Positions 1 through 50,264 of a stretch of 50,264 nt of DNA are shown piece after piece. A program made the translations under genes and the position numbers. This DNA is from Candidatus Ornithoclostridium faecigallinarum (lineage in GTDB: Bacteria; Bacillota; Clostridia; Christensenellales; UBA3700), in contig DVOI01000021.1 of assembly GCA_018713665.1 (NCBI GenBank), positions 1 to 50,264 of the forward strand, given 5' to 3'. How positions within the stretch are numbered: position 1 is the stretch's first letter; every line of letters starts with the position of its first letter. Under the pieces are notes generated by a model. That model was not told where the DNA came from. It saw only the letters and a list, made by a program, of their open reading frames with translations, and ran no database searches.

Positions 1-1075
1 TCTGTTCACAATAGCTCTCTTCGCCTATCTTGAATTCAATATTGACGACAACGCCCCCATATCTTCTCTGCTCGTTCAAAACTGCCGCTACTTCCTTGTC
101 TGCGTATGTCGTATATCCGTTTTTGGCATTATAAGCAAAGTTATTGATGGAATAGAGCATTTCTAATGCATTCCCAAGCTGCCCACTCAACGCCCCGACT
201 TGTTCTTGCAATGCATGAATCCCTTGTTTTGTCTCTTCGGAGTTATCTTCTATGTTGTCAAGCTTTTCATTTTGCTTTTGATGAGCCTCCTTGGTCTCTT
301 TTTCAATTTTTCCTACTTTACTCTTGATATCATTGATATCATTTTTGATGTCGACAATTCCGTCCTTGATGTCGTCAAGATAAGATTCTATCGATTGACC
401 GAATGCTTCATATGTCTTGTTTTGGGCTTCGGTCGCTTGATTAATCGTCTTGATTATCGCTAGCGAAAAATCCGAGTCTGACAGCTCATCTTTGGTGGCT
501 TCCGCGATTTTGGCAATCATCTTTTTGAAAAAGCCCTGTTCGCACAGCTTTTCTACTTGCTCTTCGGACATTTTGTCGGATGTGTATTCGCCCCTATTGC
601 CAATGGAAAGCACAACGCATCCATCGAGAGTCACCCCTCCGTTGATTGTCGTACCTTTGTAGTTGATCCCCGTGAATTGATAGCGACGTTCATCTTTCTT
701 GCTTGCTTTCTTATCGCCGCTGCCTTCCGAATTTTCACCTGCCGTTCGCCCTTCTTTTGCGATTTCATCGCGCTTCTTCTCAATTTGAGGCAACAACGAT
801 TCGCGCCACTCGTCGTCTTTAAGTTTGTAATCTACAACCTCGTTGAAAATCTTTATCTTTCTTTCACTGCGTAACCCCCAACTCCACCTTCTTTCCCCGT
901 GCAATGTCTTCATCAATTCCTTAATCGGCTTGACATCAAAAAACTCATCGTCAGTCAAACGCTCTGCCGCTTCTTCTATTTGAGCGGCAAGCGCTTTCCG
1001 TTCGAGAAAATTACTGCTCTCTACAGCCTCGATGAATCCTTCCTTGTTGATGTAAGCGGACTTCTTGGCGGACAT
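1..1075 (-). CDS. Orphan hypothetical protein, 3' end cut by the window edge (>=358 aa); C-terminal half looks helical/coiled-coil
   Basis: Absent from the ORF track because it runs off the window. Hand translation of the minus strand from ATG 1075 gives MSAKKSAYINKEGFIEAVESSNFLERKALAAQIEEAAERLTDDEFFDVKPIKELMKTLHGERRWSWGLRSERKIKIFNEVVDYKLKDDEWRESLLPQIEKKRDEIAKEG... and stays open through nt 2. AAGGAGA Shine-Dalgarno at 1081-1087. The region is visibly more AT-rich than the rest of the window. Confidence 0.65.
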   Translation of the reverse strand, partial: MSAKKSAYINKEGFIEAVESSNFLERKALAAQIEEAAERLTDDEFFDVKPIKELMKTLHGERRWSWGLRSERKIKIFNEVVDYKLKDDEWRESLLPQIEKKRDEIAKEGRTAGENSEGSGDKKASKKDERRYQFTGINYKGTTINGGVTLDGCVVLSIGNRGEYTSDKMSEEQVEKLCEQGFFKKMIAKIAEATKDELSDSDFSLAIIKTINQATEAQNKTYEAFGQSIESYLDDIKDGIVDIKNDINDIKSKVGKIEKETKEAHQKQNEKLDNIEDNSEETKQGIHALQEQVGALSGQLGNALEMLYSINNFAYNAKNGYTTYADKEVAAVLNEQRRYGGVVVNIEFKIGEESYCEQ

Positions 1076-1130
1076 AATGCTCTCCTTTGTCGGTTGCGTG
1101 ATACTATACAAAACATCCCCTATTGTTTAT

Positions 1131-1159
1131 ATTATAAGCTTTTGTTGACGTAATGTCAA
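1131..1159 (-). promoter_or_regulatory. Consensus sigma-A type promoter (TTGACA-17-TATAAT) for the orphan gene
   Basis: The minus strand reads TTGACA (1159-1154), a 17-nt spacer, then TATAAT (1136-1131), about 55 nt upstream of ATG 1075. Confidence 0.55.
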
Positions 1160-1255
1160 TAGCCGACAATGATTTTAATCACTAGTAAAACAATCGGCAA
1201 CTCGCGGCGCAAAATGAGCGCCGCGGCGGATATTTTTTTGTTTACGGAGACGGAA

Positions 1256-2476
1256 TCAACTCTTTTGTTCGTTCAAGTCGGGAAGGTCGGTCGAAGGCTT
1301 TTTGTGCGAAATGACGAGCAACAACACCGAGCAAATTGCGAGGATGAGCGGGAAGATCATCGCAAAGAGAAGCCCTGTCGAGAGTTCGCCGCCGCGGGCG
1401 TCGGAGACCAGCCCGACGAGGGTCGGTCCCACGGTACAGCCGACGTCGCCGCCGAGGGAGAGGATCGCAAACAGCGCGGTACCGCCCTTGGGCATACGCC
1501 CTATCGCGAGGCTGAACGTCGCCGGCCAGAAGATGCCGACCGAAAGCCCGCACAGCGCGCAGCCGACAAGTCCCAACGCCGGAACGGGCGAAAGCGCGGC
1601 AAGCAGATACGACGCCACGCAAAGCACACAGCTGCATGCGATCGTGAGAGGCGCGTTGAGCCTCGCGCCGAAGCGCGCATACAGCACCCTCGCGACGCCC
1701 ATAAGTACCGCAAACAAACACGGGCCGAACAAATCGCCCATTGTCTTGGAGATGCCGAGACCGCTCTCGGCGAACGCAGAAGCCCATTGGCTCATCGACA
1801 ATTCGGACGCGCCCGCGCAAAGCATCATCACCGCAAACAGCCAAAATGTTCCGCTCGAAAACAGCGTGCGCAAACGCGTGCCGCCCTCTTCTTCCTGCAA
1901 CTTGCCGACCGGCACAAAGCCGTAATAGATCGCGTTGAAGATCGGCACCGCCGCCCAGCCGACCGCCAGCCAGCGCCAATGCTCCGAACCGATCGCCAAC
2001 AGCAAAAGCGTCGTCACCAAGATGACCGCCGCACTGCCCCAGCAATAAAACGAGTGAAGCAAGCTCATCGCGCCCGTCTTGTCCGTCGTCGGGCACGCCT
2101 CGGCGATCGGGCTGACAAGCACCTCGATCAATCCGCCGCCGATCGCATAGAGCACGACCGCGATTAAGAGCCCTGCATAGGAATCGCCGACGCCCGGGAA
2201 GACCGCAAGCCCGATGAGACCGGACGCGCAAAAGACGTGCGCGGCGATTATGCACGGCTTGTAGCCGATCTTGTCCACGACCTTGGCAGACAGCATGTCG
2301 ACGATCAATTGCGTGACAAAGTTGATCGTGACAAGCATCGTGATCTTGTCCAACCCGATCGAAAATTCCGTTTGAAATGTCAAAAACAGCAAGGGCGCAA
2401 AGTTGTTGACGATCGCCTGAGTGATGTATCCGATAAAACACGCCGAAAGCGTGTGCTTGTAGGTCAATTTTGCCAT
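1256..2476 (-). CDS. MFS transporter
   Basis: 406-aa ORF with many hydrophobic segments and a typical MFS N-terminus (MAKLTYKHTLSACFIGYITQAIVNNFAPLLF...). The overlapping Arg-rich ORFs in other frames are compositional artefacts. Confidence 0.85.
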   Translation of the reverse strand: MAKLTYKHTLSACFIGYITQAIVNNFAPLLFLTFQTEFSIGLDKITMLVTINFVTQLIVDMLSAKVVDKIGYKPCIIAAHVFCASGLIGLAVFPGVGDSYAGLLIAVVLYAIGGGLIEVLVSPIAEACPTTDKTGAMSLLHSFYCWGSAAVILVTTLLLLAIGSEHWRWLAVGWAAVPIFNAIYYGFVPVGKLQEEEGGTRLRTLFSSGTFWLFAVMMLCAGASELSMSQWASAFAESGLGISKTMGDLFGPCLFAVLMGVARVLYARFGARLNAPLTIACSCVLCVASYLLAALSPVPALGLVGCALCGLSVGIFWPATFSLAIGRMPKGGTALFAILSLGGDVGCTVGPTLVGLVSDARGGELSTGLLFAMIFPLILAICSVLLLVISHKKPSTDLPDLNEQKS

Positions 2477-2491
2477 AGTTTCACCGCAGTC

Positions 2492-2520
2492 ATTTTACTA
2501 TAAGCAAAGGGCAATGTCAA
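2492..2520 (-). promoter_or_regulatory. Putative promoter of the MFS gene (TTGACA-17-TAAAAT)
   Basis: The minus strand reads TTGACA (2520-2515), a 17-nt spacer, then TAAAAT (2497-2492), 16 nt upstream of ATG 2476. Confidence 0.45.
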
Positions 2521-2528
2521 CGATCCGA

Positions 2529-2559
2529 GCCCTCTCGCGCGAGACGAGCGCGAGAGGGC
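2529..2559. other. Perfect 12-bp GC-rich hairpin of unknown role
   Basis: GCCCTCTCGCGC (2529-2540), loop gagacga, GCGCGAGAGGGC (2548-2559). No clean U-tract on either strand. It abuts the first tandem repeat unit. Confidence 0.5.
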
Positions 2560-2740
2560 TTGTCAAGTTTTGTGAACCGCTTTTTTGAAAATTTTGCGCG
2601 ATCCCACAAAAAGCGGAAAACGGGTATTCGGCTTGTCAAGTTTGGGTGTCACTTTTTTATACCTTTTGCCAAAAAGCCGACGATCACCGCTTGCGCCTGT
2701 CAAGTTTTTGAGTACGAATTTTTTGAAAAATTTTGCAAAA
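2559..2740. repeat. Three degenerate tandem copies (period 73 and 64 bp) of a module CTTGTCAAGTTT-N8-11-TTTTTTGAAAATTTTGC
   Basis: Units start at 2559 (cttgtcaagttttgtgaaccgcttttttgaaaattttgc), 2632 (cttgtcaagtttgggtgtcacttttttataccttttgcc) and 2696 (cctgtcaagtttttgagtacgaattttttgaaaaattttgc). The core CTTGTCAAG is a 9-nt palindrome. Confidence 0.6.
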
Positions 2741-2961
2741 CGTCGTAACAATACCCTGTTTTTGAGCGGATCTTGAAAAATCATTTTTATCATTATACGA
2801 TATATTTCGCCTCAGGCGATGTTACATTCACTTTACATCACCGCCGAAAAATGTCAAATATACGTTACATCGCCGATGTTTTTGAAAACTGTTGATTATC
2901 TCTCATGCGTCACTCTCCTCTCTCCCGAAAAATGCGCGCCGTGAAAATTTTTCGCCTTTTC

Positions 2962-2990
2962 TTGCGGCAGTGCGTGAGGTGTGATATAAT
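2962..2990 (+). promoter_or_regulatory. Putative promoter of the TIR gene (TTGCGG-17-TATAAT with extended -10 TG)
   Basis: TTGCGG 2962-2967, 17-nt spacer, tgaTATAAT with TATAAT at 2985-2990. This leaves a ~55-nt leader before ATG 3052. Confidence 0.45.
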
Positions 2991-3051
2991 TATACTGCTC
3001 GGAGCGCGCCCTCAAACGCCGCGCCCGAGACTTCGACCGAACGAGGGAATT

Positions 3052-4056
3052 ATGGAAAAGTTGGTCTTCGTCAGCCACGCGCGCGAGGCGGACGGCGAAA
3101 AAGCGGATCGCATCGTAGAATATCTCGAAAGCCACGGCATCGGCTGTTTCATAGCGCCGCGCGATATCACAAAAGGCGCATCGTACGCCCCCAAACTCGT
3201 CGCCGGCATAGACGCGGCTACGGTCGTGCTGCTCATCGGCACGCCGGCGATTGTGGGCAGAGAACATATACTCAACGAGATCGAGATCGCCGTCAACAAG
3301 CACAAGACCATCGTCCAATTCGTCATCGAGGACTACACCCCGTCCGACGACCTCGTCTACTACATCAGCCGCAAACAAAAACTCATCGCGCCGACAGGCG
3401 ATTATGAGGCGTTTTTGCCCACGCTCGAACACGAGCTGCGCGTCACGCTCGGTCTGCCCGAAAAGTCCGCCGAAAAAGGGGCGAAAGACTTCTCGGACGA
3501 GACGAAATACAAGGTGTTTCAATACCTTTCCGACCGCGGCATCATGATCAACCCCTCCGACCAGCACCGCAACGTCAGCTTCCGAAGCGACACGTTCGTC
3601 ACGATGTTCGGACAAATCTACGACAGCGTCGCCAGGCTCACCGACCCGGCAAGCGCGGAAGGCATCTTCTATGACTGCGGTTGCCAAAGCGGCTACAACT
3701 TCGGCCGCAGACTGCAAAGTTCGTGGGACGAAAAGAACGAGTACCTCCTCGCCTCTCCGCAGGAAAAGCTCGCGAAGTGGTGCGAGTTCGACTCCAACGT
3801 CGGCTGGGGCAAGTTCGAGTGCAACATCTCCATCGACCCCGAAAACGACTCCCTCGAAGGCAAATTGACCGTCAGCGAGTGCTTCCTCGTCGACAAGTCG
3901 CCCGTCCATCGTCCTGTTTGCGCGTTCATACGCGGCTATTGCGAGGCGGTAATCGGCGTGCTCCTCGGCGACGTCGAGGTCAAGCTGACCTGCGCGTCCT
4001 GCCCCCTCGTCAAAAAGTTCAAAAACGTGTGCGAGTTTGACATCTCGCTCAAATAG
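3052..4056 (+). CDS. TIR-domain protein fused to a V4R-like small-molecule-binding domain (334 aa)
   Basis: The ORF track gives 2905..4056. I start it at ATG 3052, which follows a GAGGGA Shine-Dalgarno (3043-3048). The N-terminus MEKLVFVSHAREADGEKADRIVEYLESHGIGCFIAPRDI...ATVVLLIGTPAIVGREHILNEIEIAV has a TIR_2-like layout. The C-terminus has GWGKFE, VCAFIRGYCEAVIGVLLG and CASC..CEFDI, which are V4R-like landmarks. Confidence 0.8.
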   Translation: MEKLVFVSHAREADGEKADRIVEYLESHGIGCFIAPRDITKGASYAPKLVAGIDAATVVLLIGTPAIVGREHILNEIEIAVNKHKTIVQFVIEDYTPSDDLVYYISRKQKLIAPTGDYEAFLPTLEHELRVTLGLPEKSAEKGAKDFSDETKYKVFQYLSDRGIMINPSDQHRNVSFRSDTFVTMFGQIYDSVARLTDPASAEGIFYDCGCQSGYNFGRRLQSSWDEKNEYLLASPQEKLAKWCEFDSNVGWGKFECNISIDPENDSLEGKLTVSECFLVDKSPVHRPVCAFIRGYCEAVIGVLLGDVEVKLTCASCPLVKKFKNVCEFDISLK

Positions 4057-4086
4057 CGCAGCGGCTTGCGTTGCCGCCGTGCGGCG

Positions 4087-4112
4087 TTTGAATCGTTGTC
4101 TTGCGATTCAAA
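4087..4112 (+). terminator. Hairpin downstream of the TIR gene (9-bp stem), without a U-tract
   Basis: TTTGAATCG (4087-4095), loop ttgtcttg, CGATTCAAA (4104-4112). A flanking GCGGCG/CGCCGC pair could extend the stem. Confidence 0.3.
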
Positions 4113-4178
4113 CTCAATGCGCCGCAAAAGCCGACGTTACACTGCCGCTCGCTCAAACATCAATCTCTCCGACCGCGG

Positions 4179-4207
4179 TTGCATTTCGCCGCCGACTGTG
4201 CTATAAT
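4179..4207 (+). promoter_or_regulatory. Putative promoter of the MDR-like gene (TTGCAT-17-TATAAT, extended -10)
   Basis: TTGCAT 4179-4184, 17-nt spacer ending in tgc, TATAAT 4202-4207. AAAGGAGA Shine-Dalgarno and ATG 4228 follow. Confidence 0.5.
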
Positions 4208-4227
4208 GTAGCAGAAAAGGAGAACTT

Positions 4228-5196
4228 ATGAAATCCTGGATCGTTTCCAAACCCGGAGAATTGTCGTCGGCTGTCGCCGAAGACGCGGCGCTGCTTCAGG
4301 ACGCGGCGCGCGTTCGCTTGGCGCGTGCGGCAATCTCTGCGTCCGACATCGCCGCATTCAAAGGCAAGACGCGCAAACTGCCCGTCATCCCCTGCCGCAT
4401 CGCGATGGGGCTCGTCGGCGAAAGCAACGACATCACCCTCAAAATCGGACAACGCGTGATGCTGTCCCCCTACCGCCATACCGAAAAGGGAACTTTGGTC
4501 AAGGGCGTCGACTGCGACGGCTATCTGTCCGATTTCGTCACCTGTCCGCGCTCGGAGATCTATGTGATGCCCGAGGGAATATCGGACGAGTCAATCGTCT
4601 TTGTCGAAGATATCGCGCGAGCGGTCAACGCTCTCGAAAAATTGGACATCTCCAAGACGCAATACATATTGCTGAGCGGATGCACGGTGCTCAACTTCAT
4701 CATCGCTCAACTCGCCATCTACTATCAGGCAATCCCCATCATTGTCGACAATCGGCGCGAAATGCTCGATCTCGCCGAGGATATGGGCGTCTACTTCACC
4801 GCCAACCCAGACGAAGAAGATCTGTTCGACAAGGTCAAGGAATTGACGTCCGGCGCAATGTGCGATTGTCTCGCCGCAGACGCGGACTTCTTCCCCGAAG
4901 CCGGCAAATTGCTGTCCTGCCTCAAACCGGGAGGCAAAGCGGCGTTTTGCGGAGAAGGCAGTCTGTCCACGACGGCAAGCGCGCCGATTGCGGAAATCGT
5001 CGCAAAGCGCCTCGAAGTGTTCGGCATTCAATCGGGCGACGGCGAACTCGAGACTGCAATCAACATGCTCGCGACCGAGATTGTCAAGGTCGACAAATTG
5101 GTAGGCAAACTCGAAGAGTTTTCGGACGCGCCGGCGGTCTTCAAACGCCTCTCCGAACAACCCGTGCCGGGCATCAAGACGGTCATAAGATTCTGA
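4228..5196 (+). CDS. Medium-chain dehydrogenase/reductase (zinc-ADH) fold protein with degenerate zinc and dinucleotide motifs
   Basis: 322-aa ORF with a strong Shine-Dalgarno site. The layout is GroES-like N-domain plus Rossmann domain. The motifs are degenerate: AISASD replaces GICGSD, CRI replaces GHE, and SGCTVLN replaces GxGxxG. Confidence 0.8.
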   Translation: MKSWIVSKPGELSSAVAEDAALLQDAARVRLARAAISASDIAAFKGKTRKLPVIPCRIAMGLVGESNDITLKIGQRVMLSPYRHTEKGTLVKGVDCDGYLSDFVTCPRSEIYVMPEGISDESIVFVEDIARAVNALEKLDISKTQYILLSGCTVLNFIIAQLAIYYQAIPIIVDNRREMLDLAEDMGVYFTANPDEEDLFDKVKELTSGAMCDCLAADADFFPEAGKLLSCLKPGGKAAFCGEGSLSTTASAPIAEIVAKRLEVFGIQSGDGELETAINMLATEIVKVDKLVGKLEEFSDAPAVFKRLSEQPVPGIKTVIRF

Positions 5197-5210
5197 CCCG
5201 AAAACATGAA

Positions 5211-5247
5211 GCGGACCGACGTCGTGTCGGTCCGCCTTTGTCTTTTT
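5211..5247 (+). terminator. Rho-independent terminator of the MDR-like gene
   Basis: GCGGACCGAC (5211-5220), loop gtcgt, GTCGGTCCGC (5226-5235), followed by ctttgtcttttt. Confidence 0.75.
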
Positions 5248-5298
5248 CAAGCTCTCGTTTTGTCGTTTTCGCCGCAAAAAGCGGAAACATATCGCGAA

Positions 5299-6648
5299 TT
5301 ATCTCTCTTGCACAATGTCCGCCGCCGCCCTGTTCACTGTGCCGGCGCCCAACAGAAGCACCGCGTCGCCTGCCTTGGTGTGCGCCGCAAGATATCCGCG
5401 AAGAGCGGCGTAATCGGGCATGTACATGCTCTCGGGTCTGCGCGCCTTGAGACGCATATAGAGGTCGTAACCGCTCTCTCCGTCGCTAGGCTTTTCGCGC
5501 GCCGCATAGGTCGGCAATATCAACACCTCGTCCGCCCAATAAAAACACTCGACGAACGCCTTTGCCATCGCCTTGGTGCGGCTGAACGTGTGCGGTTCGA
5601 AAACGGCGACGATCGCACCCTTGGCCATAACTCGCGCGGTGTCGATCGCCGCCGCTATCTCGTCGGGATGATGGGCGTAATCCGTGAAGACTTCCGCGCC
5701 CGTCCCGAGCGTCCCCAATCTCTCGAAACGACGCTTGACGCCGTTGAAATTTTCGAGCGCAGCCGCCGAACGCTCCGCAGGTATCCCCAATTGCGCCGCG
5801 AGCGCGATTGCCGCGAGCGCGTCGGTGATATTGAACTTGCCTCTGACCTTCAGTCTGCACCGCGCCTTGCGCTCTCCCCTCTCGACGACGGCGAACGAAT
5901 AGCGGCCGTCATTGTATCGGATATCCTCGGCGCGATAGTCGCACTCGGAATAGCCGAACGTCACGCACCTCACGCCCTTTGGGCACAGCCCCGTGTCCGC
6001 CGTGCGGACGACAAGCGCGCCGCCCCGCTCGATGTTGGACGCAAAATCACGGAACGCCGCTTTGAGCTCGGCAAGATCGCGATAGCAATCGGGATGATCG
6101 AACGCTATCCCCAGCACCGCCGCGACGTCCGGTTTGAGCGCCAAAAAAGTGCGGTTGTACTCGCACGCCTCGGTGACAAACAGCTCGTCGCCGCCCGTCG
6201 ACGCGCACTCGTCTCCGACGCAGTCGCCGCCGATATGCCCGACAAACTTGCGCCCCTCGGCGCGCAATATCGCGCAAAGCATCGCCGTGGTCGTCGTCTT
6301 GCCGTGCGAGCCGGCAATCGCAACCGTCTTGTCAAAAGACGACGCGACAAGCGCCAAAAACGCCTTCCTCTCCAAACACAGCGCCCCGGCTTCGCGCGCG
6401 GCGACAAGCTCGGGATCGTCTCTCGGAATCGCCGCGGTGTAGACTACGAGCGGCTTCGTCGCCGCAAACGCGGAGTCGTGTCCGCAATAGGCGCGTATCC
6501 CGTGAGCGACGAGCATGTCAAGCGCGTCGGAGCTCTCCCTGTCCGAACCGCTGACGTTCATCCCCCTCTCTTTGCATAGCAGCGCGAGCGACTTCATGCT
6601 GACGCCGCCGACGCCGATGAAATGTATATCTCTGTGATCGCAAAACAT
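5299..6648 (-). CDS. murC: UDP-N-acetylmuramate--L-alanine ligase
   Basis: 449 aa. N-terminus IHFIGVGGVSMKSLA and the Mur ligase P-loop GSHGKTTTTAM. Confidence 0.95.
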   Translation of the reverse strand: MFCDHRDIHFIGVGGVSMKSLALLCKERGMNVSGSDRESSDALDMLVAHGIRAYCGHDSAFAATKPLVVYTAAIPRDDPELVAAREAGALCLERKAFLALVASSFDKTVAIAGSHGKTTTTAMLCAILRAEGRKFVGHIGGDCVGDECASTGGDELFVTEACEYNRTFLALKPDVAAVLGIAFDHPDCYRDLAELKAAFRDFASNIERGGALVVRTADTGLCPKGVRCVTFGYSECDYRAEDIRYNDGRYSFAVVERGERKARCRLKVRGKFNITDALAAIALAAQLGIPAERSAAALENFNGVKRRFERLGTLGTGAEVFTDYAHHPDEIAAAIDTARVMAKGAIVAVFEPHTFSRTKAMAKAFVECFYWADEVLILPTYAAREKPSDGESGYDLYMRLKARRPESMYMPDYAALRGYLAAHTKAGDAVLLLGAGTVNRAAADIVQER

Positions 6649-6864
6649 ACCACATTATATGCGTGCGGAAGCGCGTCGTACACACCGCTGCGGCGTCCTG
6701 CGACGAGGTTTCGCAAAGCAACACCGTATAAACATATTGTTATACGGCTAAAAATATGGACAAAACGGATATGTTTGCGACGCATATGAATCGCCTGTTT
6801 GACACCGTAAGCGTGCGCAACTGCAAATATTTTGCGATACATTCGAAAATATACCGCAAAATCG

Positions 6865-6893
6865 TTGCCAAAATCCCGACCATATTATATAAT
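6865..6893 (+). promoter_or_regulatory. Putative spoVG promoter (TTGCCA-17-TATAAT)
   Basis: TTGCCA 6865-6870, 17-nt spacer, TATAAT 6888-6893. AGGAG Shine-Dalgarno precedes ATG 6923. Confidence 0.4.
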
Positions 6894-6922
6894 ATTGACA
6901 AGTACTTTTTAGGAGTAAAGAT

Positions 6923-7189
6923 ATGCAACTGAGCAACATAAAGATAAGACTTGTCAACAAGGACGACGAACTCCTCAAAGCGGTCGCGTCGGTCGTCATC
7001 GACGACTGCTTCGCAGTCCACGACATCAAGATCATCAGCGGCAAAGCCGGGCTGTTCATCTCCATGCCCAGCCGCAGGACCTCCGACGGGCACTACCGCG
7101 ACATCGCACACCCTCTCGATTCGGAGACGAGGGACCTGTTCTCCTCGGCGATCCTCGCCGCCTACGAAGAAGAACTCAAAAACGCGTGA
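6923..7189 (+). CDS. spoVG: Septation protein SpoVG
   Basis: 88 aa. AVASVVIDDCFAVHDIKIISGKAGLFISMPSRRTSDGHYRDIAHPL matches the SpoVG core. Confidence 0.95.
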   Translation: MQLSNIKIRLVNKDDELLKAVASVVIDDCFAVHDIKIISGKAGLFISMPSRRTSDGHYRDIAHPLDSETRDLFSSAILAAYEEELKNA

Positions 7190-7205
7190 TTTGCAAATCA
7201 AAAAA

Positions 7206-7234
7206 CCGGACGCCCCAACGGCGCCCGATTTTTT
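7206..7234. terminator. Bidirectional terminator between spoVG and the ATPase gene
   Basis: CCGGACGCC..GGCGCCCG hairpin with an A-run upstream and TTTTTT downstream. It lies between convergent genes. Confidence 0.55.
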
Positions 7235-7279
7235 ATGCTCTTTTTGTTCACAGCCGCTCGGTGCGGCGAACTTGCGGCG

Positions 7280-9904
7280 TCAGTCTGCGCCGTACTTGAC
7301 GATGCCGAACGCCTTGACGATCTCCATCACTATCACGGACACGAACGAGAACGCGACCGCGATCAGATAGCCCCACCACTCGACATAGACCATGCCGAAC
7401 GCGCCGTTGACGCCGGGAACGAACACGACGAACGCGATCAGCGCGACCGAGATCAGCGCGACGATGTTCATGCGCCTGTTGCTGAACGGCCCTATCTTGA
7501 ACAGCGAGCGGTCGGAACGCATGTTGTACGCGTGGACGATCTGCGACAGCGACAGCGTGATGAACGCCAGCGTGCTTCCGCCCTCGATGCCGTGCCCCAT
7601 GACGTTGTCGCCGATGTAGAAGGACAGCAACACCAATATCGAGAACAGCGCGCCCTGAAGCCCTATGACCAATCCGAATTTGTGCGCGAACAGCCCTTCG
7701 TTTTTGGGACGGGGCGGATGTTTCATCACGTCTTTTTCGACCGCTTCCATGCCCAGCGCAATCGCCGGAAGCGAGTCGGTGACAAGGTTAATCCAAAGCA
7801 ATTGTATCGAGATGAACGGCGATTCGCGCCAAATCAGCATCGCGATGAACACCGAAAGTATCTCGCTGACGTTGGTGCTGAGCAAGAAGCCGACGACCTT
7901 CTTGATGTTGGCGAAGATGCCTCTGCCCTCTTTGACCGCGTCGACGATGGTCGCAAAGTTGTCGTCCGTCAATGTGACGTCCGCCGCGCCCTTTGCGACG
8001 TCGGTGCCGGTGATGCCCATCGCGCAGCCGATATCGGCGGCTTTGAGTGCGGGCGCATCGTTGACGCCGTCGCCGGTCATGGAGACGACCTTGCCCTTTT
8101 TCTGCCATGCCTTGACGATGCGGATCTTGTTCTCGGGCGAGACGCGCGCATATACGGAGATGTGCTCTATGTTGGCGTCGAGCTCTTCGTCGCTCATCTC
8201 GTCCAATTGCGGACCGGTGAGCGCCATGTCGCCCTCGCGGAAGATGTCGAGCTGTTTGGCGATTGCCTGCGCGGTGACGACGTGGTCGCCGGTAATCATC
8301 ACGGGCTTTATGCCAGCCTCGCGGCAGACGGCGACCGCGGCGGCAGCCTCGGGCCGCGGCGGATCGATCATGCCGACCAGGCCGATGAAAGTCAATTTAT
8401 CTTCGAGCGTTTCGGGCGTCGCCTCTTCGGGCAGCTTGTCGAGCACGCGATAGCCGACCGCCAATACGCGGAGCGCCTCGCGGCTCATCTCGTCGTTGGC
8501 GACCCTCGCCTTTTCGAGATCGCCCGCGACGCACAGCTTCGCCATCACGTCGAACGCGCCCTTTACGATCGCGACGTATTTGCCGTCCATCTCGTGAACG
8601 GTCGTCATCAATTTGCGGTCGGAATCGAACGGCACTTCGGCGACGCGAGGATAGGCGGTGTTGAGCTTGACCTTGTCGTCGCCCGCCTTTGTCGCGGCGA
8701 GCACTATCGCCGTCTCGGTCGGGTCGCCGATGTGGGTCTCTTTGCCGCCCTCTATGACGACGGAACCGTCACAGCAGAGCGCGCCGTAATCGAGCAATTT
8801 GCGCACGTCGTCGCCCAAATTTGCGACGTCGAGATCGGCGACAGCGCCGCCGTCGACGTACGTCTTGACGAGCGTCATCCTGTTTTGAGTCAATGTGCCC
8901 GTCTTGTCCGAACATATCACGGACGCGCTGCCCAGCGTCTCGACCGCCGGCAGCCGCTTGATGATCGCGTTCTTCTTGACCATGCGCGTGACGCCGATGG
9001 ACAGTACGATCGTGATGATCGCGGGAAGTCCCTCGGGGATCGCCGAGACCGCGAGCGAGACCGCTACCATAAAAATCTCGAGCGGCGGAATGCTGTCGAT
9101 CAAGCCGACGACAAACACGATCGCGCATGCGGCAAGCGCGACTATCCCAAGCCACTTGCCCAGTTTGGCGAGTTTTTGTTGCAGAGGCGTCGCCTCTTCC
9201 TTTTCGCCTGCGAGCAGGTCGGCGATCTTGCCCATCTCCGTCTTCATGCCCGTGCCGGTGACGACCGCGGTCGCTCTGCCGTAGGTGATCGAGCACCCCG
9301 AGAAGACCATGTTGCGGCGGTCGCCTATCGGCGCCTTGTCCTCGACGACGGCGTCCGAGTCCTTTTCGGACGGCACCGACTCGCCCGTCAGCGCGGATTC
9401 TTCCGATTTGAGATTGGCGCTGTCGATGAGCCTTGCGTCCGCCGGGACAAAGTCGCCCGCCTCGAGCTTGATGATGTCGCCCGGGACGACCTCGGTCGAC
9501 GAGATGACCGCCTCCTTGCCGTCGCGGATGACCTTTGCGTGCGGCGCGGACATGTTTTTGAGCGCTTCGAGCGCCTTTTCCGCCTTGTTTTCCTGCAACA
9601 CGCCTATCACCGCGTTCATGATGACGATGAAGAAGATGAGCGCAGGCTCGATGAACTCCATCGGGTCTTCGCCGAAGCACGCGACGACGAGCGAAATGAT
9701 CGCCGCGACGATCAAGATGATGATCATCACGTCTTTGAACTGTTCGAGAAAGCGGACGAAAAGACTCTTCTTTTTCTTTTCCGCCAGCTTGTTCTCGCCC
9801 ACTTCGGCAAGCCGCTTTTGCGCCTCCGCCGCGCTCAGCCCCTTTGACGGGTCGACGCCGAGAGAATCGAGCAGCTCCTGCTTGTCTCTGCTGTGGTTTT
9901 CCAT
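7280..9904 (-). CDS. Cation-translocating P-type ATPase (Ca2+-type, P2A-like)
   Basis: 874 aa with the ICSDKTGTLTQN phosphorylation motif, the TGDGVNDAPALK hinge and about 10 TM segments. Confidence 0.95.
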   Translation of the reverse strand: MENHSRDKQELLDSLGVDPSKGLSAAEAQKRLAEVGENKLAEKKKKSLFVRFLEQFKDVMIIILIVAAIISLVVACFGEDPMEFIEPALIFFIVIMNAVIGVLQENKAEKALEALKNMSAPHAKVIRDGKEAVISSTEVVPGDIIKLEAGDFVPADARLIDSANLKSEESALTGESVPSEKDSDAVVEDKAPIGDRRNMVFSGCSITYGRATAVVTGTGMKTEMGKIADLLAGEKEEATPLQQKLAKLGKWLGIVALAACAIVFVVGLIDSIPPLEIFMVAVSLAVSAIPEGLPAIITIVLSIGVTRMVKKNAIIKRLPAVETLGSASVICSDKTGTLTQNRMTLVKTYVDGGAVADLDVANLGDDVRKLLDYGALCCDGSVVIEGGKETHIGDPTETAIVLAATKAGDDKVKLNTAYPRVAEVPFDSDRKLMTTVHEMDGKYVAIVKGAFDVMAKLCVAGDLEKARVANDEMSREALRVLAVGYRVLDKLPEEATPETLEDKLTFIGLVGMIDPPRPEAAAAVAVCREAGIKPVMITGDHVVTAQAIAKQLDIFREGDMALTGPQLDEMSDEELDANIEHISVYARVSPENKIRIVKAWQKKGKVVSMTGDGVNDAPALKAADIGCAMGITGTDVAKGAADVTLTDDNFATIVDAVKEGRGIFANIKKVVGFLLSTNVSEILSVFIAMLIWRESPFISIQLLWINLVTDSLPAIALGMEAVEKDVMKHPPRPKNEGLFAHKFGLVIGLQGALFSILVLLSFYIGDNVMGHGIEGGSTLAFITLSLSQIVHAYNMRSDRSLFKIGPFSNRRMNIVALISVALIAFVVFVPGVNGAFGMVYVEWWGYLIAVAFSFVSVIVMEIVKAFGIVKYGAD

Positions 9905-9947
9905 TGCTGTCTCCTTGCGGCGTCATGGGCGCCGCGCCCTTATCATC

Positions 9948-11507
9948 TCAATATCTGTCCGCCGCAAGCAGCGAATACAGCTCGTTGTACACGGGCAGGT
10001 TGCAGCGATAGATCTTCTTGTAGACCCTGTTGTAGAACTGCAAATACCGCTCGTGATTTGCGGCGTCGGGCTGATAGACGGTCGTGACGCGCACCATCGC
10101 GTCTGACGCCTCCTCTATGCTGCCGTACACGCCGAGCGTCGCGAACGCGACGACAGCGCAGCCCAATCCGCTCGTCTCGTAAGTCTGCACCTTGTAGACG
10201 GGCATGCCGATGATGTCCGCCATGATCTTGCAGACGATCTCGCTCTGAGAGCCGCCGCCCGAGACGGCGACGCGCGTCACCGGATTGCCGGTGCGGCGCA
10301 TCAAATTCTCGAGCCCTTCGAACAGCGCGTAGCCCAAGCCCTCTATTATCGCGCGATAGATATGCGCGCGCGTGTGCACGTCATTGAAACCTATCATCAC
10401 GCCCTTCGCCTGCGGGGTCTTGAGCCCCGGTCCCCAATAGGGCTGGACGAGCAAGCCGTCGCTGCCGACCGGCACTTTGTTCAACGTGTCGTCAAGCAAT
10501 TTTTCTGCCGAAATGCCGAGACGCTCCGCCTCGTGCTGTTCGTAGAACGCGAATTGATCCCTGAACCAAGAGACCATCCAAAAGCCGCGGAAGATCTGAA
10601 TCTCGGGATTGTATTTGCCGTCGACGACCGACGTATATGCCGGCATGAACGTCTCCGGCTCGACATATTTGTCCGTCGTCACCTCGACGGAAGCGGCGGT
10701 GCCCAGGGAGATGCTGGCGACATCCCTGCCTATCGCGCCGTTGCCGACAGTCTCGCAGACCTTGTCCGCGCCCGTCGCAATCACCGGTATGCCCTCGGCA
10801 ATGCCTGTCGCCTCGCTCGCTTCGCGCGAGATCGCGCCGATCTTCTCTCCCGGGCGCACGAGCTCGCACATCTTGTCGATCGGACAGCCGAAGATACAAT
10901 AGTTGAGCGAGCGCTTGGTCATCCACTTGCGCTTTTTGTAGTCGTAGGGGAAGCGCGCCGCCTGCCCCGCGGTCGAGTCGGCAAGCCTTCCGGTCAGCTT
11001 GAAGTGGTACCACGCGGTGGGCATGACGATCTTCGCCGTCCTTTGCCACACCTCGGGCTGATTGACCCTGACCCAATTGGTGTAGCTGGTGCGGCGCTGC
11101 ACGCGCACCACCTCGCCCATGCCGACTGCCGAATAGATGAATCTCTTCCAAAGCGGCAGCGGATCGGGGCACTCGACCTCTCGCTTGTCCATCCAAAGAA
11201 TCGCGTCGCGCGTCGGCGCGCCGTCCTTGTCGAGGAAGAAAAGCGTGTTGCGAATGCTCGTCACGGTGACCGCGGCGACGTCTTTCCACCTGTCGCCCAA
11301 CCTTTCTTTCAATTGTTTTGAGACGGCGCAAATCCCCGTCCAAAGTTCATTGATGTCCTTTTCCGCCCTATTGTCGTTCTTGGAGATGTACGGCGGCTCT
11401 TCTCTTCTCACCTTGTCGACGAGCTCGCCGCGGCAATCGAACGCCAGGGCGCGCGTACTCTGCGTGCCCACGTCGAAGACCAAGACGAGCCTATTGTCGT
11501 CGTTCAT
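9948..11507 (-). CDS. FGGY-family carbohydrate kinase
   Basis: 519 aa. N-terminus LVLVFDVGTQSTRALAFD and a C-terminal VSGGGSQSEI-type FGGY signature. Confidence 0.9.
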   Translation of the reverse strand: MNDDNRLVLVFDVGTQSTRALAFDCRGELVDKVRREEPPYISKNDNRAEKDINELWTGICAVSKQLKERLGDRWKDVAAVTVTSIRNTLFFLDKDGAPTRDAILWMDKREVECPDPLPLWKRFIYSAVGMGEVVRVQRRTSYTNWVRVNQPEVWQRTAKIVMPTAWYHFKLTGRLADSTAGQAARFPYDYKKRKWMTKRSLNYCIFGCPIDKMCELVRPGEKIGAISREASEATGIAEGIPVIATGADKVCETVGNGAIGRDVASISLGTAASVEVTTDKYVEPETFMPAYTSVVDGKYNPEIQIFRGFWMVSWFRDQFAFYEQHEAERLGISAEKLLDDTLNKVPVGSDGLLVQPYWGPGLKTPQAKGVMIGFNDVHTRAHIYRAIIEGLGYALFEGLENLMRRTGNPVTRVAVSGGGSQSEIVCKIMADIIGMPVYKVQTYETSGLGCAVVAFATLGVYGSIEEASDAMVRVTTVYQPDAANHERYLQFYNRVYKKIYRCNLPVYNELYSLLAADRY

Positions 11508-13120
11508 CTGTTCTCCTCCAACTTTCTGTAATCTACTTTGCCTATCTGGGTGAGAGGCAATTTTTGCACAAAAATTATCCTTCGCGGCATGTTGTACTTG
11601 ACCAACTTGGCGCCAATCTCGTCGCGCACCGTCCTCTCGACCGCCGCCTCGTCCGCTCCCTCTTCGGGCTGAACGTACAGCTTGACCGCCGCCTTGCCGT
11701 CATATTCGTCGGCGACCGCGCAGCAACGCTTGACGCCGCTCGCCTTGTTGACCACGTTCTCAATCTCCTGAGGGAAGACGTTGTGCCCCGAGATCTTGAT
11801 CATCCTCTTCTTGCGGTCGACGAAATAGACGAATCCGTCCTCGTCAAGCCTGCCTATGTCGCCGGTGCGTATCCACCGTTTGCCGCCGTATTCGAAAAAC
11901 ACCTTTGCGGTCGTCTCGGGGTCGTTGTAATAGCGCGTCATCGCCATATCGGTGCTGATACACAACTCCCCCTCCCTGCCTCGCGGCACGGGCGCGCCGT
12001 CGTCGCCGAACGCCTCAAAAAACGTGTTTTCGACGGGCTTGCCAATCGAGCCGAGACGCTCTCTGCCGCACATGTTCACGCAGCATATACCTGCCTCCGT
12101 AAGTCCGTATCCCTCATACAATTTTATGGGATTACCGACACGGGCAGCCAAATTGTCAAACTTGCGCCTTATGCTGTCCGACAGCCTGTCTCCGCCGCAA
12201 TAGCAATATTTGAGGCGGCGCATGATGTCTTCGCCGAACGCGCCCGAATCGAGCATCTTGCCGTACATATTGGGCACGCCGCAGATGAACGTGACCCCGG
12301 CGCGGCGGCACAACTTGCATGCCGCTCTTCCGTCGAACTTGGGCATCAATACAATCTTGCCGCCGGCGCTGAGCGATGTGTGCATGCACACTCCCAGCCC
12401 GAAGTTGTGGAACAGCGGAAGCACCATCAACATCGCGTCCCTGTCGTCGACCGGTTTGCCGCCGATCAGCGCGAGAAGGTTGTGCGCTAAGGCATTGAAC
12501 GCGCGGTTGGACAGCTCCACGCTCTTGGGCGTGCCGGTCGTGCCGCCGCTGTGCATATAGATTGCGATGTCTTCGCCGCCGATTTCCGCCTCTGCGGCTC
12601 CGCCTTGAAGCCCCATGCCCCTCTTCACCGCCGAAAGAAAGCTCTCTTGCCCTCTCGACGGAGAGGTCGTCCTCTTCTTCGCAAGGCGATAGAAGGGCGC
12701 GAGAACGCGCGGCAGATAGTCCGCCGCGGACGCGATGAAGGTCTTGACACCCAACTCTTCCCAGCCGTCGTAACCGCCGTAAAATTCGTCAAAGAGCACC
12801 GCCGCCTTGCTGTGCATCGTCCGGGCAATCTGCACCAACCTGCTCGCGGTGACGAGCGGATGGACGAGATTCGCAATCGCGCCGATCTTGTTGACCGCAT
12901 AGAACGCGATGACCGCGTCCGGAATGTTGCCCAGGCATATGATGACGTTGTCGCCCTTGCCGACGCCGATCTCGGTCAGCCTCGCCGCAAAGCCGTCAAT
13001 CTCCGCCATCACCTCGCCGAGCGTGAGCTCGCGCCCGTAAAAGGAAACGGTCCTGTTGGTCCGCGGCAGATGCGCGGTCCCCTCCTTGAAATAGGCGAAC
13101 ATGGACTTGTCTGTCGTCAT
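11504..13120 (-). CDS. AMP-dependent synthetase/ligase (acyl-CoA synthetase family)
   Basis: 538 aa. AMP-binding signature YMHSGGTTGTPKSV. Its stop overlaps the kinase start (ATGA, 11504-11507). Confidence 0.9.
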   Translation of the reverse strand: MTTDKSMFAYFKEGTAHLPRTNRTVSFYGRELTLGEVMAEIDGFAARLTEIGVGKGDNVIICLGNIPDAVIAFYAVNKIGAIANLVHPLVTASRLVQIARTMHSKAAVLFDEFYGGYDGWEELGVKTFIASAADYLPRVLAPFYRLAKKRTTSPSRGQESFLSAVKRGMGLQGGAAEAEIGGEDIAIYMHSGGTTGTPKSVELSNRAFNALAHNLLALIGGKPVDDRDAMLMVLPLFHNFGLGVCMHTSLSAGGKIVLMPKFDGRAACKLCRRAGVTFICGVPNMYGKMLDSGAFGEDIMRRLKYCYCGGDRLSDSIRRKFDNLAARVGNPIKLYEGYGLTEAGICCVNMCGRERLGSIGKPVENTFFEAFGDDGAPVPRGREGELCISTDMAMTRYYNDPETTAKVFFEYGGKRWIRTGDIGRLDEDGFVYFVDRKKRMIKISGHNVFPQEIENVVNKASGVKRCCAVADEYDGKAAVKLYVQPEEGADEAAVERTVRDEIGAKLVKYNMPRRIIFVQKLPLTQIGKVDYRKLEENR

Positions 13121-13986
13121 ACCGCCACCGCCTTCGGTCTCAAAAACCGCTCGAATTGAAGTCTGTCAAGCCTTTTGCCGTACATCGCAAAGATGACCGC
13201 CGTCTGGACCGCGACCGCAATGAGCATCGCAACCGCGACGTCGGACAGATAGTGATGTCCGTCGCAAATCCTCGCAAACGCGGTGACCGTCGTCACGGCG
13301 ATTGCGAGCACGGCGGTCGCGTTCACCTTGCCCTCGAAGCGCGGATTGATCGCGCAGAGCGGCACAAGCATGAACAATGTCGCCGCATACGCGGTGTGTC
13401 CCGACGGCATCGAATCGCCGCCGTCCACCTTGACAAAGTCGTACCACGGAGCAAATTCCGCCGCTCCGTCGACGACGTCGAGGAAGCGCGCGCGAGAGAA
13501 TATCTCTTTGACGACAGAGACGGCCGCCCCGATTGCCACGACCGCGATGGCGACCGCGACAGCCCACTTGAAGTAGGCGAGCAGGCGCTCTTCGTCAATG
13601 CGCGCGGTCGCAAAGCCGACCACGCACGCGAGCACCGCGCCGAGCGCCGCGCAGGCGGCAAGCGACAACGCCGTGCTGTCCGTCAAAAGGTCGGTCGCGT
13701 CCTTGAAGTTGAACGCGCAGACCGCATAGGTCAAAAGATAGAATATCGCCGCGACCCATTTGACGCGGTATTTGCGCAAAAAGTATTGACCGCCAATCCC
13801 TCCGGCAATCGCGAGCAACACGAAAGCCGGCATCTTGCCGATTGCCTCGTACATGTCGGCGAACGCGTTTTTGCCGAGATAGAACGCCTTGGCGACCGCT
13901 TCGTCGAACACGGAACCGACAACGAACAACGCCAGCGCGAACGCACCGAACACGCCTGCCCAAACCGCAACCTTGCGCGCGCTCAT
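13117..13986 (-). CDS. PAP2-family phosphatase (membrane)
   Basis: I trimmed the track ORF 13117..14223 to ATG 13986 (MSARKVAVWAGVFGAF...). PAP2 motifs present: KEIFSRAR, PSGHT, ARICDGHHYLSD. ATGA overlaps at both ends. Confidence 0.8.
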   Translation of the reverse strand: MSARKVAVWAGVFGAFALALFVVGSVFDEAVAKAFYLGKNAFADMYEAIGKMPAFVLLAIAGGIGGQYFLRKYRVKWVAAIFYLLTYAVCAFNFKDATDLLTDSTALSLAACAALGAVLACVVGFATARIDEERLLAYFKWAVAVAIAVVAIGAAVSVVKEIFSRARFLDVVDGAAEFAPWYDFVKVDGGDSMPSGHTAYAATLFMLVPLCAINPRFEGKVNATAVLAIAVTTVTAFARICDGHHYLSDVAVAMLIAVAVQTAVIFAMYGKRLDRLQFERFLRPKAVAV

Positions 13987-14891
13987 TCCTTTTTCTCCTC
14001 TTTCGGCAAGGCAATCGCAAAGTTGTACTTGCCCTTGCCGAAAAACGCGCGGCGAAGCGCGACAAAGATCAAATAGGTCAAATAGCCGCCGACAAGCACG
14101 TCGGACAAAAAGTGCGCGTTGGCGACGATGCGCGAGATTGCGACGACGACGGTGAACGCCGTACAGCCGATGTTGACGCCTATCCTCACGCCCTTCCTGT
14201 CCCAGCCGGGAATGATGTCGCAAAGCGCGGCAAACAAGAAGATGTGCGCGGCGGACGAAGTGTGTCCCGACGGGAACGACGTGTAGTCGCCGTCCTCAAT
14301 CATGTCCTCTCTGCCGAACATAATCTTGTACCACGGCGTAAAGCCGTCCTCACTGCCGACTTTGAGCATGTCGCGGTAGCGCATGCGGCACCAAATGTTC
14401 TTCATCACCTGCATGACGACGACCGCCGCGGCGGCAAACGCAACCGCAAACACCGCGAACTTGAACAGCCTGTGCATCTTCTCGCGCTCAATCAGCGACC
14501 CCAGCCAAAGCCCGAGCATGCCGAGCATGATGCCGAACATGCAAGCAAAGCCCTCAAGGTGAGGAATCTCGGTCAGCTTGGTGCTCTGCACCCCGAAGAA
14601 TATCCAACCGCCGATTGACAGCGCCGCGCCGAGCACGCATATCGCGACGCGAACGCGCATGTCGTCAAACAGGTCGTGATTGTAGAAAATGATGACGCCG
14701 GCAACGGGAAGAACGAGGTATGCCGGATATTCGCCCAAAACGGCAAAGAATTGCGCAAAGAAAGAGTCGCCGTTCGAGAGCGCGCGACTGATCTGAAGAT
14801 CGTATACCGAAGCGACCGCAAGCAACGCGGCAAAGCACAAAAACGCCGCGGCGTTGACTGTGATAACGGTCGAACTTTTGAACTTGAACAT
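13983..14891 (-). CDS. PAP2-family phosphatase (membrane), paralogue of the downstream gene
   Basis: 302 aa. PAP2 motifs present: KNIWCRMR, PSGHT, SRIVANAHFLSD. GGAG Shine-Dalgarno upstream. Confidence 0.8.
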   Translation of the reverse strand: MFKFKSSTVITVNAAAFLCFAALLAVASVYDLQISRALSNGDSFFAQFFAVLGEYPAYLVLPVAGVIIFYNHDLFDDMRVRVAICVLGAALSIGGWIFFGVQSTKLTEIPHLEGFACMFGIMLGMLGLWLGSLIEREKMHRLFKFAVFAVAFAAAAVVVMQVMKNIWCRMRYRDMLKVGSEDGFTPWYKIMFGREDMIEDGDYTSFPSGHTSSAAHIFLFAALCDIIPGWDRKGVRIGVNIGCTAFTVVVAISRIVANAHFLSDVLVGGYLTYLIFVALRRAFFGKGKYNFAIALPKEEKKE

Positions 14892-14919
14892 TTCGGCTCC
14901 TCGCGCTTATATTATAAAT

Positions 14920-14948
14920 ATTATAATACATTCGCACGCGTTATGCAA
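14920..14948 (-). promoter_or_regulatory. Putative promoter of the PAP2-PAP2-ligase-kinase operon (TTGCAT-17-TATAAT)
   Basis: The minus strand reads TTGCAT (14948-14943), a 17-nt spacer, then TATAAT (14925-14920). Confidence 0.45.
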
Positions 14949-15020
14949 CCGTTTGGGCGCGCGTTGGGCGCGCGCAACACGCACATATGCGAATGCGCGC
15001 GCAAAGTCGCGGAAAAGCGC

Positions 15021-15052
15021 AAAAAAAGTCACCGAGGAGTGACCTCGGTGAC
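15021..15052 (-). terminator. Rho-independent terminator of the lipoprotein gene
   Basis: 10-bp stem GTCACCGAGG/CCTCGGTGAC (15028-15037 and 15043-15052), followed on the minus strand by TTTTTTT (15027-15021). Confidence 0.75.
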
Positions 15053-15070
15053 ATGTTTGCCGTGCTCGGC

Positions 15071-16126
15071 TTATTTTGCGGCAGCTTGGACTTGGCCGAT
15101 CTGCGAGACGACGAATGCGCCGTGATCGACATCCGGCAACGGCAGGTCGTTCTCGTCGAAGAAGAACGCCTTGGTCGAAGTCAGGGTGACGACGGAGTCG
15201 ATAATGCCGCCCGCGAGACCCATCTCGTAGCTCTCGGTGACCACGACCTTTCTGAGGAAGCCGTTGGGCCACACCTGGACGTCAAGCCTAATCTCGGTGA
15301 ATTCAAACTTGCTGGGAGTTTGTCCTTGGCTCTTGAGCATGTAGAGCATCTGCTCTTCGTACTCCGCGACGGAATAGTTGTCGCTGGTCTTGTCGACGTT
15401 GCCGCTGACGGAGAGGGTGTAGTATTGCGCTCCGGTGTCGGGGTCGGTTTCAAGTTTGGGGGCAACCGTCTTGTCGTTGAGAATGGTGTTCGCGTCGATG
15501 ACGTACATCCAAATCCTGGTCGGATCGGCATATCTCTCATTCGCATACTCATCGAGGCTGTTGTAGGTCAAGACGTCGGTGAAGTCGGCGGTGCCGTTAT
15601 TCCATTCGAACCAGGTGTCGGTGATCGTACCGTCGGTGTCGTTGTATTTGTTCGCGGTCAAAGATTTGCTGTTCGCGCTCCTGAAATACATGTTGACCGA
15701 ATCGCCCGACTTGACATAGTCGGTCTCTTCCCAAATCTTGATGTCAATCGCAGCACCGAGCATGCCGCCGTCCTTGACGGTGCCGGACTGGTTCTGATAG
15801 AACAACTTGTTGTCCGCATCGGATGCGCCTTCTCTGATGGTGACCGACTTGACAAACTGGGTGAGCGTCATACCTATGACCTCGGTGGTCAAGGAACCGG
15901 ACGTCCTCGCAATCGCGAAGTCCGCTCCGTAATAGTTTTTGACAGCCGCGTTGAGCATCTCGATTGCGCTCATGTCCCCATTGATCTCGACGGTCGGGTC
16001 GAGCTTGGGAGCGACGTTGGCAACTTCGGATCTCAAGTTCATCGAGGTACCGCCGCAGGCGACAAACGAGAACGCCATGACGACAGCGAGAGCCGCCGCA
16101 ATTGCAATCATTGCAAATCTCTTCAT
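15071..16126 (-). CDS. Lipoprotein of unknown function
   Basis: 351 aa. Signal peptide with lipobox MKRFAMIAIAAALAVVMAFSFVAC-GG. Strong AAGGAGA Shine-Dalgarno. No family recognised. Confidence 0.8.
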   Translation of the reverse strand: MKRFAMIAIAAALAVVMAFSFVACGGTSMNLRSEVANVAPKLDPTVEINGDMSAIEMLNAAVKNYYGADFAIARTSGSLTTEVIGMTLTQFVKSVTIREGASDADNKLFYQNQSGTVKDGGMLGAAIDIKIWEETDYVKSGDSVNMYFRSANSKSLTANKYNDTDGTITDTWFEWNNGTADFTDVLTYNSLDEYANERYADPTRIWMYVIDANTILNDKTVAPKLETDPDTGAQYYTLSVSGNVDKTSDNYSVAEYEEQMLYMLKSQGQTPSKFEFTEIRLDVQVWPNGFLRKVVVTESYEMGLAGGIIDSVVTLTSTKAFFFDENDLPLPDVDHGAFVVSQIGQVQAAAK

Positions 16127-16429
16127 ATCTTTCTCCTTTTTTTGACGACGTTAGCCGTTTTTCTCTATTCTATAATAGTGTAATGTAAAATGCAAGTAAA
16201 ATCACTCAAAAAACTCACAACACCGTTTTGTGAATGATTTTCACCGAAAAATACCACAGTTTGCCACATTTTCGCGCGAATATATAATATACTCGCATTT
16301 GCACGCGCGAATTTTTCGCCGTCAAGACTTCGCCGTCAAAAAATTGACAAAACACACAAATTTATATATCATAAATACGAACGCGCTCGCGCAGCACGGC
16401 TTGCGCGCGAACGTCCAAAGGAGGAAACC

Positions 16430-17317
16430 ATGAGCAACTATTGGATCACCACCGAGGCGACCGCGGACTTCCCCGAAAGTTTGATGAAAGAGGACTTCGC
16501 GATCATTCCGATGTCCTACACCGTCAAGGGAGAGTTCTTCGACGGCGCGGACAAAAAACTCACTCCCAAACAATTCTACGACGCATGCCGCGAGGCGAAA
16601 ACGGCGGCGGACCTGCCGACGACGTCGATGATCACCGCATATCAGGCGGAAGAGTTTTTCCGCCCCATCCTCGCGGCGGGCAACGACATAATCCACATAG
16701 GCTTTTCGTCGGCGCTGTCGGGCACTTTCGAACAGCTCAAGATGGCAGAAAAGAGCCTTTCCGCCGAATTCCCCGACAGGCGCATCACCGTCATCGATTC
16801 CAAGACCGCGTGTTTCATCGAAGGGCTCGCCGCCTACTATACCCTGCTCAAACGCGACGAAGGCGCAAGCTATGACGAATGCGTCGCCTTTGTCGAGCGC
16901 ATTTTGCCGCACTGCACGGGCTTTTTCACGATCGACGACATCGGGCACCTGCAACGCACGGGCAGGGTCGGCAAGGCGGAGGCGTTCATCGGCGGCACGC
17001 TGCACATCAAGCCCGTGCTGACCGTCGACGACGACGGCAAACTCATCCCGTTCGCCAAAGTCATTTCGCGCAAAAAGGCGCTCCGCTTCCTCGTCGAGAT
17101 GATGCGCAAAAAAATGCTGCCTCAAAGCGAACAAAAACTTGTCGCGATCGGCCATGCGGACGCATACGACGACGCCGTCGCGCTCGAAAAGACGGTACGG
17201 GAAGAATTCGGCGTGGAAAACACCGTGATCTTCGACGTCGGCACCGTGATCGGTTCGCACGTCGGCGCGGGAATGGTCGCGCTGATCTTCCTTGCCGAAG
17301 ACCGCAATTACCGCTGA
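16430..17317 (+). CDS. DegV-family fatty-acid-binding protein
   Basis: 295 aa. The layout is typical of DegV (ITTEATADFP...IIPMSYTV...IHIGFSSALSGT). AAAGGAGGA Shine-Dalgarno. Confidence 0.9.
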   Translation: MSNYWITTEATADFPESLMKEDFAIIPMSYTVKGEFFDGADKKLTPKQFYDACREAKTAADLPTTSMITAYQAEEFFRPILAAGNDIIHIGFSSALSGTFEQLKMAEKSLSAEFPDRRITVIDSKTACFIEGLAAYYTLLKRDEGASYDECVAFVERILPHCTGFFTIDDIGHLQRTGRVGKAEAFIGGTLHIKPVLTVDDDGKLIPFAKVISRKKALRFLVEMMRKKMLPQSEQKLVAIGHADAYDDAVALEKTVREEFGVENTVIFDVGTVIGSHVGAGMVALIFLAEDRNYR

Positions 17318-17342
17318 AAAACCATCGATCCCGCAACAATTC

Positions 17343-17380
17343 GATCCCGCCTCGCCGAGGCGGGATCTTTGCGCTCTTTT
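17343..17380 (+). terminator. Rho-independent terminator of degV
   Basis: 11-bp stem GATCCCGCCTC/GAGGCGGGATC (17343-17367), followed by tttgcgctctttt. Confidence 0.7.
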
Positions 17381-17519
17381 GCCGCGAACGGAAGAGCCCT
17401 CCGTGATGTCGATATGAAAAATGTCCGCGATCACGCAATCGGCGCCGCGGACGTCTGCCGTTCCGTACCTGCCGTTGCGCTCCGTTTTTGCGGCGCCGCA
17501 TTCGACTGCCTTTCCGCCG

Positions 17520-18839
17520 TCACCTCTTCGGCGCGATCAGCCTGCCCCTGACGACGAAAGGCGGCTCCCCCGCGCGGCGCGCAAGATCGATCAGCATCTT
17601 CCTCAGCCGCGCCTTGACTTCGCGGTGTTCTTTGCTGTGGATGAGATTGCGCGTCTCGGCAGGGTCGGCGCGGAGATCGTACAGATAGTCGTCGACGTAC
17701 ACTTTCGAAAAAGGTTTGCTCCACCCGTCCGAACGGCGCGGCGCCCTGACCGCATAAGTCCATCGGTCCGTACGCACCGCTCTGCCCAGCTTGTCTTCGC
17801 TGATCTGGATATAGACCGCCTCGCGCGAGACGTCCCCTTGCGCCTGCGCAAGCAGATCGAGCCCGTCGAATGCGTCCGGAACGTCCGCGCCCGCCGCGCG
17901 AAGCACCGACGCCGGCAGATCGAGCAGGCTGACGACGCCGCCGAAAGCCCCCTTTGCATATCCTCCGCCGAAAACATACATCGGGATCGCTATCGACGCC
18001 TCGTGGCACGACCGCTTGTACTCGGCGTTGCGCGTCTTGAAGTGGCATCCGTGGTCCGAAGTGTAAAAGACGACAGTGTTTTCGAGCACGCCCCTCTGCG
18101 CGAGCGCGTCTACGACGCGTTTGAAGTTGCGGTCAAGCGCGTGGCAGCATCCGAGATAGTCTTCCCATTGATCCCTGTCGACGCCGAATCCGCGCAGATC
18201 CTCGGGAATCGGTTCTCCCTCCACCGCCGCCCTGTCCTCGGGCGTGCACTCGAACCTGCCGCTCGAGTTTTGATGATGCGGCTCGATGTGCGACAAAAAC
18301 AGAAAAAACGGCTTGTCCGCGTCCGCTCCGCGTATGAATTCGAGCGCGAAATCGGTGATGCGGTCGGCGCGGCAGCCCTCGAAAGTCAGTTTGCGCCCCG
18401 CCTCGTCGAACACATAGCCGCCGCTGCCGTCCGAAGTGAATTCCAGCACGTCCGACGCGCGCCAGTATTCGTATCCTCCGCGCCTCGCCTTGGGCACGGC
18501 TTTTGTCTCGTACCGCCCCTCTTCGTCCGTCATCCCGGACGCCAAATGCCACTTGCCGACATAGGCGGTGCGATAGCCGCCGCGCCTCAATATCTTTGCG
18601 ATCGTGTCGGCGTCCTCCGGCAGAGCGCGCGCATTGGTGAAACAGCCCGTCCGCGTCGCGTATTGCCCCGTCTGCACGCAAGCGCGCGCCGGACCGCATA
18701 CGGGCTGGCAGGTCACCGCGTCATCGAAGCGGACGCCGCGCTCTTCCGCCATCGCGTAAAGATGCGGCGTCACCCGCGGCGTGACGGTGTCGCGCCTCTG
18801 TTGATCCGAAAAGAAAACGACTATGTTGTGTCTGTCCAT
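17520..18839 (-). CDS. Sulfatase-family enzyme (Cys-type CxPxR), no signal peptide
   Basis: I trimmed the track ORF 17520..19067 to ATG 18839 (MDRHNIVVFFSDQQRRD). Active-site motif QPVCGPARACVQTG. Confidence 0.85.
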   Translation of the reverse strand: MDRHNIVVFFSDQQRRDTVTPRVTPHLYAMAEERGVRFDDAVTCQPVCGPARACVQTGQYATRTGCFTNARALPEDADTIAKILRRGGYRTAYVGKWHLASGMTDEEGRYETKAVPKARRGGYEYWRASDVLEFTSDGSGGYVFDEAGRKLTFEGCRADRITDFALEFIRGADADKPFFLFLSHIEPHHQNSSGRFECTPEDRAAVEGEPIPEDLRGFGVDRDQWEDYLGCCHALDRNFKRVVDALAQRGVLENTVVFYTSDHGCHFKTRNAEYKRSCHEASIAIPMYVFGGGYAKGAFGGVVSLLDLPASVLRAAGADVPDAFDGLDLLAQAQGDVSREAVYIQISEDKLGRAVRTDRWTYAVRAPRRSDGWSKPFSKVYVDDYLYDLRADPAETRNLIHSKEHREVKARLRKMLIDLARRAGEPPFVVRGRLIAPKR

Positions 18840-19026
18840 ATTCCGATTATACCATACGGATCCCCGCAAGTCAATATCGTTCCCGACCCGCCGAAACAGC
18901 GCTCGGCTGCCGACTTCGAGCCGAAAAACTTTCTTTGTCCGAGGGATCGCCGCCGCTCCGCCGATGACGCCGCGCGAAAAAGTCGCTTCGCTTTGCTTCC
19001 GAACGGGACTTTTCGGCGCGCTTTCG

Positions 19027-19055
19027 TTGCAAATCGAGACGATTTCCGCTACAAT
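19027..19055 (+). promoter_or_regulatory. Promoter TTGCAA-17-TACAAT placed 6 nt before the ATG (leaderless geometry)
   Basis: TTGCAA 19027-19032, 17-nt spacer, TACAAT 19050-19055, atcaat, ATG 19062. No Shine-Dalgarno site. Confidence 0.5.
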
Positions 19056-19061
19056 ATCAAT

Positions 19062-19793
19062 ATGCAAAAATTACTCGCGCTCACGCGCAAGGCGATCAAC
19101 GACTACGAAATGATCGCCGACGGCGACAGTATCGCCGTCGGCGTAAGCGGCGGCAAGGACAGCACGGCTCTGCTCGCCGTGCTCGCCGCGTACAAAAAAT
19201 TCGCGCCCGAAAAATTCGAACTGCGCGCGATCAACATCGATATGGGCTTCAAGGACACCGACCCCGCTCAAGTCAAAGCGCTTCGCGACTGGTGCGACGG
19301 CATAGGCGTGCCTTTGACCGTCGTCGGGACCGACATCGCCGAGATCATCTTCGAGCGGCGCAAGGAGTCCTCTCCGTGCAGCCTTTGCTCCAAGATGCGC
19401 CGCGGCGCGCTCAACAACGCCGCGATCGAGGCGGGATGCAACAAACTCGCGCTCGCCCACCACGCCGACGACGTCCTCGGCACGTTTTTGCTGTCACTGC
19501 TGTTCGAAGGCAGGCTGTCCACCTTTGCGCCGAAGTCGTATATGAGCCGCACCGGCGTCACGCTGATCCGCCCGTTCGTCTATGTCGAAGAGAAGTATCT
19601 GTCCGGACTGTGCCGCAGGCTGTCGCTGCCCGTCGTCTTCAATCCGTGCCCCGAAGACAAACACACGGGGCGCGAGGACGTCAAGCGCATGATCGAGACC
19701 GCGGAAAGCATTTCGCCCAACGCGAAAAAGCTTATGATGAGCGCGCTGTTCCACCCCGAACGCAACAACCTCTGGCTGCCGCCCAAAGATTGA
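19062..19793 (+). CDS. TtcA-family PP-loop ATP pyrophosphatase (tRNA thiolation type)
   Basis: This is the 3' part of the composite track ORF 17421..19793. Starting at ATG 19062 gives MQKLLALTRKAINDYEMI..., the SGGKDS PP-loop, and the CSLCSKMRRG and NPCPED Cys motifs. Confidence 0.85.
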   Translation: MQKLLALTRKAINDYEMIADGDSIAVGVSGGKDSTALLAVLAAYKKFAPEKFELRAINIDMGFKDTDPAQVKALRDWCDGIGVPLTVVGTDIAEIIFERRKESSPCSLCSKMRRGALNNAAIEAGCNKLALAHHADDVLGTFLLSLLFEGRLSTFAPKSYMSRTGVTLIRPFVYVEEKYLSGLCRRLSLPVVFNPCPEDKHTGREDVKRMIETAESISPNAKKLMMSALFHPERNNLWLPPKD

Positions 19794-19813
19794 TTTTTCG
19801 GCGCCCGTGTTCG

Positions 19814-20071
19814 TCAACCGCGCTTTGATCTCAATGCGCGGTATTTTTTGCGCGTGCTTTCGCCGCCGCGTATGTGCCTGATCTCGAGGTTGCGCTCGAG
19901 CACGCGTGCGACCTCTTCGCCCAGCGCGGGATCGATCGCCGCGAGCCTTGCGGTCACGTCGGCATGCACTGTGCTTTTGCCCACCCCGAATACCGCCGCG
20001 CACTGCCTCAGCGTGCAGCCCGTTTCAAGAATGTACCGCGCCTCGAAAAGCGCCCTCGATGTCTTTTCCAT
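19814..20071 (-). CDS. spoIIID: Stage III sporulation protein D (HTH regulator)
   Basis: Trimmed to ATG 20071, which follows a GAGGTGGAG Shine-Dalgarno. VFGVGKSTVHADVTARL...IRHIRGGESTRKKY matches SpoIIID. Confidence 0.9.
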   Translation of the reverse strand: MEKTSRALFEARYILETGCTLRQCAAVFGVGKSTVHADVTARLAAIDPALGEEVARVLERNLEIRHIRGGESTRKKYRALRSKRG

Positions 20072-20259
20072 CTCCACCTCAAAACAGGATATTCGCGCCC
20101 CGGCGCGATATGACCGCCCGGCGCCGCATTTTGATGAACGAACGCTCATACGCTCATATCTTTTGCACTTTTACCGCCATATGAACATATGAAGATACCG
20201 TCGTTCGACCATACCCGTAAATGCGGATATCTTCATTGCCGCAATGAGCATATCGGCAT

Positions 20260-20664
20260 ATGTTCGCCCATTGCGCGCACAACAATGTCATGGAACTTCT
20301 GACATCAAAGCGCAAAAACCGCCCTCTCCTCTCCGCGATTTTCGGCGTCGCGGTCGGCGCGGCGAACGGACTTTTCGGCGGAGGGGGAGGCATGATCGCT
20401 GTACCCGCGCTGACGCTGACCGGCGTACCGTCCAAAAAGGCTCACGCGACCGCGATCGCGATCATATTGCCGCTGTCGCTGATCAGCGGCGCGGTCTATC
20501 TCGCAAAGGGGGCGGCAGACCCGTCGGTCATACTGCCGTCATGCGCCGGCGTGATCGCCGGCGGAATCGTCGGCGCGCTGTTGCTCAAAAAGATAAATTC
20601 CCGCGGGCTTTCGCTGCTCTTTTATGCCCTTATGATCGCGGCGGGGCTCAAACTCTCGCTGTGA
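20260..20664 (+). CDS. TauE/SafE (TSUP) family membrane protein, half-size, part 1
   Basis: 134 aa with GLFGGGGGMIAVPAL. ATG 20290 (MELLTSKRK) is an alternative start. Confidence 0.7.
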   Translation: MFAHCAHNNVMELLTSKRKNRPLLSAIFGVAVGAANGLFGGGGGMIAVPALTLTGVPSKKAHATAIAIILPLSLISGAVYLAKGAADPSVILPSCAGVIAGGIVGALLLKKINSRGLSLLFYALMIAAGLKLSL

Positions 20665-21098
20665 ATACCGCCGTCCTCATTGCCATCGGGTTTGCCGGCG
20701 GAGTGCTGGGCGGCATGGGGCTCGGCGGGGGCACGCTGCTGATACCGCTGATGACCTTACTTGCCGGCGTTCCGCAAAAGACCGCCGCCGCGGTCAACCT
20801 GATCGCATTCGTCCCGATGGCGGCAATCGCCCTCGCCGTACACGCAAAGAACGGGTTGATACAAAAGGACGCGATCGCTCCTACCGCCATCCCGGCTGCG
20901 ACGGTGTGCGCGCTGTTCTCGCTGCTCGCCTGCAATTCGAGGGACGAAACTCTGTCGCGCGCTTTCGGGATCTTTCTCGTCGTATTGGGTTTGCTGATGC
21001 TCGCAAAACTGCTTTTGAGCGCTCTCGCCGAAAAGACACGCCTCGCAATGCTTGCGGTGATAAGGCGCGATCTGCCGCACACTTTTGCGCAAAAATGA
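20661..21098 (+). CDS. TauE/SafE (TSUP) family membrane protein, half-size, part 2
   Basis: The GTG start overlaps the upstream stop (GTGA at 20661-20664). VNTAVLIAIGFAGGVLGGMGLGGGTLLIPLM. Confidence 0.7.
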   Translation: MNTAVLIAIGFAGGVLGGMGLGGGTLLIPLMTLLAGVPQKTAAAVNLIAFVPMAAIALAVHAKNGLIQKDAIAPTAIPAATVCALFSLLACNSRDETLSRAFGIFLVVLGLLMLAKLLLSALAEKTRLAMLAVIRRDLPHTFAQK

Positions 21099-21235
21099 CG
21101 TCAAATCGCATACATGTCGCGAATTTTTCATCTTTGCCATCCTCTTCGCCGCGCCGTTCTGCCGTCCGCGCCGCCCCTCTTTCGGCGCTTTGACGAAAGA
21201 GGGGTGCAAAGGCGCAATTTTTCACCGCTATTTAA

Positions 21236-21264
21236 TTGCTTTTTTTGCGCGCATTGATTATAAT
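21236..21264 (+). promoter_or_regulatory. Putative promoter of the giant surface protein gene (TTGCTT-17-TATAAT)
   Basis: TTGCTT 21236-21241, 17-nt spacer, TATAAT 21259-21264. Two further TATAAT-like boxes lie downstream in an AT-rich leader. Confidence 0.4.
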
Positions 21265-21326
21265 GTTTTTGTTATAATAAAAGAAAAATATTATAATAGA
21301 CAAATAATCAACATAAAGGTGGTTAA

Positions 21327-24300
21327 ATGAACACTAAAAGACGACTGTGCCTGGCTTTGGTTTCGCTGATGCTCTGCGTCGTGCTCATCTTCGGCGTCGC
21401 CGCTTGCGACGACACGCCCGAAGAGGACATCCCCAGCGCCGAGACCGACAGCGACCTTCTCTTCACCAACGGCACGTTCGGCAACACTACGGGCAGCACC
21501 TATCCGCTCACTCCCTCCAATTGGACGGGCGCACGCGGCAGTTCAAGCGGCTCCAACTCCACTCCCGGCGGTTCGGACAACCTGATCGCCGGCGTCATCA
21601 GCGTCGAACAGGATTCGTACAGCGACAACAGGGACACCTACGGCAACGTCGGCTCGCCCGGCAAGCCCGAGGGCGCAAAGGATGACAATATCCTTATGAT
21701 CTACAACAAGGTCCCGACCGTCTACAAGTACACTTCCGCGTCCGTCTCGCTCGCGACCTCGTCTTACTACAAGCTGACCTTCTCCGTCTACACCGACATC
21801 GAGGACGGCGACGCCGCGCGCGGCGCGTATGTCTATGTCAACGGCGGCGCATATACGGCGTTCAAGGCGATCGACACCGACAAGAAGTGGGTCACCTACA
21901 CCGTCTATATCGAGACGTCCGACATCTCGTCGCAGAACATCACCGTCGTGCTGTCGCTCGGCGACGGCAACAAGATCGGCGGCGCGATGACTCAGGGCTA
22001 CGCCTACTTTGACGAAGTCAAGCTGGAAAACCTCTCCGACGTCGAAGAGGGCGAGACCGCGTTCACCGAATCCGATTTCGACGCGGTGACCGTGAACGAC
22101 ACCACCGCCAAATATACGATGAAGGTCTCGGACGGCGAGTTTGACTACTCGACCACGACGACCTCTCCGTACAGCGCTTCCAAGTGGTCCGGCATGGCGG
22201 GCAGAGGCGACGGCGACAACGCGCCCTCCTCTTCTTCCTATGTCAGCAAGGGCATCGTCGACAGTTCCGTCACCTCGACGGTTGCCGCTCACGACGGCTC
22301 CGACGTCGACGTCACCGTCGCGGAAGGCACCGTCGGCACCAAGATGTTGATGATCAACAACAAACAGGCGACCGCGTACGGCTACCGCAGCTCGGCGGCG
22401 ATGCGCCTGTTCGGAGGCAACGACAGCTACTACAAGATCTCCGTCAAGGTCCGCACCGCGGCTTTGGCAGAGGGCGGCGCGTCGATTGCGCTGACCGACG
22501 GCTCCAACGACAGCGATCCCTATCTGCTCGTCACCGACATCAACACGAACGGCGCATGGCAGACGATCGACCTGTTCGTCCAAGCCAACCAATTCCGCAG
22601 CACGGACATCTATCTCGAGCTGTGGCTGGGCAGAGGCGGCGAAGACAACGCCGACACCCATGTCGAGGGCGTCGCGTTCTTCGACGGCGTGACTCTCGAC
22701 AAGGCGACCGCGGAGCAATACAACGACGCCGCCGAGGGCAGGTCCCACTCTTTCTTCACCGACGAGGCGAATCTCGACCGTTCGTCTTTGACCACCGCCA
22801 AATTTGTGCTCGCCGACGCGGACGCGGTCATCCCGAATCGCACGACTTGGAGGAACGTCAGCACCAAGGATTGGGCCGCCGATACGGATACTTCCGGCTC
22901 GACCCTCTTCCCCGACCTTGAAAATCCCTCCGTCCCCGTCACTTCGTGGGCCAACAAGGACGTGCTTGTCATCCACAACTACAAGTCCTCTTCGTTCGCT
23001 CTGTCCACTCTGACCGAGGGCACCGATTCGACCGAAGCGAGCGGGCTGTTCACCGTCTCGCGCAATCGCTGCTACATCATCTCCGTTTGGGTCAAGACGC
23101 AGGACATCAAGGAAGGCTCCGGCATCACCGTCGCGCTGTTCTCCTATGACAAAGACGCCAAAGAGGACGAGCGCAAGACTCAGCTGTCTTCGTTCACCAA
23201 CGTCAACACCGCAGACCTCGACGACTATGTCAGCGAGGGCAACAACGGCTATACCGAATTGAGATTCGTCGTCAAGGGCGCGAACGCCGAGGATACCCTC
23301 GTCGGACTCGACGTCTCCTTCGGCAGCGGCACTTCGATGCAACCGACCACCCACCTGTCGGGCTATGCGATGCTGTCGTCGATCTCGATCGAATCCATCG
23401 ATTATGACGACTACTCGTCCGTGTCGACCGACACGGTCACCAAGTCCGTTTCGCTTTTGAGCAGCGGCAGCTCCACCGAGCTGTCCTCCAACGGCTACTT
23501 CAACTACATCGACGTGTCCGCGACTCAAAGCGCGTACGCCGACATCGCGACCGAGGCCGATCCCGTCTACACCGATGACGGCCTTCTCGGCGGCTTTGCC
23601 GGCGTGCCCGACGGCTGGACGGTCAACAACTCCGCAAACCTCACCTCGCCCGGAACCGTCGCGGGCGTGCTCGAACTCGACAACCCCGGACATCTCGGCT
23701 CCGACCGCATCACGGACGCGTTCGGCACGATTGATCCGGAGAAGTTCTACAACGGGATGGATCTTGTCGGCGCCACCAAGGACAACTACCCCAACGTGCT
23801 CGCTATCCACAGCGCCGCCAACATCTCCTATGAGAGCGACTCCGTGTCGCTGTCCGCATCGAGCTACTACCTGCTCGGCGTATGGGTCAAGACGGACGGC
23901 AAGAGCACCGTCACCGTCTCGGTCGACGCCTCCACCGACAGCGCCGGGGTGACGACTTTCACCCCCGCCGACGACGCGTGGCACTACTACAGCTTCTATA
24001 TCAGGACGGGCTTCACCGCGGTCGATGTCACTATGACGCTCGGCGTTGCGCCTCTCGGAGGCAACGTCAACACCGCGTACTTCGCCATCGCGAGCTACAA
24101 CACCGTCCCCGAGGCGACGTTTGAAAAGGCGCAGGCGGCAGACACCGCTTCCGACAACATCACCGTCAAGTCGTTCACCGTAGACTCGTTCGACAGCGCG
24201 ACCGACCTCGCCGAGATGGACGCCCCCGACAATTGGAGCGGCGCTACCCTCGACGAAGACGCAAGCACTTCGGAAGAGGACTTCGCCGGCGGCGTGTTTA

Positions 24301-25151
24301 ATCAGCGTGAAGGCAACTGGGAAGAGCTCGGCATCGATCCCGACGTCGAGACCGCGATCGCCGGCAAGCTGGACGCGTCCACCGCGGTCGGCAACGGCGT
24401 GCTCGGCGACAACGTGCTCGTCATCAACAACAAGGTCGCGGGCGCATACTCCTACTCCGCCGACAGCATCACCCTCGAGGGCGACACCTACTACAAGGTG
24501 AGCATCTGGGCTCTGACCTACAAGCTGGGCAAGGATGAGACCGCGACGATCTCGCTCAAGCTCAACAACCTCACCTACACCTTCGGCAGACAAAACCACA
24601 GCGAGGGCGACGACGCAAAGCGCGTGGTCAACACCTCCACCTATGCCGAGGACGGCACCGAGACCGTCGGCGAGTGGACGCAGTACACCTTCTATGTCCA
24701 CACCGAAAAGGACGTCACCCCGACCGCGGTGCTCACCGCGCAGCTCGGCTTTGACGGACATATGGTCGAGGGCTATGCCTTCTTCGACAACTTCGAGGTC
24801 GACAAGATCTCCGAAGACGACTACAAAGCCGCGACCAACACCGACGAGAGCGCCGGTACGGTCATGGACGTCGCAAACAACTACGCGATCAACTTCACCG
24901 AAGAGGACGCGAACGCTGAGGAAGAACCCGACGAGGACGAAGACACCGAAAATCCCGGCACAAGCGACCTCATCTGGCTGTGGATCACCTCCGCCGTCAT
25001 CGGCGTCATCCTGCTGGTCGTCGTCATCGTCGTACTGGTCAGAAAGTACACGGCGAGCCGCAAGTTCAAATCGCGCAAGAAGCCGACTTCTCCGACAGGA
25101 CGCACCGGCGACAGACGCGACGAAAACGACAACAAGGGCGACAGACGCTAA
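21327..25151 (+). CDS. Giant cell-surface protein: lipoprotein signal, five CBM/jelly-roll-like modules, acidic linker, C-terminal TM anchor, basic tail
   Basis: 1274 aa. Lipobox LIFGVAAC (Cys27). Five-fold internal repeat of ..(V/M)L(M/V)I(N/H)N.., ..YY(K/L)(I/L/V)S(V/I)(W/K)V(K/R)T.. and ..GYA(Y/F)FD.. motifs. C-terminal LIWLWITSAVIGVILLVVVIVVLV followed by RKYTASRKFKSRKK. Confidence 0.85.
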   Translation: MNTKRRLCLALVSLMLCVVLIFGVAACDDTPEEDIPSAETDSDLLFTNGTFGNTTGSTYPLTPSNWTGARGSSSGSNSTPGGSDNLIAGVISVEQDSYSDNRDTYGNVGSPGKPEGAKDDNILMIYNKVPTVYKYTSASVSLATSSYYKLTFSVYTDIEDGDAARGAYVYVNGGAYTAFKAIDTDKKWVTYTVYIETSDISSQNITVVLSLGDGNKIGGAMTQGYAYFDEVKLENLSDVEEGETAFTESDFDAVTVNDTTAKYTMKVSDGEFDYSTTTTSPYSASKWSGMAGRGDGDNAPSSSSYVSKGIVDSSVTSTVAAHDGSDVDVTVAEGTVGTKMLMINNKQATAYGYRSSAAMRLFGGNDSYYKISVKVRTAALAEGGASIALTDGSNDSDPYLLVTDINTNGAWQTIDLFVQANQFRSTDIYLELWLGRGGEDNADTHVEGVAFFDGVTLDKATAEQYNDAAEGRSHSFFTDEANLDRSSLTTAKFVLADADAVIPNRTTWRNVSTKDWAADTDTSGSTLFPDLENPSVPVTSWANKDVLVIHNYKSSSFALSTLTEGTDSTEASGLFTVSRNRCYIISVWVKTQDIKEGSGITVALFSYDKDAKEDERKTQLSSFTNVNTADLDDYVSEGNNGYTELRFVVKGANAEDTLVGLDVSFGSGTSMQPTTHLSGYAMLSSISIESIDYDDYSSVSTDTVTKSVSLLSSGSSTELSSNGYFNYIDVSATQSAYADIATEADPVYTDDGLLGGFAGVPDGWTVNNSANLTSPGTVAGVLELDNPGHLGSDRITDAFGTIDPEKFYNGMDLVGATKDNYPNVLAIHSAANISYESDSVSLSASSYYLLGVWVKTDGKSTVTVSVDASTDSAGVTTFTPADDAWHYYSFYIRTGFTAVDVTMTLGVAPLGGNVNTAYFAIASYNTVPEATFEKAQAADTASDNITVKSFTVDSFDSATDLAEMDAPDNWSGATLDEDASTSEEDFAGGVFNQREGNWEELGIDPDVETAIAGKLDASTAVGNGVLGDNVLVINNKVAGAYSYSADSITLEGDTYYKVSIWALTYKLGKDETATISLKLNNLTYTFGRQNHSEGDDAKRVVNTSTYAEDGTETVGEWTQYTFYVHTEKDVTPTAVLTAQLGFDGHMVEGYAFFDNFEVDKISEDDYKAATNTDESAGTVMDVANNYAINFTEEDANAEEEPDEDEDTENPGTSDLIWLWITSAVIGVILLVVVIVVLVRKYTASRKFKSRKKPTSPTGRTGDRRDENDNKGDRR

Positions 25152-25170
25152 GCCCCAAAAATAGGCGCAA

Positions 25171-25205
25171 AGGGCGGCTTTGAGATCAAAGCCGCCCTAT
25201 TTTTA
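25171..25205. terminator. Terminator between the convergent surface-protein and LysM genes
   Basis: 11-bp stem AGGGCGGCTTT/AAAGCCGCCCT (25171-25198), followed by attttta. Confidence 0.7.
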
Positions 25206-25493
25206 CTCTATATACAACATCTGCCCCAAGAACACCGCTCCGCCTTCCAAGCCGTTGAGCGCGGCTATCTTTTGCGCGCTCGTGCCGTGGGCAGCCGCTA
25301 TCTTTGCGAGAGTGTCGAACGGCTTTACCGTATAATATGTCCCGTCGCGCTTGACCACTTCGAGTTTCATCCCCTCGAACGGCTCGCCGTCGACATTGTT
25401 CGCCGCCGCGAGCTCGCGCTCGGGCACGCCGTATCTGCGCGCTATCCTGCGCAGGTCTTCCCCTTTTTGCACCGTGTGGATGAAGTATTTCAT
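25203..25493 (-). CDS. Small protein with two LysM domains
   Basis: 96 aa. HTVQKGEDLRRIARRYGV and YTVKPFDTLAKIAAAHGT are LysM starts. Confidence 0.85.
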   Translation of the reverse strand: MKYFIHTVQKGEDLRRIARRYGVPERELAAANNVDGEPFEGMKLEVVKRDGTYYTVKPFDTLAKIAAAHGTSAQKIAALNGLEGGAVFLGQMLYIE

Positions 25494-25545
25494 ACTCTAT
25501 CTTACGTCAGTCCGGAGCATATAGAACGCCCGCGCCGTCATATAT

Positions 25546-27042
25546 TTGAGTGTGAAACGAGTGGTCAAGGCGTTTGCCCTCGTCACCGCGGTGTCGGCGG
25601 CGACAAGGCTTATGTCCTTCTTTTTCAAGATCTATCTGTCGCGCGAATTGGGCGCCGAGATCCTCGGTCTGTATCAGATCGCGCTGTCCGTCCTCGGGCT
25701 GATGTCGTGCGTGGGCAGCAGCGGCGTCCCCGTCACTCTCTCGCGGCTGTCCGCCGAGAACGACGCCCTCGGACGCCGCCGCGACAGCGACGCGCTGACC
25801 ACGCTCTGTCTGCTTGCGTCGGGCGGCGCGGCGCTCGCACTGACTCTCGCCTCGCTCGCCTTCCCGTCCGTCGTCGAAAGACTGTTTTCCGACCCGCGCT
25901 GCGTGCCCGTCTTTTATGCCTGTCTGCCCATGCTGATGACGACGTCCGTCTATGCGACGCTGCGCGGCAGGTTTTGGGGAGAGCGCAATTACGGCGTGTT
26001 CGCGGCGACCGAACTGCTTGACGAGATCGCCAAAATTGTCCTGTCCGTGTTGTTTATCACCGCTTTGGGGGTCACTGCCGACGCTCCCGTCGCCTATGCG
26101 TATGCACTCGTCGCCGGCGATGTGATCGTCGTCGCGGTGCTGTGCGTATGCTACTTCGCGTCGGGGGCGAAAGCCTCCCGTCCCCACGGCGCGCGCAAGG
26201 TACTCGCCTCCGCCGCTCCGCTGACCGCGGCAAGGCTGACCGGGAGCGCTATCGGCACGCTCAACTCGCTGATGCTCCCGGCGCTGCTCGTCTCGCTGTG
26301 CGGCTTGACGACCGCCGAGGCGACCGCGGAATTCGGCAGAGCTAGCGGTATGGTGATGCCGCTGCTCTTCACGCCGTCGTCGCTGACCGGCTCGCTCGCG
26401 GTCGTCCTCATCCCCGAACTCGCTTCGATGAGCGCGTCGGGCAGCCGCGACGCTGTCGAGCGCACGAGCGCGATGGCGGTCAAGTTCGCCGCCGCGGTGA
26501 GCGCGTTCTTCTTTGTGATCTTCTGCGCATGCGGCGTTCCTATCGGCACGCTGCTCTATCACGACGCAGTCGCCGGCAAATATCTGTCGGCGGCGTCCGC
26601 GGCGATGATCCCGATGTGCGTCAACGGGATATGCGCGTCCGTGCTCAACTCCTTGGGGCACGAAAAGGCGACGTTTGCGGTCGGCACAGTCGGCGCGCTG
26701 CTCCTCGCCGCACTGATGGCGGCGCTCGTCGGCAGCTGCGGCATATACGCCTACTTCATCGCGATTCTCGTCTCGCACACGCTGTCGCTCGGCGCATACC
26801 TCTTTTTGATGCACAGACACGCCGGCTTGACCGTCGAGACGACCTTGTCCGTCGCCGCGCTTATCGCGTTCGGTTCGCTCGCGGCGCTGTCGCTGTCTCA
26901 ATTGGCGGATGCTTTGAGCGCGCTCCCGACCGCGGCGATTGTCGCGGCGATAGGCGCGGCGGCGCTGCTGCTCTGCGCGGCGTTTGTGGGCGCGACGGGG
27001 ATATTCACCAAGCGCGACATCGAGTCTTTGCTCAAAAAATAG
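25546..27042 (+). CDS. MOP-superfamily flippase, SpoVB/MurJ-like
   Basis: 498 aa with about 14 TM segments. N-terminus RLMSFFFKIYLSRELGAEILGLYQIA. The track start is TTG 25546, so the exact start is uncertain (GTG 25552 is possible). Confidence 0.8.
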   Translation: MSVKRVVKAFALVTAVSAATRLMSFFFKIYLSRELGAEILGLYQIALSVLGLMSCVGSSGVPVTLSRLSAENDALGRRRDSDALTTLCLLASGGAALALTLASLAFPSVVERLFSDPRCVPVFYACLPMLMTTSVYATLRGRFWGERNYGVFAATELLDEIAKIVLSVLFITALGVTADAPVAYAYALVAGDVIVVAVLCVCYFASGAKASRPHGARKVLASAAPLTAARLTGSAIGTLNSLMLPALLVSLCGLTTAEATAEFGRASGMVMPLLFTPSSLTGSLAVVLIPELASMSASGSRDAVERTSAMAVKFAAAVSAFFFVIFCACGVPIGTLLYHDAVAGKYLSAASAAMIPMCVNGICASVLNSLGHEKATFAVGTVGALLLAALMAALVGSCGIYAYFIAILVSHTLSLGAYLFLMHRHAGLTVETTLSVAALIAFGSLAALSLSQLADALSALPTAAIVAAIGAAALLLCAAFVGATGIFTKRDIESLLKK

Positions 27043-27060
27043 CCGCCCCTTTCGGAGCGG
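27034..27060 (-). terminator. Terminator of folT (overlaps the flippase stop codon)
   Basis: The minus strand reads CCGCTCCgaaaGGGGCGG followed by ctatttttt. Confidence 0.6.
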
Positions 27061-27071
27061 CGTTCGCGCCT

Positions 27072-27728
27072 TTATTTCGCCTCGGCGGCGACCTCTTCGC
27101 GCGGCTTTTTGCGCCGGATATAGCCCGACTTTTCCAGCACCGGCAAAAGGCGGCAATACAGCACATAGGTCACCAAACCGTTGATCGCGATCCACAACGG
27201 CTGGGAGATCGCCTTGGAGATGAGCATCTGCAAGAACGGCGTGCCCACGCCCCATCCCTCGCCGATGATGACCTTCGCGAGCGTGTACGGATACATGGAA
27301 TACAGGCTCGCCGCCTCATAGTCGCCGATGGGTATGATGAAGATGCTCGTCGTCTCGCCGAGCGGCGTCAGACAGAGCGTGCATACGACAAACGACGTGC
27401 CTATCGTCGCGAGCAATTTGAAGATGATCTTCCAATCCGTGTAGCGATTGTAAAGCCCCGCGATCATCGCCATCACGCCGTTGGACAGTCCTATCAAGAC
27501 GGAATACGGCCCCTGAGGCATGAGCAATCCCGGGATGAGATCGGCGATCACCGCGACCGTCAACCCCTGCCACGGTCCGAGCACGAAGCCCGAGAGATAG
27601 CAGAACAGATAGACAAGACTGAATCTGCCCAAATAGGTACCGGCTGACTGAAACGAGCAAAGATTTAGCACTACACCGAGCGCAATAAAAATTGCCATAT
27701 CAGCTATCCGTTGAGTTTTGCTGCGCAT
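27072..27728 (-). CDS. folT: ECF transporter S-component, folate family
   Basis: Trimmed to ATG 27728, which follows a GGGAGG Shine-Dalgarno. 218 aa and multi-TM. It lies directly behind a THF riboswitch. Confidence 0.8.
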   Translation of the reverse strand: MRSKTQRIADMAIFIALGVVLNLCSFQSAGTYLGRFSLVYLFCYLSGFVLGPWQGLTVAVIADLIPGLLMPQGPYSVLIGLSNGVMAMIAGLYNRYTDWKIIFKLLATIGTSFVVCTLCLTPLGETTSIFIIPIGDYEAASLYSMYPYTLAKVIIGEGWGVGTPFLQMLISKAISQPLWIAINGLVTYVLYCRLLPVLEKSGYIRRKKPREEVAAEAK

Positions 27729-27790
27729 AACGCACCTCCCGAATAAAAGATACGGCAGAGAGCCGACGAAAAACAATGTCGCTTGTATTC

Positions 27791-27882
27791 GCAGCGGACG
27801 CAACACAACACCGCAAGCATACGCTTTTCGTTTGAAGGCGACATCCCATCCCTCAACACTTAACGCGTCGTGTTTACTCTGC
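27791..27882 (-). promoter_or_regulatory. THF (tetrahydrofolate) riboswitch
   Basis: The minus strand reads GCAGAGUAAACACGACGCGUUAAGUGUUGAGGGAUGGGAUGUCGCCUUCAAACGAAAAGCGUAUGCUUGCGGUGUUGUGUUGCGUCCGCUGC. This matches the conserved THF-I blocks AGAGUA, CGCGUUAAGUGU, GAUGGGAUGUCG, AACGAA, GCGGUG and GCAUCCGCU-like, and P1 closes as GCAG/CUGC. Confidence 0.85.
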
Positions 27883-27890
27883 CGTCTGTA

Positions 27891-27919
27891 ATGATATCAC
27901 ATCCGCGCGCGTTTGTCAT
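27891..27919 (-). promoter_or_regulatory. Putative promoter driving the THF riboswitch and folT (ATGACA-17-TATCAT, extended -10)
   Basis: The minus strand reads ATGACA (27919-27914), a 17-nt spacer ending in gtga, then TATCAT (27896-27891), about 8 nt before the riboswitch P1. Confidence 0.5.
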
Positions 27920-27946
27920 CCGTTTTGACCCAAGTCGCGCGCGGTT

Positions 27947-27976
27947 TTGAATATTCCCCTCTCGCGCGCGCACAAT
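27947..27976 (+). promoter_or_regulatory. Promoter-like TTGAAT-18-CACAAT placed 6 nt before ATG 27983
   Basis: TTGAAT 27947-27952, 18-nt spacer, CACAAT 27971-27976, accgat, ATG. No Shine-Dalgarno site. Confidence 0.35.
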
Positions 27977-27982
27977 ACCGAT

Positions 27983-28645
27983 ATGTTGACCTCGTTCGTG
28001 CGCACGCTGTTGATATATGCGTTTTTGCTGGCGATACTTCGGCTGATGGGCAAAAAGCAACTCGGGGAGCTCCAACCGTTCGAGCTCGCGATCACACTTG
28101 TCGCGGCGGACCTCGCCTGCATCCCGATGTCGGACACGCAGGTGCCGATCGTCTATGGGCTCGTCCCGATATTCACACTGTTTTTGATCGAGGTCGCGAT
28201 CACGCTCGCGCTCAAAAAATCCATGTTTTTGCGCCGCGCAATCAACGGAAAGCCCGTGATCGTCATCACTCCCGACGGCATAGACGGCGACGCGCTCGCA
28301 AAGCTGGAAATGACCGTAGGCGACCTCAACGAAGCGCTGCGCTCAAAGGACGTGTTCTCGCCGGCAAACGTGCGCTGGGCGATCGTCGAGACCAACGGCG
28401 ACCTGTCCGTGATCACCGACGACGCCGCCCCGTCGCCGCGCGACATACCGTTCACTTTGATCTGCGACGGCAAACATATGGACGACAACCTCGTCAAGAG
28501 CGAGATCGACCGCTCCGCAGTCAACGACATTTTGCAAGCCAACTCCCTCAAAGTCAAGGACGCGCTGCTGCTGTCCGTCTCCCCGGGCGGCGAATACTAC
28601 CTGCAGCCGCGGCACGGCAAACGCGTGATCGGGAGCGTGCAATGA
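27983..28645 (+). CDS. DUF421 (YetF-like) membrane protein
   Basis: The track ORF starts at TTG 27947. ATG 27983 gives MLTSFVRTLLIYAFLLAILRLMGKKQLGELQPFELA, a typical DUF421 N-terminus. Confidence 0.8.
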   Translation: MLTSFVRTLLIYAFLLAILRLMGKKQLGELQPFELAITLVAADLACIPMSDTQVPIVYGLVPIFTLFLIEVAITLALKKSMFLRRAINGKPVIVITPDGIDGDALAKLEMTVGDLNEALRSKDVFSPANVRWAIVETNGDLSVITDDAAPSPRDIPFTLICDGKHMDDNLVKSEIDRSAVNDILQANSLKVKDALLLSVSPGGEYYLQPRHGKRVIGSVQ

Positions 28646-29046
28646 AAAAGATCAACGCGTTCTTTTGGGTCAAGATCGCGATCGCGCTGACGCTTGCGAT
28701 CGGTATACCTGCGATCGGCATCGCCGAAGAGGTCTATATGCGCGGCGCGTTCGACGGCGTCGCCGCGGACTGCGAAGAGATCGTCGCGCTGATAGAGCGC
28801 GGCGACGCGGACGGCGCCGCCTCGCTTGCGGAAGCGCTGCGCTCGGATTGGTCGCAAAAGCGCGACATGCTGGAATTCATATATCCCAACGCCGACGTAA
28901 AGGAGCTGCAGCCGCAGATAGGCGAACTGATCGGCGACCTCAAAGCGGACTTGGACGACGACGCGATCGCCCGAGCCAAGATGATCGCCGCCCTTGCCGA
29001 AAACAGCAAAAACCTGCTCGCGTTCAAGTGGAAAAACATCCTTTGA
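28642..29046 (+). CDS. DUF4363-like small membrane-anchored protein (usual DUF421 partner)
   Basis: ATG 28642 overlaps the upstream stop (ATGA). 134 aa with one N-terminal TM segment (FFWVKIAIALTLAIGIPAIGIA). Confidence 0.7.
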   Translation: MKKINAFFWVKIAIALTLAIGIPAIGIAEEVYMRGAFDGVAADCEEIVALIERGDADGAASLAEALRSDWSQKRDMLEFIYPNADVKELQPQIGELIGDLKADLDDDAIARAKMIAALAENSKNLLAFKWKNIL

Positions 29047-29072
29047 CGATTTCAATAGAGGCAATTAACAAA

Positions 29073-29098
29073 CACGGGCACGAAAATTCGTGCCCGTG
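29073..29098. terminator. Hairpin terminator between convergent genes (mainly serves uvrA)
   Basis: 10-bp stem CACGGGCACG/CGTGCCCGTG with loop aaaatt. The minus strand continues tttgtt. Confidence 0.6.
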
Positions 29099-29116
29099 GT
29101 CGTATCTTGTATCGGC

Positions 29117-31927
29117 TTAGTTCTTTTTCAACCGCGGTATCAGATATCTGCCCGTCTCGCTCTTTTTGTTCGCCGCGACCTCTTCCGGGGTACCCTCGGC
29201 GACGATCGTGCCGCCCGCGTCTCCGCCCTCAGGTCCCAAGTCGATGATATAGTCGGCGACCTTGATGACGTCAAGATTGTGCTCGATCACTACGACGGTG
29301 TTGCCGTTGTCGGCGAACCTCTGCAAAATCGCGATGAGCTTCTTTACGTCGTGCGTGTGAAGTCCCGTAGTCGGCTCGTCGAGAATATAGATCGTCTTGC
29401 CCGTGCCGCGCTTTGACAGCTCCGTCGCCAGCTTGACGCGCTGAGCCTCGCCGCCCGAAAGCGTCGTCGCGGGCTGACCCAGCTTGATGTAGGACAGACC
29501 GACGTCGTTGAGCGTCTTGATCTTGTTGTAGATCTGCGGGATGTTGGCAAAGAAGTCGCACGCCTCCTCGACGGTCATCTCGAGCACGTCATAGATGCTC
29601 TTGCCCTTATACCTGACTTGCAGCGTCTCGCGGTTGTAGCGTTTGCCGCCGCAGACCTCGCACGGGACGTAGACGTCTGACAGGAAGTGCATCTCTATCT
29701 TGCGGATGCCGTCGCCGCCGCAATGCTCGCACCTGCCGCCCTTGACGTTGAAGGAAAATCTGCCGGCTTGATATCCCCTCGCCTTCGCTTCGGGGGTCTT
29801 GGCGAAGAGTTCGCGAATCGCGGTGAACACGCCCGTATATGTCGCCGGGTTGGAGCGCGGCGTGCGCCCTATCGGGCTTTGATCGATGCGGATGACCTTG
29901 TCGAGATGTTCGACTCCGTCGACGCCGTCGCAGTCTATGTCCGTGTAGCGCGCGCCGTTGAGTTTTGCGGCGAGCTCGGGGTACAATATCTCATTGATGA
30001 GACTGCTCTTGCCGCTGCCCGAAACGCCGGTGATCGCGACGAATTTGCCGAGCGGTATCCTGACGTCAATGTTTTTGAGATTGTTCTTGCGCGCGCCGCG
30101 TATCGTAAGATACTCGCCGCTTCCCGCCCTGCGCACGCCGGGGACGGGAATGCTCTCCCTGCCCGACAGATATGCGCCGGTGATCGACTTTTGGCACTTC
30201 TTTACGTCGTCGGGTGTGCCGCAGACGACGACCTCGCCGCCGTTGACCCCCGCTCCGGGTCCTATGTCGACGATCCAATCGGCGCGCTCCATCGTCTCTT
30301 CGTCGTGCTCGACGACGATGAGAGTGTTGCCGAGATCGCGCAGACGGCACAGCGTCGCGAGCAATTTGTCGTTGTCGCGCTGATGCAGTCCTATGCTCGG
30401 CTCGTCAAGGATGTAGAGCACGCCCATAAGTCCGCTGCCTATCTGCGTCGCCAGCCTTATGCGCTGCGCCTCGCCGCCGGACAGCGTGCCGGCAGATCTG
30501 CCCAGCGACAGATAGCCCAAACCGACGTTTCGCAAAAAGTTGAGGCGCGCATCAATCTCTTTGAGGATCTGATCGGCGATGACCGCCTCGCTCTTGCCGA
30601 GCTTCAGCTTTTCGAAAAACTCTATCAATTTGACTATCGAGAGATTGCAGAGTTCCCAGATGTTCTTGCCGCCGACAAACACCGCGAGCGCCTCGGGTTT
30701 GAGCCTCTTTCCCTTGCAGACGTCGCAGGGCACGTCGCGCATGTACCGCTCTATCTCCATCTTGACGAAGTCGGACGTCGTCTCGCGGTAGCGGCGGCGC
30801 AGATTGGAAATCACGCCCTCGAAGTTGCGGCGAAAAGACGCGCTGAAATTGGCGGAATCGAACTTGTATTCGATCTGAGTGTTGTCGCCGTAGAGTACGA
30901 CGTTTTGGACGCTCTCGGGCAAGTCCTTGAACGGCGTGCGCAGACTGAACCCGTATTTGCGAGCAAGCGAAGCGAGCGCGCTCTGCGACACCTTTTCGAG
31001 GAACCAGCCGGCGACGTCGACCGCGCCTTCGGCGAGCGACTTGTCCCACTTGACCACCTTGTTGACGTCGATCTCCTGCGTAAAGCCCAAGCCTCCGCAC
31101 TTGGGGCAGGCGCCGTAGGGCGAGTTGAACGAAAAGAGCCTCGGCGTGAGTTCTTCTATGCTGACGTCGCAGTCGGGGCAGGCGTAACGCGTGGAATAGA
31201 GCACGGTCGCACCATTCGTCTCCGCCTCGACCAGACCCTCGGTCAATTTGAGCGCGTTTTCGAGACTGTCCGTCAAGCGGCGGTTTATCCCCTCTTTGAC
31301 GACAAGCCTGTCGACGACGATGCCGATCGTGTGCTTTTTGTTCTTGTCGAGTTTGATCTCCTCGTCGAGCTCGCGGTCGACGCCGTCGACTATCGCGCGC
31401 ATATAGCCGTTTTTGTGCAGCTGTTCGAGCTGTTTGGTATACTCGCCCTTGCGCCCTCTGACTATCGGCGCGATGATGCGCACTTTCGCTCCCTCGGGCG
31501 CCGCCAAAATGCGGTCGGCGATCTGATCGACGGTCTGCTGCTCTATCTTCTTGCCGCACTTGGGGCAATGCACCTCGCCCACGCGCGCGTACAGCAGACG
31601 CAGGTAGTCGTATATCTCCGTCACCGTGCCGACGGTGGAACGCGGATTGTTGGAAGTGGTCTTTTGATCGATCGAGATCGCAGGCGAAAGCCCGTCGATG
31701 TAGTCGACGTCGGGCTTGTCCATCTGCCCGAGGAATTGGCGCGCATACGATGAAAGGCTCTCGATATAGCGGCGCTGTCCCTCGGCGAAAATGGTGTCGA
31801 ACGCGAGCGACGACTTGCCCGAACCGCTCAGACCGGTGAACACGACCAACTTGTCCCGCGGTATGGACACGTCGATGTTTTTGAGGTTGTGGACCCTCGC
31901 TCCCTTTACGAAAATATCTTCTCTCAT
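29117..31927 (-). CDS. uvrA: Excinuclease ABC subunit A
   Basis: 936 aa. N-terminus [38 protein letters not shown] and two ABC modules. Confidence 0.97.
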
Positions 31928-31935
31928 ATCTCGGA

Positions 31936-31964
31936 ATATTATCCCCTTGCGGGGCGATTGTCAA
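31936..31964 (-). promoter_or_regulatory. Internal promoter-like TTGACA-17-TAATAT 8 nt before the uvrA ATG
   Basis: The minus strand reads TTGACA (31964-31959, overlapping the uvrB stop), a 17-nt spacer, TAATAT (31941-31936), tccgagat, ATG 31927. Confidence 0.35.
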
Positions 31965-33949
31965 GCGTTTTTGCCGCCTCTTTTTTTGCTCTCTTCGGCG
32001 ATGCGTTTTTTGAGCTCCGCCGCCTGCTCGCGATAGCGTATCGCAAGCTCGAAGTCGAGAGTGGAAGCGGCGACTTTCATCGCGCTCTGCACCCTGTCCA
32101 GCTCCTTGTACAACTCGGCGACCGTCTTTTTGTCCTTCTTGCCGTCATCGGAAAGTTTTTTGGTGATCTCGAGCGAATTGGTGATCGGCTTGACGATCGT
32201 GCGCGGAGTGATGTTGTGTTCCTCATTGTAGGCGCGCTGTTTGGCGCGGCGGCGGTCTGTCTCGTCTATCGCTCGGCGCATCGACCCGGTGACGGTGTCG
32301 GCATACATCACGACCTTTGCCTCGCTGTTGCGCGCCGCCCTTCCTATCGTCTGTATGAGCGACGTCTCGCTGCGCAAGAAGCCCTCTTTGTCCGCGTCGA
32401 GGATCGCGACCAACGTCACCTCGGGCAGATCCAGCCCCTCGCGCAAGAGGTTGATGCCGACCAGCACGTCAAAGTCGCCGCGCCTCAGCCCCGAGATGAT
32501 CTCAATGCGGTCGAGCGTGTCCACGTCCGAATGCATGTACTTGACCTTGACGTGCTGTTCGGACAGATATTGCGTCAAACTCTCCGCCATCTTCTTGGTC
32601 AAAGTGGTGACGAGCACGCGGCCGCCCTTTTTGGTTTGAATGTGGATCTCCGACAACAGGTCGTCGATCTGCCCCTCTACGGGACGTATCGTCACCTCGG
32701 GATCGAGAAGTCCCGTCGGACGTATCAGCTGCTCGACGACCTGCCCCGCCTCTTTGAGTTCGTACGGTCCGGGCGTCGCCGACACGCAGATCATCTGCCC
32801 CACTCGCGCGTCGAATTCCTCAAACCGAAGCGGACGGTTGTCATACGCCGACGGCAGACGGAACCCGTAATCGACAAGATTTACCTTGCGCGAAAGGTCG
32901 CCGTTGTACATCGCCCTCAGTTGCGGCAGCGTCATATGGCTCTCGTCGACGAACAAAATAAAGTCCTTTGGGAAAAAGTCGAGCAGCGTGTACGGCGGCT
33001 GACCGGGGCTGCGCCCGTCAAAATAGCGCGAATAGTTCTCGATGCCGCTGCAATAGCCCATCTCGCGGATCATCTCGATATCGTAGCTCACCCTCTCTTT
33101 GAGCCGCTGCGCCTCGAGCAGCTTGCCCTGCGCCTCAAACTCCTTGACGCACTCGACCATGTCCTTTCCGATTTGATCGAGCGCCTTGTCCTTTTTCTCC
33201 TTTTCGACGACATAGTGGCTCGCCGGAAAGAGATTGATGTGTTTGAGCTCGCTGATCGGCTTTGCGGTCAGCGGATCGAACTGCACGATGCGCTCAATCT
33301 CATCGCCCCAAAATTCCACCCTCACCGCGACCTCGGAACTGTCGACCGGGAACACCTCGACTACGTCGCCGCGCACGCGGAAACTCGCGCGCTCGAACTC
33401 TATGTCGCTGCGCTTGTACTGTATCTCTATCAGCCTATCGATGAGCTCCTCTCTGTCCATCGTCATGCCGGGACGCAGCGACACCGCGAGAGAATAGTAT
33501 TCGAGCGGCGCGCCGAGACCGTAAATGCACGACACGGACGCGACGACGATGACATTGCGCGATTCGCAGAGCGCGCCTGTCGCCGAGTGGCGCAGCTTGT
33601 CTATCTCGTCGTTGATCGACAAGTCCTTTTCGATGTAGGTATCGGTGCGGGGGATGTACGCCTCCGGCTGATAGTAATCGTAATAAGAAACGAAATATTC
33701 GACCCTGTTGTTGGGGAAAAACTCGCGGAACTCATTGCACAATTGCGCGGCGAGCGTCTTGTTGTGCGCAATGACGAGCGCCGGGCGGTCGAGCCGCGCG
33801 ATGACGTTCGCCATCGTGAACGTCTTGCCGCTGCCGGTCACGCCCAAGAGCACCTGCGTGCGCAGCCCGTCCTCGACACCTTGGATGAGTTGCTCTATCG
33901 CCTGCGGCTGATCGCCGCAGGGCTTGAATTTGCTGTGCAGTTCGTACAT
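31961..33949 (-). CDS. uvrB: Excinuclease ABC subunit B
   Basis: 662 aa. [22 protein letters not shown] and a C-terminal UVR motif. Confidence 0.97.
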
Positions 33950-33950
33950 C

Positions 33951-34316
33951 TCAGCCGCCGGCTATCAACGTGAGTATCCTGACCAACGTGACCGAGAGTA
34001 TCGCGCCCGCGACGGTCAGCACGATCTTGAACTTGATCGCCCTCTTTTCGCTTTCGATCTGACGCGCGAACGCATATCCGTTTTGATGCAAAGTGAAGCA
34101 AAAGACGCGCTCGCCCTTCTTCTCGGTGTCGATTAGCTCGAAGTAGTCCTCGAGTACGAGCGATTTGAGGCACGGTTCGAGATCCTCGCGGCGGAAGTCG
34201 CGGGTATAGGGAATTTCGGCAAGCAACTCCGTCGGAGTCATAAGGCACTTGCCGTCCGTCTTGACGGCTTTGAGATAGACCGCCTTCATGATCAGTTTTT
34301 CCTTTTTTCCGAGCAT
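33951..34316 (-). CDS. Small hypothetical protein: soluble N-domain plus a C-terminal TM helix
   Basis: Trimmed to ATG 34316, which follows a GGAGG Shine-Dalgarno. 121 aa: [32 protein letters not shown]...[25 protein letters not shown] 1-nt gap separates it from uvrB. Confidence 0.65.
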
Positions 34317-34324
34317 ACTGCCTC

Positions 34325-34777
34325 CTATACGAGCGCGAAGTGCACGATCAGCGCGACTATGACGCCGCCGATCACTCCGCCGATCACTCCGCCGAGGAGC
34401 CCGAAAACCAACGCGCTCTTCGCGCTCCCGGCGAGCTTCTTGATCTGTTTTGCAAAGCCTTTGTCCTCGTTGTCGTAGACGATGACGCGCCTGCCGGCGG
34501 CGTCCGTGCGTACGACGGTGGACGCGCCGTCGCTCTTGAGCGCAAGCGCTTTGAGTTCCTGCTCCGCGGTGCGCCCCTTGACGGTCACGGTGCAGCACAC
34601 CGACTGACCGTCGTCATACTTTTTGACCGCATATCCGCCCGAGACAAGCTCCGCCATCAGCGCGGCTTGCCCCTCGCCGACCGCCTCTTCGAGGTCGGCC
34701 TTGTCGAACACCGCATACTTGTCCTCGGCGATGTTCTCGCAAAGATAGGTCAAAAGTTTGAGCGCGTCCTCGGTCAT
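34325..34777 (-). CDS. Small hypothetical protein: soluble N-domain plus a C-terminal Gly-rich TM helix
   Basis: 150 aa: MTEDALKLLTYLCENIAEDKYAVFDKADLEEAV...LVFGLLGGVIGGVIGGVIVALIVHFALV. It starts 7 nt after the hom stop. Confidence 0.65.
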   Translation of the reverse strand: MTEDALKLLTYLCENIAEDKYAVFDKADLEEAVGEGQAALMAELVSGGYAVKKYDDGQSVCCTVTVKGRTAEQELKALALKSDGASTVVRTDAAGRRVIVYDNEDKGFAKQIKKLAGSAKSALVFGLLGGVIGGVIGGVIVALIVHFALV

Positions 34778-34784
34778 GTCCGAC

Positions 34785-36056
34785 TTATCTCTCCACCCTG
34801 ATGACGTTGCGCACGCCGATCACGTTGGCAAGCCCGCTTATCTCCTCGATCGCGCTGCGCATGTCAAACTCTTTGGTCTTGTGCGTGACGAAGACGACGG
34901 GAATGATCTCCTTGCTGTCCGCCTGCCTCATCTGGCTGATCGAGACCTTGTGCTTTTTGAACACCGCCGCGATGTCCGCGATCACGCCGACCACGTCGTG
35001 CACGTCGAGCCTGATGTAGTAGTCGCTCTCGTAATTCGCCTCGATGTCCGCCTCGGTCATGCTGGTGTTCATCTCCGAATAGCGCGCGTGCTTTTCCTGC
35101 CTCGCGCAGAACACGATGTCGCTGACGATCGCGCTGCCCGTCGGAAGCGCGCCCGCGCCCCTGCCGTACAACATGATGTCGCCGACGTTGTCGCCGACAA
35201 GGAAGACGGCGTTGAACGAATCGTTGACGTTGGCAAGCGGATGATCCTTGGCAAGGAACACCGGCGTGACCCTCGCCTCGATCTTGTCGCCGTGACGCTT
35301 CGCGATCGCCAAAAGTTTGATCACAAAGCCCATCTCGCCCGCGACCTTGATGTCCGTCTTGGTAATCTTGGTGATGCCTTCGCGCGAGATCAGATCGACC
35401 GGAAGCCTCTTGTTGAACGCGAGCGAAGACAATATCGACAGCTTGTAGCTGGAATCGTAACCCTCGACGTCCGCGACCGGGTTCGCCTCGGCATAGCCGA
35501 GCGCCTGCGCGTCTTTGAGCACCTCGGCATAGTCCGCGCCCTCTTGGGTCATCTTGCTGAGGATGTAGTTGGTCGTGCCGTTGATGATCGCCTTGATCTC
35601 GAGTATGGAGTTGGCTTGCATCGCCTGAGTCATAACGCGTATGATCGGCATGCCGCCGCCCGTCGTCGCCTCATAGTAGAGACCCGCGCCCGTCTTCGCC
35701 GCCGCCTTTTCGAGGTCGACCCAGCTCTTGGCGAACATCTCCTTGTTGGAGGTGACGATGCTCTTGCCCGCGAGCAACGCCTTGGTCAGGAAAGTCTTGG
35801 CAGGCTCCAATCCGCCCATGCACTCGACGACGATGTCGACGTCCGGATTGTCGCAAATGTCGTCGATGCTGTCGGCGACGATGCTCTCGTCAAGCCCGTA
35901 TTTGAGCACCTTTTCCTTGAACTTGTCGAGCACCGCAACGACGGTGAGATCGACGCCGTATTCGTCCGCGATCTGCTTCTTTTTTTCGAGAAGTATTTCG
36001 AGCGTGCCGCCTCCTACAACTCCCAGTCCGAGTATCGCTACTCCTGCTTTCTTCAT
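34785..36056 (-). CDS. hom: Homoserine dehydrogenase (with C-terminal ACT domain)
   Basis: 423 aa. VAILGLGVVGGG Rossmann N-terminus and the NGTTNYIL motif. Confidence 0.93.
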   Translation of the reverse strand: MKKAGVAILGLGVVGGGTLEILLEKKKQIADEYGVDLTVVAVLDKFKEKVLKYGLDESIVADSIDDICDNPDVDIVVECMGGLEPAKTFLTKALLAGKSIVTSNKEMFAKSWVDLEKAAAKTGAGLYYEATTGGGMPIIRVMTQAMQANSILEIKAIINGTTNYILSKMTQEGADYAEVLKDAQALGYAEANPVADVEGYDSSYKLSILSSLAFNKRLPVDLISREGITKITKTDIKVAGEMGFVIKLLAIAKRHGDKIEARVTPVFLAKDHPLANVNDSFNAVFLVGDNVGDIMLYGRGAGALPTGSAIVSDIVFCARQEKHARYSEMNTSMTEADIEANYESDYYIRLDVHDVVGVIADIAAVFKKHKVSISQMRQADSKEIIPVVFVTHKTKEFDMRSAIEEISGLANVIGVRNVIRVER

Positions 36057-36096
36057 ATATTTCTCCTTGTGCCGTATGGCGAAATTTATTTCTTTT

Positions 36097-36933
36097 TCAG
36101 ATGTTTTTTGCGTGCCTGTGTCGATATTCGACGTTGTTGCGCCGCTTGACCTGTCTTCCTGCGACAGCGATGTTTGCGTCGTAGAGCAGCTTGAGCCCTT
36201 TGAGCGTCAGCGACCTGTCGACGATGTCGAGCATCTTTTCGCCGCCCTGAACGAGCTGTGACAAACCGCCGGTCGCAACGACCTTGGCGTCCTCGAAGCC
36301 CCTCTCCTTGCGGAACTCGGCGATGATGTAGCCGACGAGCCCGGTAAAGCCGTAGATGATGCCCGCCTGCAAATTGGACTCTGTCGTCTTGCCGACGACG
36401 CTCTCCGGACGGATGAGCTCGACGTTGGTCAGCCTCGCGGTGTTGTTGACCAGCGACTCCATCGCCGACTTGATGCCGGGAGCGATGCATCCCCCGAGGA
36501 ACTCTCCCCTTTCGGAGATGAGGTTGAACGTCGTCGCGGTGCCGAAGTCGACCACTATGCACGGTCCGCCGTACAGCTTGTAGGCGGCGACGCTGTTGAC
36601 GATGCGGTCGGCGCCGACCTCGTGCGGATTGGTGTATTTGACGTCAAGCCCCGTCTTGATGCCCATGCCGACCATCATCGGCTTGATGCCGATATAGTAC
36701 TCGCAGGCGTGCTCGATCGTATAGTTGATCGGCGGACAGACGCTGGACATGATCACGCCGTCGATGTCGTCGAACGTCACCCCGACGCCGGCGAACAGCT
36801 CGCCCATCACCGCGCCGAATTCGTCCGAAGTGCGCTCCACCTTGACGGACATACGCCACGACTGTATCATCTTGCCGCCGTCGTAGACGCCCATCTTGAT
36901 GTTGGTGTTGCCCACGTCAATTACCAGAAGCAT
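36097..36933 (-). CDS. coaX: Type III pantothenate kinase
   Basis: 278 aa. MLLVIDVGNTNIKMGVY and GADRIVNSVAA motifs. Confidence 0.92.
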   Translation of the reverse strand: MLLVIDVGNTNIKMGVYDGGKMIQSWRMSVKVERTSDEFGAVMGELFAGVGVTFDDIDGVIMSSVCPPINYTIEHACEYYIGIKPMMVGMGIKTGLDVKYTNPHEVGADRIVNSVAAYKLYGGPCIVVDFGTATTFNLISERGEFLGGCIAPGIKSAMESLVNNTARLTNVELIRPESVVGKTTESNLQAGIIYGFTGLVGYIIAEFRKERGFEDAKVVATGGLSQLVQGGEKMLDIVDRSLTLKGLKLLYDANIAVAGRQVKRRNNVEYRHRHAKNI

Positions 36934-37522
36934 GTTTGCCCTCCTGCGCGTTTATCGCATACACTATCGGCGGTGTAAGCAGTGTGAATGCGATCAGTTC
37001 TATCACGAAATTGATGGAGATCATCGCGCTCATGAACTCGGGAGTTATCGCGCTGTCCCCGACCGTCTTGCCGCCGTAAAGCAGCCATATCATCCCAAGC
37101 ACCAAAGCGGTGTTGGCGACGACTCCGACCGCCGCACAGACCGCGTCGATCGCGATCTTCGCCGCCTTGCGCGGCGCGTGCCCCTCTTCTTTGCCGCGTC
37201 TTTCCGCCGCGAGCAGCAGCCTTTGAAGCCCGTGCGCGGCAAGAGGCGCGATCATCCTCGTCACTACCGAGACCAACGGGTTGCGGAAGAGCGGCGCCGT
37301 GATGTTGCCCGCCCCCGTCGTGAACGCCCCGATCAGGGAGACAAGCCCCATGATCAGTCCCGCGGTCAACGTGATCTTCCAATCCTGCGTGAGCGCGAGC
37401 ACCAGCACGGGCAAAAGCGTCAACGCTATCGTCGCGGTGCCGAAGCTGATCGGCATAAGCCCGAAGATGACGATGAGCGCAAGCCCGACCGCGGTGATCG
37501 CGATCCTTTTCGATCTCTTCAT
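36917..37522 (-). CDS. ECF transporter S-component-like membrane protein (pantothenate-specific PanT is a context guess)
   Basis: 201 aa with about 5-6 TM segments. It overlaps the coaX start by 17 nt. GAGGGA Shine-Dalgarno. Confidence 0.65.
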   Translation of the reverse strand: MKRSKRIAITAVGLALIVIFGLMPISFGTATIALTLLPVLVLALTQDWKITLTAGLIMGLVSLIGAFTTGAGNITAPLFRNPLVSVVTRMIAPLAAHGLQRLLLAAERRGKEEGHAPRKAAKIAIDAVCAAVGVVANTALVLGMIWLLYGGKTVGDSAITPEFMSAMISINFVIELIAFTLLTPPIVYAINAQEGKHASGN

Positions 37523-37610
37523 ATTCCCTCGCTTGGGCTCGCAGAGCGATACCCATCAAGACACGATCTTGCTTTCGTACGGCTCCTCTCGGGATGCCGC
37601 CGTTTTGATT

Positions 37611-37639
37611 ATTGTACCAAAATTCTGCCCGATTTTCAA
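37611..37639 (-). promoter_or_regulatory. Putative promoter (TTGAAA-17-TACAAT, extended -10) of the S-component/coaX/hom/uvr gene string
   Basis: The minus strand reads TTGAAA (37639-37634), a 17-nt spacer ending in tgg, then TACAAT (37616-37611). This leaves a leader of about 85-90 nt. Confidence 0.45.
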
Positions 37640-37682
37640 CCGAATGAACGCCCTTGCGCGCATTTTGTTGCGAACGCGCGCG

Positions 37683-37710
37683 TAAAATAAGACCGCCCCT
37701 TGCGGAGCGG
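37683..37710 (-). terminator. Terminator of the 93-aa membrane protein gene
   Basis: The minus strand reads CCGCTCCgcaaGGGGCGG followed by tcttatttta. Confidence 0.55.
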
Positions 37711-37715
37711 ACGGG

Positions 37716-37997
37716 TCATTGCGCCTTTGTCTCTTCGGACGGGCTGTCCTCCGGAGGCTCCTCTTTTGCGAGTTTTTTGCGGTACGCGCGGAAGTTGAGC
37801 ACCTCCCACACCGTGTCGACGACCGCGACAGGCAGCACGCCGCAAAGCGTGAACGTCCAATACTCATCCGGATAGACGGCGACGAACATCACCCACGCGA
37901 TGAACATCGCAGGCGTGACGATCATCTTCCAGATCTTGTACGGCAGCGGCTTGGGCGTCATATCCAGCCACCATGTGACGAAGTTGTACTTTTTCAT
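37716..37997 (-). CDS. Small membrane protein (2-3 TM) with an acidic C-terminal tail
   Basis: 93 aa: MKKYNFVTWWLDMTPKPLPYKIWKMIVTPAMFIAWVMFVAV...KEEPPEDSPSEETKAQ. No family recognised. Confidence 0.6.
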   Translation of the reverse strand: MKKYNFVTWWLDMTPKPLPYKIWKMIVTPAMFIAWVMFVAVYPDEYWTFTLCGVLPVAVVDTVWEVLNFRAYRKKLAKEEPPEDSPSEETKAQ

Positions 37998-38045
37998 ACG
38001 CCTATCATATCACGCCGCGCCGCCGTTGTCAACTCGCATGGGCGC

Positions 38046-38075
38046 GAAAAAGCGGCAAAGCCGTCGCCTTGCCGC
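38046..38075 (-). terminator. Terminator of the Cys-rich miniprotein gene
   Basis: The minus strand reads GCGGCAAGgcgacggcTTTGCCGC followed by TTTTT. Confidence 0.6.
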
Positions 38076-38107
38076 CCGTCGGCGCACGCTGCGCCCCGCG
38101 GTATGTA

Positions 38108-38269
38108 TTATTTGCAGCCGCAATCGCCGCCGCAGCAGCTGAGCGCGACAAGCACCGGAATGATGTTGTTGCAGCCGCAGCCGCCTTTGCATCCGCCGCA
38201 GCAGAGCATGAGCAAGATGATCCAAAGGCAATCGTTGCCGCCGAATCCGCATTCGTTGAAATTGTTCAT
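38108..38269 (-). CDS. 53-aa Cys/Gly-rich hydrophobic miniprotein (below the ORF-track size cut-off)
   Basis: Hand translation: MNNFNECGFGGNDCLWIILLMLCCGGCKGGCGCNNIIPVLVALSCCGGDCGCK*. GGGAGG Shine-Dalgarno 8 nt upstream (38278-38283) and its own terminator downstream. Confidence 0.6.
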   Translation of the reverse strand: MNNFNECGFGGNDCLWIILLMLCCGGCKGGCGCNNIIPVLVALSCCGGDCGCK

Positions 38270-38363
38270 AATTGAGACCTCCCGTTATGATCGAGCGCTC
38301 GTGCGCTCTTTCTAATTCACAATACGCTTTTGCTCGGCGAAGTGTTACTTGCCCGCAAAACGT

Positions 38364-38392
38364 TTGACAATCTCCCCTTCACTGCTTATAAT
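38364..38392 (+). promoter_or_regulatory. Perfect consensus promoter TTGACA-17-TATAAT for glyQS
   Basis: TTGACA 38364-38369, 17-nt spacer, TATAAT 38387-38392. The leader before ATG 38444 is about 45 nt. Confidence 0.6.
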
Positions 38393-38443
38393 CATTTATG
38401 CAACAAATTCATGCGCCCGTATGCGCAAAAGGAAGGACTTATC

Positions 38444-39832
38444 ATGGGTCAACTCACAATGGACAAACTCGTCGCCCTCTGCAAGAGCAGAGGCTTCATC
38501 TTCCCCGGCAGCGAGATCTACGGCGGGCTCGCCAACACATGGGACTACGGTCCGCTCGGCGTCGAGCTCAAAAACAACGTCAAGCGCGCGTGGTGGAAGA
38601 AATTCGTGCAGGAAAATCCGCTCAACACCGGCGTCGACTGCGCGATCTTGATGAACCCCAACGTATGGGTCGCAAGCGGCCACGTCGGAGGCTTCTCCGA
38701 CCCCTTGATGGACTGCAAGAGCTGCAAGTCCCGCCACCGCGCCGACGACCTCATCGAGGACTATATGAAGCGCAAGGGCATCGAGGAGGGCATCGCCGGC
38801 TGGGACAACGCCAAGATGGAAAAATACATCGCCGATCACAAGATTCCCTGCCCCGTCTGCGGCAAGAGCGACTTCACCAGCGTCAGACAATTCAACCTGA
38901 TGTTCAAGACCTTCCAGGGCGTCACCGAGGACACGGTCAGCACGCTGTACCTGCGCCCGGAGACCGCTCAGGGCATCTTTGTCAACTTCCTCAACGTCCA
39001 GCGCACTTCCCGTCTCAAAGTGCCTTTCGGCATCGGTCAGATCGGCAAGAGCTTCCGCAACGAGATCACGCCCGGCAACTTCATCTTCCGCGTCCGCGAG
39101 TTCGAACAGATGGAGCTTGAATTCTTCTGCAAGCCCGGCACAGACCTCGAATGGTTCAACTATTGGAAAAACTTCTGCAAGGAGTGGCTGCTCGGGCTGG
39201 GAATCAAGGAGGAAAACCTCAAACTACGCGACCACGACCCCGAAGAGCTTGCGTTCTACTCCAACGCGACGACCGACTTCGAGTTCAAGTTCCCGTTCGG
39301 CTGGGGCGAACTGTGGGGCGTCGCCGACCGCACCGACTACGACCTCAAAGCACATATGAAGACGAGCGGCAAGAGCCTCGAATACCTCGACCCCGCGACC
39401 AACGAAAAATACGTTCCCTATGTCATCGAGCCGTCGCTCGGCGTGGAGAGAATGGTCCTCGCGCTGCTGTGCAACGCCTACGAAGAGGAAGACCTCGAAG
39501 GCGGCGATACCCGCGTCGTCATGCACCTGCATCACGCAATCGCTCCCTACAAGGTCGCCGTCCTCCCCCTCCAAAAGAAGGCGCTCGGCGAAGAGGCGGA
39601 AAAGATCTACCGCGACCTCGCGAAGAAGTTCTCCGCCACCTACGACGAGACAGGCAGCATCGGCAAACGCTACCGCCGTCAGGACGAGATCGGCACCCCG
39701 TTCTGCGTGACCGTCGACTTCGACACCGTCGACAACGGCACCGTCACCGTCCGCGAACGCGACACGATGGCACAAGTCCGCATCCCCGTCGGCGAACTCG
39801 ACGCCTACCTGACCAACGCGCTCGACTATTGA
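38444..39832 (+). CDS. glyQS: Glycine--tRNA ligase (alpha2 dimer type)
   Basis: Trimmed to ATG 38444, which follows an AAGGAAGGA Shine-Dalgarno. [39 protein letters not shown]. Confidence 0.95.
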
Positions 39833-39866
39833 TCGCCGACCGCCGACGTCTCAAACACGACAAAAA

Positions 39867-39897
39867 CGCGACCCCAAACCGGGGCCGCGTATTTTTT
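39867..39897 (+). terminator. Terminator of glyQS
   Basis: CGCGACCCC-aaacc-GGGGCCGCG followed by tattttttg. Confidence 0.65.
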
Positions 39898-39943
39898 GCG
39901 CTTGTCTTTGCGTACGCAGATCCGAAGAGATCCGCTCTCTTCC

Positions 39944-39973
39944 TTGCGGTCGCGCCGCACATTGTGATATCAT
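39944..39973 (+). promoter_or_regulatory. Promoter TTGCGG-18-TATCAT (extended -10) placed 6 nt before the ATG (leaderless geometry)
   Basis: TTGCGG 39944-39949, 18-nt spacer ending in tgtga, TATCAT 39968-39973, tatctt, ATG 39980. No Shine-Dalgarno site. Confidence 0.5.
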
Positions 39974-39979
39974 TATCTT

Positions 39980-40723
39980 ATGAACGAACACAAATTCGAC
40001 GGCAAGGCGAGGCTGTATGCCGCCTATCGGCCGTCATATGCAAGCGGATTGATCGACGATTTGGTCGAGGATTTGCCCAAAGGGGCGAAGGTCGCAGACA
40101 TAGGTTCGGGGACGGGCAAGCTGACCGAACTTTTGCTCGCGCGCGGCATGAATGTCTTTGCGGTCGAGCCCAACGACGATATGCGCGCCGCAGCGGAAGA
40201 AGCCTTTGGCGGCAACGCGCTGTTTTGCTCCGTTCCGGCAAGCGCAGAAAGCACAACTCTCCCCGATGGCAAAATGGAGTTGGTCACCGCGGCGCAGGCG
40301 TTCCATTGGTTCGACCGCGACGCGTTCCGCAAGGAATGCCGCCGCATTTTGGCTCCGGGCGGCGAAGTCGCGCTGATCTGGAACGGCTATGACGAGACAT
40401 CCGCCGAGGCGATCGAGCTCGAAGAGATCTTGCACCGCTATTGCCCCGCATTCAAGGGCTTCCGCGGAGGAGTCAGGCTGGCGCGCTCGTTCGACGACTT
40501 CTTTGAATCATACACGACAAAGACCTACCCCGGCTCCGTCGCATACGACCGCGACGCCTTTGTCGGCAGGTCACTCTCGTCGTCTTATGCTTTGACTCAA
40601 AGCGACAGCAAATACGAAGAATACATCGCCGCGTTGAACGGCTACTTCGACGAATTTTCCGAGAACGGAGTCCTCACGCTGCCGCTGATCGCCGTCTGTC
40701 ATAAGGGAATACCAAAGGCATAG
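39980..40723 (+). CDS. Class I SAM-dependent methyltransferase
   Basis: 247 aa. Motif I VADIGSGTGKLTELL, then VFAVEPNDDM and ELVTAAQAFHWF. Confidence 0.88.
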   Translation: MNEHKFDGKARLYAAYRPSYASGLIDDLVEDLPKGAKVADIGSGTGKLTELLLARGMNVFAVEPNDDMRAAAEEAFGGNALFCSVPASAESTTLPDGKMELVTAAQAFHWFDRDAFRKECRRILAPGGEVALIWNGYDETSAEAIELEEILHRYCPAFKGFRGGVRLARSFDDFFESYTTKTYPGSVAYDRDAFVGRSLSSSYALTQSDSKYEEYIAALNGYFDEFSENGVLTLPLIAVCHKGIPKA

Positions 40724-40783
40724 GCGATCAAGAGCGCGTTTGCGCCATTGCGCGACCGCGTCTTTGCACAGCTGATCTTCATC

Positions 40784-40816
40784 AAAAAAAGCCCCGCATC
40801 TGCGAGGCTTGAATTT
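40784..40816. terminator. Bidirectional terminator-like hairpin between convergent genes
   Basis: aaaaaaaGCCCCGCAtctGCGAGGCttgaatttt, a stem with one mismatch. Confidence 0.45.
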
Positions 40817-40831
40817 TGCCGAAAACAGCTT

Positions 40832-41257
40832 TTACTTGGACGGCGTGTCGTAGCTGCGCCGCTTCTCGAACGTCACCTTTTTGGAAAGAAGATTGACATA
40901 GGTGACCATGTAGCCGGCCCTCATCCAAGCGCGTGAAATGGTGTGGGTGTCGGTGTTGCTCCAATAGGCGCGGTAGTTGTACGCCGAACGCGGCAGCTTG
41001 TCGCCGACGAGCTGTTCAATCTGCTCAAACGACATCGTGATCGAATCGCCGCCGTTGTCGTGCAGATAGTCGGCAAGAAAGCGATACTTGCCCTTGATGC
41101 CGATTTCGAAGACGGGCTGCTTCTCTCTCGCCCTCGCCTGACGCGGAACGGCAGGAACATCGGCAAGTTTTTTCTCAAGCAAAGTCTCGAGCTTATCCAG
41201 CCTGCTCTCCAGCGCCTCGATGCGCAACATCAATTCGGAAATATCGTCTTCGTACAT
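40832..41257 (-). CDS. Hypothetical protein: N-terminal coiled coil plus an unrecognised ~75-aa C-terminal domain
   Basis: 141 aa with a GGAGG Shine-Dalgarno. MYEDDISELMLRIEALESRLDKLETLLEKK...LPRSAYNYRAYWSNTDTHTISRAWMRAGYMVTYVNLLSKKVTFEK. Confidence 0.7.
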   Translation of the reverse strand: MYEDDISELMLRIEALESRLDKLETLLEKKLADVPAVPRQARAREKQPVFEIGIKGKYRFLADYLHDNGGDSITMSFEQIEQLVGDKLPRSAYNYRAYWSNTDTHTISRAWMRAGYMVTYVNLLSKKVTFEKRRSYDTPSK

Positions 41258-41474
41258 GGTTTACCTCCGCGGCTTTTGCCGTCGATTATATGATAACATT
41301 ATTTTTCGGTAAAAACAAGTAAACGGCGCACCTTTTTGTCACAATTTGTCAAAAAATACTTCTGGACGCTTTCGCCGAACTCAAAAACTATTACCAAAAA
41401 CATAAAAATCAATTATTATCAATTTGCACGACGTATTATCGATTATTATCTATGTTCAAAATATACTCGAACCG

Positions 41475-42221
41475 TCACTTTTCGCCTTGGCTACTCAATT
41501 TTTTGAGACAACTTTTGGGACACTCGGCAATACATATCCCGCATACGGCGCCCCTGCCGATATGCTTGTAAGCCGCCTTCATATGCGCACTGCATTTGGC
41601 GACGTCGACAAGCTCGGAGACGTCGTCCCCCTCGACATAGTTCTTGCCGTATATCGCGCCCGCCGGGCACGCCATTTTGCAAACCTCGCAATCTCCGCAA
41701 CCGCCGCCGCAAAGCGTCCGCGACAGATCGAACTCCTTGTCGGTCAGCACGCTCGCGAGCCTGACCTTGGCGCCGAACTCTCGGCTGAGGAACAGCGCGT
41801 TCTTGCCGATGTACCCGGCGCCGCTCAGGCGCGCGCCCGTCTTGTGAGCAAACGCCCCTTTGAACGGATCGGAATCGGACGATTGGCTCGCGGGTATCGC
41901 GATCGCGTCAAAACCTTGAGAATTGAGGAACGTCGCAACGCGCAGCGTCATACGGTCGAGCGCGGCGTTGACAGTGCGATAGTGGTGAAAATATTCGTAC
42001 GTCGGCGCGCCTTGAATACCTTTGAGAATGCCGTCGAACAATTTGAAACCGACTGTGACGCAACTGCGATAGCCGTGGTTTTCGGCAACATCCGAAACGT
42101 CCGAAAAGCCGACGAACGCCGCGCCGTCGTCGAACAGCATTTCGCATATCCGCGCGTCGACTTCGTCCGCCGACTTCAAGCCGTAGATCAATTCTGCTCT
42201 CTCTTTGCCGTACATCTTCAT
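41475..42221 (-). CDS. 4Fe-4S dicluster protein, short QueG/reductive-dehalogenase-related type
   Basis: 248 aa. The Cys motifs CGDCEVCKMACP and CGICIAECP are ferredoxin-type cluster signatures. Confidence 0.7.
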   Translation of the reverse strand: MKMYGKERAELIYGLKSADEVDARICEMLFDDGAAFVGFSDVSDVAENHGYRSCVTVGFKLFDGILKGIQGAPTYEYFHHYRTVNAALDRMTLRVATFLNSQGFDAIAIPASQSSDSDPFKGAFAHKTGARLSGAGYIGKNALFLSREFGAKVRLASVLTDKEFDLSRTLCGGGCGDCEVCKMACPAGAIYGKNYVEGDDVSELVDVAKCSAHMKAAYKHIGRGAVCGICIAECPKSCLKKLSSQGEK

Positions 42222-42227
42222 ATCGAT

Positions 42228-42257
42228 ATGATATCACAGATCGCGCGACTTCCGCAA
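42228..42257 (-). promoter_or_regulatory. Promoter TTGCGG-18-TATCAT (extended -10) placed 6 nt before the ATG (leaderless geometry)
   Basis: The minus strand reads TTGCGG (42257-42252), an 18-nt spacer ending in tgtga, TATCAT (42233-42228), atcgat, ATG 42221. Confidence 0.5.
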
Positions 42258-42367
42258 GCGCCGCGGCCCCCGACAAAACACCGCTGAACCGCGTATGACT
42301 CCGCTCAACCTTCGCTCTGTTTGCCATATCGTATCGTTCCGTCTCTTTCCCGCATTCATATTATAAC

Positions 42368-42401
42368 GCAGGCGATGTACCGTTCAAGGTACATCGCCTG
42401 C
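42368..42401. terminator. Perfect 14-bp hairpin 19 nt downstream of the CDF gene stop
   Basis: GCAGGCGATGTACC-gttcaa-GGTACATCGCCTGC. There is no canonical U-tract on the minus strand, and the plus strand has attttt 8 nt later. Confidence 0.45.
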
Positions 42402-42419
42402 GCCGTAAAATTTTTCGGT

Positions 42420-43583
42420 TCAATTGAGCTGTCTTTCCACCGTGGGCATGGGGTTGAGTTTTGGGTCTATCGCGGCGAAGGCGTCTTTGATGCGCTTTTC
42501 GACATCGTCTTCGGTCAGCTTCCCTCCGAACGGAATGGCTACGTCAAAGATGAGGTTGACCCGGGCGGCGCCGTTGACGACGCGGAAATCGTGTATATTG
42601 AACTCGGGATCTATCGCACGGACTACGCCGAGCGTCATCTCGCGGTATCTGTCCGCGATCGGATCGTCAACCGCGATCGGATCGATGTGGACGAGCATGA
42701 CAATCTCGGTATTTGCGGCGAAGTCGCGCTCTATCTCGTCGGCAAGCTCGTGCCCGTCGTTGATGGACATGCGGCTGTCCACCTCGACATGGACGCTCGC
42801 GTAAAGTTTTTTGCCGTAGCTGTGGACGTTGAGATCGTGCAGACCTACCACGCCTTGATAGCTCATCACCCTGTCCTTGATGCCCTCGACGACCTCCTTG
42901 TCGGGCGCCTCGCCGAGCAAGCGGCTGAGCGTGGAGCGAAATATACCTATGCCCGCGACGGCGATTAAGATCGCGACGACAAGCCCCATCACCCCGTCAA
43001 GGTCGACGGACGTAAAGTGCGATATGATCAACGCGACTATGACCGCGAGCGTCGCCGCCGAGTCGCTTATGCTGTCCGTCGCGGTCGCTTTGAGTGCGGG
43101 CGACGAGATCTTTTTGGCAAGCAATCGATTGAAGAAGAACATCCACAGCTTGACCAGCACGGACACGGCAAGAACGACAATCGTCGCGATAGAAAATTCG
43201 CTCTCCTCGGGCGAAATCAGCTTGCCGACAGACTCGATTGCCAGCTCGACCGCAACGACGAGCACGATGAACGCGACGATCATCGCCGCGATATATTCCA
43301 TTCTTTGGTGCCCGTACGGATGCTCTTTGTCCGCAGGCTTTTCGGCGACCTTGAACCCGATCACCGACACGACATTACTGCCGCAGTCGGTCAGGTTGTT
43401 GAAGCCGTCCGCAGTGACGGACAGCGCGCCGAACAGCGTGCCGACGACGATCTTGCCGACGGCAAGCAAAATATTGAGCACGATCCCGACCGCCCCCGCA
43501 AGCGTGCCGTATGCGGCGCGGACCCGGGGCGAATCGACGTCGTCGGCGTCTTTGACAAACAATTTGATCAAAAGTCTTCCCAT
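42420..43583 (-). CDS. Cation diffusion facilitator (CDF) family metal efflux transporter
   Basis: 387 aa with six TM segments, DSISD/HxxxD-type motifs and a C-terminal cytoplasmic domain. Confidence 0.92.
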   Translation of the reverse strand: MGRLLIKLFVKDADDVDSPRVRAAYGTLAGAVGIVLNILLAVGKIVVGTLFGALSVTADGFNNLTDCGSNVVSVIGFKVAEKPADKEHPYGHQRMEYIAAMIVAFIVLVVAVELAIESVGKLISPEESEFSIATIVVLAVSVLVKLWMFFFNRLLAKKISSPALKATATDSISDSAATLAVIVALIISHFTSVDLDGVMGLVVAILIAVAGIGIFRSTLSRLLGEAPDKEVVEGIKDRVMSYQGVVGLHDLNVHSYGKKLYASVHVEVDSRMSINDGHELADEIERDFAANTEIVMLVHIDPIAVDDPIADRYREMTLGVVRAIDPEFNIHDFRVVNGAARVNLIFDVAIPFGGKLTEDDVEKRIKDAFAAIDPKLNPMPTVERQLN

Positions 43584-43610
43584 ACTTCACCGATATGATA
43601 GTATGCCAAA

Positions 43611-43639
43611 ATTATATCACGCGCGCACGCATATGACAA
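43611..43639 (-). promoter_or_regulatory. Putative CDF promoter (TTGTCA-17-TATAAT, extended -10)
   Basis: The minus strand reads TTGTCA (43639-43634), a 17-nt spacer ending in gtga, then TATAAT (43616-43611). Confidence 0.5.
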
Positions 43640-43762
43640 GATTTGGCGGCATCATTTATGAAAAAATGGCGATACGCGCCGGCTGCCGCCGACGCGCTCT
43701 TTGCGTTTGCGTTGTGTGTTTTGTTGCATTTGCGCACACTGGCTCAAAAATTTCCGATTGCG

Positions 43763-45124
43763 TCAGATCGGGATCTCTACAATAAAGGTCGAGCCTTGCC
43801 CCTCTTTGCTCTCGAGCCTAACCGTGCCCGACAGCCGCTGCGCCGCATGTTTGACGATTGCAAGCCCCAGTCCTGTGCCGCCGCTACTGCGCGAGCGCGC
43901 CTTGTCGACGCGGTAAAAACGCTTGAAGACGAGATCGTGATGTTCGGGCGCTATGCCTATGCCGGTATCCGCGACCTTGATCTCGAGCGTCTTTCCTACG
44001 GTGCGCGCGAAGATGTCGACTCTGCCTCCCTCGCGGTTGTATTTGACGGCGTTTTGGACGAGATTGATCGCTATCTCTTTGAGCAGACGCTCATTGGACG
44101 TGACCTCGCCGACGCTCGAATAGACGTTGATCTCGACGTCTTTGGACGCCGCGTCGAGACGGAATGTGTCCGCGACCGCTCCGAGCAGCGCGGCGACGTC
44201 CACCTTCTCCTTTTCGAGGTCGGACGACAGATTCTCGAGCCGCGACAATTTGAGCATATCCGCGATCAGCCCCTTCATACGCTCCGTCTGCCGACCTATC
44301 TTTTCGCCGCATTCGCGGATCTTCGCGCCGTCGGTCAGCATCCCCTTTTCCATCAATTCGGCATAGCCGCCGATATAGGTCAGCGGCGTGTTGAGCTCGT
44401 GGCTCGCATTTGCGAAAAACTCGCTGCGCACCTTGTTGAGCGAGTTGACGGTCTCGGCGACCTCGTTGAGTTCGTTGACATAAGGCAGAATGTCCGAATT
44501 GCTTTTGTCGAGAGAAAGTTTCTTGAATTCCCCGGTGTTGATTGTATGCAGCTGACGTTTGAGTTCGTCGATGTCGACCATCACCGATTTGTTGTAATAT
44601 CTGTCTACGAGATACATCGACAGCGCGATCGCGACGATCAATACGACGCACGTCGGGATCATCGCCGCCAGCGCGTCCTTCGTCGCCGAACCCGGCGTCG
44701 CGACCCTGAGCACGACCTCGCCGTAGCCGGGCGTATCGATCAGACGCGCGTAATAGTTCATATTGCCGCCGTCGGTGTCGGATCTCCTTTCGGCAAAGCC
44801 CTCTCCTTTTGCCAGCGCGTCCTCCACCTCGGGTCTGTCGATGTGGTTTTCGCTGCTGTTCCACGGACTGCTGTCCGCGATCACCGTGCCGTCTTTCGCG
44901 ATAAAAGTGATGCGCATATCCGGCGCGCCTTCGTCGGCGTATTCGACCAAGTCGTCGACATCCGCTCCTCCGAGGCAGGCGTTTTCGACAAAGTCCGCGA
45001 CAGAAACCAGCCCGTCGTCGACTGCCTTGCCCGTCAACGCGACCGAGACCGCGATCGCCGCCACGGCGAACACCGCAAGCGCCGCCGCCGAAATAATGAA
45101 GAGCCTCAGCGAATGCTTGCGCAC
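43763..45124 (-). CDS. phoR: Sensor histidine kinase, PhoR-type by context
   Basis: 453 aa. GTG start at 45124, 1 nt after the regulator stop. N-terminal TM segment, H-box SHELNTPLT, N/G boxes NAVKYN and GTGLGLAIVK. Confidence 0.85.
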   Translation of the reverse strand: MRKHSLRLFIISAAALAVFAVAAIAVSVALTGKAVDDGLVSVADFVENACLGGADVDDLVEYADEGAPDMRITFIAKDGTVIADSSPWNSSENHIDRPEVEDALAKGEGFAERRSDTDGGNMNYYARLIDTPGYGEVVLRVATPGSATKDALAAMIPTCVVLIVAIALSMYLVDRYYNKSVMVDIDELKRQLHTINTGEFKKLSLDKSNSDILPYVNELNEVAETVNSLNKVRSEFFANASHELNTPLTYIGGYAELMEKGMLTDGAKIRECGEKIGRQTERMKGLIADMLKLSRLENLSSDLEKEKVDVAALLGAVADTFRLDAASKDVEINVYSSVGEVTSNERLLKEIAINLVQNAVKYNREGGRVDIFARTVGKTLEIKVADTGIGIAPEHHDLVFKRFYRVDKARSRSSGGTGLGLAIVKHAAQRLSGTVRLESKEGQGSTFIVEIPI

Positions 45125-45125
45125 G

Positions 45126-45794
45126 TCAAACCTCGTACTTGAAGCCTATGCCTCGAACGGTCACGAGCTTTTTGGCGTGATCGCCCAATTTGCCGCGCAA
45201 CGTGCGCACATGCATGTCGAGCGTGCGCGTCTCGCCCTCATAGCCGTAGCCCCATATCTCTCCGAGCAGCTGCTCGCGCGTCTTGACCTTGCCGGCGGCG
45301 CGCAGAAGTTCGGCAAGCAACGCGAACTCCTTGATCGTCAACGACAGCTTTTTGCCGTCCATAGTGCACTCGTGCGACGCGGTATCCATCCGTATCCCGT
45401 CCGCCTCGAGCACCTCTTCCTTTGCGTTTTTACGCAGGTTGGCATTGATGCGCGCCGACAGCTCCATCACCGAAAACGGCTTGGTCATATAGTCGTCCGC
45501 TCCATAATTCAGTCCGCCGACGATGTTGGCTTCCGTCGCCTTTGCCGTCAACATGATCACAGGTATTTTTTTGGTGCCCGTGTTGCTTTTGAGCTGTTTC
45601 AACGCCGCCATGCCGTCCATACCGGGCAGCATAACGTCCATCAGGATAAGGTCGGGCGCGCTCCCTTTCCCAATCTTTGCGAACAGATCTTCCGCGCAGT
45701 CGAACAGCTCGATGTCATAGCCGAATCCGCCGAGCGAAAACCTCAGCAAATCCTGCAAGTCCTTGTCGTCCTCGACAGACCATATCAAACTCAT
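45126..45794 (-). CDS. phoP: OmpR-family response regulator, PhoP/PhoB-type by context
   Basis: 222 aa with a receiver domain (DLILMDVMLPGMDG) and a winged-helix C-terminus. Confidence 0.88.
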   Translation of the reverse strand: MSLIWSVEDDKDLQDLLRFSLGGFGYDIELFDCAEDLFAKIGKGSAPDLILMDVMLPGMDGMAALKQLKSNTGTKKIPVIMLTAKATEANIVGGLNYGADDYMTKPFSVMELSARINANLRKNAKEEVLEADGIRMDTASHECTMDGKKLSLTIKEFALLAELLRAAGKVKTREQLLGEIWGYGYEGETRTLDMHVRTLRGKLGDHAKKLVTVRGIGFKYEV

Positions 45795-45801
45795 AGATGC
45801 C

Positions 45802-46449
45802 TCACATGATCTCGGAGCCCTTGTAGACTCCCGTCTTTACGAAGACCGCCCACTCGCAGATGTTGACCGCGTGGTCGCCTATCCGCTCGAGGTATTTTGC
45901 GATCATCATGATATATATTATTTTTTCCGCCTCTTCCGGGCGGCTCTTCAACCTTTCGCACATCTTGTCCTTGATCGACGCGAACATCTCGTCCGAGCGA
46001 TCGTCGAGCGCGATCGTCTTTTCGGCGAGTTTGCGGTCGCCGTTGACGAACGCGTTGACCGCCGCCGTCGCCATATCGGCAACGTGCGCGAACATTGCGG
46101 ACAGATCGTCATCCCTGACCGCCTCGCCGATCTTAAGAAAGACGGATGCGATGTCCGCCGCCTGATCGCCTATGCGCTCTATGTCCGTGATCATCTTGAG
46201 CGCGCCCGTCACGTCGCGCAGATCGTTGGCGACGGGCTGATACTTGATGATGATCCTGAGCGCGCGCTGTTCGATCTCTTTCTCGAAGCGATTGACGTTT
46301 TCGTCTCCCTCGACGATATTCTTTGCCGCCGCTGCGTCTCCCCTTTCAAGCGCGGCCTGTGCCTTACGCACCGCCCCGACGGCATACGACGCCATGCGTA
46401 TCAGCTCGTCGAAAACGGACTGCAACTCCTCTCCGTATCTCTTCAACAT
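45802..46449 (-). CDS. phoU: Phosphate signalling complex protein PhoU
   Basis: 215 aa. Two PhoU repeats with E(R/K)IGD motifs (DIERIGDQA, YLERIGDHA). Confidence 0.93.
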   Translation of the reverse strand: MLKRYGEELQSVFDELIRMASYAVGAVRKAQAALERGDAAAAKNIVEGDENVNRFEKEIEQRALRIIIKYQPVANDLRDVTGALKMITDIERIGDQAADIASVFLKIGEAVRDDDLSAMFAHVADMATAAVNAFVNGDRKLAEKTIALDDRSDEMFASIKDKMCERLKSRPEEAEKIIYIMMIAKYLERIGDHAVNICEWAVFVKTGVYKGSEIM

Positions 46450-46512
46450 GTTTCCTCCGGAATTATATCATATATTTTGCCGTTTAGGCAACGATATGCC
46501 TCTGCTTGGGGC

Positions 46513-47304
46513 TCAACCGAATCTGCCCGAGATGTAGTTGAGCGTCTGCTCCTTTTCGGGCGAAGCAAAGATCTTGTCTGTGGGCCCGAACTCGATCAAT
46601 TCTCCGAGCAAAAAGAACGCAGTGTCATCCGAGATGCGCGCCGCCTGTTGCATATTGTGTGTGACGATGACCACGGTCAGCTCCTCTTTGAGCTTTTCGC
46701 AAAGCTCTTCGATCTTGCCCGTCGAGATGGGATCGAGCGCACTCGTCGGCTCGTCCATCAACAATATCTCCGGTTTGATCGCCAAGGCGCGCGCAATGCA
46801 AAGCCGCTGCTGCTGTCCGCCCGACAGCGCGAGCGCCGACTTGTGCAATTGATCCTTGAGCTCGTCCCAAAGGTTTGCCGCTTTGAGCGACGACTCTACG
46901 ATGTCGCCGAGCTCCGCCTTTTTGCGCACCCCGAACGTGCGCGGTCCGTACGCGATGTTGTCGTATATGCTCATCGGAAAGGGATTGGGGCGTTGGAATA
47001 CCATCCCTACGCTCTTGCGCAAGAGCGATACGTCCGTGCGCTTGTCATAGATGTCGACGCCGCCTATCTCTACCTTCCCGTCTATCCTGCACCCCTCGAC
47101 CAAGTCATTCATGCGATTGAGCGTTTTGAGCAGAGTCGACTTGCCGCAGCCGGACGGCCCTATCAATGCGGTGATCGCTCCGCGCCTCATCTCGCAATTT
47201 ATATTTTTGAGCGCATGGAACGCACCGTAGTGCAAGTCAAGCGACTTGACCTTGATCGCGACATCACCCGAAAAATCGAATATGTTTTGAGTTATTTGCT
47301 TCAT
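46513..47304 (-). CDS. pstB: Phosphate ABC transporter ATP-binding protein
   Basis: I trimmed the track ORF 46513..48159 to ATG 47304 ([11 protein letters not shown]...). Walker [10 protein letters not shown] and signature [12 protein letters not shown] overlap with pstCA. Confidence 0.95.
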
Positions 47305-49127
47305 TTTGACTCCTTTTGCGCCTTTTTGCCCCCTCTTTGACCCGTCGCGCCGAACGCCTTGACCGCCAACCTGCGCTTGACCAAAAACACCGCGACATTG
47401 ATCAACGCCACCATGATCAGCAACACCGCCGCAGTCGCATACGCATAGTCGATATAAAGTCCTTCGCTTGCGAACAGCCACATCATCACCGCAAAACTCG
47501 AGCCCGAATCCATCACGCTCTCCGGCTCGTACGGCACCGCTCCCGCGGTGTAGATCAACGCCGCCGACTCGCCCACTATCCTGCCTATGCTGAGTATGAT
47601 CGCCGTAACTATGCCGGACAGCGCCGAAGGCAGCACGACTCGCACGGTCGTTCGCAATTTGCCCGCGCCGAGCGCCAGCGACGCCTCGCGGAGCGAATTG
47701 TCCACCGCAAGCAAGCTCTCTTCGGTCGAGCGTATCACCGTCGGCAAAATCATCAACGAAAGCGTGATGCCGCCAGCCAAGATGCTCGTCCTCATCTGCA
47801 TGAGTTCGCAGAACATCAACATCCCGAAAAATCCGAATATGATGCTTGGCATGCCCGACAGCGTCTCGGTAAACAACCTGATCACGCGAACGAGCCGACT
47901 GTCGCGCTTTGAATATTCCGCAAGAAAGATTGCCGCGCATATCCCTATCGGCAACGCGATCGCAAGCGCGATCAATATCAACAGCCCCGTCGTCACAAAC
48001 GCCGGACGCAGCGTCATCCCCGCGTTGCCCGATTCGCCGAACAGCAAGTTTGCGTCGATGTGCGGCAATCCCTTGACCAAGATGAACACTATCAATGTCG
48101 CAAGCGACGCCGCGACCGCAGCCACGCACACTATACTTATGTATTTGAGCACGGTGCAACCGCTTCCGCTCTTGACAAACACGGGCGCGGAGCGCTCGCT
48201 CTTTGACACAAGTACGTTCTTCCCCTTCTTTTCACGATACTTTTTGGGTCTGCGCGCAAGTCCTATGCCGAAATTGAGCGCGAGCACGATCACCAAAAGC
48301 ACGCTGCCCGTCGCGATCAACGCCTGTCGATGCAGCCCCGTCGCATAACCCATCTCTACGACCATATTGATCGTCAATGTGCGGATGTTGGAGAAAAGCC
48401 CCTTGGGGAACTCCGGGACGTTGCCTGCAACCATCATCACCGCCATCGTCTCGCCGACCGCTCTGCCCATTCCCAAGACCAAACTCGTAATAATGCCCGA
48501 CTTCGCCGCCGGCACGACCACTTTGAACATCGCCTGCTGCGGCGTCGCGCCAAGCGCAAGCGCGCCTTCTCGATAGCTGTCGGGGACGGCGTCGAGAGCG
48601 TCCTTTGTCATGCTCGTCACCGTAGGCAAGATCATCATCCCGAGGATCAGCGACGACGCCAATATGCCCTTGCCCGAGCCGGTGCTTGAAATGTCCGACA
48701 GCATCGGCACCAGCAGCGTCAACCCGAAAAATCCATATACTATCGACGGTATCCCTGCAAGAAAATTGATCATCCCGCCGATCACGCCCCTCAGCTTTTT
48801 TGGACAAAACGCTTTGAGACAAATCGCCGAAAACACGCCCGCCACTCCGCCGACGAGCACTGCGCCCGCGCTCACGCAAAGCGTCCCGACGATCATCGGC
48901 AATACGCCGAAACGCTCTGACACATCCAAAAAATCTTTGGTAGGAGCCCAAAGCGTACCGAAAATGAAATTGAACACTCCGATCTCGGACAGAGCCGGAA
49001 CGCTCTCGTATAAGATGTAAAAAACTATCGCAAAGACCGCAAATACGGAGAATACGGCAGAGGCGGCGAATACCGCCTTTGCCGCAACGTCTCCGCGCCG
49101 CTTTCCGCATTCGGAAACTTTTTTCAT
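47301..49127 (-). CDS. pstCA: Fused phosphate ABC permease PstC-PstA
   Basis: About 608 aa with two permease halves, each carrying an EAA-type loop ([20 protein letters not shown] and [20 protein letters not shown]). ATG 49127 overlaps the pstS stop (TGATG). The track start, TTG 49130, is less likely. Confidence 0.9.
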
Positions 49128-49942
49128 CAAACGACGTACCCTTCCTCGGTCATGATCGCCTTGGCGGCGTCACTTGCCAGCCACTCGATGAACGCCTTGA
49201 CCTCGGCGGACTGCTCGACGCCTTCCTTGGTCAGGATGTTGAACGGTCTCGCAAGCGTGTATGTTCCGTTCTTGATGTTCTCCGCAGAAGCCGCGACCCC
49301 GTTGAAGGTCAAGCCCTTGACCGTGTCGTCGAGCGAGCCGAGCGAGATATATCCGATCGCGTTCTTGCTCGCGGCGATCTCCACCTTCACGTCGCCTGTG
49401 CTCCTTTGGATGGACACGCAATCGGCAAACTTGGTCAGCTCTTTGAGCTTGTCCCCTTCCGCATTCTTGATCAGGTCGTCAAACGCGTCTCTCGTTCCCG
49501 AGCCCTCCTCTCTCGAAACGGCGTTGACTATCGCCTCGATCGCTGTCCCGTTCGCGTAAAGGTCGTACACCTGCTGCGAAGTAACGTCGGAAAGTTCAAC
49601 TTCGTTGTTGACGATCAACACCACTCCGTCATCGCAAATTTTGGTCGCGACAAGCCCCGTTTCGCCGTCTTTGAGAGCGCGCGAAGCCATACCGATGTCA
49701 TTCTTGCCTGCAAGCGTATCCGCAATGCCCGTGCCCGAATCGCTGGACGTGACCCTGACCTTGACACCCGGATTTGCCTCCTCATACGCCGCGCCCAACT
49801 TTTGCATCAGCGGAGATACCGACGAGGAGCCCGAAAGCCTGATCTCCTTGTCGCCGTCGCTGTCGCCGCACGCCGCAAAACAGCACCCGACGCCGATTGC
49901 AACGACCAGCATTGCCATAACGATTTTCATGAATCTTTTCAT
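49127..49942 (-). CDS. pstS: Phosphate-binding lipoprotein PstS
   Basis: Trimmed to ATG 49942, which follows an AAGGAGA Shine-Dalgarno. Lipobox CCFAAC. SGSSSVSPLM and SDSGTG motifs. Confidence 0.9.
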   Translation of the reverse strand: MKRFMKIVMAMLVVAIGVGCCFAACGDSDGDKEIRLSGSSSVSPLMQKLGAAYEEANPGVKVRVTSSDSGTGIADTLAGKNDIGMASRALKDGETGLVATKICDDGVVLIVNNEVELSDVTSQQVYDLYANGTAIEAIVNAVSREEGSGTRDAFDDLIKNAEGDKLKELTKFADCVSIQRSTGDVKVEIAASKNAIGYISLGSLDDTVKGLTFNGVAASAENIKNGTYTLARPFNILTKEGVEQSAEVKAFIEWLASDAAKAIMTEEGYVV

Positions 49943-50023
49943 TTTTTGTCTCCTTATCCTGTTCGGATCGCCTCTATCATAACACCAAAGGCGGTTATAT
50001 CCAAACATAGGAGTTGCTAAGTT

Positions 50024-50045
50024 TTTGTAAAGTCTTTGTAAATGA
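50024..50045 (-). promoter_or_regulatory. Pho-box-like direct repeat upstream of pstS
   Basis: The minus strand reads TTTACAaagacTTTACAaaaac. The two TTTACA hexamers (50043-50038 and 50032-50027) have 11-bp phasing, matching the Gram-positive PhoP box TT(A/T/C)ACA-N5. Confidence 0.5.
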
Positions 50046-50175
50046 CATCACATAGACGTCTCATCCGCGGCGTCTCGACTCATCCCCCCTTGTCGATCAT
50101 GTTTTTGCATTCTTGGCTATGCCGACAGCGATGCTTCGTTTTGTTTTGAATTTGTCAATGTAGTGACCTACCACT

Positions 50176-50264
50176 ATTTCAACTCACTCGCCCCGTGCGG
50201 GGCGAACCCGCGTTTGATCAGGAGCATAGACTTGTTCCGAAAATTTCAACTCACTCGCCCCGTG
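50176..50264 (-). CRISPR. Edge of a CRISPR array: one full and one truncated 32-nt repeat plus one 35-nt spacer; the repeat resembles subtype I-C
   Basis: ATTTCAACTCACTCGCCCCGTGCGGGGCGAAC at 50176-50207 recurs from 50243, with 22 of 22 visible nt identical (period 67). The reverse complement GTTCGCCCCGCACGGGGCGAGTGAGTTGAAAT has a palindromic core and a GTTGAAAT 3' end like I-C repeats. Spacer: ccgcgtttgatcaggagcatagacttgttccgaaa. Confidence 0.65.

Follow-up and report, generated by a model that had tools for sequence, protein, structure and literature searches.

In bacteria, plants and animals alike, TIR enzymes have a central place in immunity and in the signalling of cell death. As a rule, bacterial TIRs that bear a glutamate at the catalytic position act as NAD+ glycohydrolases and become active on self-association; other bacterial TIR domains serve as adaptors with no enzymatic activity. 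SARM1, SPARTA, TIR-STING, TIR-SAVED and Pycsar effectors share a common TIR fold in which the helix that follows the third strand carries this glutamate. In the SARM1, SPARTA, CBASS and Pycsar effectors, a separate regulatory domain is carried by the same polypeptide, and this regulator is an ARM, APAZ, STING, SAVED or cyclic-nucleotide-binding domain. The activation switch is the key question for each new TIR architecture. The V4R/Bet3-fold class, which includes the V4R domains of XylR, DmpR and PoxR, archaeal V4R proteins and TRAPP Bet3, has received very little experimental characterisation, and no description of its fusion to a TIR domain was found. Members of this superfamily characteristically bind a small ligand, in most cases a hydrophobic one, and perhaps also a metal. 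Its signature is two GxxxG glycine doublets in helices that pack together (PMC2253512).

Here we describe a gene at positions 3052-4056 (forward strand) of a 50,264-nucleotide stretch of DNA (the window) from Candidatus Ornithoclostridium faecigallinarum. The open reading frame, its translation and its homologues define a protein of 334 residues with a TIR domain, a conserved linker and a V4R/Bet3-like module. The layout resembles that of the TIR effectors above, with a predicted regulatory domain in the same polypeptide, but the regulator has a V4R/Bet3 fold in the model; the putative output is a TIR enzyme, whereas in XylR, DmpR and PoxR it is a sigma-54 AAA+ transcription activator.

Comparison with described systems

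An earlier, sequence-only reading of the locus knew of no system in which a TIR is wired to a V4R sensor, and searches of PADLOC 2.0, of NCBIfam and of the literature open to search brought up none, with no relevant paper on V4R with TIR or on TIR with Bet3. No PADLOC model covered the full window protein; the matches were confined to the TIR region, weak and sub-threshold. Membership of Thoeris, retron-TIR and SAVED-TIR systems was ruled out by the sub-threshold PADLOC and NCBIfam matches. The protein is like Thoeris ThsB in being a stand-alone bacterial TIR_2-type protein (PADLOC ThsB1, 27.5 bits), but the NCBIfam ThcB4 score of 26.4 bits lies far below the cutoff of 220, no ThsA-type gene (SIR2/SLOG or Macro) adjoins the window copy, and the C-terminal V4R-like module is foreign to ThsB. 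As for CBASS and Pycsar, Pfam and PADLOC showed no SAVED, STING or cNMP-binding domain in the protein, apart from a 17-bit SAVED_TIR match in the TIR region, and no cyclase gene lies near the window copy. SPARTA superposed on the TIR part alone (145-153 aligned columns), with no Argonaute nearby. An asparaginase-like partner, usual in the window's family, is absent from the SARM1, SPARTA, CBASS and Pycsar systems.

The V4R domains of XylR, DmpR and PoxR, the archaeal V4R proteins and TRAPP Bet3 share with the window module the modelled fold and the GxxxG-type doublets, and a cysteine cluster in the C-terminal part of the module can also be likened to V4R/Bet3. The invariant RGIMINP...RNVSFRxDT motif ahead of the module is family-specific, unlike V4R/Bet3 proteins, and the sequence similarity of the module to V4R and TRAPP is below the Pfam thresholds.

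Gene structure and flanking signals

The open reading frame at 3052-4056 is a real gene, which was under purifying selection in comparisons with four orthologues (dN/dS 0.07-0.25). A protein search returned 35 homologues of the window protein, and translation was assigned to start at 3052 because all 31 of the 31 full-length homologues begin at the same MEK/MKK position in the alignment. Given this homologue start, a longer in-frame frame from 2905 was rejected as a start-codon artefact; an antisense frame (2896-3909) was rejected as a shadow ORF of a GC-rich gene. A Shine-Dalgarno-like GAGGG (3043-3047, forward strand) was read 4 nt before the ATG.

Several features proposed for the flanks by the sequence-only reading were recovered. 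The extended -10 promoter was present as a promoter-like site (2962-2990, forward strand) consisting of TTGCGG, 17 nt and TGaTATAAT, which a consensus scan did not list because the -35 element fits only three of six bases; the segment containing this site is missing from an 88%-identical relative (L088). The gene downstream has a promoter-like site of its own as well, in agreement with the proposed monocistronic arrangement. The 575-bp intergenic region (2477-3051) was indeed rich in repeats, with three copies of GCTTGTCAAGTTT against 0.06 expected. The downstream hairpin was present too: an 11-bp stem-loop (core 4086-4113, forward strand) follows the stop codon within a larger structure (4056-4131), and the RNA fold of 4054-4135 was stable (-36.5 kcal/mol, z = -2.98), but there is no U tract. 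No Rfam match was found in or near the locus. The window protein has no N-terminal signal-like segment, and its single hydrophobic stretch (residues 50-68) lies inside the confidently modelled TIR core; a membrane or secreted protein was ruled out on this ground, consistent with the proposed lack of a signal peptide or transmembrane segment.

TIR domain

The TIR domain (3064-3450, forward strand) gave a Pfam TIR_2 (PF13676) match over residues 5-98 with 50.2 bits against a cutoff of 28 (E 4.5e-13), and its modelled fold extends to about residue 133. A precomputed TIR_2 annotation was present on all full-length homologues. The AF2 model of the domain (pLDDT ~90) showed the five-strand flavodoxin-like TIR fold, with strands at residues 5-8, 32-34, 58-63, 86-91 and 109-112 alternating with helices. 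Foldseek matched this fold to SARM1, to SPARTA TIR-APAZ and to AbTir, with E values between 1e-5 and 3e-4, and the TM-score against the SARM1 TIR, normalised to the target, was 0.71-0.76. The profile score and the fold superposition together bear out the earlier assignment to the TIR_2 type.

The putative catalytic glutamate E76 (codon GAG, 3277-3279, forward strand) was located in the AF2 model in the helix after the third strand (58-63). It aligned with the glutamate of the W-x-x-x-E helix motif in TIR-STING (6wt6), with H72 at the tryptophan position; TIR-STING was also the sole match, a marginal one, when the full protein was searched against PDB sequences. N75-E76 was invariant in 32 of 32 aligned sequences, and the placement of E76 at the catalytic position, made beforehand from the letters of the sequence, withstood both the alignment with TIR-STING and this check of conservation. 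R37-D38 was invariant or nearly so among the aligned homologues. The TIR domain of the window protein is probably an NAD-cleaving enzyme.

Linker and V4R/Bet3-like module

The most conserved segment of the family in the alignment is the linker motif, in which residues 156-181 (3517-3594, forward strand) read F-x-Y-x(3)-RGIMINPxDxxRNVSFRxDT. F156, R162, G163, M165, N167, D170, R173, N174, S176, F177, R178, D180 and T181 were invariant, and the motif was also present in relatives with other N-terminal domains. The AF2 pLDDT was below 50 across residues 150-176. We infer that the segment is a candidate contact site for a partner or a ligand.

The module itself (residues ~179-334; 3586-4053, forward strand) was delimited by AF2, Foldseek and conservation. 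It was modelled confidently as four long helices (179-196, 199-227, 236-250 and 290-304) and four strands (254-262, 267-275, 310-316 and 326-333), with the helices on a twisted four-stranded antiparallel sheet as in the V4R/Bet3 fold. Foldseek matched the module to Bet3 (6aq3, E 3e-6), the PoxR sensor (5frw, E 1.6e-5) and mouse Bet3 (1wc8, E 1e-4). The fold assignment draws on these matches; the C-terminal module profile found no meaningful match among PDB sequences. Pfam V4R (PF02830) matched residues 273-307 below its curated gathering score (15.3 bits, cutoff 31; E 0.021). The best Pfam scores among relatives were 20.8 for V4R (cutoff 31) and 20.8 for TRAPP (PF04051; cutoff 27), and among 95 distant relatives 8 matched V4R and 7 matched TRAPP at E <=1e-3.

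Of the two GxxxG doublets, the first, G210/G214, was invariant. The second, G295-x3-G299, was kept by 96% of the homologues that have a partner, whereas the window's clade has Ala299 (G295/A299 in the window protein). G295-Y296-C297 was invariant, as were G251, W252, G253 and F255 of the GWG(K)F motif, in which K254 was kept in at least 90%. C290, C314, C317-P318 and C327 were invariant, and the cysteine cluster of C290, C297, C314, C317 and C327 suggests a metal site. The landmarks on which a V4R domain had first been proposed (GWGKF, GYC and the cysteines) are real and conserved. One source labels a homologue a 'predicted hydrocarbon binding protein'. The proposal of a V4R-type domain for the C-terminal half holds through the fold, the GxxxG doublets and this label, and not through the Pfam threshold.

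A profile search with the module returned about 600 clusters at 50% identity. At its N-terminal side, the module is joined in different relatives to TIR variants, to ParA/MinD-like NTPases, to a metallophosphoesterase or to a HEPN-like domain with a conserved LRNxxxH motif and a weak HEPN_RiboL-PSP match; the TIR and effector types included TIR_2, CAP12/Pycsar-type TIR, DUF4062 and Metallophos. The module motifs RGIMINP...RNVSFRxDT, WCEFDSxVGWG and GYC were all present in the window protein. The family of the window protein is one of gut Clostridia and has not been described before, and its C-terminal module is spread much more widely.

Asparaginase-like partner

Of 77 species-level loci, 73 have a divergent asparaginase-like gene directly behind the homologue of the window gene, in the same orientation. 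The gap between the two genes had a median of 12 nt (72 loci) and was 30 nt or less in 66 of the 72. Because an asparaginase-like gene follows in nearly every case, we take a two-gene operon, so far undescribed, of a V4R-module protein and an asparaginase-like protein as the canonical unit; the 'one-protein switch' of the sequence-only reading does not describe the family. In locus L027, a PLP-dependent enzyme, read as D-serine dehydratase-like, takes the place of the partner.

The partner matched Pfam Asparaginase at ~103-111 bits, in common with type I L-asparaginase (AnsA) and archaeal GatD, with which it also shares TGGT and GTD. Its TGGTIG, LSEN and HGTDT motifs were invariant or nearly so, with no variation in the nucleophile motif TGGT or in GTD, the core of HGTDT. 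Unlike AnsA and GatD, it scored below the cutoffs of the NCBIfam asparaginase and GatD models (~75-105 bits against 260-324), with similarly good scores for GatD and type I asparaginase; it lacks the canonical catalytic lysine of asparaginases at the aligned position, which is not conserved, and a V4R-module gene accompanies it in every case. PADLOC gave no match for the partner proteins, and literature searches brought up nothing relevant on an asparaginase with TIR, V4R, HEPN or anti-phage function.

The window's copy and its clade

In the window's clade (Christensenellaceae/Borkfalkia MAGs), no asparaginase-like partner is adjacent. The window copy is flanked by the gene of an MFS transporter and by an ADH-like gene, the latter 171 nt downstream with the promoter-like site noted above. 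When four asparaginase-like partners were searched against the 50-kb window by tblastn, no match was obtained. A partner profile search returned thousands of asparaginase-family proteins, whose taxon labels do not assign one to the window's genome. Orthologues L010, L011, L087 and L088 likewise had no adjacent asparaginase-like gene, and the solo arrangement was stable across orthologues of 68-97% identity. The reading frame was intact in five orthologues over the same range of identity, and the solo clade kept nearly all family-conserved residues. The window's clade is a derived form that has lost the adjacent partner, with the gene intact and under purifying selection.

Possible function and alternatives

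We favour, with reserve, the reading that the window gene encodes a soluble cytoplasmic TIR-V4R/Bet3 protein of a cassette family, which would act as a conditionally activated NADase. NADase activity and its gating are predicted from homology. The TIR domain would be kept inactive by the V4R-like module and the linker. The assembly of the protein might then change when a small molecule binds, or with the state of the asparaginase-like partner, upon which the TIR domains would associate and NAD+ would be hydrolysed or transformed. The outcome may be a lowered NAD+ level with growth arrest, or the production of an ADP-ribose-derived signal. In the window's genome, the protein may act alone on a ligand or together with a partner encoded elsewhere.

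A conflict system is possible, though on balance we consider it unlikely. The cassette of V4R-module and asparaginase-like genes would then provide abortive infection against phages or mobile elements, with the swappable N-terminal domain (TIR, HEPN-like, metallophosphoesterase or ParA-like) as the effector and the window gene as a derived solo effector-sensor. Domains of effector type replace one another on a sensor module that stays the same, and one homologue, from Pontiella, fits the PADLOC TIR-TM model with 262 bits. The cassette occurs at many scattered chromosomal positions; one copy lies on a conjugative element beside a TraG/T4SS coupling protein, another adjoins a phage-type integrase, and a second TIR_2 gene is adjacent in three loci. 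The domain swapping, the scattered locations and the two mobile-element cases hint at a conflict role. The absence of a PADLOC model for the partner or for the full protein argues against it, and the test for defence islands was mostly negative: the genes immediately flanking 58 cassettes were diverse and overwhelmingly housekeeping, with no enrichment of restriction-modification, CRISPR, Abi or integrase genes, and no relative of the family was found among IMG/VR viral contigs or, by tblastn, PLSDB plasmids. Synteny was stable at the clade level, with MnmA upstream of the cassette in seven Christensenellaceae species and the window locus in conserved housekeeping synteny that is kept at 68% identity, and the GC content of the gene equals the window average. 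Of the defence role suggested earlier, the domain swapping, scattered loci and mobile-element cases keep a hint, while the expected association with defence islands found little support.

The mostly housekeeping, clade-stable contexts fit a physiological switch tied to asparagine metabolism or tRNA-dependent amidation, a reading that nonetheless remains doubtful. The module would sense a metabolite, be it an amino acid or an amide-nitrogen compound, or else the state of the partner, and the TIR would adjust NAD+ or growth under nutrient stress. Such a role is in keeping with a constant partner of the amidohydrolase family that scores as well for GatD as for type I asparaginase and preserves its TGGTIG, LSEN and HGTDT motifs, and with the replacement of this partner by a PLP-dependent enzyme in L027. 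A link to gatA, gatB and aspS recurs. The cassette directly follows aspS-gatA-gatB in L017, L036 and L059 and lies near these genes in L040 and L044; L085, which belongs to another phylum and has another N-terminal domain, is located between bona fide gatA and gatB, and a ParA-type relative (L091) follows an amidase. The gatCAB link is nevertheless confined to about 7-8 of some 80 loci, which are not phylogenetically independent. For routine metabolic regulation, outputs of the TIR or HEPN-like kind would be unusual, and the window's copy has neither a partner nor gat genes nearby.

We consider it improbable that the TIR is a non-catalytic scaffold, of the adaptor type or of the host-targeting bacterial Tcp type, with no NAD+ turnover. 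TIR domains in general mediate homotypic assembly, and the PADLOC and NCBIfam scores for enzymatic defence TIR families were far below their thresholds; against this, the catalytic-position glutamate is invariant across homologues of 41-97% identity, NAD-cleaving TIRs were the best structural matches, and a host-directed role finds no signal peptide or secretion context. That the window's copy is a decaying, functionless remnant of the two-gene cassette, as the missing adjacent partner might suggest, is highly improbable, and a pseudogene was ruled out by the dN/dS values and the retention of almost all family-conserved residues, alongside the intact frames of the five orthologues and the promoter-like and ribosome-binding sites.

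Implications

Beyond the conditionally activated TIR-V4R/Bet3 protein favoured for the window, we tentatively raise a broader possibility for the ~600-cluster family, namely a large, undescribed two-gene class in which interchangeable toxic or signalling outputs are under the joint control of a Bet3/V4R sensor and a protein of the amidohydrolase fold, either as a new immune system or in surveillance of asparagine/glutamine or tRNA-amidation status. The outputs would be a TIR NADase, a HEPN-like RNase, a metallophosphoesterase or a ParA-like NTPase. If this class is true, the window gene would be a naturally simplified, partner-independent version, and the sensor-effector could work alone. The partner-less window copy is a convenient minimal version for testing.

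If the pair is a functional unit, it would represent a new sensing principle for bacterial conflict systems or, alternatively, a new link, in gut Clostridia that are abundant, between NAD+ control and amide-nitrogen or tRNA-amidation metabolism. The ligands or states to which V4R/Bet3 domains of prokaryotes respond would thereby become open to study for the first time.

Domain composition and conservation of the window protein

The window protein (334 aa, 3052-4056, + strand) belongs to the TIR_2 family, as the sequence-only reading had claimed: the Pfam TIR_2 model matched residues 5-98 at 50.2 bits (cutoff 28, E 4.5e-13). The Pfam V4R match was weak, at residues 273-307 (15.3 bits, cutoff 31, E 0.021), and the C-terminal half is placed in the V4R/Bet3 superfamily by fold and signature, not by Pfam score. 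A search of 5.8 billion proteins recovered 35 relatives, mostly of 326-353 aa. Names were rare among them; one is annotated as a Candidatus Borkfalkia avistercoris TIR protein, and another was named 'predicted hydrocarbon binding protein' by JGI, the name used for COG1719/V4R.

An AlphaFold2 model was built using an alignment of 32 sequences with 41-97% identity to the window protein. The mean pLDDT was 81 (about 90 in the TIR domain and about 80-90 in the C-terminal domain), and low values were confined to residues 142-176. The PDB matches obtained by Foldseek separated cleanly by domain. The N-terminal domain matched SARM1 TIR (TM-score 0.71-0.76, normalised to the target), SPARTA TIR-APAZ and AbTir; the C-terminal domain matched TRAPP Bet3 (6aq3 at E 3e-6, also 1wc8) and the phenol-sensing V4R domain of PoxR (5frw, E 1.6e-5). 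Bet3 and V4R are homologous and have in common a fold of helices on a four-strand sheet and two GxxxG doublets (Podar et al. 2008, PMC2253512). The first doublet, G210xxxG214, was invariant among the aligned homologues; the second is G295xxxA299 in the window protein, with Gly at position 299 in 96% of the other homologues. Residue E76 (codon 3277-3279), which had been assigned to the catalytic Glu position, is located in the helix that follows strand three and aligned with the Glu of W-x-x-x-E in a TIR-STING structure. The fold matches, the doublets and the E76 alignment demonstrate that both domain calls were right, and an NADase hypothesis for the window protein is reasonable.

In the 32-sequence alignment, the invariant or nearly invariant positions of the TIR domain were E26, C32, A35, R37, D38, G42 and N75-E76, and those of the C-terminal half were G210, G214, W243, F246-D247-S248, V250-G251-W252-G253-(K)-F255, E276, C290, G295-Y296-C297, C314, C317-P318 and C327. 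V4R sensor domains of the PoxR/DmpR type form a metal site, and by analogy the five invariant cysteines of the C-terminal module may do the same. The linker block between the domains (F156...R162-G163-(I)-M165-(I)-N167-(P)...D170...R173-N174-(V)-S176-F177-R178...D180-T181) combined the highest conservation in the family with the lowest model confidence, the pattern expected of a segment that becomes ordered only upon binding.

An asparaginase-like partner gene

Four distant homologues (41-48% identity) were examined in their contigs, and in all four a Pfam Asparaginase gene was found directly 3' of the homologue, sometimes overlapping it by 4 nt, and the other neighbours were unrelated. The scan was extended to one genome per species (GTDB representatives) and yielded 77 loci, nearly all from gut or rumen Clostridia MAGs, including Christensenellaceae, Lachnospiraceae, Oscillospiraceae, Acutalibacteraceae and others. 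The partner was present in 73 of the 77, so the one-protein switch proposed from the sequence gives way to a two-gene family. It was downstream on the same strand in 72 of the 73 and just upstream in the other (L036), with a median gap of 12 nt (≤30 nt in 66/72). No conserved third gene was found across the loci. Directly 5' of the pair, two loci carry another gene for a TIR_2 protein, distinct from the first and 397 aa long (L005, 6667-7860; L006, 2401-3594 (+)).

The partner is no ordinary AnsA. It scored 75-105 bits against the NCBIfam type I asparaginase model (cutoff 260), and archaeal GatD scored about equally. The motifs TGGTIG, LSEN and HGTDT were invariant or nearly so, and the canonical catalytic Lys position (K154 in the Thermococcus enzyme) was not conserved.

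Exchangeable N-terminal domains

Ten genome loci matched the C-terminal half alone, and in most the asparaginase-like gene was still downstream. One alternative N-terminus is a helical domain of roughly 170 aa with a conserved LRNxxxH and a weak HEPN_RiboL-PSP match, tentatively HEPN-like; a Pontiella MAG carries a different TIR (PADLOC TIR-TM model, 262 bits), an Abditibacteriaceae MAG a ParA/MinD-like NTPase, and some module-only loci short N-termini without any domain. A profile of the module, searched against 1.84 billion cluster representatives, matched 600 clusters at E ≤1e-3 and 312 at ≤1e-10. ParA/MinD-type domains were present in 47 of 95 long matches, and the remainder included TIR_2, CAP12/Pycsar-type TIR, DUF4062 and Metallophos carriers. 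The N-terminal output domain is the exchangeable part; since it varies while module and partner persist, the constant unit consists of the linker motif, the V4R-like module and the asparaginase-like protein.

Loci without an adjacent partner

Four of the 77 species loci lacked the partner: L010, an uncultured Christensenellaceae chromosome of the window's species (97% protein identity); L011, from Candidatus Borkfalkia avistercoris; L027; and L076, a fragmentary contig. No partner was detected throughout the 50-kb window. The gene order of the window (MFS transporter, TIR-V4R, ADH-like, MurC, SpoVG, cation ATPase) was also observed with the 88% and 68% orthologues, and the 69%-identical Borkfalkia orthologue was at a different housekeeping locus, flanked by PrmA and a DUF1846 gene. 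The partner also accompanies relatives whose N-terminal domains differ, so pairing is the ancestral condition, from which the window clade lost the adjacent gene. Decay of the window gene was ruled out by purifying selection (dN/dS 0.07-0.25), clade-specific changes at only about a dozen family-conserved positions (mostly conservative) and a GC content at the window average. In L027, a PLP-dependent enzyme (Pfam PALP, 9012-10331, + strand), which we would read from its sequence as D-serine dehydratase-like, directly follows the TIR-V4R homologue in the partner's place.

Gene start and flanking signals

The ORF ending at 4056 is real. Its longest in-frame version begins at 2905, and ATG 3052 (MEKLVF...), preceded by a Shine-Dalgarno-like GAGGG (3043-3047, +), is the start position in 31/31 full-length homologues. 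An antisense ORF of 337 aa (2896-3909, - strand) was rejected: across 48 loci it clustered only as a shadow of the TIR-V4R gene. Long ORFs antisense to real genes occur across the window (58% GC).

The flanking features described earlier were all present: a 575-bp repeat-rich upstream intergenic region with three copies of GCTTGTCAAGTTT (0.06 expected), a promoter-like TTGCGG-17 nt-TGaTATAAT read from the sequence (2962-2990, +), and a stable hairpin 3' of the stop codon (-36.5 kcal/mol, z = -3.0), the last without a U tract. The gene looks monocistronic in the window, as had been said, since a separate near-consensus promoter-like site (TTGCAT-17 nt-TGcTATAAT, 4179-4207) precedes the next gene downstream, which is ADH-like (4228-5196; matches to Pfam ADH_N and ADH_zinc_N). 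Orthologous loci of 68-97% identity keep this ADH-like gene beside the TIR-V4R gene. The absence of a signal peptide or transmembrane segment was likewise borne out, with no signal-like segment at the N-terminus and the sole hydrophobic stretch (residues 50-68) belonging to the confidently modelled TIR core.

The same-species locus L010 retains a segment of roughly 500 bp in the intergenic region (2528-3033, 44% GC), and the 88%-identical relative L088 has only about 97 bp in its stead. A perfect 13-bp inverted repeat (2528-2540 / 2548-2560) opens the segment, which carries the three GCTTGTCAAGTTT copies at 64-73 bp spacing, each followed by a T-rich 28-mer, and contains the TIR-V4R promoter-like site. 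One possibility is that a small non-coding element was inserted here, another that the segment is an array of sites bound by a regulator. Elsewhere in the window, a THF (tetrahydrofolate) riboswitch aptamer was detected at 27790-27883 (-) (Rfam RF01831; 78.2 bits, gathering threshold 36).

Relation to known systems and possible roles

The window protein is not a member of Thoeris, CBASS/Pycsar or SPARTA, because its scores fell short of the thresholds and genes for ThsA, a cyclase or an Argonaute were missing. In keeping with the earlier claim of novelty, PADLOC 2.0, NCBIfam and the searchable literature were found to describe neither a TIR-V4R fusion nor a cassette of V4R and asparaginase-like proteins. 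As a putative NADase it would work like the sensor-coupled TIR NADases (SARM1, SPARTA, TIR-STING, TIR-SAVED and Pycsar effectors): the TIR domain would cleave NAD+ in a manner dependent on self-association, and the V4R-like module and linker would control that self-association in response to a ligand or the partner protein. It would be a TIR enzyme under regulation, for which both sensor and partner are new.

The defence role suggested by the sequence-only reading is unproven. Effector-type domains are interchanged on a constant module, cassettes are scattered over chromosomal positions, and 3 of 58 have an extra adjacent TIR_2 gene. Two lie on apparent mobile elements, one (L007/L008, 4637-5968) adjoining a TraG/T4SS coupling protein and a DUF3990-HTH gene on an apparently conjugative element, and the other a Metallophos version (L089, 226-1206) with a phage-type integrase upstream and the asparaginase-like gene downstream. 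However, the flanks of the 58 cassettes comprised 128 Pfam families, mostly housekeeping (MnmA 7 times, GatB 3, Spo0A 3), and gave no signal of restriction-modification, CRISPR, Abi or integrase genes. Clade-level synteny was stable, searches of IMG/VR and PLSDB returned no relatives, and no PADLOC 2.0 model accounts for the full-length window protein or for the partner.

A role in metabolic surveillance is kept alive by other neighbours. The order aspS-gatA-gatB-cassette was observed in L017, L036 and L059, the three genes were nearby in L040 and L044, and aspS followed the module gene in L076. In another phylum, gatA and gatB, both bona fide, flank the ParA-type version together with two asparaginase genes at an Abditibacteriaceae locus (L085); a ParA-type relative (L091) follows an amidase, and the enzyme replacing the partner in L027 is PLP-dependent. 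A tRNA-amidation operon was an unexpected repeat neighbour of the cassette, and the recurrence of aspS, gatA and gatB, in counts that ignore phylogeny, suggests that the cassette is connected with tRNA-dependent amidation or the metabolism of amide nitrogen.
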